A stretch of DNA of 64,000 nt. Source: Promethearchaeota archaeon (lineage in GTDB: Archaea > Asgardarchaeota > Lokiarchaeia > Sigyniarchaeales > SOKP01). A program made the translations under genes and the position numbers. Each line of letters opens with the position of its first letter. The first letter of the stretch is position 1. The stretch is taken from NCBI GenBank assembly GCA_030599585.1, contig JAUVNS010000005.1:256001-320000 (forward strand), read 5' to 3'. The notes below the pieces were generated by a model. That model was not told the DNA's origin. It worked only from the letters and a program-made list of their open reading frames with translations, and searched no databases. Below, one piece after another: positions 1-64,000 of this stretch.

Positions 1-100
1 TCTTAAACATTTAATATTTTTAATTTATAGCTGAATTTTAAGGTGGGAAATGTAAATAGTAAAAGTCTTAAAATTAGTTCAATTTCGCTTATAAATAAAA

Positions 101-204
101 TGGGAGAGGGGGGATTCGAACCCCCGGCCACTCGGCCCCCAGCCGATTAGAAATAGTTTGAGAAATCCAAACTAAGGTATCATACCAAGCTAGACCACCC
201 TCCC
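101..204 (-). tRNA. tRNA-Pro(GGG) with 30-nt intron at non-canonical position (about 27/28; intron 147-176)
   Basis: Reverse complement folds as a cloverleaf: acceptor GGGAGGG/CTCTCCC-A, D-loop AGCTTGGTA, anticodon arm CTCGG-CTGGGGG-CCGAG, T-arm GGGGG-TTCGAAT-CCCCC. Removing 30 nt gives a 74-nt tRNA. Confidence 0.92.
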
Positions 205-384
205 TTCTAAAAAATGATGTAATCCTTAGACTATACACCTAAAAAATAGTCCAACTTCGATTTTTATAAATTAAAATCATAAATTCTATTTATTTTTAAT
301 GATATCCGAAGTTCATAAAGGCAACATTAATATTGGAAATGTATTAAATTTAAAAATTAAAGAAAAAATAATTTTTTAATCTCC

Positions 385-1941
385 TTAAGCTTTTTCTTCA
401 TCGCGAAGTGCTTGCTTCATGATTTTACCAGTAGGTGTCTTAGGTAAATCATCTCGAAATTCGACATATTTTGGGATCTTAAAATCTGCTAGATTTTTTT
501 TACAAAACTTTAATATTTCTTCGGTAGTCACGGATTTTCCTTCTTTTAAAACAATGAAAGCTTTGGGAAGTTCTCCATATATTTTGTCTCGTACCCCTAT
601 AACTGTCGCCAACGAGACTGCTGGGTGCGAATAAAGTACTTCTTCGATTTCTCTAGGATAGATGTTTTCTCCACCTCGAATAATCATATCTTTTTTACGA
701 TCTGTTATGTAGAAAAAACCATCTTCGTCTATATGGCCGATATCACCGGTATACAACCAACCATCTTTAAGAGTTTGTGCGTTCGCTTCTGGGTTTTTGA
801 AGTACTCTTTCATCACATTATCGCCCTTAACAAGAATTTCACCTTTTGAGTTTGGGGGAAGATCATTACCATCACTGTCTACAATTTTCATTTCATTACC
901 TGGTAATGGTATACCTATACTTCCAATTTTCCGTCGATCTTCAGTATCTGTAGGTATCGGATTAACTGAAGATGCACAAGTACCTTCTGTAAGACCATAA
1001 CCCTCAACAATCCTACATTTAAATGTTTCTTCAAATTCTCTGAATACATTCACGGGTAATGGCGCTGCTCCACAAATTACGAATTCTAAGGAAGAAAGAT
1101 CCAAATTCTCGTGGGGCATTTTAATAAGGATTGATAGTATAGTCGGAACCGCACTGAATGTAGAAGCTTTGTATTTCGCTACTGTTTCCCAATGCGTTTG
1201 GGCAGAAAATCCTGGAGTTAAAATGCAACTAGCTCCAATAGTAAAAGGTGCCATTACGGTAACTATTTGTGCGTTAACATGGAATAATGGCAAAATCAAC
1301 ATAAATCTGTAGTGTTCTTCAGCATTCAGGAAATCTTTTATCATTTCAGCATTTCTTCTTATGTTGTAATGAGTTTGTAAAACGCCTTTAGGAAAACCGG
1401 TTGTCCCTGAAGTATAAAGAATAGCGGCAGGATCATTTTTTTCATCAATTACCACTTCTGGGGGAGCATTCTTAGATGATTTTTCCATTAATTCCCAAAA
1501 ATTTAAAGTTCCCTCAACAGAATCTCCTATAACAATTACGTGTTCTACTTTTTGGAGGTCGTCCTTAATCTCATTAATTACTGCCATTAATTTCGGGATT
1601 GTAACTATAATCCTTGCTTCTGAATGATCCACTACAAATTTAACTTCTCGAGCCTTAAACAATGCATTTACAGGACCAGTAACTGCTCCAATTTTAGGAA
1701 TTCCTAAGTAGAGATAAACAAACTCGGGCATGTTTGGTAGATAAACGCTAACTTTATCTCCTTTCCTTATTCCAAGATCGTAAAGAAAGTTTGCTACTTT
1801 ATTAGTTAATTCATCTATTTGGGAGTAAGAAATGGTTATATCTTCCCAATACATAAATGTTTTATCTTCATATTTTTTTGCTTGATTATTGATTAATTCT
1901 CTTAAATTCATTTTGGTATCCTCTTTCGTTATAAAATTCAT
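385..1941 (-). CDS. long-chain fatty acid--CoA ligase (AMP-binding family)
   Basis: YTSGTTGFPKG, EGYGLTE, TGD and LPKTPTGKI motifs. Confidence 0.93.
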   Translation of the reverse strand: MNFITKEDTKMNLRELINNQAKKYEDKTFMYWEDITISYSQIDELTNKVANFLYDLGIRKGDKVSVYLPNMPEFVYLYLGIPKIGAVTGPVNALFKAREVKFVVDHSEARIIVTIPKLMAVINEIKDDLQKVEHVIVIGDSVEGTLNFWELMEKSSKNAPPEVVIDEKNDPAAILYTSGTTGFPKGVLQTHYNIRRNAEMIKDFLNAEEHYRFMLILPLFHVNAQIVTVMAPFTIGASCILTPGFSAQTHWETVAKYKASTFSAVPTILSILIKMPHENLDLSSLEFVICGAAPLPVNVFREFEETFKCRIVEGYGLTEGTCASSVNPIPTDTEDRRKIGSIGIPLPGNEMKIVDSDGNDLPPNSKGEILVKGDNVMKEYFKNPEANAQTLKDGWLYTGDIGHIDEDGFFYITDRKKDMIIRGGENIYPREIEEVLYSHPAVSLATVIGVRDKIYGELPKAFIVLKEGKSVTTEEILKFCKKNLADFKIPKYVEFRDDLPKTPTGKIMKQALRDEEKA

Positions 1942-2105
1942 ACATCTATTCTGATGAATAGGTCTGTAATAACTTAGTATTATTTAAAATCACAAATTAT
2001 ATTTATGTTTATTTATCCCTTTTTTTAAAAGCAATAATTTTTAAATTCTTTAGAGGTTTTTTATTCTTATAATTTTATTAAATTAAATCATTCTTTTGTT
2101 AAATT

Positions 2106-2402
2106 ATGCGCTCCAGAAAACCTTTTACCATTTTTTGGCCTCAATATTTCGATGCAAAAAGGAGTAGATCAAAGGGAAGGCGCATATCGAAGAAGTTTGC
2201 AATCGAAAAAATAACTACAAATGATATTTTAAAAGCTGCAAAACGCTTAGGCTATGAAGCCCATTTCGAAAAAGGTTATCTATATCCTAGAACTTGGTGG
2301 GACGATCCTGGTAGAGTATCAATAGATACGAAAGGTAAGAAGAAGTCAAAAGTCTTAATAGACCTTGCTAAAGAAATGAAAAGAAATCAACTAAAAAAAT
2401 AA
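2106..2402 (+). CDS. srp19: signal recognition particle protein SRP19
   Basis: WPQYFDAKRSRSKGRRI and YPRTWW motifs. Confidence 0.93.
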   Translation: MRSRKPFTIFWPQYFDAKRSRSKGRRISKKFAIEKITTNDILKAAKRLGYEAHFEKGYLYPRTWWDDPGRVSIDTKGKKKSKVLIDLAKEMKRNQLKK

Positions 2403-2412
2403 ATTTGTTATT

Positions 2413-2784
2413 ATGCATGAATTCTCGTTTGCCTACAATATCTTTAAAATAGCAGAAGCTACAGCCATAAAACATAACGCTAAAAAGATAACAGAAGTTC
2501 ACCTTGAAATTGGTGAATTAACATTAATTGTGCCAGAACTTCTCAAACGCTCATTTGAAATGGCGACAACTGGTTCTATTGCAGAGGGCGCAGAACTAGT
2601 AATCGAAATACTTCCTGGTAAAATTAAGTGCAGAGAATGCGGAAAAAACTCATCTGTCACTTTAAGCGAAGAATCACACTTAACCGGTTTACAATTATTT
2701 CAATGTAAACACTGTCAAAGTAAGAATACTGAAATCGTTGATGGAAAAAAAGCAAACATAAAGAATGTCAAAATACAAGAATAA
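2413..2784 (+). CDS. hypA: hydrogenase maturation nickel metallochaperone HypA
   Basis: N-terminal MHE, GEL motif, two CxxC. Confidence 0.93.
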   Translation: MHEFSFAYNIFKIAEATAIKHNAKKITEVHLEIGELTLIVPELLKRSFEMATTGSIAEGAELVIEILPGKIKCRECGKNSSVTLSEESHLTGLQLFQCKHCQSKNTEIVDGKKANIKNVKIQE

Positions 2785-2874
2785 GTTTCTTGATATAAAT
2801 TAAAAACATCTGAAGTCGTAATTAGTACTGATTCTTCAGATTGATCTTGTATATGTCTTACGACAAAAAAAAGA

Positions 2875-3258
2875 TTATTCACTAATTAAGATGCCATTTA
2901 AAATTCCGTGTTGACCTGGACGACTAGATATTTTTGCTAATCCTTTTTCCGTTTCCACTATTGCGCCTTTAGTAAGAATCTTGCGCCGATTTAGGTCTTT
3001 AGAAGCCGCATTACTTTCGAATTTCAAAATCTTAACCTTTGTGGTTTTATTAGTCGCAGGATCGGTAAGATTCATAAAATTAGACGAGAATAACTTAAGT
3101 TTATAATTGCCTCCAATAGTACGCTGTTTCTTTTTCTTTTCTACTCCAATTTGCGTGTTCATTGGTGGCCGTTCTAATTCTCTTTTTCTTTTTTTATGGA
3201 AATGTTTATATTTTTTTCCAGTATACTTTCGTTTGCTTCTTGCTTGACTTCTTGCCAT
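2875..3258 (-). CDS. rps8e: 30S ribosomal protein S8e
   Basis: RKRELER, RRKILTKGAIVET and SSRPGQHG motifs. Confidence 0.95.
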   Translation of the reverse strand: MARSQARSKRKYTGKKYKHFHKKRKRELERPPMNTQIGVEKKKKQRTIGGNYKLKLFSSNFMNLTDPATNKTTKVKILKFESNAASKDLNRRKILTKGAIVETEKGLAKISSRPGQHGILNGILISE

Positions 3259-3439
3259 GATTAAAGGACACTCTTCGAATCAATTAAGATATAATCGATA
3301 ATTATCGATATCTTTAAAATTTTTGCGTTTAGCAGTTTATAATTTTAAATAGAAAAATAAAAATAAGTAAAATTAATGTATTTATTATCATTATTAAAAA
3401 TCGTATACTAATTATAGAACATTTGTTGATTGAGAAAAA

Positions 3440-4081
3440 ATGATGGAGAACAAATCGAAATATCCAAACTTAGATGAAGATTCTGTAAAAAAAATAATTA
3501 AATCGGGTACAACCACAGTAGGGATAATGGTAAAGGATGGCGTTGTAATCGGAACTGAATCTCAGGCTACTGCAGGATATACTGTGGCCACCAAGAAAGC
3601 TCAAAAATTATTTAAAATAAATGACTACACGGCGGCCACTATTAGTGGTGGAGTAGCAGATTGCCAATATGTTGTTAATCAACTACAAGCGCTTTCAAGA
3701 TTAAAACAAGTAGAAGACGATAAAGTACCAGATCCACAATACATTGCAAGCATGACGAGGAATGTTTTGTTTAGCGGAAGATCGTACTTCTTGTGTATGA
3801 TGATCATAGGAGGTTTCTCACAAAAATCTAAAAAAGGACTTCTCTATGGTGTTGATCTTTTAGGAACTCTATATGAAGAAGAAAGATTTATTTCATTCGG
3901 TTCAGGATCTCCATTTTCACTGGGGGTACTGGAGGCAGATTGGACGAAAAATTTAACTAAATCAGCAGGAATAAAATTAATAGAAACAGCGATATCAAGC
4001 TCTCGAGAAAGAGACGCAGCTTCGGGGTTCAGCCTTCAAATAGCTAGCATAGACAAAAATGGTTATAAACAAGTTCAATAA
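3440..4081 (+). CDS. psmB: proteasome beta subunit
   Basis: Propeptide then G/TTTVG catalytic Thr; GGVADCQ, GSGS, ERDAASG. Confidence 0.95.
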   Translation: MMENKSKYPNLDEDSVKKIIKSGTTTVGIMVKDGVVIGTESQATAGYTVATKKAQKLFKINDYTAATISGGVADCQYVVNQLQALSRLKQVEDDKVPDPQYIASMTRNVLFSGRSYFLCMMIIGGFSQKSKKGLLYGVDLLGTLYEEERFISFGSGSPFSLGVLEADWTKNLTKSAGIKLIETAISSSRERDAASGFSLQIASIDKNGYKQVQ

Positions 4082-4554
4082 TCGCCTACTATAAGTTTTA
4101 TCTGTGTAAGCTTATTATTCAAATAAATAAACCCATTCATCTTATTGTTCCGGGAATCTACAATAATCCAAATTAAATGCGTGAATTTCTTTAAACCGCT
4201 ATTATGGTAATATTTCATGTTATGTTTATCTGTGCTACTAGGAGTTGTTCCAGCAGGATGAGAGTGGAGAATTGCTATTAATTTCAAGTTTTCATTTTTA
4301 ATTTGTGTATTAAGCTCTAACATTTTCTGTTCATTATCTAAAAAAAACGAAATTTCGCTTCCTTTGGTGGAATCTATACAGTGGAAAGAGAGGCTAGAGT
4401 AGTTATAATTAAAATCACCGTTATTATTAACTTCTTGAATATTTCCAAGGATATAACCATTAGCCTCGTTAGGGGATGCTAATTTTATGCAGTTATTGAT
4501 TTTTTCAACTATGGTATCATTAACGTAAAAAACAATATCCTTCTCAAATCTCAT
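4075..4554 (-). CDS. JAMM/MPN+ (Mov34) metalloprotease
   Basis: Upstream Glu (NEANG) and HSHPxxxxPSxxD motif. Confidence 0.88.
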   Translation of the reverse strand: MRFEKDIVFYVNDTIVEKINNCIKLASPNEANGYILGNIQEVNNNGDFNYNYSSLSFHCIDSTKGSEISFFLDNEQKMLELNTQIKNENLKLIAILHSHPAGTTPSSTDKHNMKYYHNSGLKKFTHLIWIIVDSRNNKMNGFIYLNNKLTQIKLIVGDY

Positions 4555-4574
4555 ATTTAACTCCGTATATAAAA

Positions 4575-5273
4575 TCAGAATAAAGTTAAAGCAGCGCTCA
4601 GAGTAGCTAATCTTGCCTTTTGATAGTTATCTCCTGAACCTATTATAATTACATCATTTTTTTCAATTTTAACCTTAGCATCTTCAATTTCCGACTTAAA
4701 ATAATTCAATGTTTCAGGATTAATTTTAGTATTTTCTTCTTCATCTTTGATTTCTGTTTTTGTAGGAAAAAATAGATTGACGCCATCGTAAACTAAACAA
4801 GTAGCACCCGAGCCATTAACTTTTATAGCAGCGTCTCTTTGCTCTACTCCATATCTTAACTTCGTAGAGGATTTTTTGACTACACAGAAATACGAATTAA
4901 CGTCTTCTTGTTTAATAATAATATCTTTTAAATACTTTAAATCTGCTTTCCTTAACAATGGGATCTTCTTTTTTACTTTCGCTAAAAATGCAAAACCATT
5001 TTGAGTTAAAACATGTCCCCTCCTCTGTAATTCACCAGCTTTCAAATCTCCTTCGCTTGGAACAATTATATATTTGGTAACATTTTTTAATTTATTAAAC
5101 AATGACTTTACAGTTCCAGCCCCAATTTGTAATTCTTCTTTAATTCGATACCTACCAATTCCTTCTGTATTCTCACCAAATAGAAATAGTGACAATACTA
5201 CATGCACGTAATCGAATGTTGGTTTAATAGTAGGACTTTCAAATAATGGGTCTAATTCACTCAATTCATTCAT
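4575..5273 (-). CDS. HTH + DUF4443-like conserved archaeal protein
   Basis: IGRYRIKEELQIGAGTVKSL HTH and EQRDAAIKVNGSGAT motif. Confidence 0.7.
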   Translation of the reverse strand: MNELSELDPLFESPTIKPTFDYVHVVLSLFLFGENTEGIGRYRIKEELQIGAGTVKSLFNKLKNVTKYIIVPSEGDLKAGELQRRGHVLTQNGFAFLAKVKKKIPLLRKADLKYLKDIIIKQEDVNSYFCVVKKSSTKLRYGVEQRDAAIKVNGSGATCLVYDGVNLFFPTKTEIKDEEENTKINPETLNYFKSEIEDAKVKIEKNDVIIIGSGDNYQKARLATLSAALTLF

Positions 5274-5401
5274 ACTGTTGATATATAATAAGAATCATCC
5301 GTAAAAAAAACAGTAGGTCAAAAAAAAATATAAATTATTATAGTTTAATATTTTTTATACAATCGAATGTAACTTTTTTATTGAGAAATTGGCGATGATT
5401 C

Positions 5402-6424
5402 ATGGAAAGGAAAACAAAAGATAAAAATCAAAAAGACACCCATGAATTAATCCTATTTAATGAAGTTACTGCATCAGACTCAAAAGTATTTGAACCTGAA
5501 CCACTAGAATATGTAGATCAAGAAGACAAAATAAGCATGGTCTATAAATTAGTTCCTTTTGGTGGAAACTACCTTTATTCTTTACTAATAACGAACCAGA
5601 GCGCCGATCCTATTACAAAGGTTAAAATAAGAATTAATTTTCCGGGATTTTTTAAATTATGTAGGAGCACTCCCCCAACTTTGATCTTAGAATCGTTAGA
5701 ATCGGGGGAAGATGAAAGTAACAAAGATGAGAAAGAAATTGAACAACAACAAGTCGTTATGGAATTTGAAAGCTTAGAAAAAAATTCCAATAAACAGATA
5801 AACCTATATCTATGCCCCCTTTTCTTAGAAAAAACAGGTAAAATTAGATCTTTTATTACTTTTGTTAACAACGCTGATTTTATAAGAGCAATTGACACTG
5901 ATGCCATCCCAATTCAGTTTGATCCCTTCAGTATTGAAAGAAAAATAATACCTTCTTCAGAAATTAAACAGTTTCTAGAAAAACCATGGATAAAAAAAGC
6001 AATTAAAAGCATCGGGATTGGAATTGACAGCCAGCTTGATGAAAAATATTATTTTGACCATATAAATGGAATTCTTGAAACCCATAACTTCCAACTAATT
6101 AGTAAAGATCAAGACACCAAAATAAGTTGGTTTTTTGGAACTGATTTAGTCTCTGGGAACGATGTTTTGATTATTTGTCAAGTATCGGGTCACAAAATAG
6201 AGTGGTTAGCCGCATCGTCAAATCCTCAATTACTCATATCTCTCTTAACGAAATTTATCACCGAATTTGAAAGAGAAATGATAACGCTTGGTCACATAGC
6301 ATCTAACGAACAAATTTTCACTCTGGAATGCAAGTATTGTGGGAATACATTGGCCTACTTTCCACCCAAAGGTGAATCAATTGAGTGTAATAAGTGTAAA
6401 TATGAACAGGTTGTTTGGAATTAA
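5402..6424 (+). CDS. hypothetical protein: Ig-like domain, alpha/beta domain, C-terminal zinc ribbon
   Basis: Long ORF; LLITNQSADPITKVKIRI beta-sandwich pattern; CKYC...CNKC. Confidence 0.6.
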   Translation: MERKTKDKNQKDTHELILFNEVTASDSKVFEPEPLEYVDQEDKISMVYKLVPFGGNYLYSLLITNQSADPITKVKIRINFPGFFKLCRSTPPTLILESLESGEDESNKDEKEIEQQQVVMEFESLEKNSNKQINLYLCPLFLEKTGKIRSFITFVNNADFIRAIDTDAIPIQFDPFSIERKIIPSSEIKQFLEKPWIKKAIKSIGIGIDSQLDEKYYFDHINGILETHNFQLISKDQDTKISWFFGTDLVSGNDVLIICQVSGHKIEWLAASSNPQLLISLLTKFITEFEREMITLGHIASNEQIFTLECKYCGNTLAYFPPKGESIECNKCKYEQVVWN

Positions 6425-6864
6425 CTAATTCAACGAACTTCGTAAAAATATCTTCCTCTCAACAGAAAAAAATGAGTATAGATATATTTTTTTTAAGTTT
6501 CCTATAACGGAAAAATTAATAATACAGCGATACACATTTTAACTTATTTTTTGAAATCTTTTAATATTATTACCACTTTTATATATCAGCTAAAATTTTC
6601 CCATTTTATATATCTTTTTATAGTAATTTTTGATAGGTTCGACAAACTGGTAAAAGAAACTTATATTGCACGAGATGATTCAATTATTATGATTTGAATT
6701 TTGTCGTGAAATTTTTTTCTTTTTTTTCTTTAGAAAATGAAGCACTAACCAAAATCTTTAAATATATAAAAGAACATAATTTATTTGATTAATTAAATTT
6801 GATCAAAAAAGTAACATATAAGGAAAATAACTCAAATAATTAACAAGTGGAGGATTGAATAAAA

Positions 6865-7074
6865 ATGGCTGAATATATTAGTTGGAGTCCAATTCGAAGA
6901 TTAATGAAACACAACGGCGCTGTAATCGTTGCTCGAGATGCTGTCAATGAATTAGTTGATTGGATGAGTACTTCTGCAGTAACAATTACAAAATCTGCGT
7001 TAGTTCTCACGAAACATGGCAAAAGGAAGAAAATCACTCGAGATGACATTTTACTCGCTATTAAATACTTCTAA
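6865..7074 (+). CDS. archaeal histone
   Basis: Histone-fold pattern SPIRRLMK...HGKRKKITRDDI; GGAGG ribosome-binding site upstream. Confidence 0.9.
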   Translation: MAEYISWSPIRRLMKHNGAVIVARDAVNELVDWMSTSAVTITKSALVLTKHGKRKKITRDDILLAIKYF

Positions 7075-7429
7075 TAGGATTTATAGATTAAGTTTTTAAT
7101 TAAAACACTTTTTTTCTTTTTTTTTTTACTACACCCAATTAAATTGAGAATATTTTGGGAGAATAGGTAAGAAACATTTCTATTTAGAAGGGCAAAATGA
7201 CAAATAGTAATGAGCTTAAAACAAAAATCAATTTTTTTTCAGAAAGTCATTCAAAGATACTATAAAAAAGAAAAACTGTGCTAAATCTCTAATGGTAAAA
7301 GATCTAACACAGTCAAAAAAAAAGATATATGGTGTTGGTGTTAAAAACAACCCGAGATTTATAAGAAAAACCAACCATTTAAATCTTTGGGTTAAAAATT
7401 GTTATGTTTCTGTTGGTTAGGTTTATAAA

Positions 7430-8812
7430 TTATTGGTAAAATTGTGGAAGCCACTGCTTCTCAGCTTCAAACATCTCCTCAACCATGTTTTCAATTTCCT
7501 TAGGAGAACAAACGCTAGCTGTATTAGGATCTAAGAGAACTGCATGGTATATTTTATCTCTATCGAGCAAGAGCTGTCCTTCTACTGCTGCTTTCTGGAC
7601 CATTATATTCGAAGAGCATAACGCCTGACATATGGTAGGTAGGGTAATTCCTCCTTGAGGGTGTAATCCGTGGTAATCAGCGAATACTGGGACTTCAACG
7701 CAACACTCTTTTGGCAGGTTTGTAATCAGAGATCCATTTTTATTTACTACATTTCCATGAAATTTAAACGGTACGTTAGTTTCAATCGCATTTATGATGT
7801 GAGAAACATATTCACCTGAAGGTTTCTTTTTTAGAATTAACTTATTTCGTGATAATTTTCGCTCAAACCTGCGTTCCATTTTTCCTTGGATCCATACTTG
7901 CATCCTAAAATCTTCCGCTTGTAATAAACTATCGAAACCCGTTTTTGCCCCACTATATTTTTCTAATAATTCATTTCTTTTACGATAATAAGGAAGATAT
8001 TCGCTAAGATGTCCAGAAGATTCCGTCATGAAGTATCCCGTTGCTTCCATCATGTTCCATCTAAGAAGTTCTCCTCCAATCATTTTTGGATTGGCTTTGT
8101 ATTTTTTATGTAATAGTGGATATGCGTTTTTCCATGGCGAGTCTGACGAATTCGATTCTCGATACCACAACTCGAGGAACCAAGCCATATGATTAATTCC
8201 GGCACATAAAAAGCTGAAATTTTCTCGTTTAAATCCAATCCAATTGTTTAGCATCCCGCTAGTTCCTTGCACTCCGTGACAGAGTCCAACGGTTGAATCT
8301 GGATTGATAACATTACAATACCAAGTATTCATTGCCATGGGATTCGTATAGTTAAAAAAAAGAGGTTTTCCTTCCTTTTTTTCCCCATTGAAACCTACTT
8401 CGCTAAGCAATTCGACTATCTGCTTTAATATCGGAGCATTTCGTAAGAAACGAAAGATTCCACCAGGACCTAATGTATCTCCAATACATTGAGAAACCCC
8501 GTATTTGAAAGGAATTTCTATATCCGTTTTAAACGCTTCAAGACCTCCAACGTGAATAGCGCTAATAACATACTTTGCGTCAGTTATTGCTCTTTTTAAA
8601 TCAGTTGTTTTTTCGAATGTGACACCTTCTAATAATTCGGGGTACATTTCTTTATGTTTCAGCATCAAATTGTACATTAGGTTTAATCGATGTTCATTAA
8701 TATCCTCAAGACAAATTATCGTATCCTTTTGAAGTGAAGGAAAAGTTAAGATATCGGTAAGGATTGATTCTCCAAATACAATCGAACCTGAACCAATAAA
8801 AGCTATTTTCAT
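7430..8812 (-). CDS. GH4 NAD-dependent glycosidase (alpha-galactosidase-like)
   Basis: KIAFIGSGS, GDTLGPGGIFR, NYTNPM, GLCHGVQ, GINHMAW, TESSGHLSEY. Confidence 0.9.
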   Translation of the reverse strand: MKIAFIGSGSIVFGESILTDILTFPSLQKDTIICLEDINEHRLNLMYNLMLKHKEMYPELLEGVTFEKTTDLKRAITDAKYVISAIHVGGLEAFKTDIEIPFKYGVSQCIGDTLGPGGIFRFLRNAPILKQIVELLSEVGFNGEKKEGKPLFFNYTNPMAMNTWYCNVINPDSTVGLCHGVQGTSGMLNNWIGFKRENFSFLCAGINHMAWFLELWYRESNSSDSPWKNAYPLLHKKYKANPKMIGGELLRWNMMEATGYFMTESSGHLSEYLPYYRKRNELLEKYSGAKTGFDSLLQAEDFRMQVWIQGKMERRFERKLSRNKLILKKKPSGEYVSHIINAIETNVPFKFHGNVVNKNGSLITNLPKECCVEVPVFADYHGLHPQGGITLPTICQALCSSNIMVQKAAVEGQLLLDRDKIYHAVLLDPNTASVCSPKEIENMVEEMFEAEKQWLPQFYQ

Positions 8813-8960
8813 TTTATCACATCTTCAGTTTAAAATTTGAATTTAAAAATTATTCGCAAAATAAAATTTTATGTGTTTCAAATCTTCCAACTTAAAAACG
8901 AGAAGTTAAGGTAAGACTACCTTAAATGAATCAACTTTGCATACAATTATAAAAAAGCAT

Positions 8961-9071
8961 TTACGAATCATGCTTCAATGGTACTTCGGTTTTTTTTGCT
9001 GAAGATATTTCCAGAGTTAACGAATCATGCTTCAATGGTTCTTTGATTTTTTTTACCGTAGATATTTCAAT
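8961..9071. repeat. about 57-bp tandem duplication at 3' end of the radical SAM gene
   Basis: ACGAATCATGCTTCAATGGT occurs twice 57 bp apart; peptide EIS..KK...PLKHDS repeated. Confidence 0.8.
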
Positions 9072-10562
9072 TGTCGGATTAATGTCTTTCATTAATTCAA
9101 CTTTATTTTTTAATTCGTCTGAAATTATTTTAGTTGTGATACCTTGAGAATAGAGCATTCCTAGCCCGCCCAATATTCCTTGCTTAACTAACCTTCCCAA
9201 GCTTCCCAGCATCCAATTAAATTTCCCAAAAGGGTTAAGATATTCTTTGGCTCTTCTAATTAGCCATCCTTTCAGATAAAAAGCGGCATAAGCTTCCGCT
9301 ACTAATTGAAGAAAATCTTTAGAGGTTAATTCTTCAGTTTTCATCATTGGATGAAACAAATCGTAAAATTTGTAATTGCTTGCGGTTACCATTCCTTTCT
9401 CTTTCATCTCATCATAAAATGGTGTCCCTGGAAAAGCAGTAATAGGTGTAAACTGGACACAGTCTAAATCTAGATCTATTGTAGTTTGAATATTTTGCCT
9501 AACCATTCGTTTGGTTTCGCCAGGAAACCCGATTATAACCCCACCGAAGATGGATATTCCTTTGTCTCGTAAACTTTTTACTACTGTTTTAACCATTGCA
9601 GGCGTAGTGTTCCTCTTATTCATCGCGTCTAAACTCTGTTGATGAACGGATTCAATTCCAAGAAAAACTTGTCTAAAATTGGCTTTATGCAATTTATTGA
9701 TTAAATCTGGGTTATTATATAAAGTATCCACTCTTGATTGGCAAGAAAAGCGCATTTTAGAGTTGACTCCTGATTTAATTAGAGTATCCAATATCTTGTG
9801 CGTTCTTTTTACGTTAATTGTGAAATTATCTTCACAGAAAAAAATAAAATCGTTTTTCCAGTCAACATCGTATACTTCTCTCATTATTCTTGAAATTGAT
9901 TTAGATCTGTATGTAGAACCACCACTTGAATTTCTCCACATTTTTATAATACAGCAGAACTTACAATTGTGCGGACAACCTCTTGAAGTTTCTACTTGGC
10001 GAGTTGTGGTCCCCAGGTATGTGTAAAGCTTTCCTTTCAATAAATCTCTTCTGGGCATTGGAAAATTATCTAAGTTTGGTTCTAACGCTCTTTCAGAAGT
10101 GTGGATAATCTTACCTTCCTTGTTTTTGAATGAAATTCCATCAATTTCTTTAAGAGAAATCTGTTTTTTATTCCCATCAAGATAATCGATAATTTCTTTA
10201 AAAGTATGTTCTCCTTCTCCTCTTACCGTAAAATCTACATAATCATGGTCGGCTACAAATTCTGGTACCAATGTAGGATGATATCCACCTATGATCGTAT
10301 TACAACCGTGCTCTTTCGCCATTTTAGCGACTTCTAAGGCTGAATATATTTGTGGCGTCATGCTTGTGATCGCTACTGTATCGTACCGATTTAGCTCGCT
10401 ACGAAATTTTTTCTCGCGATATTTATCAACCTTGAAATCAAATAATTTTGCGTCATGTTCTGGAACCATCCCAGCTATCGTAATTAAGCTTAATGGAGCT
10501 CCAGTAATAATAGCGTCCATCCCTGATTGCAGACGAGCTGGATTAATATATAAAATTTTCAT
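8961..10562 (-). CDS. B12-binding radical SAM protein
   Basis: IIGGYHPT and GEGE in B12-binding domain; SRGCPHNCKFC. Confidence 0.9.
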   Translation of the reverse strand: MKILYINPARLQSGMDAIITGAPLSLITIAGMVPEHDAKLFDFKVDKYREKKFRSELNRYDTVAITSMTPQIYSALEVAKMAKEHGCNTIIGGYHPTLVPEFVADHDYVDFTVRGEGEHTFKEIIDYLDGNKKQISLKEIDGISFKNKEGKIIHTSERALEPNLDNFPMPRRDLLKGKLYTYLGTTTRQVETSRGCPHNCKFCCIIKMWRNSSGGSTYRSKSISRIMREVYDVDWKNDFIFFCEDNFTINVKRTHKILDTLIKSGVNSKMRFSCQSRVDTLYNNPDLINKLHKANFRQVFLGIESVHQQSLDAMNKRNTTPAMVKTVVKSLRDKGISIFGGVIIGFPGETKRMVRQNIQTTIDLDLDCVQFTPITAFPGTPFYDEMKEKGMVTASNYKFYDLFHPMMKTEELTSKDFLQLVAEAYAAFYLKGWLIRRAKEYLNPFGKFNWMLGSLGRLVKQGILGGLGMLYSQGITTKIISDELKNKVELMKDINPTIEISTVKKIKEPLKHDSLTLEISSAKKTEVPLKHDS

Positions 10563-10575
10563 TTTTATTCACATA

Positions 10576-10670
10576 CTTTTCCCAATTATCAAGCTTAACC
10601 TTATCCAAAGTGAACCACGGTGTGGATAAACTAACTTGGGAGAAGAGGTTAAGTGGTAATTCAGTTAGTT
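10576..10670. ncRNA. candidate structured RNA or leader (strand uncertain)
   Basis: Four complementary pairs in 95 nt: 10576-85/10636-45, 10594-601/10646-53, 10601-07/10623-29, 10629-36/10663-70. Confidence 0.35.
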
Positions 10671-10875
10671 ATTATTAAATAACAATTTATCTTATTTAAA
10701 CTTGTTGAATCTACATAGTATTTGTTTAATCGATATAGCACAAAATCCTAATAGATACTATAATAAAAGAAGGTAATAATTAAAACTAAATTACTTTGAT
10801 TTATATTCCTTTTTTTGATATTATTAAACTATATCCCTCTCCTTATTAAAAAGAATCAACTTCAATTTTTCTTTA

Positions 10876-13035
10876 ATGCAAACAGAAGTTTCTCGATATT
10901 TTAATCATCCCTTTCTAAAAAAAAATCGAGTATTTTATCGACAGTATCAAAATAATATCACAAAAAGGTGTAAAGGAAGAAATTCTTTAATAGTTTTGCC
11001 AACTGGATTAGGAAAAACGATTGTTGGGATTTTACTCGTAAGTGAAGCTTTAGAAAAGTATCCTAAATCCAAAATTATTATTCTTGCTCCTACTAGGCCT
11101 TTAGTTTCGCAACATAAAGATTCATGTAATAATTTTCTTAATGTTGAACCTGATGAGATTATTTCGTTTACGGGCAAGATTTCGCCTGAAAAGAGAATCG
11201 TCCTTTTCAACAACTCTAAAATTATCGTCTCAACACCTCAAGTGATAAAAAACGATGTAGAAAGGGGTCGATACGATTTAAAGCAAGTTTCTCTAATTAT
11301 CTTCGATGAGGCTCACAGGACAAGAGGTAATTATGCGTATTGTTTCATATCAACTGAATATTTTAATACTTGCCAAGATCCTCTTATACTTGGATTAACT
11401 GCTTCGCCAGGAAAAAGCTACCTTCGGATACAGGAATTGTGTGATAGTTTATTCATTGAGAATGTTATATTCAAAACCTACGAAGATAAAGACGTAAAAA
11501 AGTATATTTACGATATTGATACATATTTAGAATTTGTAGATTTACCCATTAAAGTCATTGAATTAAGTGCGGTTTGGTATAATTTATTCGAGAAATTTCT
11601 GAAATTCTTTATTGACAAAAAATTATTGCCCCCTAACAAAAGATACTATTCAAAATTAGATTTCTTAGGGATATCTCGCGACTTAACACTTTCTCTTAAG
11701 TACGAGAATGGATACTTACCGGAACTATCAGAAGAGGATTACTTCGATGCGCTCTTTTTTAAAACTGATCGAATAATAGATAAAGTTAAAGAAAACTCGT
11801 TAAACATTCAATCCATTTTCTCTTATTGCTCAAGTTTTATATCAATACTTCACGCTAAAGATTTATTAGAATCTCAAAACATTACGCTCTTTTTAAAATT
11901 TTTAGAAAAAATTGAATGGAAATCCGATCAAGATATACTTTCGGCTAAAAGAATCGTAAGCTCCGAACACTTCAAATTTATTAAAAACAATCTTCTACAA
12001 AATAATATTAACGACTATTCACATCCTAAAATAGAAAAATTATTTTCTATAATTACTGAAGAAACTGAGGATTATCGAAACAATAAGATAATAGTATTCA
12101 CCCAGTACAGAGCCATGGCTGAATTGTTAAAAAATTTAATAGAAGAACGCTTTGGGTCTTTAAGAGTTGAAAAATTTATTGGCCAATCAACCAAACCAGA
12201 TGATTTTGGATTTTCTCAAGATAAACAAATTGAAATAATTAAAAATTTTAAAGAAGGGACGCTAGATATACTTGTAGCCACCAGTGTTGCAGAAGAAGGA
12301 CTTGACATACCTAATGTGGACGCAATTATTTTTTACGAACCCGTCCCTTCAGAGATTAGATTAATCCAAAGACGCGGTAGAACCGGGAGATATAGACCCG
12401 GTAGGTGTTACCTATTAATAGCCAGACAATCTATTGATGTTCCTTTTTATAAAGCTGCAGAAAAAAAGGAGTCGACTATGCATTCTGTACTTATAGATTC
12501 AAAGCAGCTGAATCTGTGTGATGTAGTCAACCGAAAACAGATAAACTTCAAAGTAGCTTCCAATAAAATTTCAGAATATGATTTAATTAAAAATTACAAG
12601 GAAAGGCGTAAACGGGAAAAAGAACTTCTTGCCAATCGTTCAATCGAAGAAATCATTACAGAACTTGATAATTTTGCCCACAGTGAAGAGTTCAAAAGAT
12701 TTAAAAATGCAGGTGTGACTTTTTATTCTGATGTAATAGACTTGGATAAATTGAAATTGAAAACTTCAATATTAAAATTAAAAGGAAATCATAAAGAAAA
12801 AAAAAAGAAAATGCCAGAAAGAAAAATTTATTTAAATCATAATGTAAAGACATTAATTCGTATTGCTAAAACATATTCTGTAGACGGAAAAATTTCATTT
12901 TCGGATTTTAAAGCATTTGCTGAAGAAGAAGATATAATTGAAAAGAAATTTTACGCCCATTTGAATCAAGCTTGTTATTTAGGTTATTTAAAAAGAACAA
13001 CCAAAGAAATACAATTTATTAAAGATTACGATTAA
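10876..13035 (+). CDS. Hef/FANCM-family SF2 helicase, no recognisable ERCC4 nuclease domain
   Basis: LPTGLGKT, APTRPLV, DEAH, GLTASPG, ATSVAEEGLDIP, QRRGRTGR. Confidence 0.88.
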   Translation: MQTEVSRYFNHPFLKKNRVFYRQYQNNITKRCKGRNSLIVLPTGLGKTIVGILLVSEALEKYPKSKIIILAPTRPLVSQHKDSCNNFLNVEPDEIISFTGKISPEKRIVLFNNSKIIVSTPQVIKNDVERGRYDLKQVSLIIFDEAHRTRGNYAYCFISTEYFNTCQDPLILGLTASPGKSYLRIQELCDSLFIENVIFKTYEDKDVKKYIYDIDTYLEFVDLPIKVIELSAVWYNLFEKFLKFFIDKKLLPPNKRYYSKLDFLGISRDLTLSLKYENGYLPELSEEDYFDALFFKTDRIIDKVKENSLNIQSIFSYCSSFISILHAKDLLESQNITLFLKFLEKIEWKSDQDILSAKRIVSSEHFKFIKNNLLQNNINDYSHPKIEKLFSIITEETEDYRNNKIIVFTQYRAMAELLKNLIEERFGSLRVEKFIGQSTKPDDFGFSQDKQIEIIKNFKEGTLDILVATSVAEEGLDIPNVDAIIFYEPVPSEIRLIQRRGRTGRYRPGRCYLLIARQSIDVPFYKAAEKKESTMHSVLIDSKQLNLCDVVNRKQINFKVASNKISEYDLIKNYKERRKREKELLANRSIEEIITELDNFAHSEEFKRFKNAGVTFYSDVIDLDKLKLKTSILKLKGNHKEKKKKMPERKIYLNHNVKTLIRIAKTYSVDGKISFSDFKAFAEEEDIIEKKFYAHLNQACYLGYLKRTTKEIQFIKDYD

Positions 13036-13069
13036 AATCCTTTTTATATTTTAAGTGTTAAGTTCAAAA

Positions 13070-16000
13070 TCAAATCTTTTCGTCTTTCTTTTTTTTAAAT
13101 AAGAGATACCCTAATACCACTAAAGTTAGAATAAGTGGGATCATTATCGTAATCGGGTTTCCTCCGCTAATTTGAAATATATAATACGAGATAGCCGTGA
13201 GCGAAGCAAAGAAAGCGATAACAGAACCATACTGATTTGTGAAATTCTTTAACCTTCGCATCATTATATATACTCTAAAATTCATTTTCTTTATTACCTC
13301 TAACTCTTTGTCATCAAGCATACTCAGAACATCCGGATTCTCGTAATATAAACCGATCAGAGGATCGTATTTCCCTTTCAATTTTCCAGAACTAATTAGA
13401 GAAATTAGGTGTTTCTGAATAAGAGGTTTCTTTATCTTCAATTCGTGCTGTAAAAAACTTAATGTAAGGAATTCATTTGCTACGGCCTTTATTGCCATTT
13501 CCACGTAAGATTTCACAATTAATTCTTCTAAAGTTTTAACCTTCTCTCTTAATGTCTCGTTAAATTCTTTAATGAAACGATCAAAATCGTTTATTATATG
13601 CCTATTTTTGGTTTCAAAATCATTAGAATTTCTCTTAAATATTCTAATTAAATCAGCTATTTCTCGACTGGTTTTTTTAATCTCCTGTTCGATATAAATC
13701 TTTTTTTTATCAACTTTTAAGTATGCTCTCTTATACTGTTCCGTTTCAATATATTCTTCAACCCTGGTTTGTAACGTTCCTAATAATTGACTTAAATGGA
13801 TATTGTTGTTGGAAATCGTTGATATTAACTTACCTCGATTCGTCTCAAACCTCAGAGAATTTATTTTATCATTTATTGCTTGAATTCTATCTTCAATCAT
13901 TGTTTTGATTTTGTTTTTGAGCAAAACTGAGAATTCTCTCAATTCTGTTTCAAATTTCCTCGTTTCATAAGATATGTTTATAATTGATTTCAATTTATTT
14001 TCGATTTTTTCGTCGACTTCCTTTAATCTAATCCTAACATTCTCTTTTCTACTTTCAAGAATAACCTTCATCTCTGTATGAGACCCAGCTCCCTCAACAT
14101 CAGCAGATGTTTTTGTTAATTGATTTTCAATTTCGATTTTTAGCGTATCTAACAAATCGATGATGAATGTTTGTATGTCTTTAAACAAAACCAAGTTTTC
14201 TTTAATATTCAAAATCGCTTTTTCATTATTACTTATAATAGCTTTTAGATTATTAATCAGTTCCATATTTTCTAATCTATTCTCGTCAATATTTAGCTCT
14301 TTTATCTTAGTGTTGTATTGATTGGTAATAGAATCCTTCAAATCAATTAAATCATTAATTCTATTTTGAATTTCTAACAAGTTTACTCCAAGAGTTTTGT
14401 TTTTAATACACGAGTCGTAAAGGGCTAATAATTTTCCTACCGCCTCCTGGGTTTGCTTAATAATTCTATTTTCTGTGAAATTTGTCAATTTTCTATTCTT
14501 ATGATAAGCTTCAGTGTGAACTGTTAGTTCTTTTTTATCTTCAAGTAAATCACCTTGCAATTTAGACACCTCTATCATGTCTCTAATTCTTGGAATTATC
14601 ACTTTACATTTGAGTTTAAGCTTATCTGCAAGTTTTTTTATACTAATTGTATCTGTGTGTTCCTCCTCGCTCATTAATACAATTTCTTGAGAAATTATGT
14701 CATTTACATATTCTTCCTTAAGTTTATCAATTTCTTCAGTAAAGAAAATGTTAAATTTCTCCCATTGAATAATTTTTATCGAACTTTCATCAATGCTTGG
14801 GATAATAGCTTTAAGATTTGATAATTTTTTAGAAAATTTCTTGCTATTTTCGTTTAAATCAATTAGAATTGTATCAAAACCTCTAATAACAATTGGGATT
14901 TTATTTGTTTTGCTTTGATCAATGTTGTTCCTGTAATTTTCTAACTTAATCTTAAAATTTTGGATAGTATCAGAAACAAAATTATCAAAATCTTCAACAC
15001 CTGCTCTATTTCTTTCTTCTATAACTTTTTCTTTTAATAATTGCTCTTGTCCCGCTATAAACTCAATAATATTTTCTTCCAGGCTGTCGAGCTTTTCATT
15101 TATATATTTATAAAGTGGAAATAGTTTCTGTTTAAAAGAAATATTCTTTTTAACCATTGATTTTAAACTTTGAATTTTCTTAGTTTTATCTTTTAGTAGT
15201 ACATCCGCTTCCATCTTAATAATCTTAAAAGCGTCTTGATATTGATTTTGAGAAGTTATATTTTTAACATTCTCTTTTATTTGTAGAATTCCTTCTTGTA
15301 TATTATCCCTAACATTTCCAATCTCTCTATTCAATTCGTGGAAAAACTGGAAACCATTCGTATAATCAGCAAAAATCAAATCAAAGTTTTCTTTAAAATT
15401 AACCCATTTATTTATTATTTTCTTATGGTTCTTCGCGATCTTCTTCTCCTTGGTTGTTATCTGATGCGACACTTTGTAAATAACTGAATCGTATTTGCTT
15501 ACAACCTGAGCTATTTTATTAAACGCATTTATGATAAGTGATAATTTTTCTTCATCGTAACCCTTTTCAAGAACCTCCATAATGTAATTCTTAAAAGAAT
15601 CTATCTCACGATTTACCTGATCTTGAATATCGTATATTTTATTATCTAACTCGCCTAAAATATCGCTAAATTTTTTTAAACTTTCCATCTCTTGAATCTT
15701 TTCAAGGAGGTAATTATTTGCTTCGCCTAAACGCTTTTGCAGTAAAGAATAAGATTTATTCCATTGAGATATTTCAGAACCTAAAGCAGCTTGTAGGTTA
15801 ATGTATATAAGCTCTTGATTAAACGATGTTTCAATGTTTTTATTAAGAAAATCTGCTTCCATTAATGAATCTCGCAATACAAACTTCAACCTTTCTTTAG
15901 CGAAATCAACTTCGTCAATCATAAGATAAGATTCTATTTCTTCCTTTATTTGTGGAATTGTGTTCTTGAGCTTCAAGGTCATATTGTAAATATCATTTTT

Positions 16001-17482
16001 AATTTCCTTCAGTTTAGCTTTTTCTTCGAAAAGTCTTTCACTATTAATTTCTTTATCAGAAATGATTATGTTTTTGTACAAAACATCTAAACAAAAGTAA
16101 AATTTTGTTTTAAATAAATAAGCCTTTTTTGATCTAATCTCTCCTTCAAAAAAATGGTTGCTTATTAAGTCATAGATGATCGGAAAGATTTCTTCTTTTA
16201 ATTTCACGGGTTCCTGTTGGTAGGAACTTTTATATTTTTTGTGTATATCCGAAAGTGAAATGACGCTACTATTACTTAGTTGGCTATAGACTTCTTCGAT
16301 AATTTGCTTTTTACCTTGACTTAAATTTTGTAAATAATCATTAAATTCAGATGAAATATCGATATTCTTTAAAGAAAACATGTAATTGAGGTTAATATAC
16401 AGTACAATCTCTTCTACTCCATGGCTTAACCCAAAAGTAGTCTTTATCTGGTTTAAGTCTATAAAATTGTATGTTTCTAATCGCTTAAATACAACTCTCT
16501 CGATTTCTTCGATAAAACGATTCCAGATAATAGATAGCAAAATTACGAGTTTAGTAACGTTTTTTAACGCGATTAAGTTCCAACTTTCTTTATCTTTCAA
16601 TAATAAGTCTAATTTTTCGGCGATAAAAGAATAGATTCTTGCTGGATTGTAATCTATAAGCCATGAGTATATGTCAAGAAGATTTACGCACCAAAATGTA
16701 GATTCAATATCCCCTCCAATTGAATCTATGACAAAACCTCCATTTGGCTGTTGAAATTGATAGAAATACTGAATTTCCTTATCTTTTACATCTACATCTA
16801 AATCAAAGAATTTCAGACTAAGGAGTTTAAAAATAAAAGATACATCCTTCTTTCTTTCTCTAAGATATTGACGAAATTGCTCTTTGAAAACTCTTACATC
16901 AACACCGATAAGCATAAGACTTTCGACTACATAGTAAAAAGTCTCCCCCAAAGGTCCTTGATTACCAAATTCGCATTGTTTGTCAAGGCAATGTAAGAAT
17001 CCGTTATTTCTTTTATGATCATAAATAAAGTTTTTAACTTTTTCTATAACTATATCTTGGCCTTTAGACGCTAGGTATTGTTGGAGCACACCCAATAACT
17101 CTAAACTTGCTAATGCATAGTATGTAGACCATATATCAGGTGTTTTTAATGAATAAGGCGATGCTTTAAATCCCAATTGATCTTTTTCAATTATCTCAAC
17201 TTCACAATTTTTTACAAATTCTAAGAAAACTTCGGTATTATCGTCCACTTTTTGTTTGATATACTTCCTCAGGAGGAGAAACCAAAAAAGATCCTCTAAA
17301 TTTAAAGACGATTCATTATTTAAGTGTATATTATAATATTGATATAAATCTAAAACTTTATTGTAATTACTTAAGTAGAAATTGCCGATATCCTTTCTAT
17401 TTGCTAAAACAAAAGATTTAAAAGGCTCTTTTTTGAATTCCGTAATGTACGGATATGCTGTCTTGTTCTCTACATTTGTCAA
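13070..17482 (-). CDS. large protein: prenyltransferase-like barrel repeats, winged-helix (PCI-like) units, coiled coils, two C-terminal TM helices
   Basis: PDIWSTYYAL and QQPNGGF...DIESTFWC repeats; LISSGKLKGKYD-type units; hydrophobic C-terminal hairpin. Confidence 0.65.
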   Translation of the reverse strand: MTNVENKTAYPYITEFKKEPFKSFVLANRKDIGNFYLSNYNKVLDLYQYYNIHLNNESSLNLEDLFWFLLLRKYIKQKVDDNTEVFLEFVKNCEVEIIEKDQLGFKASPYSLKTPDIWSTYYALASLELLGVLQQYLASKGQDIVIEKVKNFIYDHKRNNGFLHCLDKQCEFGNQGPLGETFYYVVESLMLIGVDVRVFKEQFRQYLRERKKDVSFIFKLLSLKFFDLDVDVKDKEIQYFYQFQQPNGGFVIDSIGGDIESTFWCVNLLDIYSWLIDYNPARIYSFIAEKLDLLLKDKESWNLIALKNVTKLVILLSIIWNRFIEEIERVVFKRLETYNFIDLNQIKTTFGLSHGVEEIVLYINLNYMFSLKNIDISSEFNDYLQNLSQGKKQIIEEVYSQLSNSSVISLSDIHKKYKSSYQQEPVKLKEEIFPIIYDLISNHFFEGEIRSKKAYLFKTKFYFCLDVLYKNIIISDKEINSERLFEEKAKLKEIKNDIYNMTLKLKNTIPQIKEEIESYLMIDEVDFAKERLKFVLRDSLMEADFLNKNIETSFNQELIYINLQAALGSEISQWNKSYSLLQKRLGEANNYLLEKIQEMESLKKFSDILGELDNKIYDIQDQVNREIDSFKNYIMEVLEKGYDEEKLSLIINAFNKIAQVVSKYDSVIYKVSHQITTKEKKIAKNHKKIINKWVNFKENFDLIFADYTNGFQFFHELNREIGNVRDNIQEGILQIKENVKNITSQNQYQDAFKIIKMEADVLLKDKTKKIQSLKSMVKKNISFKQKLFPLYKYINEKLDSLEENIIEFIAGQEQLLKEKVIEERNRAGVEDFDNFVSDTIQNFKIKLENYRNNIDQSKTNKIPIVIRGFDTILIDLNENSKKFSKKLSNLKAIIPSIDESSIKIIQWEKFNIFFTEEIDKLKEEYVNDIISQEIVLMSEEEHTDTISIKKLADKLKLKCKVIIPRIRDMIEVSKLQGDLLEDKKELTVHTEAYHKNRKLTNFTENRIIKQTQEAVGKLLALYDSCIKNKTLGVNLLEIQNRINDLIDLKDSITNQYNTKIKELNIDENRLENMELINNLKAIISNNEKAILNIKENLVLFKDIQTFIIDLLDTLKIEIENQLTKTSADVEGAGSHTEMKVILESRKENVRIRLKEVDEKIENKLKSIINISYETRKFETELREFSVLLKNKIKTMIEDRIQAINDKINSLRFETNRGKLISTISNNNIHLSQLLGTLQTRVEEYIETEQYKRAYLKVDKKKIYIEQEIKKTSREIADLIRIFKRNSNDFETKNRHIINDFDRFIKEFNETLREKVKTLEELIVKSYVEMAIKAVANEFLTLSFLQHELKIKKPLIQKHLISLISSGKLKGKYDPLIGLYYENPDVLSMLDDKELEVIKKMNFRVYIMMRRLKNFTNQYGSVIAFFASLTAISYYIFQISGGNPITIMIPLILTLVVLGYLLFKKKKDEKI

Positions 17483-17690
17483 CTAAACAAACTCCAAACT
17501 TCTTTTAATAATATAACAATGATAAAAATTTTCGAATTTATTTTTTTAGTATTATTTTGTTTGATGCATTTGAAATTATCAATAAGATACAAAAAAGTTA
17601 ATTCTAGTATTGAAATCTTTAAAGTTTTAGCAATATTTAGTAAAATATTCAATTTATTTTCTTGAATAAGTATACAAGGAGATTGAGGAT

Positions 17691-18749
17691 ATAATTACTA
17701 TTGATAAGAAATGTATTGGATGGTTATGCAGTTATACACCTATAGAACTCATCTACGCTGCAGGTCTTCTTCCATATCGTATAATTGGCCATTCAAATCC
17801 ACCACAAAACGCAGATTCTTATATACATCCCAATTTCTGTCAATTTATAAAATCTACAATTGATGTAGCAATAGAAGGTGGATATGATTTCCTCGAGGGG
17901 GTTATTTTCGTAAACTCTTGCGATGCGATGAGGAGACTGCACGATGTTTGGAAAAGGTACGTTCCAACGAAGTTTATTCATATATTAGATATTCCGATGG
18001 GCAACTTATCTTTGGGTTCAAAGTATCTCGAAAATGAGTTTCTGAAGCTTAAGAACGCGCTCGAAAAATATGCATCTACCCAAATTAAAGAGGAAGATAT
18101 TAAAAACGCTATTGACATTTATAATAATTCACGGTTATTGTATAACCAACTGAACTCGTTAAGAATGGAAGATCCTCCATTAATAACAGCAGGTCGCTTA
18201 ATGGAACTCACGACAGATTTCTTCAAAATCGAACCAGATGTTTGGAATGAGAAAACTAAAAAGCTCATAGAAGAAATAAAATCAGAAACTACGAAAGCAG
18301 AACAAAAAAAAAGCCCTCGAATCCTTTTATCTGGAAGTCCACTCCATGAAATAGAATTCCTTAAATTTATAGAAGGAATTGGATTGAATCTTGTTTACGA
18401 AGATCTTTGTACTGGGAGCAAATTTTTTGATTTGAATATTAAAGAATCTAATAACTTAATATCTTCATTAAGCGAAGCTTACTTAACAAGAACTCCATGC
18501 GCTCGAATGATGCAAATAGAAGAAAGAGCTAAACAGATCATAAATAATTCAAAAAAATTCAAGGCCGATGGAGTAATTCACCATTCCTTAAAATTTTGCG
18601 ATACATATTTGTACGATGTTCCTGCTTTGAAAAAAATCTTGCGAGAAAATGAAATTCCTGTTTTATTCATTGAAAGCGATGGCGGGTTAGGAGACGTAAA
18701 TCAACTTAGAACGAGAATTGAAGCCTTCTCAGAAATGATTAAAAATTAA
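17691..18749 (+). CDS. 2-hydroxyacyl-CoA dehydratase subunit (HgdAB/FldBC family); start extended to a non-canonical ATA/ATT
   Basis: Frame open upstream of ORF-track start 17928 and encodes IGWLCSYTPIELIYAAG; C-terminal LKFCD and TRIEAFSEM. Exact start uncertain. Confidence 0.85.
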   Translation: MITIDKKCIGWLCSYTPIELIYAAGLLPYRIIGHSNPPQNADSYIHPNFCQFIKSTIDVAIEGGYDFLEGVIFVNSCDAMRRLHDVWKRYVPTKFIHILDIPMGNLSLGSKYLENEFLKLKNALEKYASTQIKEEDIKNAIDIYNNSRLLYNQLNSLRMEDPPLITAGRLMELTTDFFKIEPDVWNEKTKKLIEEIKSETTKAEQKKSPRILLSGSPLHEIEFLKFIEGIGLNLVYEDLCTGSKFFDLNIKESNNLISSLSEAYLTRTPCARMMQIEERAKQIINNSKKFKADGVIHHSLKFCDTYLYDVPALKKILRENEIPVLFIESDGGLGDVNQLRTRIEAFSEMIKN

Positions 18750-18762
18750 CAAGGTGGTTAAA

Positions 18763-19983
18763 ATGGTATCTCACAATATATTAAAAAAATATTTTGAACA
18801 ATTGGAGACCGGTCTTAAAAATAAACTTGAATCTAAAGTTACTGCTCGTAGAAAATTTGTGTACGAGATAGCACGGATTGGTTCTCGTATATTTGACAAC
18901 GATTGGTCAATTGCTTGGACAACTGTATTTGTTCCATACGAAATACTTAATTCCATGAGTGTTTCTGGAATGTTTGTAGAATTTTTTGGAGCGATGCTTG
19001 CTGGAACAGGTATGTCCAGTAAATACCTTGATCTCTCTGAAAGCAAAGGTTTTTCAACTGATAGCTGTTCCTACCATAGAACTATAATTGGGGCTGCAAT
19101 GGATGGCTTACTTCCGGAACCAGATGTGCTTATAGGTGCAAGTATTCCCTGTAATGGTGGTGTAAAAGCCTTGAAGCGAATTGGAGAAATATTCAATAAA
19201 GAGGTGTTTATACTGAACATACCTATTGAAGTAACTCCAGACGCTGTCGATTACTTAACTGATCAATATAGAGAAATGATAAAATATGTTGAAAATGAAA
19301 CTGGCCGCAAACTAGACTACGATAAACTTAAAAAAACAATCAAATATAACAATCAAGCAAGAGAATACCTTTTAGAAGTTAATAACTTCTGCAAGAATGT
19401 TCCTTGTCCTGCAAACTCAAACGACTTAAAAAATTTCATAATTTATATATTACTTCAAGGAACTGAAGAAGGTGTAGAAGTTGCAAAATTATTTAGAGAT
19501 GAGTTTAAATTTCGCATTGAGAACGGATTAACGGGTTTATCTGAAGAAAAATTTCGTTTAATGTGGATACAGAATAGAATACAGTTTAAAACGGATATTT
19601 TAGATATTTTGGAAGAGAAATTCGGAGCTAATATCGTTATCGATGAATTAAACCATATTTGGTGGGAACCTATGGATGAAAGCCAACCTCTAAGGAGTTT
19701 GGCTAATCGAATGATAACTCACCCTATTGTCGGGCCTGCAGAACGCCGTCTTGAAGTCATTACGCAATTAGCTCAAGAATACAAAATTGATGGTGCTGTT
19801 AATCCCGCTCACTGGGGATGCCGTCAAAGCGCTGGAGCTCGAGTCTTGTTTAAAGACGCACTTCAGAAGATAGGGATCCCACTTATTCATTTAGATGTAG
19901 ATTGCGTAGACCAACGAAACTACGCACCAGAACAAATAATGACTCGACTCGAAGCGTTTTTAGAAATGCTTTCTAATTACTGA
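18763..19983 (+). CDS. 2-hydroxyacyl-CoA dehydratase partner subunit
   Basis: DSCSYHR, HWGCRQ, TRLEAFLEML. Confidence 0.88.
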   Translation: MVSHNILKKYFEQLETGLKNKLESKVTARRKFVYEIARIGSRIFDNDWSIAWTTVFVPYEILNSMSVSGMFVEFFGAMLAGTGMSSKYLDLSESKGFSTDSCSYHRTIIGAAMDGLLPEPDVLIGASIPCNGGVKALKRIGEIFNKEVFILNIPIEVTPDAVDYLTDQYREMIKYVENETGRKLDYDKLKKTIKYNNQAREYLLEVNNFCKNVPCPANSNDLKNFIIYILLQGTEEGVEVAKLFRDEFKFRIENGLTGLSEEKFRLMWIQNRIQFKTDILDILEEKFGANIVIDELNHIWWEPMDESQPLRSLANRMITHPIVGPAERRLEVITQLAQEYKIDGAVNPAHWGCRQSAGARVLFKDALQKIGIPLIHLDVDCVDQRNYAPEQIMTRLEAFLEMLSNY

Positions 19984-20054
19984 ATTTAGTAATTATAAAA
20001 TAACTTCAAAATATAAATCAAAAAAGATAAAAAAAAAGGAGTAGTTCTACTCAC

Positions 20055-21416
20055 TTATTTTAAATTTGTAGTATCTAATAAATTGTATTTGGATATCATT
20101 TCAAGAACACCCATTACTTGCATGCCATGGTTGTATTGCTCATTTGCATCGCTTAAATTTCTCCAACAAAAGGGGCACTCCGTGGTGAGTATATCAGCCT
20201 TTACTGCATTAGCTTCGTCGCATCGTAGACTTGCTGTACGTAATGAAAACTCAGGATAACCTGCTCTAACTCCACCGCCGGCACCACAACACATAGAATT
20301 ATTTTTTATTCGATACATTTCAGTAAACTTAATCCCGACATCTTCTTCAAGTTTTCGTAAGATAACTCGAGGAATTTCGAACCATGCCTCGATCATTTTG
20401 TCTATTTTACGCATATCGAACATTAAATTCGTTGATTTCTTGATCATTGATTGTTCTATATCGTGCGCAAAATGCCTACCAGTGTGGCAGGGATCGTGAT
20501 ATGTTACAACTTTTCCTTTGAGTTCTTTGTTCGGTTTAAACTTAATCTTGCCGTCCGTGATTAATTTAGAGACTAATTCAAATGCGTGCATCGTTTTAAA
20601 CGGTAGCTCTTCTCCTTCTGCCATCCATTTAGGGTAATCAATAGTAAAAGTCCGGTAGCAACCTGCACAAGAGAAGTATACTTCTTCCAAATTCTTGAAA
20701 GCTTCTAAATTTTTATTCATTAACATCTGGGCAGTATCAACAGCTCCGACTCTAAAGAAGGGACTTCCACAACACACTTCATCTTCGATTAATGTGAAGT
20801 CTATGCCTAATTGTTCGAAAATCTTTGCTGTAGCGATAGCAACTTCTACTTGCCGATAACTCGCAGTACAACCGACGTAATATCCAAATTTTGCGTTTTT
20901 GTTGTTTATGTATTTCCCTAAACCAGCATCCTTTGCCCATTTAAATCGTTCATCTGCTTTTCCTCCGTAAGGATTGTTTAATTCCTTAACTAAACGATCA
21001 ACTAATTGGTGCTTTTCTATCATAGGGACGCCTGATTCTACGAGTGCGGCTCTTAAAGATTCAATGATGTCTACTGTGGGTATTTTATTCTCGCATTGAG
21101 TTGCACATTGTCCACAAGTAATGCAAGGCATAATAACATCTCTTACTTCTTCTGAAAATTCTAAATCTCCGCTTAATATCGAACGGGCAATCCATATTTT
21201 TCCTGCATTCCAAAAAGCTTCCCAACCGTATTCAATTCCCGCTGGACACGCATCAATCATACCTTCATAAAGCACTGTTCCTTGTTTACCAGCGTGTTCT
21301 CCGATTCCCTCTTTATCAGGTTCCCCTGAATACGCAAATCGACAAGCTTTACAGTGGATGCATCTATAAATATCGCCTTTTAATTCTTGTAATCTATCCA
21401 TTCCAGTTTTTGCCAT
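20055..21416 (-). CDS. Fe-S oxidoreductase with CCG domains (HdrD/GlcF-like)
   Basis: Two CxxCxxC motifs, CCGSP, YHDPCH, CCGAGGG, CPFC. Confidence 0.88.
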   Translation of the reverse strand: MAKTGMDRLQELKGDIYRCIHCKACRFAYSGEPDKEGIGEHAGKQGTVLYEGMIDACPAGIEYGWEAFWNAGKIWIARSILSGDLEFSEEVRDVIMPCITCGQCATQCENKIPTVDIIESLRAALVESGVPMIEKHQLVDRLVKELNNPYGGKADERFKWAKDAGLGKYINNKNAKFGYYVGCTASYRQVEVAIATAKIFEQLGIDFTLIEDEVCCGSPFFRVGAVDTAQMLMNKNLEAFKNLEEVYFSCAGCYRTFTIDYPKWMAEGEELPFKTMHAFELVSKLITDGKIKFKPNKELKGKVVTYHDPCHTGRHFAHDIEQSMIKKSTNLMFDMRKIDKMIEAWFEIPRVILRKLEEDVGIKFTEMYRIKNNSMCCGAGGGVRAGYPEFSLRTASLRCDEANAVKADILTTECPFCWRNLSDANEQYNHGMQVMGVLEMISKYNLLDTTNLK

Positions 21417-21436
21417 TTTTTTTTAACCTCCTTTGT

Positions 21437-22921
21437 TTACGGAAGAGCCAATCTCCCTGGGTGTAAAATTCCATTTGGGTCTAAGAGCTTCTTAAATGCT
21501 CTCAAGTACTTCCAATACATTCCAGATTGATAGTACGCTTGGATGTGTATATAAGGATCTGGTCTATAGTTAAACCACCCTTGTTTTAATCCATATTCGG
21601 TTGTTTCTTGATTCATCATTTGAACCTTTTCAACGGATTTCTCATCTGTTGAATCAAAACAAACTATGGGCATACAAATAGCTTGGCGACATCTTTCAAT
21701 TGAAGCAATCCACATAACAGGTGGAAAGCCATACTTTTCCATAGCTTTATTGTACATTTCAGCGAAATGCGCACATTCATTCCAAGGTACGTACCATGTG
21801 ATAAATAAGAAACCTGCTTCCCAGAACGAGTATGGAACCGCAATTTTATTAGGTTTTTTCATTCTGCTTGCAATTTGCTTAGGATGAAGTTCCCATGGTT
21901 TCATCCCCTCACCGTCTTTTGCTCTATTTTTCTTGAAATCTTCAGCCATACTATTTATTCGCTTAACAACATAATCTAATTCTTCTTGCGTTTGAGCCCA
22001 ACATTCCCAATTCATCCACCAAGGACTCACTCCGATTCCTTTATAAAATTCATAATCGTGCGGAACTTTATCTTTCGGCCAACGCGTCATCACCAATGGG
22101 TAATTGCCTCCTTGAACCATTACAGTGTTATGGGCAATACCAAATTCCTGCTTTCCTATTTCGAGCGTTAGATCTTGCATATCGTAGGGATTCGACATCC
22201 CCCAAGCCACCACAGTTTTAAATTTTGGGTGTGGGTAGATTTTGACAGCTACTTTGGTAAATACTCCTAAAGCACCTTGACTACCCATTAGAAAACTCCA
22301 CATATCAGGACCTATACCGTACTTATAGAAAGGTTTCGCTGTTGGAAGCGCCCAAGAACCAGTTCTAATGACGTCTCCGTTAGGAAAAACCACTTCAGCA
22401 CACATAAAGTTATCTCCTTGAGGGCCAACACTAGATGTGTAGAGAGAAAAACCACGATCAATAGCATCTCCCATTACTGTGGCTGCTGGAGGCGCTCCAT
22501 CTGCAATTGGTGGTGCCCAATCTGGATAATTTTTGTGCATATAAGCCCAAAGACCTCCATTTGTAACACCTGGCTCTACAATAGCATACCGGTTTTCCGT
22601 ATCAATTTCGATGATTCTATCCATTCTGCTTAAATCAAGCATAACTCCGCTTGGTTTGATAGTAGGACAAGCAAATCCGCCAGATAATCCAGCAGAAACT
22701 GGACTTACAGCGATTTTTTCTGCAGAACAATAAATTAAAATTTTCCTTATTTCTTCGGTATATTTTGGGCGTACAACGATATCAGGAATTTGCGCCTCTA
22801 ATCCCATTACAGATTTGGAAAGATATGACGCTGTAATTGCTTTGTTATTCGATGCGTATTTTTTACCGACAATACCAATCATAGCCTCAAGATCTTTCTC
22901 ATCTGGTAATTTATAGCTCAT
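21437..22921 (-). CDS. FAD-binding oxidoreductase (VAO/GlcD-like)
   Basis: DLSRMDRI, VEPGVT, GSQGALGVFTK, DPNGILHPGR. Confidence 0.88.
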   Translation of the reverse strand: MSYKLPDEKDLEAMIGIVGKKYASNNKAITASYLSKSVMGLEAQIPDIVVRPKYTEEIRKILIYCSAEKIAVSPVSAGLSGGFACPTIKPSGVMLDLSRMDRIIEIDTENRYAIVEPGVTNGGLWAYMHKNYPDWAPPIADGAPPAATVMGDAIDRGFSLYTSSVGPQGDNFMCAEVVFPNGDVIRTGSWALPTAKPFYKYGIGPDMWSFLMGSQGALGVFTKVAVKIYPHPKFKTVVAWGMSNPYDMQDLTLEIGKQEFGIAHNTVMVQGGNYPLVMTRWPKDKVPHDYEFYKGIGVSPWWMNWECWAQTQEELDYVVKRINSMAEDFKKNRAKDGEGMKPWELHPKQIASRMKKPNKIAVPYSFWEAGFLFITWYVPWNECAHFAEMYNKAMEKYGFPPVMWIASIERCRQAICMPIVCFDSTDEKSVEKVQMMNQETTEYGLKQGWFNYRPDPYIHIQAYYQSGMYWKYLRAFKKLLDPNGILHPGRLALP

Positions 22922-23186
22922 ATTTTAATACCTTTTTATCCTTTTTTTTTTAATTTTGATTAATTATTCTTTATACGTTCGAAAATTATTTGCTTAATTT
23001 TAAATTTGTCATAAAAGGCTTTCATAAAAAGAAGTAATTTTCTTATAATTGTATAGTTGAACTCTTTTAAATTAACTTTGCAGAAGAAAAAGATACTTTC
23101 TGGGATTGAGTGGGAGAAACAATTAACTTATCGCTAATATTTTTATAATCTCATCGTAATAAAAAAAAAATACATATGTAATCCTT

Positions 23187-23993
23187 TTATTTCTTTAACA
23201 ATCTCTTTGACGACGATCTCATTCCGATGACTAGGAAAAACAATGAGAAAATCAATGTTAAAGGCAAATGGCCTAAGATAATATAACCAAAAGCAGGTTC
23301 AGATGAGTAAGCAAATAATATAATTGTAACAACTAAGTGAACAATAGAATTCACTATAGCAACATTTCTACTAGGAGATAAAAAACCGAATACTAAATTT
23401 GGAATCAGAAATAGTAATATAATGTTCCCAGTAGATAATAGAATTAACGCTGGGAAAAACTTCGAAAACAGTTCTTCGGTTGTAATATATTGGGTGAGAT
23501 CGAAAGCCATATAGATAAAAAGTGTTAAATTAATGCTAGCAAAAACTAAAAGAATCGTAAAGGGAGTGTTGATTAGCCAAGAGATCATTATTCTTATTAT
23601 AGGTGAATGAATCGTTTTAGTTCTTAAAACATCTTGAACAACTTTCTCCATCTCTTCAATGATGATTTTTTCTTGATCATAATCTGGTGAATAAGCGTCA
23701 ATAAATTCTTGCATGATGTTTCTAATTATTTTTGTTACTAACTCGTTATTATCATTTGAACTGACAATTGCAGCTCCAAGTAGACCTTCATCCTCGATTG
23801 GAGCGAGAATTAGTTTATTATTTTCTCCGAGGTCAACATTTTTTACAGCAGTTCCTAAAGCTTCCCGGCTAAAGTTAGTAATTGAAGTGAAAAACCCTAT
23901 TAAAATATTGTCGTCGTATTGCTGTTCCTTAATGAACTCTTTGGAATATAATAAAATTCCGTTTTCATCCAAGATATATAAACTTTTTAACAT
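23187..23993 (-). CDS. longin-like domain fused to about four TM helices
   Basis: LYILDENGILLYSKEF...LIGFFTSITNFSRE pattern; hydrophobic C-terminal half. Confidence 0.65.
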   Translation of the reverse strand: MLKSLYILDENGILLYSKEFIKEQQYDDNILIGFFTSITNFSREALGTAVKNVDLGENNKLILAPIEDEGLLGAAIVSSNDNNELVTKIIRNIMQEFIDAYSPDYDQEKIIIEEMEKVVQDVLRTKTIHSPIIRIMISWLINTPFTILLVFASINLTLFIYMAFDLTQYITTEELFSKFFPALILLSTGNIILLFLIPNLVFGFLSPSRNVAIVNSIVHLVVTIILFAYSSEPAFGYIILGHLPLTLIFSLFFLVIGMRSSSKRLLKK

Positions 23994-24029
23994 CTTCTTA
24001 TATCCTCTTTTATAATCTAATTAATAACT

Positions 24030-25751
24030 TCATCTATTTTCAACAAATTCCATATAATCACCGATGGAGGCGGTAGACCTTTTAAAGCTAAAAAGGCTTG
24101 AACCCAATAGTTCTGTGATTTGGATTATTACATCACTAATACTATTTTTTATGAAGATTTTAAATTTCTCGTTCTTTCTTTCTTCAATTATTACCTCTAT
24201 TTCCTTCATTTCTTTAAGTTTTTGAATTGAGGAATCGTCTGGATTGTTCAATTCTATGCTCAAAATTTCACCAAATTGAGGTAATTCTTCAATGTAGTCT
24301 TTAATAGAGCCTATTTTTGATGTATTTTTTGTAATCGTTAGAATTCGGTCACAATTTGATATAATATCTTCCGGACCATGAAAAATTAGGATGACATGAA
24401 AATTTTCTTTGATTTTATCCATGTATGAATTAAACTTTTCATACTCGAGCTTGCCTAAAATCCCAAATGGTATAGAAAACATTATAATTGTTGGTGATTG
24501 GATTAATGCCCTTGTAATAGAAAAAAGAAGAAATTCCAAAGGAGTCAACTTTGAGAATCTCTTATTTTTCTTATTCAGTAGTCCAGTTGATTCTAAAACT
24601 TTTTTTAGATACGCCTTCTTGCGATTGATTCTATATGACCTGGTTTTTAAGAAATCTTCCATTATTTCATCTAAACTTTGAGCCAAACCAGCTTTCTTTA
24701 GCATTAATTTAAATATTTCCTTCTTTTTCTTATAAATTGCATGTAGATTAATTTGATATTGAATAGCTTTCTTGATCTTCATACTTGTGATTGTTGAATC
24801 GTATGCTTGAGGTAGAATGAAAATTCTTTCTTTCTCAGATGGACTTAATAATATAGTAGGTTTTCCAAAAATTTCGATTGAACCAGAATAGTCATGTTGT
24901 GAACCTGCCATGGCGTCAAATAAAATCATCAAATCCCGCCTGAGATCAATTTTGGCTAAACTTTTTTCATCAAATATTATTCCTATCGATTTTCCTCGGT
25001 GAATTTTGAATGATAATTTATCAATCATATCACCTAATGTAACACGATTTACAACCAAATATTGAGAATTTTCTTTTAACACTTTTATTTTTACTCGTGC
25101 GGAGACAATACCACATATTCTATCTACAAGTTCATAAATGTGAGGGGGGTTTTCTGTGTTCCAATTTTTAATCATCTCGTCCTCTATAAATTCTCTCTCA
25201 GTGATAATTTTAGATAAAGATCTTGAAAAAGAAAAGGTTGGTAAAAACGGATATTTTTCTAAATTAATTTTGAGATTTAAAGTAAAATCAGGATAAGAGA
25301 TTCTTATCTCTCGGTCGTATGGGTTAGTTTTAATTTGATAATTCTCAAATTTTTCGTCAAGTAGTATAATTTCAGTATTTAAAATTCTTAGATGACTTTG
25401 GAATTCCGAACTGATAAGCCTTCTCATGTGGTGGATAATTTTTATGGGATTTATCAATCCGTCTTCATCAAAATCTGGTTCAAATAAAATCTCATTAAAA
25501 TCAATTTCATTTTCAAGAGGGGTGTATATCTTCAATAACGGAACTCCTTTTTCAATAACATCACTATTAGGAAAGAATAAAACTTCGATAAACGATTTTT
25601 TATAGATTAAATTAATAATAGAAGCAATCCCAAACGTATTTTCTCTGTAAGTCATCCAAAAACGCTTAGAGAAACGAACAGCATCTAAAATTTTTAATCT
25701 TATTCGTTCCAATTCTATATCTCTAGAGCTCTTCAATTTCGGGTACCTCAA
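24030..25751 (-). CDS. RWD/UEV-like N-terminus fused to degenerate ABC ATPase domain
   Basis: INLEKYPFLP...NWNTENPPHIYELV; ABC scaffold (LSFKIHRGKSIGI, RALIQSPTIIM, CDRIL) lacking Walker A Lys, LSGG and DE. Confidence 0.6.
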   Translation of the reverse strand: MRYPKLKSSRDIELERIRLKILDAVRFSKRFWMTYRENTFGIASIINLIYKKSFIEVLFFPNSDVIEKGVPLLKIYTPLENEIDFNEILFEPDFDEDGLINPIKIIHHMRRLISSEFQSHLRILNTEIILLDEKFENYQIKTNPYDREIRISYPDFTLNLKINLEKYPFLPTFSFSRSLSKIITEREFIEDEMIKNWNTENPPHIYELVDRICGIVSARVKIKVLKENSQYLVVNRVTLGDMIDKLSFKIHRGKSIGIIFDEKSLAKIDLRRDLMILFDAMAGSQHDYSGSIEIFGKPTILLSPSEKERIFILPQAYDSTITSMKIKKAIQYQINLHAIYKKKKEIFKLMLKKAGLAQSLDEIMEDFLKTRSYRINRKKAYLKKVLESTGLLNKKNKRFSKLTPLEFLLFSITRALIQSPTIIMFSIPFGILGKLEYEKFNSYMDKIKENFHVILIFHGPEDIISNCDRILTITKNTSKIGSIKDYIEELPQFGEILSIELNNPDDSSIQKLKEMKEIEVIIEERKNEKFKIFIKNSISDVIIQITELLGSSLFSFKRSTASIGDYMEFVENR

Positions 25752-28700
25752 TTAATTTATATCTAAAAAATTGCTCCATTTTTGAATCAATTTGTTTTAA
25801 ATCTTGGATTGTATCCTTTCCTACTTCGTTTTCAATTTTAATAACAAGAGACTCGACATCAAGATTAGTGAATATTGAATAATCCGTCCCTGCCTTATTT
25901 TCTAAGACATTCTCTATCCCATCTATAGATTCTAACCTTTGGACCATATTTTTTTGAATGGTGTTAAAAGATAATTCAATTGAGCGCCCTTTACCTGGTA
26001 ACTGAGCAAGTAATTCTTTAGGCTTCCCGAAATCTATAATCCCTCTATTCCTACCAAAAATTGCAACCCTATTACAAAATCGAGATTCTTCTGGATAATG
26101 AGTTATTACAATTAATGTTGTGCCAAATTGTTCATTAATTTTAGTTAAGGCTAACCATAAATTTTCACGAATAATCGGATCTAATCCCGAAGTAGGCTCG
26201 TCTAAAATAAGAAAGATAGGTGAATGGATTAAACCGATTGCGATACTAACTCTACGTTTTTGGCCTCCTGAAAGATTTTTAACTAATTCATTCATCTTAT
26301 CTTCAATCTCTAAGCTTCGTAAGAGTCTTTTAGATCTGCTTATTATTTCTTGCTCAGTTAGACCGTACTGGCTCCCAAATGAGAGTAAATTGTCAATAAC
26401 AGTGAAATCGTGGTAAATTTTGCTTAGATCTTGAGGAACATACCCATACATCGGCCGTATCTTTTTAGAAGTTCTTTTATTTATATTTAACCCAAAAATT
26501 TGGCAGAAACCGGTTATTTTCCTCATCCCTAATAAACCCTTAATATATGTGGATTTACCTGCTCCACTTTCGCCTAAAATCCCTAGAATTTGACCGTGTT
26601 CTACCTTCATTGTAACAGAATCAACAATTAACTTACCACCCGCGTATACGCTGAAATTTTCACAATGAATTGCTGGAAACCTTTGAAGATAGGAGGGTGT
26701 GATTTTCCCTCCCAGACCTACTTTTTCCTTAATACGCTTTATTAAAGAAATTTTTTTGCGAATTATAAGAAATACATAAGCGCTTAAAATACCAGCTTCA
26801 GTTAATAAGATATATATTAATAGCACATTCCACGGTTTCGAATCGAAACTTTGATCATATTTTAATTCATCAATTATTATGATTCCATAAGGAGTATTTC
26901 TTAAATCAGCTCCAAAATTTGGATTATCTCCAACCCCTCCCGTACGAACGCTTATACAATCAGAAAACCAGAATAGGGCATCTTTAATGTTTTCTGGCTG
27001 AAAATCATAATCATATAACGATTTGGAAGCCATGTATGTCGTAAGAAACGAGGATGGTAAGTCTAATAAATCACCCATCATGGGTAGCAAAGAGAAACTA
27101 CCATCCGAACTTTGCGAAGTAATCAAGAAATTAATCGCTGACATTTTCGAAATTGGTCCTTGAACGAAACCTTCTTTAAAAATTTGGAGTCCATAATATG
27201 TCGAAATGATATCACTATGAAATCCCATAACAATGGAAAATCCTCCATCTGCATTTTGGCAGGACCTTACCCAATGTGAAAAATTATTGTATTGAATCGT
27301 ATGAAGTCCGTTAATCAATTCTAGAGAAACCAAAGCCCAATATGTACTCTCTACAGTAGATGCATTAACATCTATTAAATCCGTAAAAAGTACGGAATAA
27401 GCTCCAAAAAGAGAAAACAAATAATCAATATCATCACCTACCCTAAATCCACCATCAGGATTTTGCAAACTAGATAGATAATTCTTAGTAGCGTTTAATA
27501 CATTAATAGGAGTTGTTTGAAACCATGGACGATTTCGAGGAATGATCATCTCTAAAAGCTTAATACCGCAATAAGTAGAAAATAATGTAGCATTTTGTCC
27601 TGGTTGAGACCCAAACCCTCCATCATATGAATTATAACATGCTCCCACAAAATTTAATATATAATTTTTTATGGCTTGAAATTGAGATGTTTGTATTGTA
27701 TCTAAATATCCCATTTCATAATAAGTTAATACACCAAAATAGTTAGATTCTATTGTAATTTGCCCGAACAGAGCATTCTTAGCTTGAAAAAAGTGCAGCC
27801 AATTATAATATTTAACAGATACCTGATGAATTACATTAGAAAGCTCAATTGTGAGATTAAGCCTCGGTGTTAATATTCCAATTGATTTCATTGCTGCCCA
27901 CCCAGAGTTAAAATCCGATATGGTAGTGTTAGGGCGAACACCAAATCCACCATTATTATTTGATGAATTTAAAACAAAATTTAATGTTTCATCCTCATTA
28001 TTTAATATATTAAACCCTAACAGATTCTCTACTATCTCTAATGTTGAAATTGAGTAATAAGTTGTTTGGACATCAGACATTCCCGTTTCAGGATTTGTAT
28101 ACCCTCCATCGAATGAGTTATACAATGAACCAAAATACGCCCAAATTGATGTTAAATCAAAAATACTATAGGTCATATTCATCCTTAAATAAGCCCTTAC
28201 ACCGTAGAATGTTGCTTCAGGAGTGCTGATTAACGAGTTGTTAGTTAACCTATAACTACCTCCAAGCCATGTAGAATTTATAAATTCTCCAACTTTTTTG
28301 TTTGTAATACTAGACATTTCAGATATGCTATAAGATAATTTAATCGCGCTAAAAGTAGAAATTATGTCTGAATCGTTTAGAAATTGATTAAATTTAAAAC
28401 CCCATCCGCCCCCATTAAGAGAGCTTAACAGATATTTCGCTATATTATCTGTTTCTCCAAGTTGAACTTTTCTCTCAAGGTATGAAATATTAGCTATTTT
28501 TAATGTTTCGATAGCCATATAAGTAGAGAACAAATTCCCCAGACCTGCGATATCTGAATAAGAACCATCGTAATTTTGTTTTTCAAATATATAATTAAAG
28601 AAGATATCTTTTAGAAAAAATTGTACATTGGTATTATTGTTAGGATCAATTAAATCTGGAGCATATATGTTTGTAAATGTAAAATTTGTGGAATCTATTG

Positions 28701-28929
28701 CTCGATAATTTGAATCGATTTCAGGTTCCACAAACAAGCCTATTTGATTATGATGAGTGGTTGCAAATAATGTTGCAAGGTTTTTAGCTTTGCTTACATC
28801 TGTTTCACTTATAAAATAGGTCCATCTAATATTGATTAAAACCAATGATATTATTGGTGTTCCTGCTAAAATTATGAGTATTATAAGCCTTTTGAGTCTT
28901 TTTTTGTTTTTACGATTAAGATTTATTAT
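25723..28929 (-). CDS. signal anchor, extracellular prenyltransferase/squalene-cyclase-like repeats, TM helix, ABC ATPase (start extended to ATA 28929)
   Basis: Many QNxDGGF-type and D..STY repeats; GESGAGKST, LSGGQKRR, LDEPT. In-frame upstream NRKNKKRLKRLIILIILAG lies behind GGAGGTGA. Confidence 0.8.
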   Translation of the reverse strand: MINLNRKNKKRLKRLIILIILAGTPIISLVLINIRWTYFISETDVSKAKNLATLFATTHHNQIGLFVEPEIDSNYRAIDSTNFTFTNIYAPDLIDPNNNTNVQFFLKDIFFNYIFEKQNYDGSYSDIAGLGNLFSTYMAIETLKIANISYLERKVQLGETDNIAKYLLSSLNGGGWGFKFNQFLNDSDIISTFSAIKLSYSISEMSSITNKKVGEFINSTWLGGSYRLTNNSLISTPEATFYGVRAYLRMNMTYSIFDLTSIWAYFGSLYNSFDGGYTNPETGMSDVQTTYYSISTLEIVENLLGFNILNNEDETLNFVLNSSNNNGGFGVRPNTTISDFNSGWAAMKSIGILTPRLNLTIELSNVIHQVSVKYYNWLHFFQAKNALFGQITIESNYFGVLTYYEMGYLDTIQTSQFQAIKNYILNFVGACYNSYDGGFGSQPGQNATLFSTYCGIKLLEMIIPRNRPWFQTTPINVLNATKNYLSSLQNPDGGFRVGDDIDYLFSLFGAYSVLFTDLIDVNASTVESTYWALVSLELINGLHTIQYNNFSHWVRSCQNADGGFSIVMGFHSDIISTYYGLQIFKEGFVQGPISKMSAINFLITSQSSDGSFSLLPMMGDLLDLPSSFLTTYMASKSLYDYDFQPENIKDALFWFSDCISVRTGGVGDNPNFGADLRNTPYGIIIIDELKYDQSFDSKPWNVLLIYILLTEAGILSAYVFLIIRKKISLIKRIKEKVGLGGKITPSYLQRFPAIHCENFSVYAGGKLIVDSVTMKVEHGQILGILGESGAGKSTYIKGLLGMRKITGFCQIFGLNINKRTSKKIRPMYGYVPQDLSKIYHDFTVIDNLLSFGSQYGLTEQEIISRSKRLLRSLEIEDKMNELVKNLSGGQKRRVSIAIGLIHSPIFLILDEPTSGLDPIIRENLWLALTKINEQFGTTLIVITHYPEESRFCNRVAIFGRNRGIIDFGKPKELLAQLPGKGRSIELSFNTIQKNMVQRLESIDGIENVLENKAGTDYSIFTNLDVESLVIKIENEVGKDTIQDLKQIDSKMEQFFRYKLIEVPEIEEL

Positions 28930-29960
28930 GGATTGTCACCTCCATTCAATATTTCAGAATTATTTAGACGGTTTTCAATTTCTTCCTCTTCTTGAATTCT
29001 GATTTGAAAGTATCTTCTAAAATTAGCGACGTCCCTGCTCATGGAATAAACTTTTAAATTATTTTCAAACAAGAATTTCATCAATTTAGGTAAGCTATCT
29101 TCAAAATCTTCCATTAAAACTTCGATAGTCTCGTTTCCAACCCTTAATACTTTTTCTGTGAATGGATACTTTTGTATGGTATTAATTATCTCTTGGTTTA
29201 AATTTTCAATTGAAATTCTTGCTACCAAACCATTACTAGGTAAAGAGTTTATAAGATTTTGTGGAGAATCGAATTCAAGCAATTTCCCTTCCCTTAAAAT
29301 AGCACATTTATCACATATTAACGCTGCTTCTAAATCGTGAGTAATTATAAACATGGTAGTATTTAGCTGCTGGTTTAACTTCTTAAGATAGCTAAGAATA
29401 TCATAACGCTTAGATGCATCGACTCCAGTAGTAGGTTCGTCAAGAAATAAGACTTTTGGGTTATGAATTAACCCAATAGCCATTGATAAGCGCTTTTTTT
29501 CCCCGCCGCTCATCTTCTTAACTCTTTTTTTCCAGGTGTCTTGGGGGATATCTAATATGTTAAATAATTTTTCAGCAGTTGATTTTGCTTCTTTTTTATC
29601 CATTCCATAAGTAGAGGTAAAAATCTCAACATTAACCATGGGATTTAGTTCAAAATATAGATTTAGCAGTTCTAATTGAGGTACATATCCGATATTGCTT
29701 AAAATTTTTGAGTGATTTCCTTTTTTACTCGGATTTAAACCTGTAACTAATACATTGCCACTCCAGTTTTTTTTATCAATCTGGCATGTTAAAACCCTTA
29801 TTATGGTTGTTTTTCCAGCTCCGGATATTCCGAACATCCCAATAATCTCCCCTTCTTCTACATTAAATGAAACATCTTGAACTATTTGCTTATCTCCGAA
29901 AATGACATTTAAATTTTCAACAAATACCATTGTGTTGTTCGAATTCTCAGTAGTCTCCAT
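28926..29960 (-). CDS. ABC transporter ATP-binding protein
   Basis: GISGAGKTT, MSGGEKKR, LDEPTTG, THD. Confidence 0.93.
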   Translation of the reverse strand: METTENSNNTMVFVENLNVIFGDKQIVQDVSFNVEEGEIIGMFGISGAGKTTIIRVLTCQIDKKNWSGNVLVTGLNPSKKGNHSKILSNIGYVPQLELLNLYFELNPMVNVEIFTSTYGMDKKEAKSTAEKLFNILDIPQDTWKKRVKKMSGGEKKRLSMAIGLIHNPKVLFLDEPTTGVDASKRYDILSYLKKLNQQLNTTMFIITHDLEAALICDKCAILREGKLLEFDSPQNLINSLPSNGLVARISIENLNQEIINTIQKYPFTEKVLRVGNETIEVLMEDFEDSLPKLMKFLFENNLKVYSMSRDVANFRRYFQIRIQEEEEIENRLNNSEILNGGDNP

Positions 29961-29961
29961 G

Positions 29962-31176
29962 TCACACCTCGTATTTTCTTCTCTGAAACAAAATAAATGA
30001 CAACACTACGAGAACAAGACTTACTCCTAAAAGAGAAAAGAAATCAAAACCAAATACAGATTTCCCTTTAGTAATTATTCCTGTAATTAAAGGGGATCCA
30101 TGAGATAATGGGAGCACATAGGCTATAGCTTGTAGGTAAATGGGCATAGCTTCAATGGGAATAAAAATTCCGCTTAAAAGAATCAAAACGAGAAAGGTTG
30201 CAAAAAATAATTGATTTGCTTGGGTTTTAGTTTTACTTAAAGTACTAATAAATATACCAATTGTAAGACCGGCAAAACCTAAAATGAATAAAGCTAGAAA
30301 TAAATCAAATACAGTTCCTAGTAAATATAAACCAAAACCTAAAGCGGCCATCACAAGAGAAATATTTTGAACGATTAAAATGCTAAGGTAGGTTACATAT
30401 TTTGCTAATAGTATTTCAATTCTTTTAACCGGTGTGAGTAACAATCTCGCAACGGGCTTTTCTTGAACGATGATTAAGATTGTTGAGACCATACCAACGC
30501 CAATTATCATAAAAGACAACACTAATACCATGGTATTATTATACCCTGAGCTGTAGTTTTCTGGAATTGTAAATTCCTCAAAGCCATTGAGTTCAAATTG
30601 AGGAGTTAAATTATTCTGGGACACAAAAATTTTAATCGAATCGTAAACAGCATTTAAGTTAACCTGAATTTTTTGGATATCTGATGAATCTGTTATACAG
30701 TCGATTAAACCTGGATACCCCCAACTTATTAATTCCGAAAAATCGACAGGAATTGCTATAATAATCTGAATCCTTTTAGAAATCATGTAATTTCTAGCGG
30801 TCTCCATTGCATATATCTCCTCAGTTGCGTTGAAAAATTGGACGAGGTTCAATAAATTTGATGAATTAACAGCCTCGACATATTTAAGATTATAATCATC
30901 CAGTTCTGATTCTGTGAAATTATTTTCTTCAATAAAAGTGTTTGAATCATAGGAAACGACAACGCAATTAATAGGGTCTGCGGGTCCTCCCGAACTACTA
31001 GAGGTTACACCTATTAAAACTACAACGAGAGGAGGTACAATTAACGCTATGAAAATATTAAACTTATCTGTCCATAATAGACGAAATTCTTTTTTAATTT
31101 GGTTAAATAACCTTAGAACACTGTTTTTTTGAAATAATTTCTTACCATTTTTTTTGTTTAAACTTCTAATGATTAT
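29962..31176 (-). CDS. ABC-2 type permease (start extended to non-canonical ATA 31176)
   Basis: Frame open 108 codons upstream of ORF-track start; encodes IKKEFRLLWTDK plus TM1, homologous to the N-terminus of the upstream permease. Confidence 0.85.
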   Translation of the reverse strand: MIIRSLNKKNGKKLFQKNSVLRLFNQIKKEFRLLWTDKFNIFIALIVPPLVVVLIGVTSSSSGGPADPINCVVVSYDSNTFIEENNFTESELDDYNLKYVEAVNSSNLLNLVQFFNATEEIYAMETARNYMISKRIQIIIAIPVDFSELISWGYPGLIDCITDSSDIQKIQVNLNAVYDSIKIFVSQNNLTPQFELNGFEEFTIPENYSSGYNNTMVLVLSFMIIGVGMVSTILIIVQEKPVARLLLTPVKRIEILLAKYVTYLSILIVQNISLVMAALGFGLYLLGTVFDLFLALFILGFAGLTIGIFISTLSKTKTQANQLFFATFLVLILLSGIFIPIEAMPIYLQAIAYVLPLSHGSPLITGIITKGKSVFGFDFFSLLGVSLVLVVLSFILFQRRKYEV

Positions 31177-32328
31177 CTATACCTCCAGTTTTTTAAATTT
31201 ATAACCAATGTAGGCAATAGTAAGAAAGACAAAAGAAATCATTAGCATAAAAAACACGTGTTCTAAATTTAATGGTAATCCTCTTAGAGTGATATCAGTA
31301 ATCAATACTGAAGCATGACTTAATGGTAAAACATCAGCTAGGAATTTTGCTCCACCTAAAGACTCTGCGGGTAATAGTGTTCCTGAGAAAATAATAATCA
31401 CGATAAACATCATTAGATACATCTGATTAGCTCCCTGTTCAGTTGGACTAATAGCTGAAATAAATAAACCAATAGCAACTCCACAAAACCCAATCAATAT
31501 TAAAACTAGATAGAAATCAAAGAGTGAGCCTAAACTATACAAACCAAAAAATGATGTAAGGATAAATATTTCTGTGGCCTGCATAATCATTATTACTGTG
31601 TTTGCTATTAGTTTACTCAAAATTATATCTCTCTTTGCTGTTGGAGTTATAAGCATTCTCGGTAGTGGACCCTCTGAAACAATAGATAAAGATGTAAGAT
31701 TCATAGTAGTTCCTACAATAATTATTGGCAAAATTAGAGCTAATGCATAATTTAATAATTGAGATTCCCACGAGGGTACGCCAAATTCCAGATGAGGGAT
31801 CATAATAGTAAAATTTTCTATCATGTTAATTTCCATCCTAAATAAAGCGAGCGGTTCCTGGATTGCAACTTCTATCGCACCAACAGCGCTAGAATCAGAA
31901 CCATCGATGTAATAGATTAACACGGGATTGGAATTATTTGCGATCGACTCTGAAAAATTTTGTGGAAGTATGATGAAAACATCTATGAGCTCATTTTTTA
32001 ACAAATATATGCAGCGATTAAAAGCCTGGTAATATTCTCCAATATTCGTGGAATTAAACTGGTTATAGAGGTCCCATGTTGTCGAATTTTTCTCCATTAT
32101 CGAGATAAAAATGTTATCATATTCGGTAGAATTTGAAGGAAAATCATCGAAGGTAGGCATTTCATCACGGGTTATGATTGCCGCTGTAAAAAATTTAGTA
32201 GGACCGACACCAGTAGTTAGCCCAAAAATTATAATTAACAGCATTGGGATTGTGAACAATAGTATTAAAGTCCTCTTATCAGATTTAATCCTATTAAATT
32301 CTTTTTGAATTAGACTGCTTATAGTCAT
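31177..32328 (-). CDS. ABC-2 type permease
   Basis: KEFNRIKSDKR N-terminus, large extracellular loop, RMLITP, LPLSH. Confidence 0.9.
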   Translation of the reverse strand: MTISSLIQKEFNRIKSDKRTLILLFTIPMLLIIIFGLTTGVGPTKFFTAAIITRDEMPTFDDFPSNSTEYDNIFISIMEKNSTTWDLYNQFNSTNIGEYYQAFNRCIYLLKNELIDVFIILPQNFSESIANNSNPVLIYYIDGSDSSAVGAIEVAIQEPLALFRMEINMIENFTIMIPHLEFGVPSWESQLLNYALALILPIIIVGTTMNLTSLSIVSEGPLPRMLITPTAKRDIILSKLIANTVIMIMQATEIFILTSFFGLYSLGSLFDFYLVLILIGFCGVAIGLFISAISPTEQGANQMYLMMFIVIIIFSGTLLPAESLGGAKFLADVLPLSHASVLITDITLRGLPLNLEHVFFMLMISFVFLTIAYIGYKFKKLEV

Positions 32329-32442
32329 TAAACTATGCTCTCACGTGAGATTCTTTATGAATTGAACATAAAGATTTGATAACTAATTAAAAGATATATA
32401 GACTACTTTTATAAAAAACTTATTACCTTAATTGTCAATAAT

Positions 32443-33000
32443 TCAAATTTTAGGAGAAATTTCAAGAAGAGCATGCTCAGTTTTATGCGAAAAGTCATTC
32501 ATACTTAAAATCAGCCTTCTTCTTTTATCTTTTAGAATGAATTTTCGAAAGGTTTCATTGTTTTCGTCAATAAATTCCCAAAACTCATCGTATATTTCCT
32601 TTAAAGTCATTTTAGAATTAGTCTCAGCTTTTATGTCAACATATTTCTTATCTTTATCAATATCTGGCTTTCTTGGTCTAGTTTTAGATTTTTTCTTATG
32701 TAACACATTGGATTTATAGAGATCTAAACTGTTTACAAAGTGGTTATTAGAATCAAACTTATTTTGCTTATCGTTCTTGTCGTGGTTCAATTGGAAATCT
32801 ACTTTTTGGTATCCCCTTATCGCAAAATTTTTGTCTAAAAACAATTGAAAATGGTGCGGACAAATTTTACCTTTTGGTACTGATACAGTAGTTAGTTGTG
32901 TTGCATTATTTATTACTGATTTAGGAATTTGTATAACATCTTTCGACTTACAGACAGGACAAATAACTTGAACGTATCTATTGGTTGTTATAACTTCCAT
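32443..33000 (-). CDS. hypothetical Zn-binding protein
   Basis: CPVC...CPHHFQLFLDKNFAIRGYQKVD. Confidence 0.65.
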   Translation of the reverse strand: MEVITTNRYVQVICPVCKSKDVIQIPKSVINNATQLTTVSVPKGKICPHHFQLFLDKNFAIRGYQKVDFQLNHDKNDKQNKFDSNNHFVNSLDLYKSNVLHKKKSKTRPRKPDIDKDKKYVDIKAETNSKMTLKEIYDEFWEFIDENNETFRKFILKDKRRRLILSMNDFSHKTEHALLEISPKI

Positions 33001-33169
33001 ACAATTTTAAAAAAAAATGCATTAATTTTTTCGTCTTACCATTTATTTATATCTTAGAATATAAATACCCCTAATTTTGAAATTAATATAGTCTCGACCT
33101 TCAAAACTAAATTTTAAGTTAAATAAATTATAATCTCTATTATATTCTCTATAAAGGGACAAATTAATT

Positions 33170-34582
33170 ATGAATGGTCAAATAACTGATTTGGATGTTT
33201 TTTTTAACCCTAAATCCATTGCTATTATTGGTGCTTCAGATACTTTCAAATTTGGTTATACTATGACAAATTATTTATTAAATTCGAATTTTAAAACATA
33301 TCCTGTAAATATTAATAAAGATATTATTTTTGGTCATACCGTGTTCAAAAATATTAATGATATCCCAGCTGATATCGAATTGGCAATTGTTGTAGTAAAG
33401 AATGAACATGTGCTTCAAATAGTTAAGGATTCTGTCAAAAAAGGAGTTAAAGGGATAATTATCGAAACTGCGGGCTTTGCTGAAACGGGTATCGAAAAAT
33501 TTGTTAAAATGCAAGAAAAAATAGAGGTAATTGCTAAAAACTCGAATGTAAGAATAATTGGTCCTAATTGTGTGGGAGTTACTAATTTTGACAACAAATT
33601 TACAACCACAGAAATAGATTTTGATCAATCTATAGAAGGGGGCACTATTTCAATTATCGCTCAGTCAGGTGTATTAGGAAATATATTTGTTGAATGGTCA
33701 GCAAGTCAGAAAATTGGTTTTTCGAAAACGATAACACTTGGTAATAAAGTAGATGTTGATGAGATTGATATGCTGGAATATCTAGATAAAGATACGAACA
33801 CTAATGTAATAACAGTTTATTTAGAGGGGGTGAAAAGAGGCCCAAAGTTAATAGAAACACTAAAAAAATTAACTAAACCTGTTTTGATTCTAAAAAATGG
33901 TCGTAGCGAAATTGGTTCTAGAGCGATAAAGAGTCACACTGGCTCTATCGCTGGAGACGATAAAATTTACGATACAATTTTCAAACAGCATCCCGGTATT
34001 TATCGCGTAAATAATTTTTACGAAATGTTTAATATCGCTCAAGTGTTTGCTACTCAACCCTTACCGAAAGGAAAGAACATCGCAATAATTACATCTTCAG
34101 GAAGTTTAGGTATATTAGCTTGCGACGAAATTGAAAGGCTAGGTCTAAAACTTGCGGTTTTAAATGAGGCTACCATTCAAGAGATGAAATCTATCGCCCC
34201 AAATTGGACTTCTTTGAAGAATCCTGTCGACTTGGGGCCTTCATTATTTATGACTTTTAGTAAATCGTTAAAAGCGATACTAAACGATGAACATGTAGAT
34301 GCCTTATTACACATATTCGCTGTCCCTCAAAAACCTCTAGAGACCTTTTCTATACCCATAACACCACACTTGAGGGAAATGAAAAATCTTTCGACCAAGC
34401 TGAATAAACCTGTTATTACTTGCGTTTTTGGTTCCCGTTGGGTTCTTGAATACTTTTTAAAACATTCGTATAAATATAAAATTCCAATAATGACTCAAAT
34501 AAGCCACGCAATAAAGGCGTTTAAATTTATGTATGATTTTAGTAAATCAAATAAAAATCTGAATAAAGATATCGAAACTTAA
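33170..34582 (+). CDS. acyl-CoA synthetase (NDP-forming) alpha-subunit family
   Basis: PKSIAIIGAS, IIGPNCVG, QSG, SHTGS, NPVDL. Confidence 0.9.
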   Translation: MNGQITDLDVFFNPKSIAIIGASDTFKFGYTMTNYLLNSNFKTYPVNINKDIIFGHTVFKNINDIPADIELAIVVVKNEHVLQIVKDSVKKGVKGIIIETAGFAETGIEKFVKMQEKIEVIAKNSNVRIIGPNCVGVTNFDNKFTTTEIDFDQSIEGGTISIIAQSGVLGNIFVEWSASQKIGFSKTITLGNKVDVDEIDMLEYLDKDTNTNVITVYLEGVKRGPKLIETLKKLTKPVLILKNGRSEIGSRAIKSHTGSIAGDDKIYDTIFKQHPGIYRVNNFYEMFNIAQVFATQPLPKGKNIAIITSSGSLGILACDEIERLGLKLAVLNEATIQEMKSIAPNWTSLKNPVDLGPSLFMTFSKSLKAILNDEHVDALLHIFAVPQKPLETFSIPITPHLREMKNLSTKLNKPVITCVFGSRWVLEYFLKHSYKYKIPIMTQISHAIKAFKFMYDFSKSNKNLNKDIET

Positions 34583-34689
34583 CGGTTAAAATTAATCTAA
34601 AAATTGGACTCCATTTTTTTTATAATCGACTTCAGACTTCTTTTAATTAAAATATAAGTAATAAAAATGAATGAGAGAAGTGATTATAA

Positions 34690-35223
34690 ATGGTTGATTG
34701 GAGACAAATAGCAGATCAAGCCCTATTATATTGGCAAGAGTTTATAACTTGGTTTTTGGCTTTACCCATCTACTCTCAAGTTTTCGTAATAATGGCAGCA
34801 GTTGGTGTGATAATCCTATCGGTAGTCATTGTATACTATACTCTTAAAGGTGTGGCTTATTTAGTTTATTACATCCTAAAAGGAGTATATCTTTTACTAA
34901 AAGGAATATTCACTGGTCTTTATAAGCTTTTTGAGGAAATTTATTATGAGGTTTCTGGTAAACCTAAACCTATTAAGGAATCCTCTGATAAAGAATGTTA
35001 TGGACAATCAGAAGCACCCCAACAATCTTACGAGGAACAAGAGATTATTAAACCAATGCAGAAAGAAATTCAAATTGTACAACCTAATGCTGTGTTTTGT
35101 AGTGAGTGTGGAAGTCAATATACCGAGAGAATGATTGAACAATTAAGTGAAAATGGAACTGCTTATTGTGTGTTTTGTGGAAAAGGATACAAATCTATTA
35201 AAGTTGAAGTAGAACAATACTAA
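34690..35223 (+). CDS. membrane-anchored zinc-ribbon hypothetical protein
   Basis: N-terminal TM; CSECG...CVFCG. Confidence 0.65.
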   Translation: MVDWRQIADQALLYWQEFITWFLALPIYSQVFVIMAAVGVIILSVVIVYYTLKGVAYLVYYILKGVYLLLKGIFTGLYKLFEEIYYEVSGKPKPIKESSDKECYGQSEAPQQSYEEQEIIKPMQKEIQIVQPNAVFCSECGSQYTERMIEQLSENGTAYCVFCGKGYKSIKVEVEQY

Positions 35224-35391
35224 TTTTTTTTCTTTTTTTTTAATCTTTTTTTTACTGTAGGTTTTCTGAAAGTAACTTTTATGACTGTTTGTAGACTATA
35301 TCTGATGATTAATTTTAAATATTGTTAAGACAATGAAGTAGTTACCGAATTTCGTTATTTATATTGAAATAATATTAAAATTTGATAAAAA

Positions 35392-37122
35392 ATGACAAAT
35401 GAAAATACCAAAAAGAGTCCATATTCGGAAAAAATATGGCTTAAATCTTACGATGCTCATGTAAAACCAAACATTGATCTAGAGTATTATTCTGTAGCAG
35501 AAATGATGAAACGTACGGTTAAGAAATACCCCAATAGTTTATGCTACGATTTTCAAGGTTCTTGTGCGACTTTTAAAGAAGCAGAAAAATATATTAACAG
35601 TTTTGCTAATTTTCTTATTGATAATGGCGTGAAAAAAGGAGAACGTGTAGTAATAAATCTACCAAATCTTCCCCAATTTATCATAGCGTTATTTGGAACG
35701 TTTTACGCAGGATGTGCTGCGTCAGGGATGAACTTTTTATTACAACCAAATGAAATAAGGTACCAGTTAAAAGACAGTGGAGCGGTTGCAATAATTACTT
35801 TAGACTCTTTTTACGAAGAGAAAGTAAGGGAGGCGCTCAAGACTGGGGACACAGATGTAAAAATTGTGATTACAACTAATGTAGCTGATGTTTTGGATTT
35901 GGAACCTGCTATGAAAGAACAATTAATTAAAATAGGAAAAATCCCACATGGAAAAGTTGAACCAATTAATAGCATCAAATATTTTAACTATAAAGATATT
36001 GTAGAGAAATATCCAAACGATCAATCGCCTAATGTTGAAATAGGTCCTGAAGATCTTTTATTACTTCAATACACTGGTGGAACGACTGGTCCTCCAAAAG
36101 GGGCAATACTAACTCATCGAAATTTAATACATATAATGCAAATAGTAGCTCATTGGTTTGAACCTGGTTCTAATCCCGGTAAAGACATTTACATGTCTGG
36201 GTTTCCTTTTTTCCATTTGGCGGGTTTACAATTTTGCCTTCAGAGTGCTTTTATGGGTTCCACTCAAATTTTAGTTCCTGATCCACGAGATACAAATTAT
36301 ATGACTGGTAAAATGAAAGACTATGAAGGAAAGATTGCACTAATGTATAACGTTCCAACTCTTTATATGATGCTTTTAAAAAATCGGAAATTTAAAAAAT
36401 TAGATTTAAGCTCTGTGATTGGCTATATCTCTGGTGCAGCTCCTTTCCCTACTAAAAATATAAATGAATTTGAAGATGTTGTAGGTCGAGGGAAACTTGT
36501 AGAAGCTTATGGAATGACCGAGGCCTCTCCCGGAGTAACTATGAACCCCTATCTCGGAGAGAAGAAAGTTGGAACTGTGGGAGTTCCATTTCCTAACACG
36601 GAAGTAAAATTAGTAGATGTTACAGACCGAAATAAGGAAGTTCCTATAGAGACACCGGGTGAGATTGCTATTAGAGGCCCTCAAATATTCAAAGGGTATT
36701 GGAATAAACCAAAAGAAACTGAAAATGCACTTGTCGACGGTTGGTTTTATTCTGGTGATGTTGGTGTGATGGATAAGGATGGATATATTACTATCGTTGA
36801 CCGTACAAAAGATATGATAATTGTCAGCGGATTTAAAGTATTTAGCGTTGAAGTTGACGATAAGATGAATAAACATCCTGCAATTGAGTTATGTTCAACT
36901 GTTGGAATCCCTGACTCAGATCGTCCCGGTTCAGAAATAGTTAAATTGTATGTGCTGCTTAAGGAAGGTTACCAAGCCTCAGAAGAAGTTAAAGCAGATA
37001 TTTTAAAATTTGCGCAAGACAATTTAGCAAAATATAAAGTCCCTAAATTCATTGAATTTCTCGATCAATTACCATTAACAACAATAGGCAAAGTCGATAA
37101 AAAAGCTTTAAGAAAGATGTAA
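35392..37122 (+). CDS. long-chain fatty acid--CoA ligase
   Basis: QYTGGTTGPPKG, EAYGMTE, SGD, GKVDKKALR. Confidence 0.93.
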   Translation: MTNENTKKSPYSEKIWLKSYDAHVKPNIDLEYYSVAEMMKRTVKKYPNSLCYDFQGSCATFKEAEKYINSFANFLIDNGVKKGERVVINLPNLPQFIIALFGTFYAGCAASGMNFLLQPNEIRYQLKDSGAVAIITLDSFYEEKVREALKTGDTDVKIVITTNVADVLDLEPAMKEQLIKIGKIPHGKVEPINSIKYFNYKDIVEKYPNDQSPNVEIGPEDLLLLQYTGGTTGPPKGAILTHRNLIHIMQIVAHWFEPGSNPGKDIYMSGFPFFHLAGLQFCLQSAFMGSTQILVPDPRDTNYMTGKMKDYEGKIALMYNVPTLYMMLLKNRKFKKLDLSSVIGYISGAAPFPTKNINEFEDVVGRGKLVEAYGMTEASPGVTMNPYLGEKKVGTVGVPFPNTEVKLVDVTDRNKEVPIETPGEIAIRGPQIFKGYWNKPKETENALVDGWFYSGDVGVMDKDGYITIVDRTKDMIIVSGFKVFSVEVDDKMNKHPAIELCSTVGIPDSDRPGSEIVKLYVLLKEGYQASEEVKADILKFAQDNLAKYKVPKFIEFLDQLPLTTIGKVDKKALRKM

Positions 37123-37161
37123 ATTCCTTTTTTTTATTTTATTTTTCAATCAATCAGTATT

Positions 37162-38046
37162 TTAATCTAGTTTTTTTTCGTAAAGAACAACCGCTACGGG
37201 TTCGTCTTCCCAAGAGGGATCCTTAAACCCTAATTCTTTTACATACTTTACTGCTTCAGCCTTACAGTAAAGCTCAACTAAATCGATTTCATTTTTATCA
37301 ATTTCGAAGTTTAATGTATAAGATATTAATTTACAAGCGGCTAATGGATCACCGTAAACTATAATCCATAATTCATTTTCCCTAGGATTTTCCGGTTGAG
37401 CATGGCTCTTAATATCTATTTTTTGTAGTATTGCTTCAGAATTAGTTAACCATACAGCGTTTTTGTCTTCTAAACTTGATAGTGGAATATACGACCACCC
37501 GATATTCAATTCATCTCCAGGGCCAATATCCATTTTTTTATATTTACTTTTTGCTTCTTTGTTAGTTATTTTCCGAATTTGAGAAAAATCGCTTAAGTTC
37601 AGTTTTAACTTACTTATCTTACATTCTAAGACTTCCATCCTTTTTTTCTCGTTAAATCCGTGAAATTTTGCTAAAGCTTTAGAACCAAAATTACTAGAAG
37701 ATGTATCGTACTGAGCGACCTTGGCGCCTACTTGAATTGCATAATCAATAGCATATTTCATTAAATCACGTCCAATTCCTTGCTTTTGATGAGTTATCTT
37801 CACTCGACCCCCCTCTAACCACGCTATTCCATTAGGAAACATTTTTACTCTTCCAAGCCCAATTAATTCTTTCATTTCTTCTTCAAGAAAAGCACCGTAA
37901 GCCAAGTTGCCTTTTTCATTTAACCATCTCTCTATAACATCAGGGATGTAATCATCACCTTCCCATATGTCTTTACTGATGTCTAAAATTGCTGGTATAT
38001 CTTTTTTTGTTAAATCTCGGAAATATAATTTCATAATTTCAACCAA
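37162..38046 (-). CDS. GNAT family acetyltransferase
   Basis: WEGDDYIP, WLEGGRV...QKQGIG. Confidence 0.85.
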   Translation of the reverse strand: MVEIMKLYFRDLTKKDIPAILDISKDIWEGDDYIPDVIERWLNEKGNLAYGAFLEEEMKELIGLGRVKMFPNGIAWLEGGRVKITHQKQGIGRDLMKYAIDYAIQVGAKVAQYDTSSSNFGSKALAKFHGFNEKKRMEVLECKISKLKLNLSDFSQIRKITNKEAKSKYKKMDIGPGDELNIGWSYIPLSSLEDKNAVWLTNSEAILQKIDIKSHAQPENPRENELWIIVYGDPLAACKLISYTLNFEIDKNEIDLVELYCKAEAVKYVKELGFKDPSWEDEPVAVVLYEKKLD

Positions 38047-38086
38047 TAATAAATAACCTAATTATAGAAACAATAATCAGAGAATA

Positions 38087-38713
38087 TTAAGAAAGTTTTT
38101 TGTAAAGATTGTAATATAAAATAAATACTAAACAAGTATGAACTATCACACAAGCAAATATTCCGAGTGTAATAAGAAGATATCCGTTATAGAGTGCTAA
38201 AAGAAATGAGGATATGAGATAAGATATCAAGATTTTTAAATTTTTGAATTTAAACCAGATATGTAAATGATAGAGAGAAAAAATTACGCTCGAAATTAAA
38301 ATCGCTAAGAATAACCCTAATTTTAGCTGGTATAATAAAACTCCTATGAGATAATAACGAAAGATAAATTCTTCCATTATCATAGTCAGAGGAAAAAACA
38401 CAAATAAGATGTTTTTACCATTTTTATTCAATAGAGCATTAATTACCTCGTGATGTTTCATAGTTTCTTTGCTTGTTCCTTTGTACATAAAAAATTCCAT
38501 CACTTTTCCTAAAACCAAAAGGAATACAAATCCTATTAGTAAAAATGCCAGAGTAAAAAGAGAAAAATCATTGACGATGAGAAATTCAGTGTAAATGCCA
38601 AAAAATAATGGAACTATTAATAATATTACTGCAAAGGTAATAGTTAGATATTTTTTACTCAATTCCAATTTTCTAATGCCATAAGTAATTATTATATATT
38701 GGAAGCTTCCCAT
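38087..38713 (-). CDS. CPBP/CAAX-type intramembrane protease
   Basis: EEFIFR, FSLYH, distal His; multiple TM helices. Confidence 0.85.
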   Translation of the reverse strand: MGSFQYIIITYGIRKLELSKKYLTITFAVILLIVPLFFGIYTEFLIVNDFSLFTLAFLLIGFVFLLVLGKVMEFFMYKGTSKETMKHHEVINALLNKNGKNILFVFFPLTMIMEEFIFRYYLIGVLLYQLKLGLFLAILISSVIFSLYHLHIWFKFKNLKILISYLISSFLLALYNGYLLITLGIFACVIVHTCLVFILYYNLYKKLS

Positions 38714-38751
38714 TATATATTATTTTAATCCATAAAAAAAGGATTTGAAGC

Positions 38752-40269
38752 TTGCCAGAATTGTATCAAAAACTTGAAAAGATTGTATCAAAAAATTGCA
38801 TTTCAGATAATCTATATGTAAGACACGCTTATTCGAGGACTGTAGATCCTGTATTACAAGGTGTTCCAGATATCGTTATAAGACCAAAGGACGCTCAAGA
38901 AATTTCTGAAATTCTTAAGGTTGCAAACGAGGAAGATATAGCTGTGATACCTCGTGGAGGTGGTGACTGTGAATTCGGGGGCAGTAAACCCATTGGTGAC
39001 AGTGGAATTGTCTTGGACTTAAAGCGAATGAACAATGTAATTAATCTAGACCAAGAAAATCTTATTGTTACCATCGAGGCAGGTATTTCCTGGGGAAAAT
39101 TGAACAATTATTTATGCAATTTTGGATTATATACTGGGTGCTTAGGTCCTGGATCCGGACTGACAGCTTCTGTTGGAGGTGGTATCTCTCATCAATCAGT
39201 TGGTGGCGGGGGATGTGCTAAATATGGATCATGTACGAATCAATTAGTTTCTTTAGAGGTCGTTCTACCTACTGGGGAGATAATTGAAACAGGTTCACGA
39301 GCAAACAAATATTCAAAATTGCCGTTTAATAGATTCGGAAACGGTCCTGACTTTGCAAGCCTTTTTTGTGGTGATAACGGAATTTTTGGTGTGAAAACCC
39401 AAGCGTCATTACAAATTTTTCCAAAACCTCCATTTGCAGATTACAAAACATTTCTCATGCCTCGAAAATCTGAAGAAATATCAGCAAAAATTTTTACTGA
39501 ATTTAGGCGCAAAGGGATTGATGTTTACGATTCGATGTATTTTATGGATTTATTAGTAAGGGTAGGCACAGAAAAAGGAATTTTTCCTTTATGGGAAAAC
39601 TTAAAGAGAAAAAGAGGTACAATGTTTTACACCGTAGAAGCTAACACAGAAATAGAACTAGAAGAGAAAGTTAAACAGTTAGACAAAATTTTTCTCCAAA
39701 ATAAAGCAGAAGAATTAGGTCCAGAAATTGCTGATGGGAACATAGGGAAATGGCACTACGAAGAACAAGGACACTGGTTAATTGCACATAATTTATGGGG
39801 GTTAGTCCCTGGCTTTACAGCATTAGATGCAGAATGCCACACGCCAATTACCGCCTATCCCGGAATTTTAAAAGATGTAGACCTTTGGGATTTTGAACAC
39901 ACTAAAGAAATGGAACAAATTTTAGGTGTATCAGGAATGCGACCAATTTCTGGAGCAGGACCCATTATACTAATTGGAGATCACAACGTTGAGTTAACAA
40001 CTGGATTTACAAGCTTCGAAAGCTATATTGATGGAACAAATTACGAATTTCTTAAAGAATTAAACATCAAACTTTGGAAATCGCTACTCGAAAGAATAAC
40101 TAAACACGGAGTAACATGGTACATGGTAGGAGATATCCTAAGTAGGCTATTAGCCGAAATTGGAGCGTTTCAGCCGGAGTACTTACAATTCTTGAAATCA
40201 ATTAAAAAAACACTTGATCCGCGTTTTATTTTAAGTAGAGGAAAGTTTAATTTTTGGGGAGAAAAATAA
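38752..40269 (+). CDS. FAD-binding oxidoreductase (GlcD-like), paralog 1
   Basis: PRGGG, EAGISW, LEVVLPTGEI. Confidence 0.88.
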   Translation: MPELYQKLEKIVSKNCISDNLYVRHAYSRTVDPVLQGVPDIVIRPKDAQEISEILKVANEEDIAVIPRGGGDCEFGGSKPIGDSGIVLDLKRMNNVINLDQENLIVTIEAGISWGKLNNYLCNFGLYTGCLGPGSGLTASVGGGISHQSVGGGGCAKYGSCTNQLVSLEVVLPTGEIIETGSRANKYSKLPFNRFGNGPDFASLFCGDNGIFGVKTQASLQIFPKPPFADYKTFLMPRKSEEISAKIFTEFRRKGIDVYDSMYFMDLLVRVGTEKGIFPLWENLKRKRGTMFYTVEANTEIELEEKVKQLDKIFLQNKAEELGPEIADGNIGKWHYEEQGHWLIAHNLWGLVPGFTALDAECHTPITAYPGILKDVDLWDFEHTKEMEQILGVSGMRPISGAGPIILIGDHNVELTTGFTSFESYIDGTNYEFLKELNIKLWKSLLERITKHGVTWYMVGDILSRLLAEIGAFQPEYLQFLKSIKKTLDPRFILSRGKFNFWGEK

Positions 40270-40303
40270 AAAGCAAACATTATTAGAAAAAGAAGTAAAA
40301 AAT

Positions 40304-40615
40304 ATGTTTAGTAAAAGGATTTATCTTGAAAATAACGTGGGGAATATAGTTAAAGTGAAAGGTAGAATTTCTAATGTAATCTGGCAACATATGACGGCTC
40401 TTATTGATTCTCATCCACACATGAATTATTTCGACTTAGCTGATAGTTATCAAATTATAGTTTATACTAAGGACCAGATTTCTTGTGAAGATCAGATCGA
40501 AATAACTGGGGAGGTCACGAAGCTAGAGAGTGATTACAACAATCCTGAAGTTAAAATTAGCGATAAATTTGCTGAATATCATATAATTGCAGATTCTTGG
40601 AAATGTATTGATTAA
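40304..40615 (+). CDS. small hypothetical protein (OB-fold-like)
   Basis: VKVKGRI...IEITGEV strand pattern. Confidence 0.55.
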   Translation: MFSKRIYLENNVGNIVKVKGRISNVIWQHMTALIDSHPHMNYFDLADSYQIIVYTKDQISCEDQIEITGEVTKLESDYNNPEVKISDKFAEYHIIADSWKCID

Positions 40616-40733
40616 AAAATAAGAAAGTTTGAAAATAAATAAAATAATGATAAATAACACAATTAGAATACATTTAAGTAATTTATAGAGTCTATTATAA
40701 AATAATTTTATTAAATTAAGAGGTTTAAGAAAA

Positions 40734-42248
40734 TTGTCTGAAGTATATAAAAAATTAGAAAATATCGTGAAAGAGAAATACATCTCTAATAGTATTTATG
40801 TCCGGCACGCGTATTCGAGGAATGTAGATCCCATTTTACAAGGCGTTCCTGATATTGTAATTAGACCGAAAGATGCTCAAGAGATTGCAGAAATTCTTAA
40901 AATTGCAAACATCGAAAATATCCCCGTTACACCTCGTGGAGGTGGGGACTGTGAATTCGGGGGGAGTAAACCAATAGGGGATGGTGGAATAGTATTAGAT
41001 ATGAAAAGAATGAACGAGATTATCAAGTTAGACCAAGAAAATCTTATCGTAACAGTTGAAGCTGGAATTTCTTGGGGAAAATTAAACGAATACTTGTGTC
41101 ATTATGATCTTTATACGGGTTGTATGGGACCGGGTTCCGGAATGACTGCTGCGGTAGGAGGAAGTATATCTCATCATTCAGTAGGTGGAGGGGGATGTGC
41201 TAAATATGGTGCCTGTACTAATCAATTGGTTTCGTTGGAGGTAGTACTTCCGACGGGTGAAATCATTGAAACGGGTTCTCAAGCTAATAAGTACTCTAAA
41301 TTCCCTTTCAATCGATTTGGTAATGGTCCTGATTTAGCTGGTCTTTTCTGTGGTGACAATGGTATTTTTGGCGTGAAAACCAAAGTTTCGCTGCAAATAT
41401 TTCCAAGACCACCATTCGCAGCATATAAAACATTTCAATTACCTCGGAAAGAACGAGTGATTTCAGCTAAAATTATGAATGAGATCAGGCAAAAGGGAAT
41501 TGATGTTTACGATGTTATGTATATGATGGATTTATTAGTAAGATTAGGCTCAGAAAAAGGAATGTTTCCGTTTTGGGAAAACTTGAAAAAAAAGAGGGGA
41601 GTAATCTTTTATACGATCGAAGCAAATTCGGAAAAAGAATTAGAGGAAAAAGTAAAACAATTAGATGAAATCATGCTAAATAATAAGACAGAAGAATTAA
41701 ATTCAGAAATTGCTGACGGGAACATCGCTAGATGGCATTATGCTGAACAAGGTCATTGGCAATTCTATCATAACCTATGGGGCGTATCTCACTGCATGGA
41801 ACCATTAACAGCAGAATGTTTTAGTCCGATCGATTCATATCCTGAGGTCTTAAACGATATCGACCAGTGGGACATGGAACATAACGAAGATATGCAAAAA
41901 ATTTTTAATATTGCAAAAACTCGTCCGATTGCAGGGAGTGGACCAATTGTATTAGTTGATGGCAATAATGTAGAAATTACATGTGGTTTTACCACCATTG
42001 GAAGTTATTTTAATGGAGAGAATCACGAGTTTCTCAAGGAACTAAATTTAAAGCTTTGGAAATCATTGCTAGAAAGAGTAACCAAACATGGAGTGCAATG
42101 GTACATGATGGGAGACTATATGTCGAGATTGATGGTAGATATGGGTGCGTATCCCGAACACTATTATAATTTTATGAAGTCAATTAAGCAATCTTTAGAT
42201 CCAAAAATGATTTTAAGTAGAGGAAAATTTAACTTTTGGGGGAAGTAA
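40734..42248 (+). CDS. FAD-binding oxidoreductase (GlcD-like), paralog 2
   Basis: Colinear with and highly similar to 38752..40269. Confidence 0.88.
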   Translation: MSEVYKKLENIVKEKYISNSIYVRHAYSRNVDPILQGVPDIVIRPKDAQEIAEILKIANIENIPVTPRGGGDCEFGGSKPIGDGGIVLDMKRMNEIIKLDQENLIVTVEAGISWGKLNEYLCHYDLYTGCMGPGSGMTAAVGGSISHHSVGGGGCAKYGACTNQLVSLEVVLPTGEIIETGSQANKYSKFPFNRFGNGPDLAGLFCGDNGIFGVKTKVSLQIFPRPPFAAYKTFQLPRKERVISAKIMNEIRQKGIDVYDVMYMMDLLVRLGSEKGMFPFWENLKKKRGVIFYTIEANSEKELEEKVKQLDEIMLNNKTEELNSEIADGNIARWHYAEQGHWQFYHNLWGVSHCMEPLTAECFSPIDSYPEVLNDIDQWDMEHNEDMQKIFNIAKTRPIAGSGPIVLVDGNNVEITCGFTTIGSYFNGENHEFLKELNLKLWKSLLERVTKHGVQWYMMGDYMSRLMVDMGAYPEHYYNFMKSIKQSLDPKMILSRGKFNFWGK

Positions 42249-42252
42249 AAAT

Positions 42253-43485
42253 ATGAGTGAATTAAAAAATCTGAAAGAAGAATGGAAAGCTATATTCAGT
42301 TGTATGGGCTGTGGGGATTGTGGATACGCCATAAGACCGGCAGTTGAAAGATATTTAACTTGTCCAGTTAAGGAAGCAAAAGGTGAAGGAGGTTTTGAAA
42401 TTTATTTTGCTCGAGGAAGGATGAATGTTCTTAAGAGTATATTAGAAAAACAGATACCTCTTTCCAGAGAGCTCGCGAAATTCGTTTATGAGTGTATGGA
42501 ATGCGGGAATTGCACCGAAGTGTGTCATATGTCTCAAAACGAGTATATCGTTCTCAATACATCTAAATGGATCGACCATGTAAAAGTATGGGAAGCGTTA
42601 CGAAAAGATCTTGTAGAAGCGGGCTTCGCCCCACTTGACAGACATGGCAAGTTAATTGATTACATGAACGATGAAACTATGAGAAATCCTTATGGCGAAG
42701 AAGAAGCAAAAAAATTCAAGTGGACAACCGAATTTCCTGAAATCAAGGACAGAGGTGAGTTAGTATTTTTTGGCGGGTGCACGATGCCGTTAAGACAAGT
42801 AGATACCTTAAAAAGCATGATGAAAATTCTTAAAGTAGCGGGAAAAGATATGGCAATGTCTAAAGATGAGTGGTGTTGCGGTTCAGTAGCCTTGAGAATC
42901 GGAGATGAGAGCTCTGTAATTGATATTGTTAAACATAACGTAGAAATTTTTAAAAACATGGGGGCCAAAACGATATTTACTGCATGTGCGGGATGTTATA
43001 GAACATGGAAAAAAGATTATCCCGAATTACTAGGTGAAGAATTGCCGTTTGAAGTAAAACACATAACAGAAATATTAGTTGACATGTTAAATAATAACGA
43101 GATACCGTTTAAATCAGTTGAAGGTTCGGAAACAGTAACGTGGCACGATCCATGTCATTTAGGAAGACATATGGATCTCTATGAGATACCTAGGGATGTC
43201 TTACTAAAAATACCGGGGATACAATTAAAAGAAATGAAACGAAATCGGAATAATGCTTGGTGCTGTGGAGCTGGTGGAGGAGTAAAGAGCGAATTTCCCG
43301 ATTTAGCGCTTGACATTTCAAAAGAAAGAATAAAAGAGGCAATAGACACAGGAGCACAAATTTTAACTACGAGCTGTCCATTTTGTATTGGTAATCTGAG
43401 TGATACATATAAAGATATGGATGCTGAAGTTCGAGAAAAAATTCAAGTAATTGACATAATTGATTTGATAGCTGAAAAAATTTAA
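42253..43485 (+). CDS. Fe-S oxidoreductase with CCG domains (HdrD/GlcF-like)
   Basis: CxxCxxC twice, WCCGS, WHDPCHLGR, CCGAGGG. Confidence 0.88.
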   Translation: MSELKNLKEEWKAIFSCMGCGDCGYAIRPAVERYLTCPVKEAKGEGGFEIYFARGRMNVLKSILEKQIPLSRELAKFVYECMECGNCTEVCHMSQNEYIVLNTSKWIDHVKVWEALRKDLVEAGFAPLDRHGKLIDYMNDETMRNPYGEEEAKKFKWTTEFPEIKDRGELVFFGGCTMPLRQVDTLKSMMKILKVAGKDMAMSKDEWCCGSVALRIGDESSVIDIVKHNVEIFKNMGAKTIFTACAGCYRTWKKDYPELLGEELPFEVKHITEILVDMLNNNEIPFKSVEGSETVTWHDPCHLGRHMDLYEIPRDVLLKIPGIQLKEMKRNRNNAWCCGAGGGVKSEFPDLALDISKERIKEAIDTGAQILTTSCPFCIGNLSDTYKDMDAEVREKIQVIDIIDLIAEKI

Positions 43486-43544
43486 TTAACTAATTTGGTA
43501 AATTCTGAATTTTTTTCCATTTTTTTCTTATAGAATAGTTTCCT

Positions 43545-43581
43545 GAATGGTAAATTCAGAGTCTGATTTTAATGATAATTC
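43545..43581 (+). repeat. dispersed intergenic repeat, copy 1
   Basis: GAATGGTAAATTCAGAGTCTGATTTTAATGATAATTC; 34/37 identical to 45080-45116. Confidence 0.85.
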
Positions 43582-43648
43582 TTATCAAATAAATCAAAAT
43601 ATAAATATTAATCAAGATTTTTCCTCAAAAGATAAAAAAGACATTAAA

Positions 43649-44800
43649 TCAATGTGAGAATTCATATATAGAAAAGTCTGTCTTGCATGGTGGTCCAAAT
43701 GAGATATGCAATTTAGGGGATTTAGATAGTTCCATGATGACCCCCATGTTTGTATAGGCTCCACTCGGGAGGTCATGGCGACAAATAGGATGTTCTTTCG
43801 GATCGTGAGATCTTAAGATTCTTTTGATCATTTCAACAGTTATCGACTTTGAATTTTCATGTAAATTATGTTTTAAATAATCTAACCGTGTTTTTGTATC
43901 TAATCTCCAATTTTCTAATCCGTAGTCCCCATAATAATTAATATTATTAAGGAGTGTTAAATATTCATCATCTACATCTGTATTTTCGATTGCGTGATTA
44001 GTATGATAAACACGAGTAGACCCTTGATATGGAAGAAATTGCTTAACTTGGTTAGGTGAACATTCATAATCAACAACACTAGTCCCATCTCCAATGAGAT
44101 AATTTACCCCTGAGGCATGAGGTAGTTTTTGAATGATAGAGACTGCGTCCTTAAGAGATTTCTGATTCAATATTAGTCGGGAGACAAAGAGCGCGCCTAA
44201 TCCGTTTAAATTTTTCTTTAGACTAGGACTCATTTGATTCAAGCAAGCTCCCATGGAACAATTGTTCATTCCATATATTCCAATTAATCCAGGATAACCT
44301 ATATGATACCATTCCATTGAACTTTCGGGATCTTTTGCGTGGATTAATGTTTCTACTCCAACCCAACCAATTGAATTATCTGCATTTTGAGCTATTATTG
44401 GATAATCTTGGGTCTGATCGAAAACTCCTAATGCAGTACATTGCTGACTCGTGGTCGTCTTAAATACATCATTTAATTTTTGAAAATTTTCTGTACTTGC
44501 TCGCAAGATCCAATACCACCCCATTTCTCCGATTAATTGTCTAACAAAGATGCTGTTGAAATCAAATTTTGCCCCGTCAGCAATTCCTTGTATCTCGTCA
44601 ATCAAATCTGGAGTCCATTTCTTGGCAGCCGAAAGAAAATTAGTCGTATCTAAAATATCTTTAGCAAAGAGAGCATATGACTTGAAACCAAAATGACGAG
44701 TGATATGCTCAAACATCATTCTAGGAATATGTTTCTTAAGCGCTTCTCCGTGAATTTTCCCTCTTTCATAAGCGGACCCTTCTGTTTCTAAATAAATCAT
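43649..44800 (-). CDS. C45 family peptidase / Ntn acyltransferase
   Basis: YERGKIHG, DEIQGIADG, C nucleophile in QCTALG, QNAD, HTNH. Confidence 0.85.
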   Translation of the reverse strand: MIYLETEGSAYERGKIHGEALKKHIPRMMFEHITRHFGFKSYALFAKDILDTTNFLSAAKKWTPDLIDEIQGIADGAKFDFNSIFVRQLIGEMGWYWILRASTENFQKLNDVFKTTTSQQCTALGVFDQTQDYPIIAQNADNSIGWVGVETLIHAKDPESSMEWYHIGYPGLIGIYGMNNCSMGACLNQMSPSLKKNLNGLGALFVSRLILNQKSLKDAVSIIQKLPHASGVNYLIGDGTSVVDYECSPNQVKQFLPYQGSTRVYHTNHAIENTDVDDEYLTLLNNINYYGDYGLENWRLDTKTRLDYLKHNLHENSKSITVEMIKRILRSHDPKEHPICRHDLPSGAYTNMGVIMELSKSPKLHISFGPPCKTDFSIYEFSH

Positions 44801-45064
44801 GTAATTTCCTTCTCATCATTAATTATTTTCAATGGCGTATCACCTCTAAGATTAATATTGCAGAATCAATCTCTATTAGTAAGGATTAAATTCTCGTATT
44901 TAACATTTTTGTCATAACCTTTATTAGTATTCTACAATTGTACTACATAAGGCGCATCCGTGGAGGATTTTGGTACTAATCTTTCAAAATTCATTTCGTA
45001 ATATAAAAAAACTAAACTAAACTTCATTTGATTCAATATTAGACTGACTTCTTTTTTTTACCAG

Positions 45065-45116
45065 TTTCATTTGAAATTGGAATGCTAAATTCAGAGTCTG
45101 ATTTCAATGAAAATTC
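45065..45116 (+). repeat. dispersed intergenic repeat, copy 2 (longest)
   Basis: 3' part matches 43545-43581; 5' part TTTCATTTGAAATTGGAATG matches 45690-45709. Confidence 0.85.
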
Positions 45117-45165
45117 CATTGGAAAATGATATAACAATAGTGTTAAAAACAATTTAAGATTTAAA

Positions 45166-45672
45166 GTGATTAATATGGTTCAGAAAGCGATGGTAAATGT
45201 TTATCCCATTAGGTACAAAAACAATAATTTAGAGCTTCTCATGATAAAAAGAGCTACAGTAGCTTATAATTGGCAATGCGTATCTGGCTCAGTAGGAGAT
45301 ACTATGGGGGAACCTGATCACCCGAAAGGAGAAAGCCCTCTTGAGTGTGCAAAAAGAGAACTTTTTGAAGAAACAGGATACATTCCTACTCTAATGATCC
45401 CATTTAATATTCCTAAAGAATTATACACAGAAAATGAAGAAGATGAAGGCGATAAATCACCTCCACATCTTCAAGAACTTGTAAAAGAAATTACATTTTA
45501 TAATTTCATAGCTTGTATAGATCAACCTCAGGATCCAGTATTGAATCCTGCTGAACATACAGATTGGAAATGGTGCAGCTTTGAAATAGCCTATAAAATA
45601 ATAAAGTGGGCTGTGGAAAAAAAATTGTTAAGGTTTGCCTATAATTACATTATTACAAATCCGTTAAAATAG
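45166..45672 (+). CDS. NUDIX hydrolase
   Basis: WQCVSG...GESPLECAKRELFEETG; EHTDWKW. Confidence 0.88.
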   Translation: MINMVQKAMVNVYPIRYKNNNLELLMIKRATVAYNWQCVSGSVGDTMGEPDHPKGESPLECAKRELFEETGYIPTLMIPFNIPKELYTENEEDEGDKSPPHLQELVKEITFYNFIACIDQPQDPVLNPAEHTDWKWCSFEIAYKIIKWAVEKKLLRFAYNYIITNPLK

Positions 45673-45689
45673 TAAGAATATTGTCAAAA

Positions 45690-45709
45690 TTTCCTTTGAA
45701 ATTGGAATG
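45690..45709 (+). repeat. dispersed intergenic repeat, partial copy 3
   Basis: TTTCCTTTGAAATTGGAATG, 19/20 identical to 45065-45084. Confidence 0.65.
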
Positions 45710-45749
45710 GAAAAGTAATATTCAAAAAGAACTAAAATTTCTCATAATT

Positions 45750-46427
45750 ATGGGGAATATTGATATTTATCTACAACCTACCGAATTTTTCGATTTTAAT
45801 AAAAAATTTGTTAGAGAAAAAGCTTTTGAGATTACGGCAGGGTTAGAAACCGAAAGTGATAAAGCTAAAGCGCTCTTTTATTGGGTAAGGGATAAAATTA
45901 AATACAATATGCATACATATATTCCTTCTGCTAAAGCTAATTTTAAAGCCAGCGTGACTCTAAGACGAAAAAATGGTTTTTGTGTTTCAAAATCCGTTTT
46001 ATTATCCTCTTTTGCACGAGCTATTGGAATTCCTGCCAGGATTCACTTAGTAGATCTGATAAATCATAAAATATCTCAAAAAATAATAGATTTTATGGAA
46101 ACAAATGTCATGCATTATCATGGTTATAGCGAATTTTACCTTAATAATAAATGGGTAAAATTAACACCCTCGTTTGACCCAAAAACTGCTTTAAAAGGAG
46201 GTTTTACTCCAATGGTCGAATTTGACGGCGAGAATGACGCTACTTTTCCTTCTTTTGATGAAGAAGGTAATAGATTCGGAGAATATGTCAAAGATCGCGG
46301 AGTTCATGCGGATTTACCTCTTAAGGAGATTGAAATTATTTTTGATGAAAAATATCCGAAATTTTCTCAACTGAAAAATGGAGAGTTGATATTACCGGTA
46401 AAAGACAAAACTCTCACTTATAAATGA
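45750..46427 (+). CDS. transglutaminase-like protein
   Basis: GFCVSKS, RAIGIPARI, HGYSEFY; likely start ATG 45750. Confidence 0.85.
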   Translation: MGNIDIYLQPTEFFDFNKKFVREKAFEITAGLETESDKAKALFYWVRDKIKYNMHTYIPSAKANFKASVTLRRKNGFCVSKSVLLSSFARAIGIPARIHLVDLINHKISQKIIDFMETNVMHYHGYSEFYLNNKWVKLTPSFDPKTALKGGFTPMVEFDGENDATFPSFDEEGNRFGEYVKDRGVHADLPLKEIEIIFDEKYPKFSQLKNGELILPVKDKTLTYK

Positions 46428-46452
46428 TAAATTATTAATAAAAATTCTATTT

Positions 46453-47355
46453 TTATCTTAACTCTCGTAAGTATATCTTAAACTTTCCTAACTTACCACC
46501 GTAATTCCCTGCGGAAATCTTAAGCAAACCATCCATATCAGAAATTCCTTCTATAGTTTTCTGCATTGCTAATTTTACATCATCAAGTTGAAGGCCGTTA
46601 AATACAAGTTCTGGTATTGATTTCACTCCAGCTGGAACCTCGAATTCGTTTGGAGATAACTTATCTTTAAGCGTAGGACAAAATGGGTGATTAGTTGACG
46701 GACCTATTTCGGGATATTTAGCATCAGGGGGAACCGGTTTTGAACCTGCGGAGCATACATCAAAAGTAGTACACACATCATCGAGTTCAGCCAAAATTTT
46801 AACGCCTTCCCTTCCAACCTTAATTCCAGATTCAACAGAGTCGCAAAATAACCATAAATTCCCTCCCATAACGCCTTTAGCGTAAGAGATGTTTTCTTCA
46901 ATTAAAAAATCGTAACCCATCATGATTGGGACGTTAATTAGTTTTCGATTAAGTTTTTCAACAATCCATTCATATCCGTCTCCACAATGACCTACATTAT
47001 CCATCATATTAAATTTAAACTCAGTTGTTCCTGGGTAATAATCAAAAACTGCAGTTGTAGGAACAACAAGAATACCCTGCCTCATTCTACGACCAAATTG
47101 TTCGTAAAACTTAGCTGTCGCCTTTTTACCCGTTCCAGTTACCCATAATTGAATGATTGCTCCTAACCTTCCATCGATAGTTTCTTTTTCAGAAAGCCAC
47201 CGAACAATACCTCCCTCCGCATCTCCAAAAACTGTTGAAGGAAGCGCAGTAAATGCGTTTGCGGCTCTATTTAAGAATTCTGCGTCTTGAGCAGTGACCA
47301 TTAATTGAACTACTAACCCTTCAAACGCTTCACAATAAGTATCCTCGATTTCCAT
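46453..47355 (-). CDS. ftr: formylmethanofuran--tetrahydromethanopterin formyltransferase
   Basis: IEDTYCEAF, AEGGI, GHCGDGYE, GVMGGN, STNHPFCPTL, ISAGNYGGKLG. Confidence 0.93.
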   Translation of the reverse strand: MEIEDTYCEAFEGLVVQLMVTAQDAEFLNRAANAFTALPSTVFGDAEGGIVRWLSEKETIDGRLGAIIQLWVTGTGKKATAKFYEQFGRRMRQGILVVPTTAVFDYYPGTTEFKFNMMDNVGHCGDGYEWIVEKLNRKLINVPIMMGYDFLIEENISYAKGVMGGNLWLFCDSVESGIKVGREGVKILAELDDVCTTFDVCSAGSKPVPPDAKYPEIGPSTNHPFCPTLKDKLSPNEFEVPAGVKSIPELVFNGLQLDDVKLAMQKTIEGISDMDGLLKISAGNYGGKLGKFKIYLRELR

Positions 47356-47491
47356 TTTTCACACTTCTTTTCTATTATCTAATAACACTTCTTTGATAAT
47401 ACATGATTAGTTGGATCAAATAAAAATATAAAATTAAAAACTTATTACCTAGTAATTAATAATAATTTTATTCAATAAACAACTTCAAAGA

Positions 47492-48424
47492 ATGAGTAAT
47501 ATGCCCGTTGGAATATATCTCTACGAGATTGACGAATCGTTCGGACCAAATGTATTAGCAGAATATTATCTTGCTCAAGAAGATAAAGTTTCTAATGATG
47601 CTTTAAAGGATTTTGAAGAAAAACACGTTCAAAAAGAATTTTCAAATACGATTTATTGGAAAGAAGATCTAAGGTATTACTCGTGGAGAATTAACGCCTC
47701 TTCTTTAGAAAGAGATAATCTGTTCTTAGGCTTCGTACTTAAGCAAGAAGAGGATTTAGTTTCGTCCAAGAGTATCTTAGAAAACATAGCAGAAAAGGTT
47801 GTAAAAGGTTTTACAAAGGATAGCGCAAAGCTTGAATCAATTTTGCGAAAAGAATTTGATTCCATCTTCACTTTAATGGAAAAATTAAAAGAGCCTGCTT
47901 TGATCAAAGAAACAATCAACGATAAGACTAAAAAAATGCTAGACGATGGAAACTTGCAAGAAGCTAGAGAATTGATTGATTTAGGAGAAGAAATCCCAGA
48001 AAAATTATCTGAAGAACTTAAACTGGCTGAACAATTACTAGAAAACAAGTTCTATAAGAAGGCTAAAAAGAATTTTCTTAAAGCAGCAGAGTTAGCAGCT
48101 ATAATCCAAGAAAACGACATCGTTTCATTTTTAACAAATAAAGCCGAACAAGTTGGAAAATTTCCGGAATTAATTAAAGCACAAGAATCGTTAATGAAAG
48201 ATTTGGAGTCAATTATAGAAGAATTAAATGCAAACAAACTTCATTTGTATCACGAGTTAATTAGACCAATAGAATCGTTAATAAACATATCTAATTCTTT
48301 TGAGCAGCACGAATTAACATCTAAACTAACTCAATTATTAAACAACTTTAAAAGAGCAGATATATTAGCAAAAGAGTTGTTTAGCTTAGATGCAAAAATA
48401 AACGAGAGATTAGCTAATTTATAA
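47492..48424 (+). CDS. hypothetical protein: longin/uDENN-like N-terminus plus helical C-terminus
   Basis: IYLYEIDESFGPNVL motif; helical-repeat-like C-terminal half. Confidence 0.55.
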   Translation: MSNMPVGIYLYEIDESFGPNVLAEYYLAQEDKVSNDALKDFEEKHVQKEFSNTIYWKEDLRYYSWRINASSLERDNLFLGFVLKQEEDLVSSKSILENIAEKVVKGFTKDSAKLESILRKEFDSIFTLMEKLKEPALIKETINDKTKKMLDDGNLQEARELIDLGEEIPEKLSEELKLAEQLLENKFYKKAKKNFLKAAELAAIIQENDIVSFLTNKAEQVGKFPELIKAQESLMKDLESIIEELNANKLHLYHELIRPIESLINISNSFEQHELTSKLTQLLNNFKRADILAKELFSLDAKINERLANL

Positions 48425-48463
48425 AAAATTTTCTAATTAATTTGATGTTAATCGAATTATTGC

Positions 48464-50281
48464 TTATTCAGTTTCCTCTAATGGTTCTTTGGGCTCAGGT
48501 GGAATATATTCACCAATATCTGTAAAAATAATTCTAGCTATCTCCCATCCCTCTTTTGATGGATAAGTCAACGCGTTGGCAATAAGAGATTCGCCAGTTT
48601 CATTCGTCAGCTCCACTTTGTGAATTTCAGATTTGTTCTGTAAAATCATCTCAAATTTAGCACCGCTACTCCCTGCAGGAACTATTAAGATTGCAGAATC
48701 TATTGCTTTTTCGTCTATAGCATCCTTCAATCTTTTTGCAGCGTAATAACCTGCGACACCAGCGCTTCTGTCGAATGTTTTTATAGAAGGAATCTCCAAT
48801 CCCCATTTCTTCCCCTCAAATTCGATTAAAGCGGCTAAAGTTTGGCTCCGTTTTCCTATCATGAATTTATATTCCATTTGGGTGTTGAATTTCTTCTCTT
48901 TTGACTCCCCGACCTTCATAATACTTTTTAGGGATGCTCCAGCAACCGATGAAGGATTTACCTCTATTATGTATTCTTCCTCTGCTAAAATTTCCTCTAT
49001 AGTTTTCTTTATAATCTCTCTTGGCTTTGAAAAGTCTATGACTTCTTCTTCAGCGTCTCCCATTGGGGCTTTAGCTGTTGCCACAATATCTGTACCTGCT
49101 TCTAACAACTGTTCTACGCTCATTTCCTCGGTAACAACCTTGTCAATAAACCTTCTACAAAGTTTAATAGAGTTCCTTGGGTTTCCTTGCGTTTTTTCAT
49201 AAATCATCTCGATTAGCTTTTCGTTCAAAGGAAATAATGGATACAATGGAGGATTGAGGTTGTTATCTTCCCAGAAAGCTTCCATCGATTTGCTAAAAAA
49301 GATTTTCAAGTCGTTTAAACTAAAAGGCTTCAATTCTTGTTCCGGTTCCATTCGAGACCGTAAAGGAGCGTCAGCGATTTCCAATATTCTCGGCCAAATT
49401 TCTTTTAAAACAGCTATAATAATGACTAAACCTTTAACTTCGTTATACAACCTTTTAAGTATTTCAAGGAATTTTCTTTCAGCAACCTCTCCAAACATAC
49501 GATACGGGGATTCTAATTCGTCAAAATAAAGGATAAGAACTCTATCTAAATTTTCAGTTATTATTTTAATCATAGCAAGGCAGACATCGTCTTCTTCAAC
49601 AACAGAATTTATCCCAAGCTCACTTAGTTCTTCTGGTTGTAGATCTTCTCCAAGCAACCATCTTTCTGCTAGCGCTTTCTTGTTTTTATCTAACTGATAA
49701 GTAACTAACGCTTTCACGCAATCTGCGAAAACGCCTGGGAATTCTCTAATACCCTTTTGAATAACTTCTTCTATCTTAGGTTTTTGAAACAGACCGCTTT
49801 TTTTTCCTCCCCATTTTTCTCTTACTAATCTTTCTGAGACAATATCAAGGATTTCTGGGCCTACTTCTTCGATAATGCATGTGTAGACGTGTAATAGGAC
49901 TCTAATAGAAGCAGGTGGGCTGGGAACATATATAATCGTCCAGTCAGTAGGTTCAAGTTGACTTACACTCACATTTTCTGTTTCTGTATTGAGTTCTAGT
50001 TTTTTTCTATTTTCTCTCTCTTTATCTTTAAATGAATGATACGCATGAGTCTTTCCAGTTCCAGCGGATCCTAAAATGGGGATCAATCGAGCTGATCGAT
50101 CTCTATGCGTTTGACGCACCAACCTATAGACTTCTCTATCGATAAAGCTTCTTGGGCGCGAAATATCGATTTTATCCGGTATATCCCCTCTACTCACGAA
50201 ATTGGAAAAAGGTAGGATTGGTGCTTCTTTAAGAATTTCAAGATACATTTCCTTGTCGTCATCAGTTAATTCCGAATACAT
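48464..50281 (-). CDS. P-loop AAA+-type ATPase of unknown function
   Basis: GSAGTGKT, LYFDELE, PLRSRM, GNPR. Confidence 0.8.
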   Translation of the reverse strand: MYSELTDDDKEMYLEILKEAPILPFSNFVSRGDIPDKIDISRPRSFIDREVYRLVRQTHRDRSARLIPILGSAGTGKTHAYHSFKDKERENRKKLELNTETENVSVSQLEPTDWTIIYVPSPPASIRVLLHVYTCIIEEVGPEILDIVSERLVREKWGGKKSGLFQKPKIEEVIQKGIREFPGVFADCVKALVTYQLDKNKKALAERWLLGEDLQPEELSELGINSVVEEDDVCLAMIKIITENLDRVLILYFDELESPYRMFGEVAERKFLEILKRLYNEVKGLVIIIAVLKEIWPRILEIADAPLRSRMEPEQELKPFSLNDLKIFFSKSMEAFWEDNNLNPPLYPLFPLNEKLIEMIYEKTQGNPRNSIKLCRRFIDKVVTEEMSVEQLLEAGTDIVATAKAPMGDAEEEVIDFSKPREIIKKTIEEILAEEEYIIEVNPSSVAGASLKSIMKVGESKEKKFNTQMEYKFMIGKRSQTLAALIEFEGKKWGLEIPSIKTFDRSAGVAGYYAAKRLKDAIDEKAIDSAILIVPAGSSGAKFEMILQNKSEIHKVELTNETGESLIANALTYPSKEGWEIARIIFTDIGEYIPPEPKEPLEETE

Positions 50282-50484
50282 ACAAGATCCCCTCTACTTA
50301 ATTGTTTTTAATTAACTTTGATTTTGAATTACAAACTATTTAGTTGGAATAAGTTTATTAAACTAAACAATTTTTTCTAGAATAAAAGCTATTATATTTC
50401 TAGCTTTAGTATTTATATTTAAATTTATATTTAAAAATTTATTTGTAATTAATATCTAAGTATATTTTACAAGGATGTGATAAA

Positions 50485-51147
50485 ATGTCGGGAAAAGACG
50501 AGTATGATGATGAAGACGAGGAAGATAATGAAGATGAGCCTGTAAATATCTTTGATGCTTTCAAGGGTTTTGGCGATCCTAATATGTTTAAAAATCTAGA
50601 TCCTGCTAAACTATTCAATTCAAAAGAGTTTCAGAAGATGTTTAAAGAAATTTTCAAACAAATTTCTAAATCTCTCCCTAAAAATCTCCAGGGCCTTTCA
50701 CCAGAAGATTTTACTAAAGAATTCATGAAAAATCAGTCTAAGTTTGGTAAACAAGGACCTTTTGTATATGGATTCAATTTTGGAATTGGACCAGATGGAA
50801 AACCAAGTATGGGTTCATTTGGGAACATAAAAAAAGAACCAATATCTGGCGAAACGAAAGTAAGGAAGAATAGGGAACCTTTAGTAGAAGTTAACGAACA
50901 AGAGGATCACATTATCGTCATTGCTGAGATGCCAGGAGTCAAGAAAGACGACATCGAATTGAATGCTACAACTAGATCTATTACGATTTCTACCCAAAAA
51001 ACTGTTTTTGGGAGAAGTTATTTTAAAGAAATTGATTTACCAGCGGCGATTAACCAAGATTACGCAAAAGCGCGGTACACAAATGGAATCTTAGAAGTTC
51101 GGTTGAAAAAAATTAAAGGAAAAGGAAAATCTATTGATATAGAGTAA
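50485..51147 (+). CDS. hsp20: small heat shock protein Hsp20
   Basis: GPFVYGF, AEMPGV, ARYTNGILEV. Confidence 0.92.
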   Translation: MSGKDEYDDEDEEDNEDEPVNIFDAFKGFGDPNMFKNLDPAKLFNSKEFQKMFKEIFKQISKSLPKNLQGLSPEDFTKEFMKNQSKFGKQGPFVYGFNFGIGPDGKPSMGSFGNIKKEPISGETKVRKNREPLVEVNEQEDHIIVIAEMPGVKKDDIELNATTRSITISTQKTVFGRSYFKEIDLPAAINQDYAKARYTNGILEVRLKKIKGKGKSIDIE

Positions 51148-51177
51148 TAACCTTCGATTTTTTACAAATTCTTTCTC

Positions 51178-51513
51178 TTATTCTGTGTGTTCTGCCTTTT
51201 TAAATTTAATTTTTCCTACAGGGCAAGATTGAATGCACATGAAACATTCGTAAAAAGAACCTTGGGATAACGCTTGCCAAAAATTCCACATTTCCAAGCT
51301 ATGCAATTTTTTAAATAATTTTTCCGTGGATTTTTCCTTTTCTAATTCGTAAATAAATCGGAGAATTTGTGGCAATCCATGTTTCATTGCATAAGGGCTA
51401 CATAATTTTGGGTCACATCCCGATTCAGAAATAGCTCCAGAAGGACAAGCTTTTATACATATATTGCAATCGGTACAATAATTTTTATCATCCTTAGGAG
51501 TAGGTTCTAAATC
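51178..51513 (-). pseudogene. 3' remnant of a QueG/reductive-dehalogenase-like 2x[4Fe-4S] gene
   Basis: Frame upstream of ORF-track start encodes DLEPTP...CTDCNICIKACPSGAI, then CFMCIQSCPVG; in-frame TAA lies directly before it and no start codon is present. Confidence 0.65.
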
Positions 51514-51688
51514 TTAAAATACCTCAATTTAACCCTCTTATACTAAAAATAACCAAGATATTTACTGACGGAATTTTGAAGTGCATTTTTCATAATACCA
51601 AGGTTTATCAAATTTAAAAATATACAATACATGCTTGAACAGAGATATTTATAGTTTCAAGCATAAGATTAAAATTTGGTGAAAGTAA

Positions 51689-51829
51689 ATGTCTAATAGA
51701 AATTATGGCGATAGAACGATGCACAAAGCTACATGCGCTGACTGCGGAAACGAGTGCGAAGTTCCATTTGAGCCTAAGGAAGGCAGACCTGTTTATTGTC
51801 GAGATTGTTTTAAAAAGCATAGAAGATAA
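51689..51829 (+). CDS. CxxC-x17-CxxC domain protein, 46 aa (absent from ORF track)
   Basis: MSNRNYGDRTMHKATCADCGNECEVPFEPKEGRPVYCRDCFKKHRR; GGTGA upstream. Confidence 0.9.
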   Translation: MSNRNYGDRTMHKATCADCGNECEVPFEPKEGRPVYCRDCFKKHRR

Positions 51830-52097
51830 TTAATTCTATTTTTTCTAAGTTTTGGTTACAACCAAAAACTTATTTTCTAACTTATCGAGTAATGATTTTT
51901 TTTTATTTCTTTTTTATTGTTTATTGTTTTTTTAATGAGAATATCCTTAGAAGGAAAGTTTCTATCATCATGTTTAATTGTTGATCAAATTTTGGGGTAG
52001 CTTAATTATATTTTTTCTTCGTGAAACGCCAATTTCACGCCCTTTTGTATATCGTAGAGTAGTACTTTAAACTATCTCTACATATTATGTTTAACAT

Positions 52098-53057
52098 TTA
52101 CGAACTAAATTTACGAATTCTCTTTTTTATGTCTCCAATAAAAGATTGGGATAGTACATTAGGGTTATCGAAAATACCCGGGTATTTAAAACCGGCTCTT
52201 TCTTTATGGCCTCCTCCTTTAAATTCCTTAGCAAACTCTCGACAATTAAGAAAATCGCTGTGAATTATAATCTCGTTATGCCTTGAGTCGATACCAATAA
52301 AAGCTTTCGCATGAGGATATTTCTGTCTTACCACCTTCGTAATTTTACCGCCCCCTAACTTAGCCCAAGAGATAACGACATCTCCAAATGATTCTAGAGA
52401 AATAGTTATCGCGTGTTCTAAGGCAAACGATGACTCATCTTCGAGCCATTGTTTTAAGGATTCTAATTGGGAACTAAACCATTCATTTTCAAAATCACCT
52501 TGAGATAATAATTTAACTATTCTGTGTTTATTGTGATCGTTATGAGCTCCTCTATTAAAACTGATAATTGATTGCAAATCTGAAGCTACCTCGAATATTT
52601 GAGTTCTGAAATCTGTATCTCTGGCAAATTTAGCGATGTTGTTTGATATGATATCGTTTGGTAAAAAGTAATCTTTAACTACTTCCGCCGCACATCTTTC
52701 GGGGTCATTTACATATGTATCAATTAAGTTTCTCAATCTTTCTTTAATCAAATCATCGACGATATGATGATCAAACCACAATATTTTGCATCCTCGCGTT
52801 ATTGCAGTCTCAAAATAAGCAAATAATTCTTCAAAAGAGTCATTAAAACCTATATCAGAGATTATTAACTTTGAAGGAATTTTATCTGTATCCAAAATTG
52901 CTCGAATTTTTTCAACGAAATCGATATATGTAGCAAACTCATAGATTACTTTCTTTTTTAGGACTACTGACGAAAGATCAAGATGACGTTTAATTATTGC
53001 TTGTGAGCCAAGTCCGTCGAGATCGTGTTCGTGAGTAATTGATACAATCATTCTCAA
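52098..53057 (-). CDS. DHH/DHHA1 phosphoesterase (nanoRNase-like)
   Basis: DLDGLGS, WFDHH, GGGHKERAG. Confidence 0.88.
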   Translation of the reverse strand: MRMIVSITHEHDLDGLGSQAIIKRHLDLSSVVLKKKVIYEFATYIDFVEKIRAILDTDKIPSKLIISDIGFNDSFEELFAYFETAITRGCKILWFDHHIVDDLIKERLRNLIDTYVNDPERCAAEVVKDYFLPNDIISNNIAKFARDTDFRTQIFEVASDLQSIISFNRGAHNDHNKHRIVKLLSQGDFENEWFSSQLESLKQWLEDESSFALEHAITISLESFGDVVISWAKLGGGKITKVVRQKYPHAKAFIGIDSRHNEIIIHSDFLNCREFAKEFKGGGHKERAGFKYPGIFDNPNVLSQSFIGDIKKRIRKFSS

Positions 53058-53118
53058 GTTAAATCCCTCTTAAAATTAATTAAAGCAGAAGAGTATTTTT
53101 GTTTTTTGAAATATAGTT

Positions 53119-53571
53119 TTAGAATAAATCTAAATACGGCTCAACTTTTGCTTTATTACCGTTGTTATTTACGTATTCTAAGATTTTCTTAGCTAACTCT
53201 TTCTTTTTTTCGTAATAAATTTCCATAAATTCTTCTCGAGTTTTATCTGGGTATCTCATTTGTAGCGCAGGGTCTCTCCTTGAGCACCCTCCTTTTCTCA
53301 TACAACAATACGATATTGATCCAAAACACACGAGATCGGAATCCCAATTGTTTTCTCTCGAAAAATCTTCTTTAATTTTTATAAAATCCTCTGGACTGAG
53401 TTCTAAATCTTTTAAAGCTTCATCCCGGGTACATTTAAAACCAAAAGTAAGAGAATACCCTGGTTTACAACAAAAAGTTAGACCTCGACAATCAGCACCC
53501 ATACAGATGTGAATTGGAGCATTTTCCCATCCTGGTATGTTTCTAAGTTTCTCTGGATCTAAATCAACCAT
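53119..53571 (-). CDS. methanogenesis marker 9 domain protein
   Basis: WENAPIHICMGADCRGLTFCC...CFGSISYCC. Confidence 0.8.
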   Translation of the reverse strand: MVDLDPEKLRNIPGWENAPIHICMGADCRGLTFCCKPGYSLTFGFKCTRDEALKDLELSPEDFIKIKEDFSRENNWDSDLVCFGSISYCCMRKGGCSRRDPALQMRYPDKTREEFMEIYYEKKKELAKKILEYVNNNGNKAKVEPYLDLF

Positions 53572-53694
53572 AGTATAACCCTATAAGCATTTTTTAATTG
53601 CAGAGTAAAATTCACTACAAAATATTAATTTTTTGTTTATAGTATAAAATAAGGCACCTAGAGGTAAATAAATTGAATTTATGAAAAATAAGAG

Positions 53695-53728
53695 GGCCCG
53701 ATGCGAGAATTGAACTCGCCTCTAGGGA
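53695..53728 (-). repeat. isolated tRNA 3' half (probably tRNA-His), att-site duplication
   Basis: Reverse complement TCCCT-AGAG-GCGAG-TTCAATT-CTCGC-ATCGGGC-C gives T-arm, acceptor strand and C discriminator; no D-arm or 5' half upstream. Confidence 0.8.
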
Positions 53729-53757
53729 ATAAGAATTTTAATAAAAGAGGTGATCTT

Positions 53758-54597
53758 CTAAGGTTTTTGTTTTAGATATTCTTTCTTGAAATTTTCCTTA
53801 ATTTTCGTTAAAATTTCGAGCTTTGTTTCTTTATCTAATTGTTCAAACTTGTAAACCCTCAAGCTTGCGGTGTGTTCTTTCCCATCTACAACGATTTTGT
53901 GCTTCTCTTTTTTTTGGATCGTTAAAGTAAGATCGTAATTGAGGTAGAATTCGCTAAAACCTTTTCTTTCTTTGATAGGCGTTAAATCTTCGTTCAATTC
54001 GTCAATAAAATGTAAACAAAATTTATAAATCTCCTTATGGTATTTTTCAATCCTCTCTTCAAAAAGTTGTTTTCTTTTTCGGTAGCTCTCTCTCTTAGGG
54101 GCGTTTAAAATTAATTCTATAATTTTGCTTTGGTCTTTTTCTAACTTATTTATTTCTTCTATTATTAGCTTTTCGGGTGGTGCTTTCTTAAGTTTTCTGA
54201 TTTTTAGCTCGATCTCTTTTCTGTCGTCGTTTAGATGTTTTACTGAGGATTCGAAGTCGTCAAATGAAATTAATTTTATCATTTTAAGAACTCTCAACCG
54301 TTCTTCAATCTCGTTTATGCCCGAGATTTTAGCAATTTTTTTCGTCGTGTTATTTAGTTCTTTTTGGTAAGAGTCGTTTGCAGGGGCGTTAAACACGTCC
54401 AATTGGAATTTAAAATTCTGTTCCATTAAATTCTTTTCTGCGTTTGATATGGTTTTCGTGAACGTTCCCATCTTAATCTTTTCTAAAGTGTGTTGATATT
54501 TTTTAGGTATTTTGATGTTGCTTAAGAGGTCGAGGTCTTCCGAAAAGTCGCTGTGTGAAAAAAAACTTTTTTTAATTGCCTGTGCTTTTTCTGTCAT
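53758..54597 (-). CDS. coiled-coil hypothetical protein
   Basis: 279-aa K/E-rich ORF, no motif recognised. Confidence 0.65.
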   Translation of the reverse strand: MTEKAQAIKKSFFSHSDFSEDLDLLSNIKIPKKYQHTLEKIKMGTFTKTISNAEKNLMEQNFKFQLDVFNAPANDSYQKELNNTTKKIAKISGINEIEERLRVLKMIKLISFDDFESSVKHLNDDRKEIELKIRKLKKAPPEKLIIEEINKLEKDQSKIIELILNAPKRESYRKRKQLFEERIEKYHKEIYKFCLHFIDELNEDLTPIKERKGFSEFYLNYDLTLTIQKKEKHKIVVDGKEHTASLRVYKFEQLDKETKLEILTKIKENFKKEYLKQKP

Positions 54598-54644
54598 ATT
54601 TTTTTCTCTCTTTTTTTGGAATTGGTTTTAGATTAAAAAAAAAT

Positions 54645-54836
54645 TTATGTATTTCTTAAATGGTTGTAAACTTCTTGCATTACCTTATCGTAAAAAGCTG
54701 GTTTACATAGAACTTTGAGAAAGAAGAAATCTACCTTGCAATTCAGTTCTTTAAGCTCGTTGTCGCTTAAATCGTGAGTTTTTAGGTATTCGGCAAGAAC
54801 TTCGTTTTGTTCTTTAAATTTTTGATCTTCGTTCAT
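54645..54836 (-). CDS. hypothetical protein
   Basis: ATGA overlap with upstream gene; GGAGGTGA ribosome-binding site. Confidence 0.7.
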   Translation of the reverse strand: MNEDQKFKEQNEVLAEYLKTHDLSDNELKELNCKVDFFFLKVLCKPAFYDKVMQEVYNHLRNT

Positions 54837-55759
54837 TTTAGTATATCACCTCCTTTTTTAGCGTCTTGGAAGTAGTGAGTAATGCTCTTGAAAGCTCGCT
54901 CGAACTCGTCTAACTCAAAAGAGTCCGTGATCTTACTTGCCCAACAATTGCTATAAGCGAAATTGTATTGAATGTTCTCGTCAAAAGATTTCATTAAAAG
55001 GTAGGCAGTAAGTTCCGCTAAAACTTCGTTCTTCGCGTAATCTTTGCGTATATCTCCCGCAATCTTAAGTAGCGAAACGGTTATATAATGCCCTAACTCG
55101 TGGAAAATCGTGTGTGAAGATTGCTCGTATAGAGTTATCTGGTGGGTGAGAGGATCGTAACTTCCTTTTTTGTCTTGGTGTTTGAAGTCTTCGATTATTG
55201 AAATGGTTGGATATTTTTGCTTTACGTGGTCTAAGGCGATATTGTAGTCAATTTCGTGGTTTTTCATTATTTTTTCGTCGATTTCTTTTTGTTCTTTGAG
55301 GTAATTTTCTATCTCGCTAGTCTGCGATATGTCGAACACGTTTCCCGTCTTAAAATAGCTCAATATTTTATCTGCTTTTCCGTCTTCTGATTGAATAACC
55401 GTAATTTCTTCTGTTTTCTTAGTAAAAATCGGTACTATGACTTTATACGCTTTTGATCCTTTTAGAATCTGGATATCTTGTTTTTTCCAGTTAAGAAAGC
55501 TGTTAAGAACTCCAACCAGTTTTTTGTCTAGTCTTTTTTCTGCTTGAGCTAAGACTAAACATAGGTTGCGAATTGAGTAGGTGTGCATTTGTTTGTAGTT
55601 GGCAATAATTCCGATAAAATCTTGAATGGTTTTCTTTTCGAGGAATTTTTTATAGAGGTCTTGAAGTTCGAGTTTTTCCGTCTCCTTTTTTTGTTTGTAC
55701 TGTTCTTTTTGTTCAGGCGTAAAATTATTTTTATATTTTGGTTTTGATTGGCTTATCAT
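54833..55759 (-). CDS. ArdC-like ssDNA-binding domain plus zincin (HExxH) domain
   Basis: YSIRNLCLVLAQ, FLNWKK..I.KGSKA, VFDISQT; FHELGH...EVLAE. Confidence 0.78.
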   Translation of the reverse strand: MISQSKPKYKNNFTPEQKEQYKQKKETEKLELQDLYKKFLEKKTIQDFIGIIANYKQMHTYSIRNLCLVLAQAEKRLDKKLVGVLNSFLNWKKQDIQILKGSKAYKVIVPIFTKKTEEITVIQSEDGKADKILSYFKTGNVFDISQTSEIENYLKEQKEIDEKIMKNHEIDYNIALDHVKQKYPTISIIEDFKHQDKKGSYDPLTHQITLYEQSSHTIFHELGHYITVSLLKIAGDIRKDYAKNEVLAELTAYLLMKSFDENIQYNFAYSNCWASKITDSFELDEFERAFKSITHYFQDAKKGGDILK

Positions 55760-55938
55760 AAGTATAAGAAGTTTACAAAGCTATTTATTTGTGTAGGGTG
55801 TCAAGATTTACTGAATATTAAATTGTGAGTCTAAAATTAACAAATAATAGCAATATCAATTATCTTAGCGAAGCCTTTATTATCTTAGGTTAATCTTGTT
55901 TAATCATAGTAGTGGTGTAGAAAGAAAAAAAGGAAATT

Positions 55939-56154
55939 TTAGGATTCGACTTCTAAGGTGTGTTTATCGACGAATATAAACCCCTTTGCTCCTCTTGGAA
56001 TGTACGCTGGTTTTTTCGTTTGTTGAACCCAGTCTTTAATAACTGATTGGTGAACTAACTGCCATCCCATAGAAAATAATTTGCTGTACAATTTGGATTT
56101 TAAGAACTTTTCTATAAGAGGGTTTAATTTTTTGTCTTCGGTCATTTTTATCAT
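55939..56154 (-). CDS. hypothetical protein
   Basis: Co-oriented short ORF, 9 nt from upstream gene. Confidence 0.6.
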   Translation of the reverse strand: MIKMTEDKKLNPLIEKFLKSKLYSKLFSMGWQLVHQSVIKDWVQQTKKPAYIPRGAKGFIFVDKHTLEVES

Positions 56155-56163
56155 CTCTTTGTT

Positions 56164-56760
56164 TTATGCTGTTTCCATTATCGAACTATTTTGGCTTTTA
56201 CGAGGGTTGAGTAGTGCATTGAGTTCGATCATTGAAAGTGTTTGAGGGGTAGAAAACGTTACTGCTAAATTTTGGTTTGAGCTGTTTTTGGTGATTTGGG
56301 CTTGATAAACTGAGAATCCTAACTTATCAAGAGCAGAACAAAGAACGGAGTCATCATCAATAACCACTATTGATTTGTATCGTTTACTTGACTTTATCTC
56401 GTTAATTAGTTTTATTTTTCCGTTCCAATATTTAACCATAAAGGTTTCTTCATCTATATCTTTTGTTCCTTCGCCTTCATTAAAGAAACTCTCGTCGAAT
56501 TGATATCCCTTCAGCTCTAACAAGTGCGTGATAACGCCTTCTTGAGCTTCTATTCTTCCGGTGATTAAAATGCACTCGGAGTTTTCCGAAATTCTTTCGC
56601 GGGTTTGAAACATAAATTCGTTAAAAAAGGTGTACGCTTCTATCACGCGATTAATGGTTATATTGAATCCAAAATTATCTTTATCGTTGTAAAAAATCGT
56701 ACCATCGAAATCAAGGATTATTAGGTCTATTTTCTCTTGGTCTTGTTTATTAGCTATCAT
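56164..56760 (-). CDS. HAD-superfamily phosphatase
   Basis: ILDFDGTIF, LITGR, K, VIDDD. Confidence 0.82.
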   Translation of the reverse strand: MIANKQDQEKIDLIILDFDGTIFYNDKDNFGFNITINRVIEAYTFFNEFMFQTRERISENSECILITGRIEAQEGVITHLLELKGYQFDESFFNEGEGTKDIDEETFMVKYWNGKIKLINEIKSSKRYKSIVVIDDDSVLCSALDKLGFSVYQAQITKNSSNQNLAVTFSTPQTLSMIELNALLNPRKSQNSSIMETA

Positions 56761-56769
56761 TTTCTTAGG

Positions 56770-57177
56770 TTAGATATTGTAGGTTTCTATCATTTCGTAG
56801 TTTTCTTTAACTGCTTTAATATCTTCGATATAGCACTTATCAAAGTCGTTTAGGTCGAAATTAGACTCTATTACGTAGGTTTTCCAAAAGCTGTGCATCG
56901 TCTCAAAAGTAGCTTCTAAGGTCTTGGTCTCCTCGTTCAAGGGCGTGTCAAATTCTATTCCTAACGCGCTCACGAAGTAAAAAAAAGTTTTGTTGGCTTC
57001 GTTGTGCAGGGCTTGGTAGCATTTCTTACAAACTATCCCGTTATATTTTGTTATTACTAATCTATGGAAGAAGTCGCTACAACTCCAACATTCGACTTTC
57101 TTGAAAAAATAATTTAGGTCTTTTCTGCTTACTTTACTTTTTTGGTCTATTTTTTGGTCTATTTTTAGGTCTGTCAT
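56770..57177 (-). CDS. hypothetical protein with Zn finger
   Basis: CWSC...CKKC. Confidence 0.65.
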   Translation of the reverse strand: MTDLKIDQKIDQKSKVSRKDLNYFFKKVECWSCSDFFHRLVITKYNGIVCKKCYQALHNEANKTFFYFVSALGIEFDTPLNEETKTLEATFETMHSFWKTYVIESNFDLNDFDKCYIEDIKAVKENYEMIETYNI

Positions 57178-57229
57178 TTTTATGGTTGGTCTTGGTTTAT
57201 TTTTGGTATATAAAAATAAAAAAAATTAA

Positions 57230-58390
57230 TTAAAACTCTTCCTCGTCTTCTTCAAATTCTTCTTCTGCTATTCTTGGGGCGAGATAGAAGGTTAAAGTTG
57301 TCTTGTTTAACTTCTTAAAAGACATATTAACTTTGAGGGGCGTATCGGTCTTGATTGAGAAAGCTATTTTTTCTTTTAGCTCTAAAATTGAGCAAAAATT
57401 TTTTACAACTTTTAGAAAAGATAACGAATACGATCCTTCACAATCTTTTTCTTCGAGTTTGTTAGTAAGAGTTAGTTTTTTGATTTTGTCTTGTTCTCGT
57501 TCAATTTCCAAAAGTAGTTCTTTCTCGTTGAAATTGAGGTCTACGAGGTCTTTCTTTTCGTATTCTATTTCAGAATTCCCTTGATTACTCGATTCCTTGA
57601 AGATTGTGCCTTGTAGGTTTACATTTATCTCCACAATTTCTGAGTAATACCCCAAATTCTTTATTAAGTCTTCGTAGTCGTCTTTGGTCATTTCAAACGT
57701 GTAAGGGAATACGAGATTATGTAAGGATCCAATAGAATTACCTTCCGGTTCGAAGTCTATGGTGAATAATGTTCTTTTAATAACCCTTTTTCTTTTAGGA
57801 GTGGTGAGGTTCATTTCAAGTAATTCTTCAGAAAAAATAAGTTGAACTTCCGAATTGTTGCTTGTGCATTTTAATTTGTTTTTAAAATCTTCAAGATTTA
57901 TCCCTACCTTACCGGTTCTATAACATTGATAAGTTTTGCTGCCAAAGATGATTTCCATAAGTCCGATTCTTGAGGGATCGGTTGTCACAATTATTACTCC
58001 CTCTTCGTTTAATTGGATTTGAATCTCGTCTACGAATGAGTTTAGTGCTTCTAAAAATTTGTATAGGTGGAACTGTGAAAAGGTTATTTGGGCGTACGCT
58101 TTCTTTATTACGATAAGTTCGAGGGTGGTCTTGAGATTCTTTAAGAAGTCTTTTTTCATTGAGTTGTTGTCGGTTTCTGGTAAAGGCGATTCTTCGAAAA
58201 TTTGGTCTAATCTGTTGTCTAAGTCTTGTTTAAACTCTTTTTTGAAGGTATTATTTTCGGAGTAAATCTCGGCTTTGGTAAGTCCAATACAATGAGTTTC
58301 TAGAACGGTTAATGCTTTCCTAATCTCGTCGTAGCTATTGCCTTTTTCGGCTAACTCCCCCCAGTTGTATTTTGGTTTGGTTTCGGTCAT
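57230..58390 (-). CDS. PCNA-like sliding clamp with about 95-aa N-terminal extension
   Basis: TDPSRIGLMEI, GINLEDF, YSLSFL, DTPLKV, FYLAPRI and acidic tail. Confidence 0.85.
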   Translation of the reverse strand: MTETKPKYNWGELAEKGNSYDEIRKALTVLETHCIGLTKAEIYSENNTFKKEFKQDLDNRLDQIFEESPLPETDNNSMKKDFLKNLKTTLELIVIKKAYAQITFSQFHLYKFLEALNSFVDEIQIQLNEEGVIIVTTDPSRIGLMEIIFGSKTYQCYRTGKVGINLEDFKNKLKCTSNNSEVQLIFSEELLEMNLTTPKRKRVIKRTLFTIDFEPEGNSIGSLHNLVFPYTFEMTKDDYEDLIKNLGYYSEIVEINVNLQGTIFKESSNQGNSEIEYEKKDLVDLNFNEKELLLEIEREQDKIKKLTLTNKLEEKDCEGSYSLSFLKVVKNFCSILELKEKIAFSIKTDTPLKVNMSFKKLNKTTLTFYLAPRIAEEEFEEDEEEF

Positions 58391-58560
58391 ATTAAATAGA
58401 AAGATGGTTCTAAATATAAATAGTTGGGGGCGTAAGATTTCTCAATGTTTCCAAAAAGTAAAATTACATCAGGTATGAAGTTCAAATTAATCTTTTGGTT
58501 CTCGTTCGTTTTTTGTCTCCTGTAGTAAAAGTAAAAATGGTAGGGTAGTTAGCTGTATTT

Positions 58561-59218
58561 TTTTCCAGTTTATTCTTCAAATTAATCCCTTTTTTCCAGC
58601 TTATTATTCAAATTTTTCCAGTTTATTTTTCAAAATGGAGATTTTTCTATAATTAATCGGATATTTTTTCAGAAATAAATTGGAAAATAGCAAAAATAGA
58701 TTGGAATTTTTCAGAAATAAAATGGAAAAAGTATGGTTGAGCCGTTAAACGAGCAATCTCCAAAAAAAGATAACTTTTTTCCAATTTATTATTGCAAAAA
58801 CGTAATTTTTTCCAACTTATTACTGCTATTTTTCCAAATTATTATTGCTAGAAAATTGTTTAAACTGTTTTTGTGGTAGTTCTGGGGCGATTTTTTTCCA
58901 ATTTATTATTGAAAATAACTTGTTCCTTGTAGTAAAATTTTTCCAGTTTTTTTTTCAAAATACAAATAGGAATTTTCCATAAATAACTGGAATTTTTCCA
59001 TAATAGATTGGAATTTTTCCATAAAAGACTGGAATTTTTTGGATAAAATTTTTAATCGAAATACTCGTTTTTATTGGTTTGTAATGCGCTAGCTTTTTTC
59101 TGCTAAATTTTGATAGTGATTTTTTTCCAGTTTATTTTTCAAAATTTCCAGTTTATTATTCAAAAAAATGTAATTTTTTCCAGCTTATTTTGGAAAATTT
59201 TCCAGTTTATTTTGAAAA
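58561..59218. repeat. array of about 18-20 short repeats (TTCCARYTTATTWTTCAAA-like) in alternating orientation; putative origin or partition site
   Basis: TTCCA at 58563, 58594, 58616, 58779, 58810, 58832, 58896, 58941, 59125, 59146, 59178, 59200; TGGAA at 58681, 58702, 58723, 58988, 59009, 59030. Confidence 0.85.
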
Positions 59219-59440
59219 ATTTGTGATCTGTCTAAGGAAAATAGAAGAATTAGAAGAGTCAGATTTTTCCGATAAAACCTTACTTTTTTAGAGTCTGTAT
59301 TTGATCTTTATGCGAAGCCTCTGTTATCTTCTGTTAGACTCTTCTAAACAAAGTAGCATTTTGATACATTTGTTTGCAATTGTGAACAAAGTGGTGAGTT
59401 TGTAGTAGAAATTTTACCTTAAAAAATTAAAAAAAAGGGT

Positions 59441-59659
59441 TTATAGAAGAATTGGTTTTATTTGGTTGTAAGCTTTTTCTAAATCTTGAACTGTTAAGCC
59501 CGATAACGTGTTTGAGTCAAAGTCTTCTTCTTCTCCCAGTATGTCTTTGTACATTTCAAGTTGTCCTTCGATGTATAGTCGCATTATCTCTTTGGCTTTC
59601 TTTCTATCCATTTTTTTTTCTTCCAAATTAAAATTTTTACTTATCATTGTTATTTTCAT
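59441..59659 (-). CDS. hypothetical protein
   Basis: Co-oriented short ORF; true start may be the downstream Met (MDRKK). Confidence 0.55.
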   Translation of the reverse strand: MKITMISKNFNLEEKKMDRKKAKEIMRLYIEGQLEMYKDILGEEEDFDSNTLSGLTVQDLEKAYNQIKPILL

Positions 59660-59846
59660 CTTTTTGGTTTATTTCAAATCTTTTGTATTTATTTAGTCCT
59701 TTTACTTTATATCCTATTTTAGAATCGTCCAAGTTCTTTTTTAGGTTTAAATCTAATCCGAATCTCGTTTGTTCCGATTCGCTTTCTTTCTTTGGGGCTA
59801 TTTCTTTAAATTGTTTTAAAAATTCCTTTAACTCTTTTTTGTCCAT
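59637..59846 (-). CDS. hypothetical protein
   Basis: Co-oriented short ORF 7 nt after the methyltransferase. Confidence 0.55.
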   Translation of the reverse strand: MDKKELKEFLKQFKEIAPKKESESEQTRFGLDLNLKKNLDDSKIGYKVKGLNKYKRFEINQKDENNNDK

Positions 59847-59853
59847 TAAGTAA

Positions 59854-60462
59854 TCACTTCTCTAAAGATTTTTTTGATGTTAAAATGTAAGCTCCTTTCG
59901 AATTTAGAGGGGTTATTTGAGCGTAATTAGAAAAAATATCAAAAATCTCTTTCTTGGTAAAAAAATGTTGAAAAGTAGGTCGAGTAGTAATGTATCCGTC
60001 TTGAAATCTGATCCAATTGTCCTTTGCTTCGTATTTATCTTGCCGAACTCCAATTAACACAATGCTTTCATCTCTTAGGAATTTTAATAAAGTTTGAATG
60101 ACGGTCTCTCTGTCAATTTTGACTATAACATTTAACACGTAGTTGCATACTATCAAATCAAACGAATCGCGTAAAATTTGTTTGCTTGAGTTGTAGCCAA
60201 AATCTTTGTGAGGATCGTAGCCAATATAGAAAGGAAACTCTTCTTTTAAAGTATTTTCGTCTCGACCTTTACCACAACCGTAATCCAATACTATTCGAAT
60301 CTTACTCTTTATTTCAGGATTATCGTTTAACCACTTAAGAAAATCTTTAGTTGGGGAGGTTGTTCCGTTCGATTTGCCCAGAGCCGTCTTGTGATAATTT
60401 GATCGCAATAAATTGATAGTGTCGATCTCACTAAGCTTTTGAACTTGTTCTCGAACTTCCAT
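59854..60462 (-). CDS. class I SAM methyltransferase resembling the DNA phosphorothioation-associated methyltransferase domain
   Basis: HKTAL, VLDYGCGKGRD, GYDP, NYVLNVI, DGYITTRPTFQHFF. Confidence 0.78.
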   Translation of the reverse strand: MEVREQVQKLSEIDTINLLRSNYHKTALGKSNGTTSPTKDFLKWLNDNPEIKSKIRIVLDYGCGKGRDENTLKEEFPFYIGYDPHKDFGYNSSKQILRDSFDLIVCNYVLNVIVKIDRETVIQTLLKFLRDESIVLIGVRQDKYEAKDNWIRFQDGYITTRPTFQHFFTKKEIFDIFSNYAQITPLNSKGAYILTSKKSLEK

Positions 60463-60622
60463 AAAATATCAACTTATTTATATTTTGGTCGTTATTAAAA
60501 AAAAATAAAGATTTATTCGTCAATCCCTAATATTTTAAGGGCTTTTTAGTTATGTTTAATGCGTAAACTTGTCTATAAATAAAAATGGGGTGTTGTTAAT
60601 TACTAAATCACTTACATAGTTT

Positions 60623-60943
60623 TTATCCTTCAAGTACTTTAACCATTGTTTCGTTAGTGGGTTTTTCTTGTATCCCTAAAAAATATAGAATGTAGTGCAT
60701 TAATTCGTGATTAACGGTGGCAATCCATTTGTTTATGTCCAAGTCAGTCTTTCCACCCAGAAGCATAATAAGGTTGTTTTCAGGCTTTACAACTCCGTTG
60801 TATTTTTTAGGGGAATAACTGTAACCCGCAGAATCGAACTTAAATATTACAAACTCGTCGGTGTTGCGATCTTCTTCTTTTAATTCGTAAGGAATAATAT
60901 CGATGTTTTCAATTTCTATTGCTTTCTCATTTTCTTCAGTCAA
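60623..60943 (-). CDS. small HExxH zincin-like protein
   Basis: TVNHELMHYIL...NE; AGGTGA upstream of TTG. Confidence 0.6.
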   Translation of the reverse strand: MTEENEKAIEIENIDIIPYELKEEDRNTDEFVIFKFDSAGYSYSPKKYNGVVKPENNLIMLLGGKTDLDINKWIATVNHELMHYILYFLGIQEKPTNETMVKVLEG

Positions 60944-60957
60944 ATATGTTCACCTTG

Positions 60958-61914
60958 CTAGTATGTGCAAAATTTCTGGAATGGACAAATATCACACTTG
61001 GAATCTATCTTCTTACTGTTGCAAATTCCCATAATTCCCAACCTCGAAAGGTATAAATCTGCCCATAGCTTGTTTTGAGGGCTTATAAGTCTAAGGAAAT
61101 CTGAATACCTTGTTACATCTGCCCATTTGCAACCATACTCTCGGTCAAATATCCCGACTCGCTTAAGAACCCGTTTTACCGTAACATCTACCGGTGGTAG
61201 TAAGTCGTTGTGAGGGATAAAAGTCCATAGGTGTAGGTCTGGATCGAGTCCAACAACCCATCGAAAAAAGAGTAAATATCGTTTAAAACACTTCTGAGAT
61301 GTTAGTTTAGGAGTTCCGAATATTCGAGGTTCACCGCGAAAACTCTCGACAAATTTTACAACGAACTCAACGAAATTTTTTGACTCCTGATAGAGTTTTT
61401 TTGCGTTCTTTTCAAAAGATTGGTTCTCGTTTATAATTACTTTTAGCGTTTGTAAAATATATATGAGCTGGTATGTTTTTAAAATTCTGTGATGGCTCCA
61501 ACCGATTTGATTCACCTTTTTTCCGTCTTTACTTACCCATTGCCACTTAAAATTTGTGAGAAGAATTTTTTTTGAATGAACGTCGCTATTAAGAAAAGCG
61601 ATAAAATCTCCATCGTACAAAGTTATAATCGAATTGGCAATACCGTCTAACAAGGGGATCATAAACTTTTGGACTTTCACGGAAAAATTGATAATAGAGC
61701 AGAAAAAGGCCCATGCATCTCTACCGTTGTCTTCAGAAATTTTTTTAGTGCAGGATAGCACGCTGGTTTTTTCGGGGCTTATTCCTTGCGTTTTGGTGTG
61801 TTGCTCGACAAAAGAAACTAAATCGGTTCTTATAGTTATAAGTAGTTTTTCTAAGTTTTCCACGTTGGAAAATTTAGCCTTTACATCTTCAAGAGGTATT
61901 TCTTGCGAACTCAA
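60958..61914 (-). CDS. DUF2400-like HhH-GPD superfamily protein with EndoIII-type 4Fe-4S motif
   Basis: KRYLLFFRWVV, DLHLW, PVDVTVKRVLKRVG, C-x7-CDICPFQKFC. Confidence 0.75.
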   Translation of the reverse strand: MSSQEIPLEDVKAKFSNVENLEKLLITIRTDLVSFVEQHTKTQGISPEKTSVLSCTKKISEDNGRDAWAFFCSIINFSVKVQKFMIPLLDGIANSIITLYDGDFIAFLNSDVHSKKILLTNFKWQWVSKDGKKVNQIGWSHHRILKTYQLIYILQTLKVIINENQSFEKNAKKLYQESKNFVEFVVKFVESFRGEPRIFGTPKLTSQKCFKRYLLFFRWVVGLDPDLHLWTFIPHNDLLPPVDVTVKRVLKRVGIFDREYGCKWADVTRYSDFLRLISPQNKLWADLYLSRLGIMGICNSKKIDSKCDICPFQKFCTY

Positions 61915-62759
61915 TAGACTTTTCCCTCCTTCATCGTTTTAATTGCGTCCATTGGATACATAGGCAAAAAACCTTCGAAATATTGGTTTTTAAGGGCGAC
62001 TGGCATTTTCTCGCTTTGGAATATGGGGTTTTTCTTGCTGGAATTAATCTTCTTGATTACGGTGATATACTCCCAGAACTTGCGATTAGTATATCTTCCC
62101 CTAGCCTTGATGTGTTTCTCTAGAGACACGGGTTTTAATTCGGGCTTGATTTTGTTGTTCTCCAAGTTTAAAACGACTTCTTTAAAGTTTTTAGCTGAAG
62201 TAGAATACCCTTTCACCCCACCTTCTGGAATCTCGTAGATTAGCTTAAACGGTTTTCTTGCCCTTTCAAGTGCTTGTCTTAAGATAAAATAATGGTGAGT
62301 TCCTCCAATGTAGTAAATGTATTTACGTTTATGTTGCTTTCTTTTCACGATATTGAGCCAATTGGCTAATCTAATGGTAAATTCTGTCTCGTCTTGGATG
62401 GTTAAATCTTCGGGTGGGACGTTATAATCGGGGTGCTGTCCTTCTAAAGCGTATGGTACGATTGTAAGCGGTTCTGAAATTACTACTCGCTCAAAATCTT
62501 CGCATCGAGTAATTGCAGATAAAAATTGGTGGGTCGTACTGTGAGAAAACATCTTCTTACCGTATTTAGCACGAGTTTTGTTTGCACTAGCACAAGGAAG
62601 GCACACTAAAGGTTTTTTCTTGTGTGGAAGCCAATTTACTGCGTAGTTATACCACAATGTGTTTGCGACGGTAAAAAAAGATTGGTTGAACCCTGGCATT
62701 TCGGGTTTTTTCTTTAAGTTGTGTTTTTTTGGTCCTGTGATTTTTGTTTGATGACTCAT
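61911..62759 (-). CDS. ArcS/DUF5591-like protein (archaeosine-synthase-related domain)
   Basis: LPCASANK...FSHSTTH...VVISEPLTIVPYALE..HPDYNVPP. Confidence 0.7.
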   Translation of the reverse strand: MSHQTKITGPKKHNLKKKPEMPGFNQSFFTVANTLWYNYAVNWLPHKKKPLVCLPCASANKTRAKYGKKMFSHSTTHQFLSAITRCEDFERVVISEPLTIVPYALEGQHPDYNVPPEDLTIQDETEFTIRLANWLNIVKRKQHKRKYIYYIGGTHHYFILRQALERARKPFKLIYEIPEGGVKGYSTSAKNFKEVVLNLENNKIKPELKPVSLEKHIKARGRYTNRKFWEYITVIKKINSSKKNPIFQSEKMPVALKNQYFEGFLPMYPMDAIKTMKEGKVY

Positions 62760-62762
62760 AAT

Positions 62763-63380
62763 TTAAAATTCTCCCTCGCTGCTTGTTTTAATTTGGATAG
62801 GAATTTGTAATTGAGATGATTGCGATTCAAAGTTCCAAATACACTTGTTTTTGTTCTGGTAATGACAAAAATAACATGTTCGGGGATAATTATCTTCACC
62901 TTTGGAATAAACGCACTCAGCAACTCGAAATTTAGACAAATCTTCTAAGGTTTGAGGTCTTGTTAGTTCGTTGAGCTTGGCTATAAGAGAATAGTAGCCA
63001 AATATCCCTTTTTTATCGAATACTATCGAACATTTAGAATCTAGAATAGGCGAAATTACCTCTCGATACTTTTTCCCTAAGATAACTATAACCGTGTCGT
63101 AGGCTTTGTGTAGTTCCACGAGTCGATATAGACACTTTTCTTGCACTCGTTTGACGTCGGCTTTGGTACTGATTTTCATGTCGTAGGGATCGACCAGATC
63201 GTCCATAGTGAGCAAACCATACTTACCCGACAATATTCTTTGGTCAAATTCGTGCAGTTCTGAGAATTTCCTCACCATGCGAAAGAGTTGTCCGATATAA
63301 AATTCTCTGGCTGGGGCGGGGTGGGATAGCTTACTCTGAGAACAGCCATTGATTACCAAAACTTTGCGTAAACCCTCCAT
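62763..63380 (-). CDS. DUF6884-like protein with C-terminal Cys cluster
   Basis: GCSQSK..PAPAREFYIGQLF, ILSGKYGLL, PYD. Confidence 0.75.
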   Translation of the reverse strand: MEGLRKVLVINGCSQSKLSHPAPAREFYIGQLFRMVRKFSELHEFDQRILSGKYGLLTMDDLVDPYDMKISTKADVKRVQEKCLYRLVELHKAYDTVIVILGKKYREVISPILDSKCSIVFDKKGIFGYYSLIAKLNELTRPQTLEDLSKFRVAECVYSKGEDNYPRTCYFCHYQNKNKCIWNFESQSSQLQIPIQIKTSSEGEF

Positions 63381-63563
63381 AATACATCTTAAACAGAAGA
63401 TTTCGGTATTAAATACCGTCCGGTTGACAATTTTCTAATTTGTGGTAAAATTATAGAAAAAACTTTGAAAACAGAAAAATTTAAAATGGTATTTAAGCAA
63501 ATTAAGGCTGAAATTGCACGGGTGGATAATAATAAAGAAAAGAAATTACGATAAAATTTTGGT

Positions 63564-64000
63564 TTATTGGGGGTTAAAAAAATAATCGATTCGAGAAGGT
63601 TTTTGAGGTCTATCAGGATTAATTTCTTTGGAAAAATGAATAGTATAAATCTTTTTGTGAGAAGCGTAGAGAAGTTTAACAATTTCTAAGGTGTAAATGT
63701 TTTGAATCTCGGCGTATTGTTTTTTTCTGCGAAGTAATTTAAAGATGGGGATCGGTTCGATTTTTCCATAAGGGGTGTAATAGAACGGGGGGTGATGGTT
63801 GTGAGGATCGTCATCGTAATAAAAATTTCTTGAAGGGCAAAGGTAATAATCTTCCAAAGCGTCGTTTACTCTCCTTCGGGCGTAATTTCTGTAAAATACA
63901 CCAAGTTTACTGTCGTAATAATCTCTAAAATAAAAATAATCCTTCGGGGTTATGTCGGTTTCGTTGATTTCTAAAGAATTTTTCTCTCTTGTAAAAAGTC
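63564..64000 (-). CDS. hypothetical protein, 5'-partial
   Basis: Frame of the 63564..63857 ORF stays open to the window edge. Confidence 0.6.
   Translation of the reverse strand, partial: LFTREKNSLEINETDITPKDYFYFRDYYDSKLGVFYRNYARRRVNDALEDYYLCPSRNFYYDDDPHNHHPPFYYTPYGKIEPIPIFKLLRRKKQYAEIQNIYTLEIVKLLYASHKKIYTIHFSKEINPDRPQKPSRIDYFFNPQ

Follow-up and report, generated by a model that had tools for sequence, protein, structure and literature searches.

The window that we analysed, a 64,000-nucleotide stretch of a Lokiarchaeial contig, contains a cassette of five open reading frames at positions 59854-63380, all on the minus strand. Gene 1 (63380-62763, 205 aa) encodes a DUF6884 protein, gene 2 (62759-61911, 282 aa) a stand-alone ArcS core of the ArcS2 type (DUF5591), gene 3 (61914-60958, 318 aa, TTG start) a DUF2400 protein of putative HhH-GPD type, gene 4 (60943-60623, 106 aa, TTG start) a mini-protein with an HExxH motif (HELMH), and gene 5 (60462-59854, 202 aa) a small class I SAM-dependent methyltransferase (MTase). 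A 3-nt gap separates genes 1 and 2, genes 2 and 3 share 4 nt, and the later gaps measure 14 and 160 nt; the ORF coordinates confirm the tight, co-oriented arrangement given in a preliminary description of this DNA. All five frames are intact in the window copy, and genes 1-3 are translationally coupled. Pfam recovered the family calls made in that description for DUF6884 (E 7.6e-20), DUF5591 (E 1.4e-6, 28.6 bits, cut-off 26) and DUF2400 (E 1.2e-19).

The setting of the cassette in an integrated element, also proposed earlier, is supported. A GC-rich island resembling the 3' half of a tRNA (T-arm and acceptor strand) lies outside the cassette on the minus strand at 53695-53728 and forms an att-like left boundary of the element; the summed contig depth drops there in run X3, and a contig of the source run bridges the junction. 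The assembly contains no full tRNA matching this island, and the analysis identified neither an integrase nor a second att site. At its end the contig branches to contigs C12, C32 or C10. Many copies are deletion remnants (C10 of this assembly, L060, L065, L066 and L147). Besides the cassette, the element has genes for an NAD ligase, a PNK 3'-phosphatase (PNKP), a HAD protein and PCNA, all kept in relatives. An ORF-free array of TTTTCCAGTTTATT-like repeats, spaced ~21-22 and 31-32 nt (58552-59223, unstranded; L001 4552-5223), adjoins the PCNA gene and is origin- or centromere-like. A 363-aa ORF upstream of the cassette has no Pfam or Atlas match, and a weakly ParB-like gene 11 kb upstream is unrelated to DpdB. 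The assembly (G000) is 100% complete and 8.9% contaminated, and carries host genes for aTGT, full ArcS and a radical SAM protein next to ArcS. The radical SAM gene of the element is of the B12-binding type, unlike the ArcS-adjacent host gene, and was therefore set aside as an ArcS partner.

The gene 1 product matches the PADLOC candidate model PDC-M57A (E 8.8e-17) and, at its N-terminal motif, the PADLOC DpdC models (E 6.6e-6), the latter over residues 20-74 only (55 residues, versus ~310 model positions). Its motifs are CxxxK (C13-K17) and LSGKYG, its C-terminal tail is rich in Cys, and its fold is putatively of the DpdC/YaaA type. In Pfam, DUF6884 is the family matched by DpdC (PMC12235509), an enzyme that turns dPreQ0 into dADG independently of DpdA/B (PMC10164549), and the DUF6884 protein YfjM of B. 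subtilis binds DNA lesions, both abasic and ribonucleotide (PMC11701544). We propose that gene 1 encodes either a DpdC-like preQ0-nitrile tailoring enzyme or a DNA-lesion binder. Our literature search found no paper on PDC-M57.

Gene 2 encodes the DUF5591 core alone, without TGT-like, C2 or PUA domains; it is 282 aa long compared to 695 aa for the host ArcS, and reaches 21.4 bits against the full-length ArcS profile NF040592, where the cut-off is 440. Compared to the ArcS motif PC-x3-KPY-x2-S-x2-H, it has an 8-residue insertion between P55-C56 and F-S72-x-S-x-x-H77, with KPY replaced and Y changed to F/I, and a C-terminal extension of ~80 aa follows. P55 and H77 are invariant in the ArcS2 alignment, and C56 is present in at least 90% of its 39 rows. 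The AlphaFold model (pLDDT 85.6) best matched the archaeosine synthase AF0587 (2q07; Z 12.1, rmsd 3.3 over 138 residues), with YaaA second (Z 6.0), and its top viral fold matches include viral DUF6884 proteins as well as the ArcS2 of phage nt-1. The preliminary description had suggested related folds for genes 1 and 2; this relationship is weak by sequence (hhalign E 0.044) and is supported by these structural matches. In the phage collection gene 2 matched only STSV1/2/4 (30% identity, E ~1e-5), and its closest viral match is STSV2_16 (30% identity, E 6e-5). The modification in STSV2 itself is dCDG, not dG+. The stand-alone ArcS2 of Vibrio phage nt-1 makes dG+ together with DpdA2 (10.1101/2023.04.13.536721). 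Element ArcS2 is patchily distributed, occurring in 5 of the 161 genomes of the class.

One alternative role for gene 2 is in the archaeosine pathway, where ArcS2 would act on host tRNA with the host aTGT and RaSEA. The host indeed has the aTGT, the ArcS and the adjacent radical SAM gene, and the ArcS of T. kodakarensis can use minimal preQ0 substrates (PMC11298593). However, the host ArcS is already complete and the element protein groups apart from it, the TGT-like and PUA domains missing from gene 2 are the RNA-binding ones, and its neighbours are DNA-directed. We give this role hardly any credence.

Gene 3 shows, besides DUF2400, weak HhH-GPD and mutY profile matches (E 0.01-0.03; HhH-GPD in Pfam E 0.03, mutY E 0.024 over residues 240-317). 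It contains the segment PVDxxVKRVLxRxG as in EndoIII/MutY, with the invariant D243 of PVD243 at the position of the catalytic Asp and no clear HhH Lys. The preliminary description had noted a four-Cys cluster, and this is confirmed: Cys298-x8-Cys307-x2-Cys310-x5-Cys316 is invariant in 10 DUF2400 homologues and kept at ~30% identity. The corresponding spacing in EndoIII is x6-x2-x5. The structural model is of low confidence (pLDDT 54.8), with Foldseek returning OGG, Mag2 and EndoIII only at E ~1-2, and the fold and PDB sequence searches were uninformative. Its Atlas neighbours include HhH-GPD (0.90) and, as leads only, AGOG/Q_salvage clusters (0.85-0.87). No DUF2400 relatives were found in viral contigs, and the literature search gave nothing informative on this family. 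In three other genomes (G044, G274 and G275), DUF2400 relatives have a C-terminal extension carrying D...VEVE...GQ...Y, a PD-(D/E)XK-like, restriction-nuclease-like domain, whereas the window protein ends at the Fe-S cluster. The G044 copy belongs to an island that also contains genes for HerA, STAND-like ATPase and TGT.

These nuclease-fused relatives and the PDC-M57A match of gene 1 would fit a module for defence or superinfection exclusion that senses modification: DUF2400 would read the modified bases of invading DNA, and the DUF6884 protein would be the effector. We consider this very unlikely: the cassette has neither a nuclease nor an ATPase nor another effector, and apart from gene 1 only the MTase matches a PADLOC model, and that weakly. 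The sensing role suggested earlier is possible only for DUF2400, by virtue of its nuclease-fused relatives, and the window copy itself lacks the nuclease domain.

Gene 4 gave only weak metallopeptidase matches (E 0.015-0.04) and has no homologue in any locus fetched from other genomes; it is missing from L027 and L019, and in contigs from two further studies position 60473 runs straight on to ~60960. It is an insertion private to the window copy and outside the conserved unit, its absence holding for every relative in which the junction is readable. Gene 5 (class I methyltransferase in Pfam, E 3.8e-10) directly follows DUF2400 in close relatives (L027, at 95% identity, and runs X3 and X8) and is absent in G004. 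A link to phosphorothioation had been drawn for this MTase, but its match to TIGR04096 (phosphorothioation-associated MTase) scores 52.7 bits, far under the cut-off of 150, over profile positions 31-142 (112 of 478), and dndC/dndB were not found in the assembly; we reject this link. The recurring unit, as assembled from partial relatives, is DUF6884-ArcS2-DUF2400-MTase. A self-contained five-gene pathway, as first envisaged, is contradicted by the private gene 4, by the loss of the MTase in G004, and by distant ArcS2 relatives that lack both DUF2400 and an MTase of the cassette type.

Neighbourhoods in relatives link these families to base exchange. Of the 24 Lokiarchaeia genomes with DUF6884, 8 have it no more than 30 nt from a TGT/DpdA gene, with two unrelated partner types, and the other 16 show no adjacent TGT. 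One partner type is a clear DpdA (PADLOC E 4.5e-70), found in five genomes of the host genus that form one kin group. One TGT subfamily (42-60% identity) is accompanied by DUF6884 in G044, G158 and G016 and by stand-alone ArcS2 in L021 and L046; G016 also has QueC and queD/queE-like ORFs. Within the clade of the window protein, TGT/DpdA-like genes occur up to 2 kb from ArcS2 at four loci (L032, L033, L038 and L041), and DUF2400 lies up to 11 kb from DpdA-like and DUF6884-like genes in L054 and G044. The proteins of L038, L041 and L054 are moderately supported as DpdA (hhalign 80%), that of L038 scoring no better than shuffles against long TGTs. The analysis also points to a divergent short DpdA-like family missed by Pfam and PADLOC. 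This family was not found in the 161 class genomes, a set without a positive control, and no DpdA was found in the fetched flanks of eight long ArcS2 loci (L035, L052, L056, L057, L062, L063, L067 and L149). Both the Pfam match between DpdC and DUF6884 and the DpdA/TGT genes that adjoin DUF6884 in relatives make the 7-deazaguanine link suggested earlier stronger than the sequence alone had shown.

It could be argued that the element is decaying and that the cassette, lying in one of its variable regions, merely strings together accessory genes that share no function and whose order is inherited in one lineage only. The three-gene order indeed occurs only in relatives above ~65% identity, distant ArcS2 relatives have unrelated neighbours, gene 4 is private, and many copies are the deletion remnants described above. 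However, distant elements, too, place ArcS2 next to DUF6884 or to a divergent, DUF6884-like gene (L035, L057; L030/L032, L033, L067, L068 and L078), and the window copy retains five intact frames with coupled genes 1-3. We judge this explanation rather improbable.

Searches of the element and the assembly with PF01702, PF23859, PF20314 and three custom HMMs found no DpdA or DpdA4, only the host aTGT and ArcS. The sole weak extra match (C21:6890-7315, E 0.005-0.06) is a 141-aa ORF without TGT motifs, and was rejected as a hidden DpdA. DpdB/DndB (PF14072) and the preQ0-supply genes QueC and QueD were likewise not found in the assembly; elsewhere in the host genus, 14 of 24 genomes have QueC. Among the element ORFs run against Pfam there are no DpdD-K restriction genes, and no PglZ, DUF6079 ATPase, HerA/FtsK or STAND NTPase. 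The absence of TGT/DpdA and dnd genes, first noted for part of the locus, extends to the remainder of the contig and, within the reach of the searches, to the assembly. Base-exchange activity had been suggested for the cluster; this lacks support, as the searches found no transglycosylase in the cluster, nor in the assembly beyond the host tRNA enzyme.

The lack of DpdA also favours the main rival explanation, a base-excision and end-repair kit that would, for example, repair nicks made by host defences. DUF2400 would be its glycosylase, DUF6884 and DUF5591 would bind lesions or abasic sites, and PNKP, NAD ligase, HAD phosphatase and PCNA would complete the repair. The element encodes and its relatives keep these last four, YfjM sets a precedent for lesion binding, and both the Asp of HhH-GPD proteins and the Fe-S cysteines are retained in DUF2400. 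However, a repair kit leaves unexplained both the alternation of DUF6884 and ArcS2 beside one TGT subfamily and the retention of the catalytic Cys and SxxH by ArcS2, and no repair role for DUF5591 was found in the literature searched. We regard it as unlikely.

The reading that we favour, with confidence evenly poised, is that the cassette is an orphan preQ0-tailoring module of a Lokiarchaeal integrative element, with DpdA supplied in trans or lost; it is called orphan because no DpdA was found in the assembly. From the homologies, folds, motifs, neighbourhoods and the DpdA absence we propose the following chemistry, with DNA as the presumed substrate and the genes acting in cooperation. A DpdA-type transglycosylase, not encoded in the window copy, would swap guanine in DNA for preQ0. 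ArcS2 would then attack the preQ0 nitrile to give dG+ or an amidine/lysyl derivative, as the nt-1 ArcS2 does, and the DUF6884 protein, a paralogue with the DpdC fold, might hydrate the nitrile to dADG or bind the marked base. The nuclease-less Fe-S HhH protein DUF2400 may recognize or excise modified or mispaired bases, and the MTase would add an ordinary methyl mark. The element might borrow the DpdA of those hosts that have one, as the five host-genus genomes do, or it may have lost its own; the cassette probably sits idle in the host studied here. A module of this kind would likely serve to protect against restriction.

A bolder version, which we consider improbable, makes the element a modification parasite. 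It would rewrite the preQ0 marks of a host DpdA to dG+/dADG through the two paralogous tailoring enzymes, while its nuclease-less DUF2400 would cover or remove marks otherwise read by a hitherto unrecognized DUF2400-[4Fe-4S]-PD-(D/E)XK modification-dependent nuclease. If true, this would add a strategy of counter-defence and a family of defence nucleases, neither of which is described in the literature searched.

If the tailoring-module reading is correct, mobile elements and defence islands of the Lokiarchaeia, which are close relatives of eukaryotes among prokaryotes, make use of 7-deazaguanine marks on DNA, and tailoring can travel independently of base exchange. For three DUFs the analysis suggests chemistry that can be tested: DUF6884 and DUF5591 as one fold whose positions beside one TGT subfamily are interchangeable, and DUF2400 as a putative Fe-S base reader that in other Asgard genomes is joined to a nuclease-like domain. 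Since the parts have characterised relatives and the window copy is incomplete, known biology is extended here, not overturned.

The cassette resembles several known systems in part. With DpdABC of Salmonella Montevideo it shares DUF6884, the Pfam match of DpdC, and in host relatives DUF6884 lies beside a true DpdA. In contrast to Dpd, gene 1 is a 205-aa protein with a short DpdC match, DpdA and DpdB/DndB were not found, and the element ORFs scanned show no restriction operon; Dpd as described includes neither ArcS2 nor DUF2400. The tRNA enzyme ArcS (AF0587, acting with aTGT and RaSEA) has the same catalytic-core fold, and its Cys and SxxH are kept in gene 2, but gene 2 lacks the accessory domains, is element-borne and patchy, and coexists with a full host ArcS. 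YaaA (DUF328) and YfjM share the fold of gene 1 and, more distantly, of gene 2, with CxxxK and LSxKYG in common; unlike them, gene 1 belongs to a mobile element and has ArcS2 and DUF2400 as partners. DUF2400 has the catalytic-Asp segment and C-terminal four-Cys cluster of the [4Fe-4S] glycosylases EndoIII/MutY, but differs in its x8-x2-x5 spacing, the unclear HhH Lys and its nuclease-fused relatives. The closest annotated DUF6884 (39% identity) is on the Asgard plasmid P-10H_0 (LC711081), on which our literature search found no paper; it lies beside DNA methyltransferases and a glycosylase/lyase, and the plasmid also has PCNA and TFIIB genes. No ArcS2, DUF2400 or TGT was detected on P-10H_0, which by BLAST shares only PCNA and DUF6884 with the element. 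The BREX-related capture (BRC) system with a TGT combines PglZ, a DUF6079 ATPase, HerA/FtsK and a STAND NTPase (10.1101/2025.10.09.681413), and the combination of HerA, STAND-like ATPase and TGT was seen only in the G044 island, not in the element. Viral DpdA+ArcS2 pairs (nt-1; STSV2_15 + STSV2_16) also have a stand-alone DUF5591 core with PC...SxxH on a mobile element. Unlike these pairs, the cassette has no DpdA in the element or assembly, gene 2 has the motif insertion and C-terminal extension, and ArcS2 is coupled to DUF6884 and DUF2400, neither of which is present in STSV2 within the 12 kb examined. The relative L033 repeats the thymidylate synthase + ArcS2 + TGT layout.

Five co-oriented genes had been described at 59854-63380 of the window, and all five are present there as minus-strand open reading frames, with a 3-nt gap and a 4-nt overlap between the first three and later gaps of 14 and 160 nt. 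The family assignments of the preliminary description also stood, with Pfam recovering DUF6884 (gene 1; E 7.6e-20), DUF5591 (gene 2, the stand-alone ArcS core or ArcS2; E 1.4e-6), DUF2400 (gene 3; E 1.2e-19) and a class I methyltransferase; the HExxH mini-protein gave weak Pfam matches alone. Its likening of this enzyme to phosphorothioation-associated methyltransferases is not supported: the profile match is partial and far under the cut-off, and searches of assembly G000 (4.85 Mb, with the window at C9:256001-320000) recovered neither dndC nor dndB. The cassette as observed is real, and a literature search found no published description of the DUF6884, DUF5591 and DUF2400 combination.

The suggested co-occurrence of these families is borne out by gene neighbourhoods in loci fetched around homologues (L numbers), all from Promethearchaeota/Lokiarchaeia records. 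DUF6884 adjoins ArcS2 in L023, L024, L025, L027, L065 and on contig C10, ArcS2 adjoins DUF2400 in L019, L023, L026, L027, L060 and L066, and the methyltransferase follows DUF2400 directly, skipping the HExxH gene, in L027 and in contigs from two other studies; genome G004 has neither the HExxH gene nor the methyltransferase. From these adjacencies and the skipped HExxH gene, the recurring unit of the lineage is therefore DUF6884-ArcS2-DUF2400-(methyltransferase), assembled mostly from partial or short contigs. DUF2400 and the cassette's methyltransferase are missing from distant elements (ArcS2 40-50% identical), and in L035 and L057 no more than about 1 kb still separates ArcS2 from DUF6884. 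In L030/L032, L033, L067, L068 and L078, ArcS2 sits beside a divergent 150-aa family whose DUF6884-like identity is only moderately supported by profile comparison (hhalign probability 38.5%, E 3e-4). At L027:1353-2699 (P0018; 9 member sequences), the ArcS2 core and DUF2400 are fused by an in-frame deletion, and the reading frame shifts near codon 33 of ArcS2.

Gene 1 belongs to the family that Pfam matches to DpdC (PMC12235509), which converts dPreQ0 to dADG independently of DpdA/B (PMC10164549); YaaA and the lesion-binding protein YfjM (PMC11701544) are further relatives of DUF6884. DUF6884 occurs in 24 of 161 Lokiarchaeia genomes, and in 8 of those 24 a gene of the TGT (transglycosylase) family, of one of two unrelated types, is no more than 30 nt away. 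The first is a clear DpdA (PADLOC E 4.5e-70) in five genomes of the host's genus, which are kin and amount to a single event; a bacterial-type DpdA convergent with DUF6884 is seen in five genomes of this genus, at L121, L122, L130, L131 and L098 (G015, G035, G022, G006 and G001). The second is a TGT subfamily (42-60% identity) beside DUF6884 in G044, G158 and G016, and it also abuts stand-alone ArcS2 in L021 and L046. One transglycosylase subfamily thus has either DUF6884 or ArcS2 as its neighbour, and this alternation is the strongest argument, from gene context, that both may act on an inserted 7-deazaguanine. In G016 the island (L114/L115, G016:C13:22700-44000) contains, besides DUF6884 and TGT, QueC, queD/queE-like ORFs, a pair of methyltransferases and several large proteins that are uncharacterised; it has the look of an entire deazaguanine defence island within the host genus.

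Other relatives carry candidate transglycosylases. A TGT gene lies just downstream of ArcS2 in L033 and L032, and L038, L041 and L054 encode proteins that have no Pfam match and carry the series of TGT motifs (leave-one-out E 1e-7 to 1e-10; hhalign against TGT/DpdA 80%); their HMM retrieves the G016 and G015 enzymes (E ~1e-6). Their assignment as TGT/DpdA-like is only moderate, because against long TGTs alone L041 is the only one clearly better than shuffles. This short family, negative in Pfam and PADLOC, is represented on Lokiarchaeal elements at L038:4068-4862, L041:2901-3644, L054:7000-8124 and L073:10001-10795, often beside methyltransferases or ArcS2. DUF2400, DpdA-like and DUF6884-like genes lie within ~6 kb of each other in L054 and ~11 kb in G044.

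The claim that genes 1 and 2 have related folds was upheld at the level of predicted structure: the AlphaFold model of gene 2 (pLDDT 85.6) matches AF0587 (Z 12.1) and, second, YaaA (Z 6.0). Among viral models it matched the ArcS2 of Vibrio phage nt-1 and several DUF6884 proteins (E 1e-3 to 4e-2), and its sole phage-collection matches are the ArcS2 genes of Sulfolobus viruses STSV1/2/4, which adjoin a DpdA. The nt-1 stand-alone ArcS2, co-expressed with DpdA2, converts dPreQ0 to dG+, and STSV2 DNA bears dCDG (10.1101/2023.04.13.536721). Gene 2 retains the Pro-Cys and SxxH of the ArcS motif and has an 8-residue insertion. The full-length host ArcS is a tRNA enzyme, and a role of the cassette in tRNA modification is highly improbable: in our tree, element-borne ArcS2 proteins, the window's among them, form a supported clade of 22 rows, separate from host ArcS. 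DpdA-adjacent members are dispersed in and around this clade, and the deep branches of the tree are long and unsure. At L068:1-8846 the host ArcS and its radical SAM neighbour have an ArcS2 and DUF6884-like pair of the element type 5 kb away, which probably inserted there by chance.

Gene 3 retains the PVD segment and four Cys resembling EndoIII/MutY, a fold that neither a structure model nor a fold search confirmed. Relatives at ~30% identity extend into a ~110-aa domain with the pattern D...VEVE...GQ...Y, which we take to be typical of PD-(D/E)XK nucleases; a profile search with this domain gave no hit, nor did the nuclease part hit Pfam. These fusions of DUF2400-[4Fe-4S] to a C-terminal PD-(D/E)XK-like domain (L112:15872-17149 in G044, L144:9639-10946 in G275 and L145:8911-10281 in G274) are a candidate modification- or damage-dependent nuclease family. 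Element copies end at the Cys cluster and lack the ~110-aa domain. This suggests that DUF2400 could be a base-reading module that is paired with a nuclease in islands of the chromosome and does without one on elements; that the cassette itself is a sensing defence module is quite improbable.

The cassette sits in an element at least 28 kb long, whose left boundary is a tRNA 3'-half-like att site (53695-53728); the matching full tRNA is absent from the assembly. The site differs from tRNA-His on C24, next to which an LRR gene is found together with the remains of a DUF2400 C-terminus; beside that LRR gene and tRNA-His, C24:357277-398820 is one ORF of 13,847 codons. One contig from the source run crosses the left junction with even depth, and summed depth in another run drops sharply at this point. 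Neither an integrase nor a second att site was found for the element, and the contig end branches. The element encodes ArdC-like, HAD, PCNA, LRR, NAD ligase, B12 radical SAM, HTH, ParB-like, PNK and mTERF-repeat proteins and has a repeat array. The cassette could belong with the element's ligase, PNKP and PCNA to a repair kit, a reading we find rather doubtful. The PCNA (57230-58390) is extended at its N-terminus, and its length of 386 aa recurs in L147/L148 (72% identity). It lies beside the repeat array (58552-59223), which switches orientation and resembles sequence on C35:74069-74242 and C28:114623-114686. The mTERF-repeat proteins at L002:6219-7916 and C35:89826-91454 (Pfam E 1.7e-27) are on or near the element.

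Of 161 class genomes, 5 have the ArcS2 clade and 3 have DUF2400, which marks both as accessory genes. On C10, a second element copy retains DUF6884 and has lost the remainder past the first dozen ArcS2 codons, and deletion remnants occur in L060, L065, L066 and L147. More partial copies (ligase, PNK, DUF6884) lie at G000 C10:5254-15823, C52:45378-47706 and C32:157547-158492. The C10 start duplicates the C9 end at ~87% identity, which could mean that the assembly contains a second strain or contamination. That the cassette genes are unlinked cargo of a decaying element is a reading we think unlikely.

The most likely reading, at about even odds and from homology, folds, motifs and context, makes the cassette the tailoring half of a module that marks DNA with 7-deazaguanine, with the following inferred chemistry and cooperation. 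A DpdA, in trans or since lost, would insert preQ0 into DNA, ArcS2 and the DpdC-like DUF6884 protein would convert the preQ0 nitrile, DUF2400 would read or remove modified bases, and the methyltransferase would add a methyl mark, the benefit being escape from restriction. The deazaguanine enzymes seen in G000 are the host tRNA enzymes aTGT and ArcS alone; DpdA of any tested type, DndB/DpdB, QueC and QueD were not found in this assembly, and QueC is patchy in the host genus (14/24 genomes). Without a DpdA the cassette therefore cannot exchange bases alone, as far as visible. Nor was DpdA seen in the fetched flanks of eight other long ArcS2 loci, whose elements exceed the flanks. Since the searches for DpdA recovered none, the cassette is a member neither of the viral DpdA+ArcS2 pairs nor of the bacterial DpdABC system, and it would work like the second step of each.
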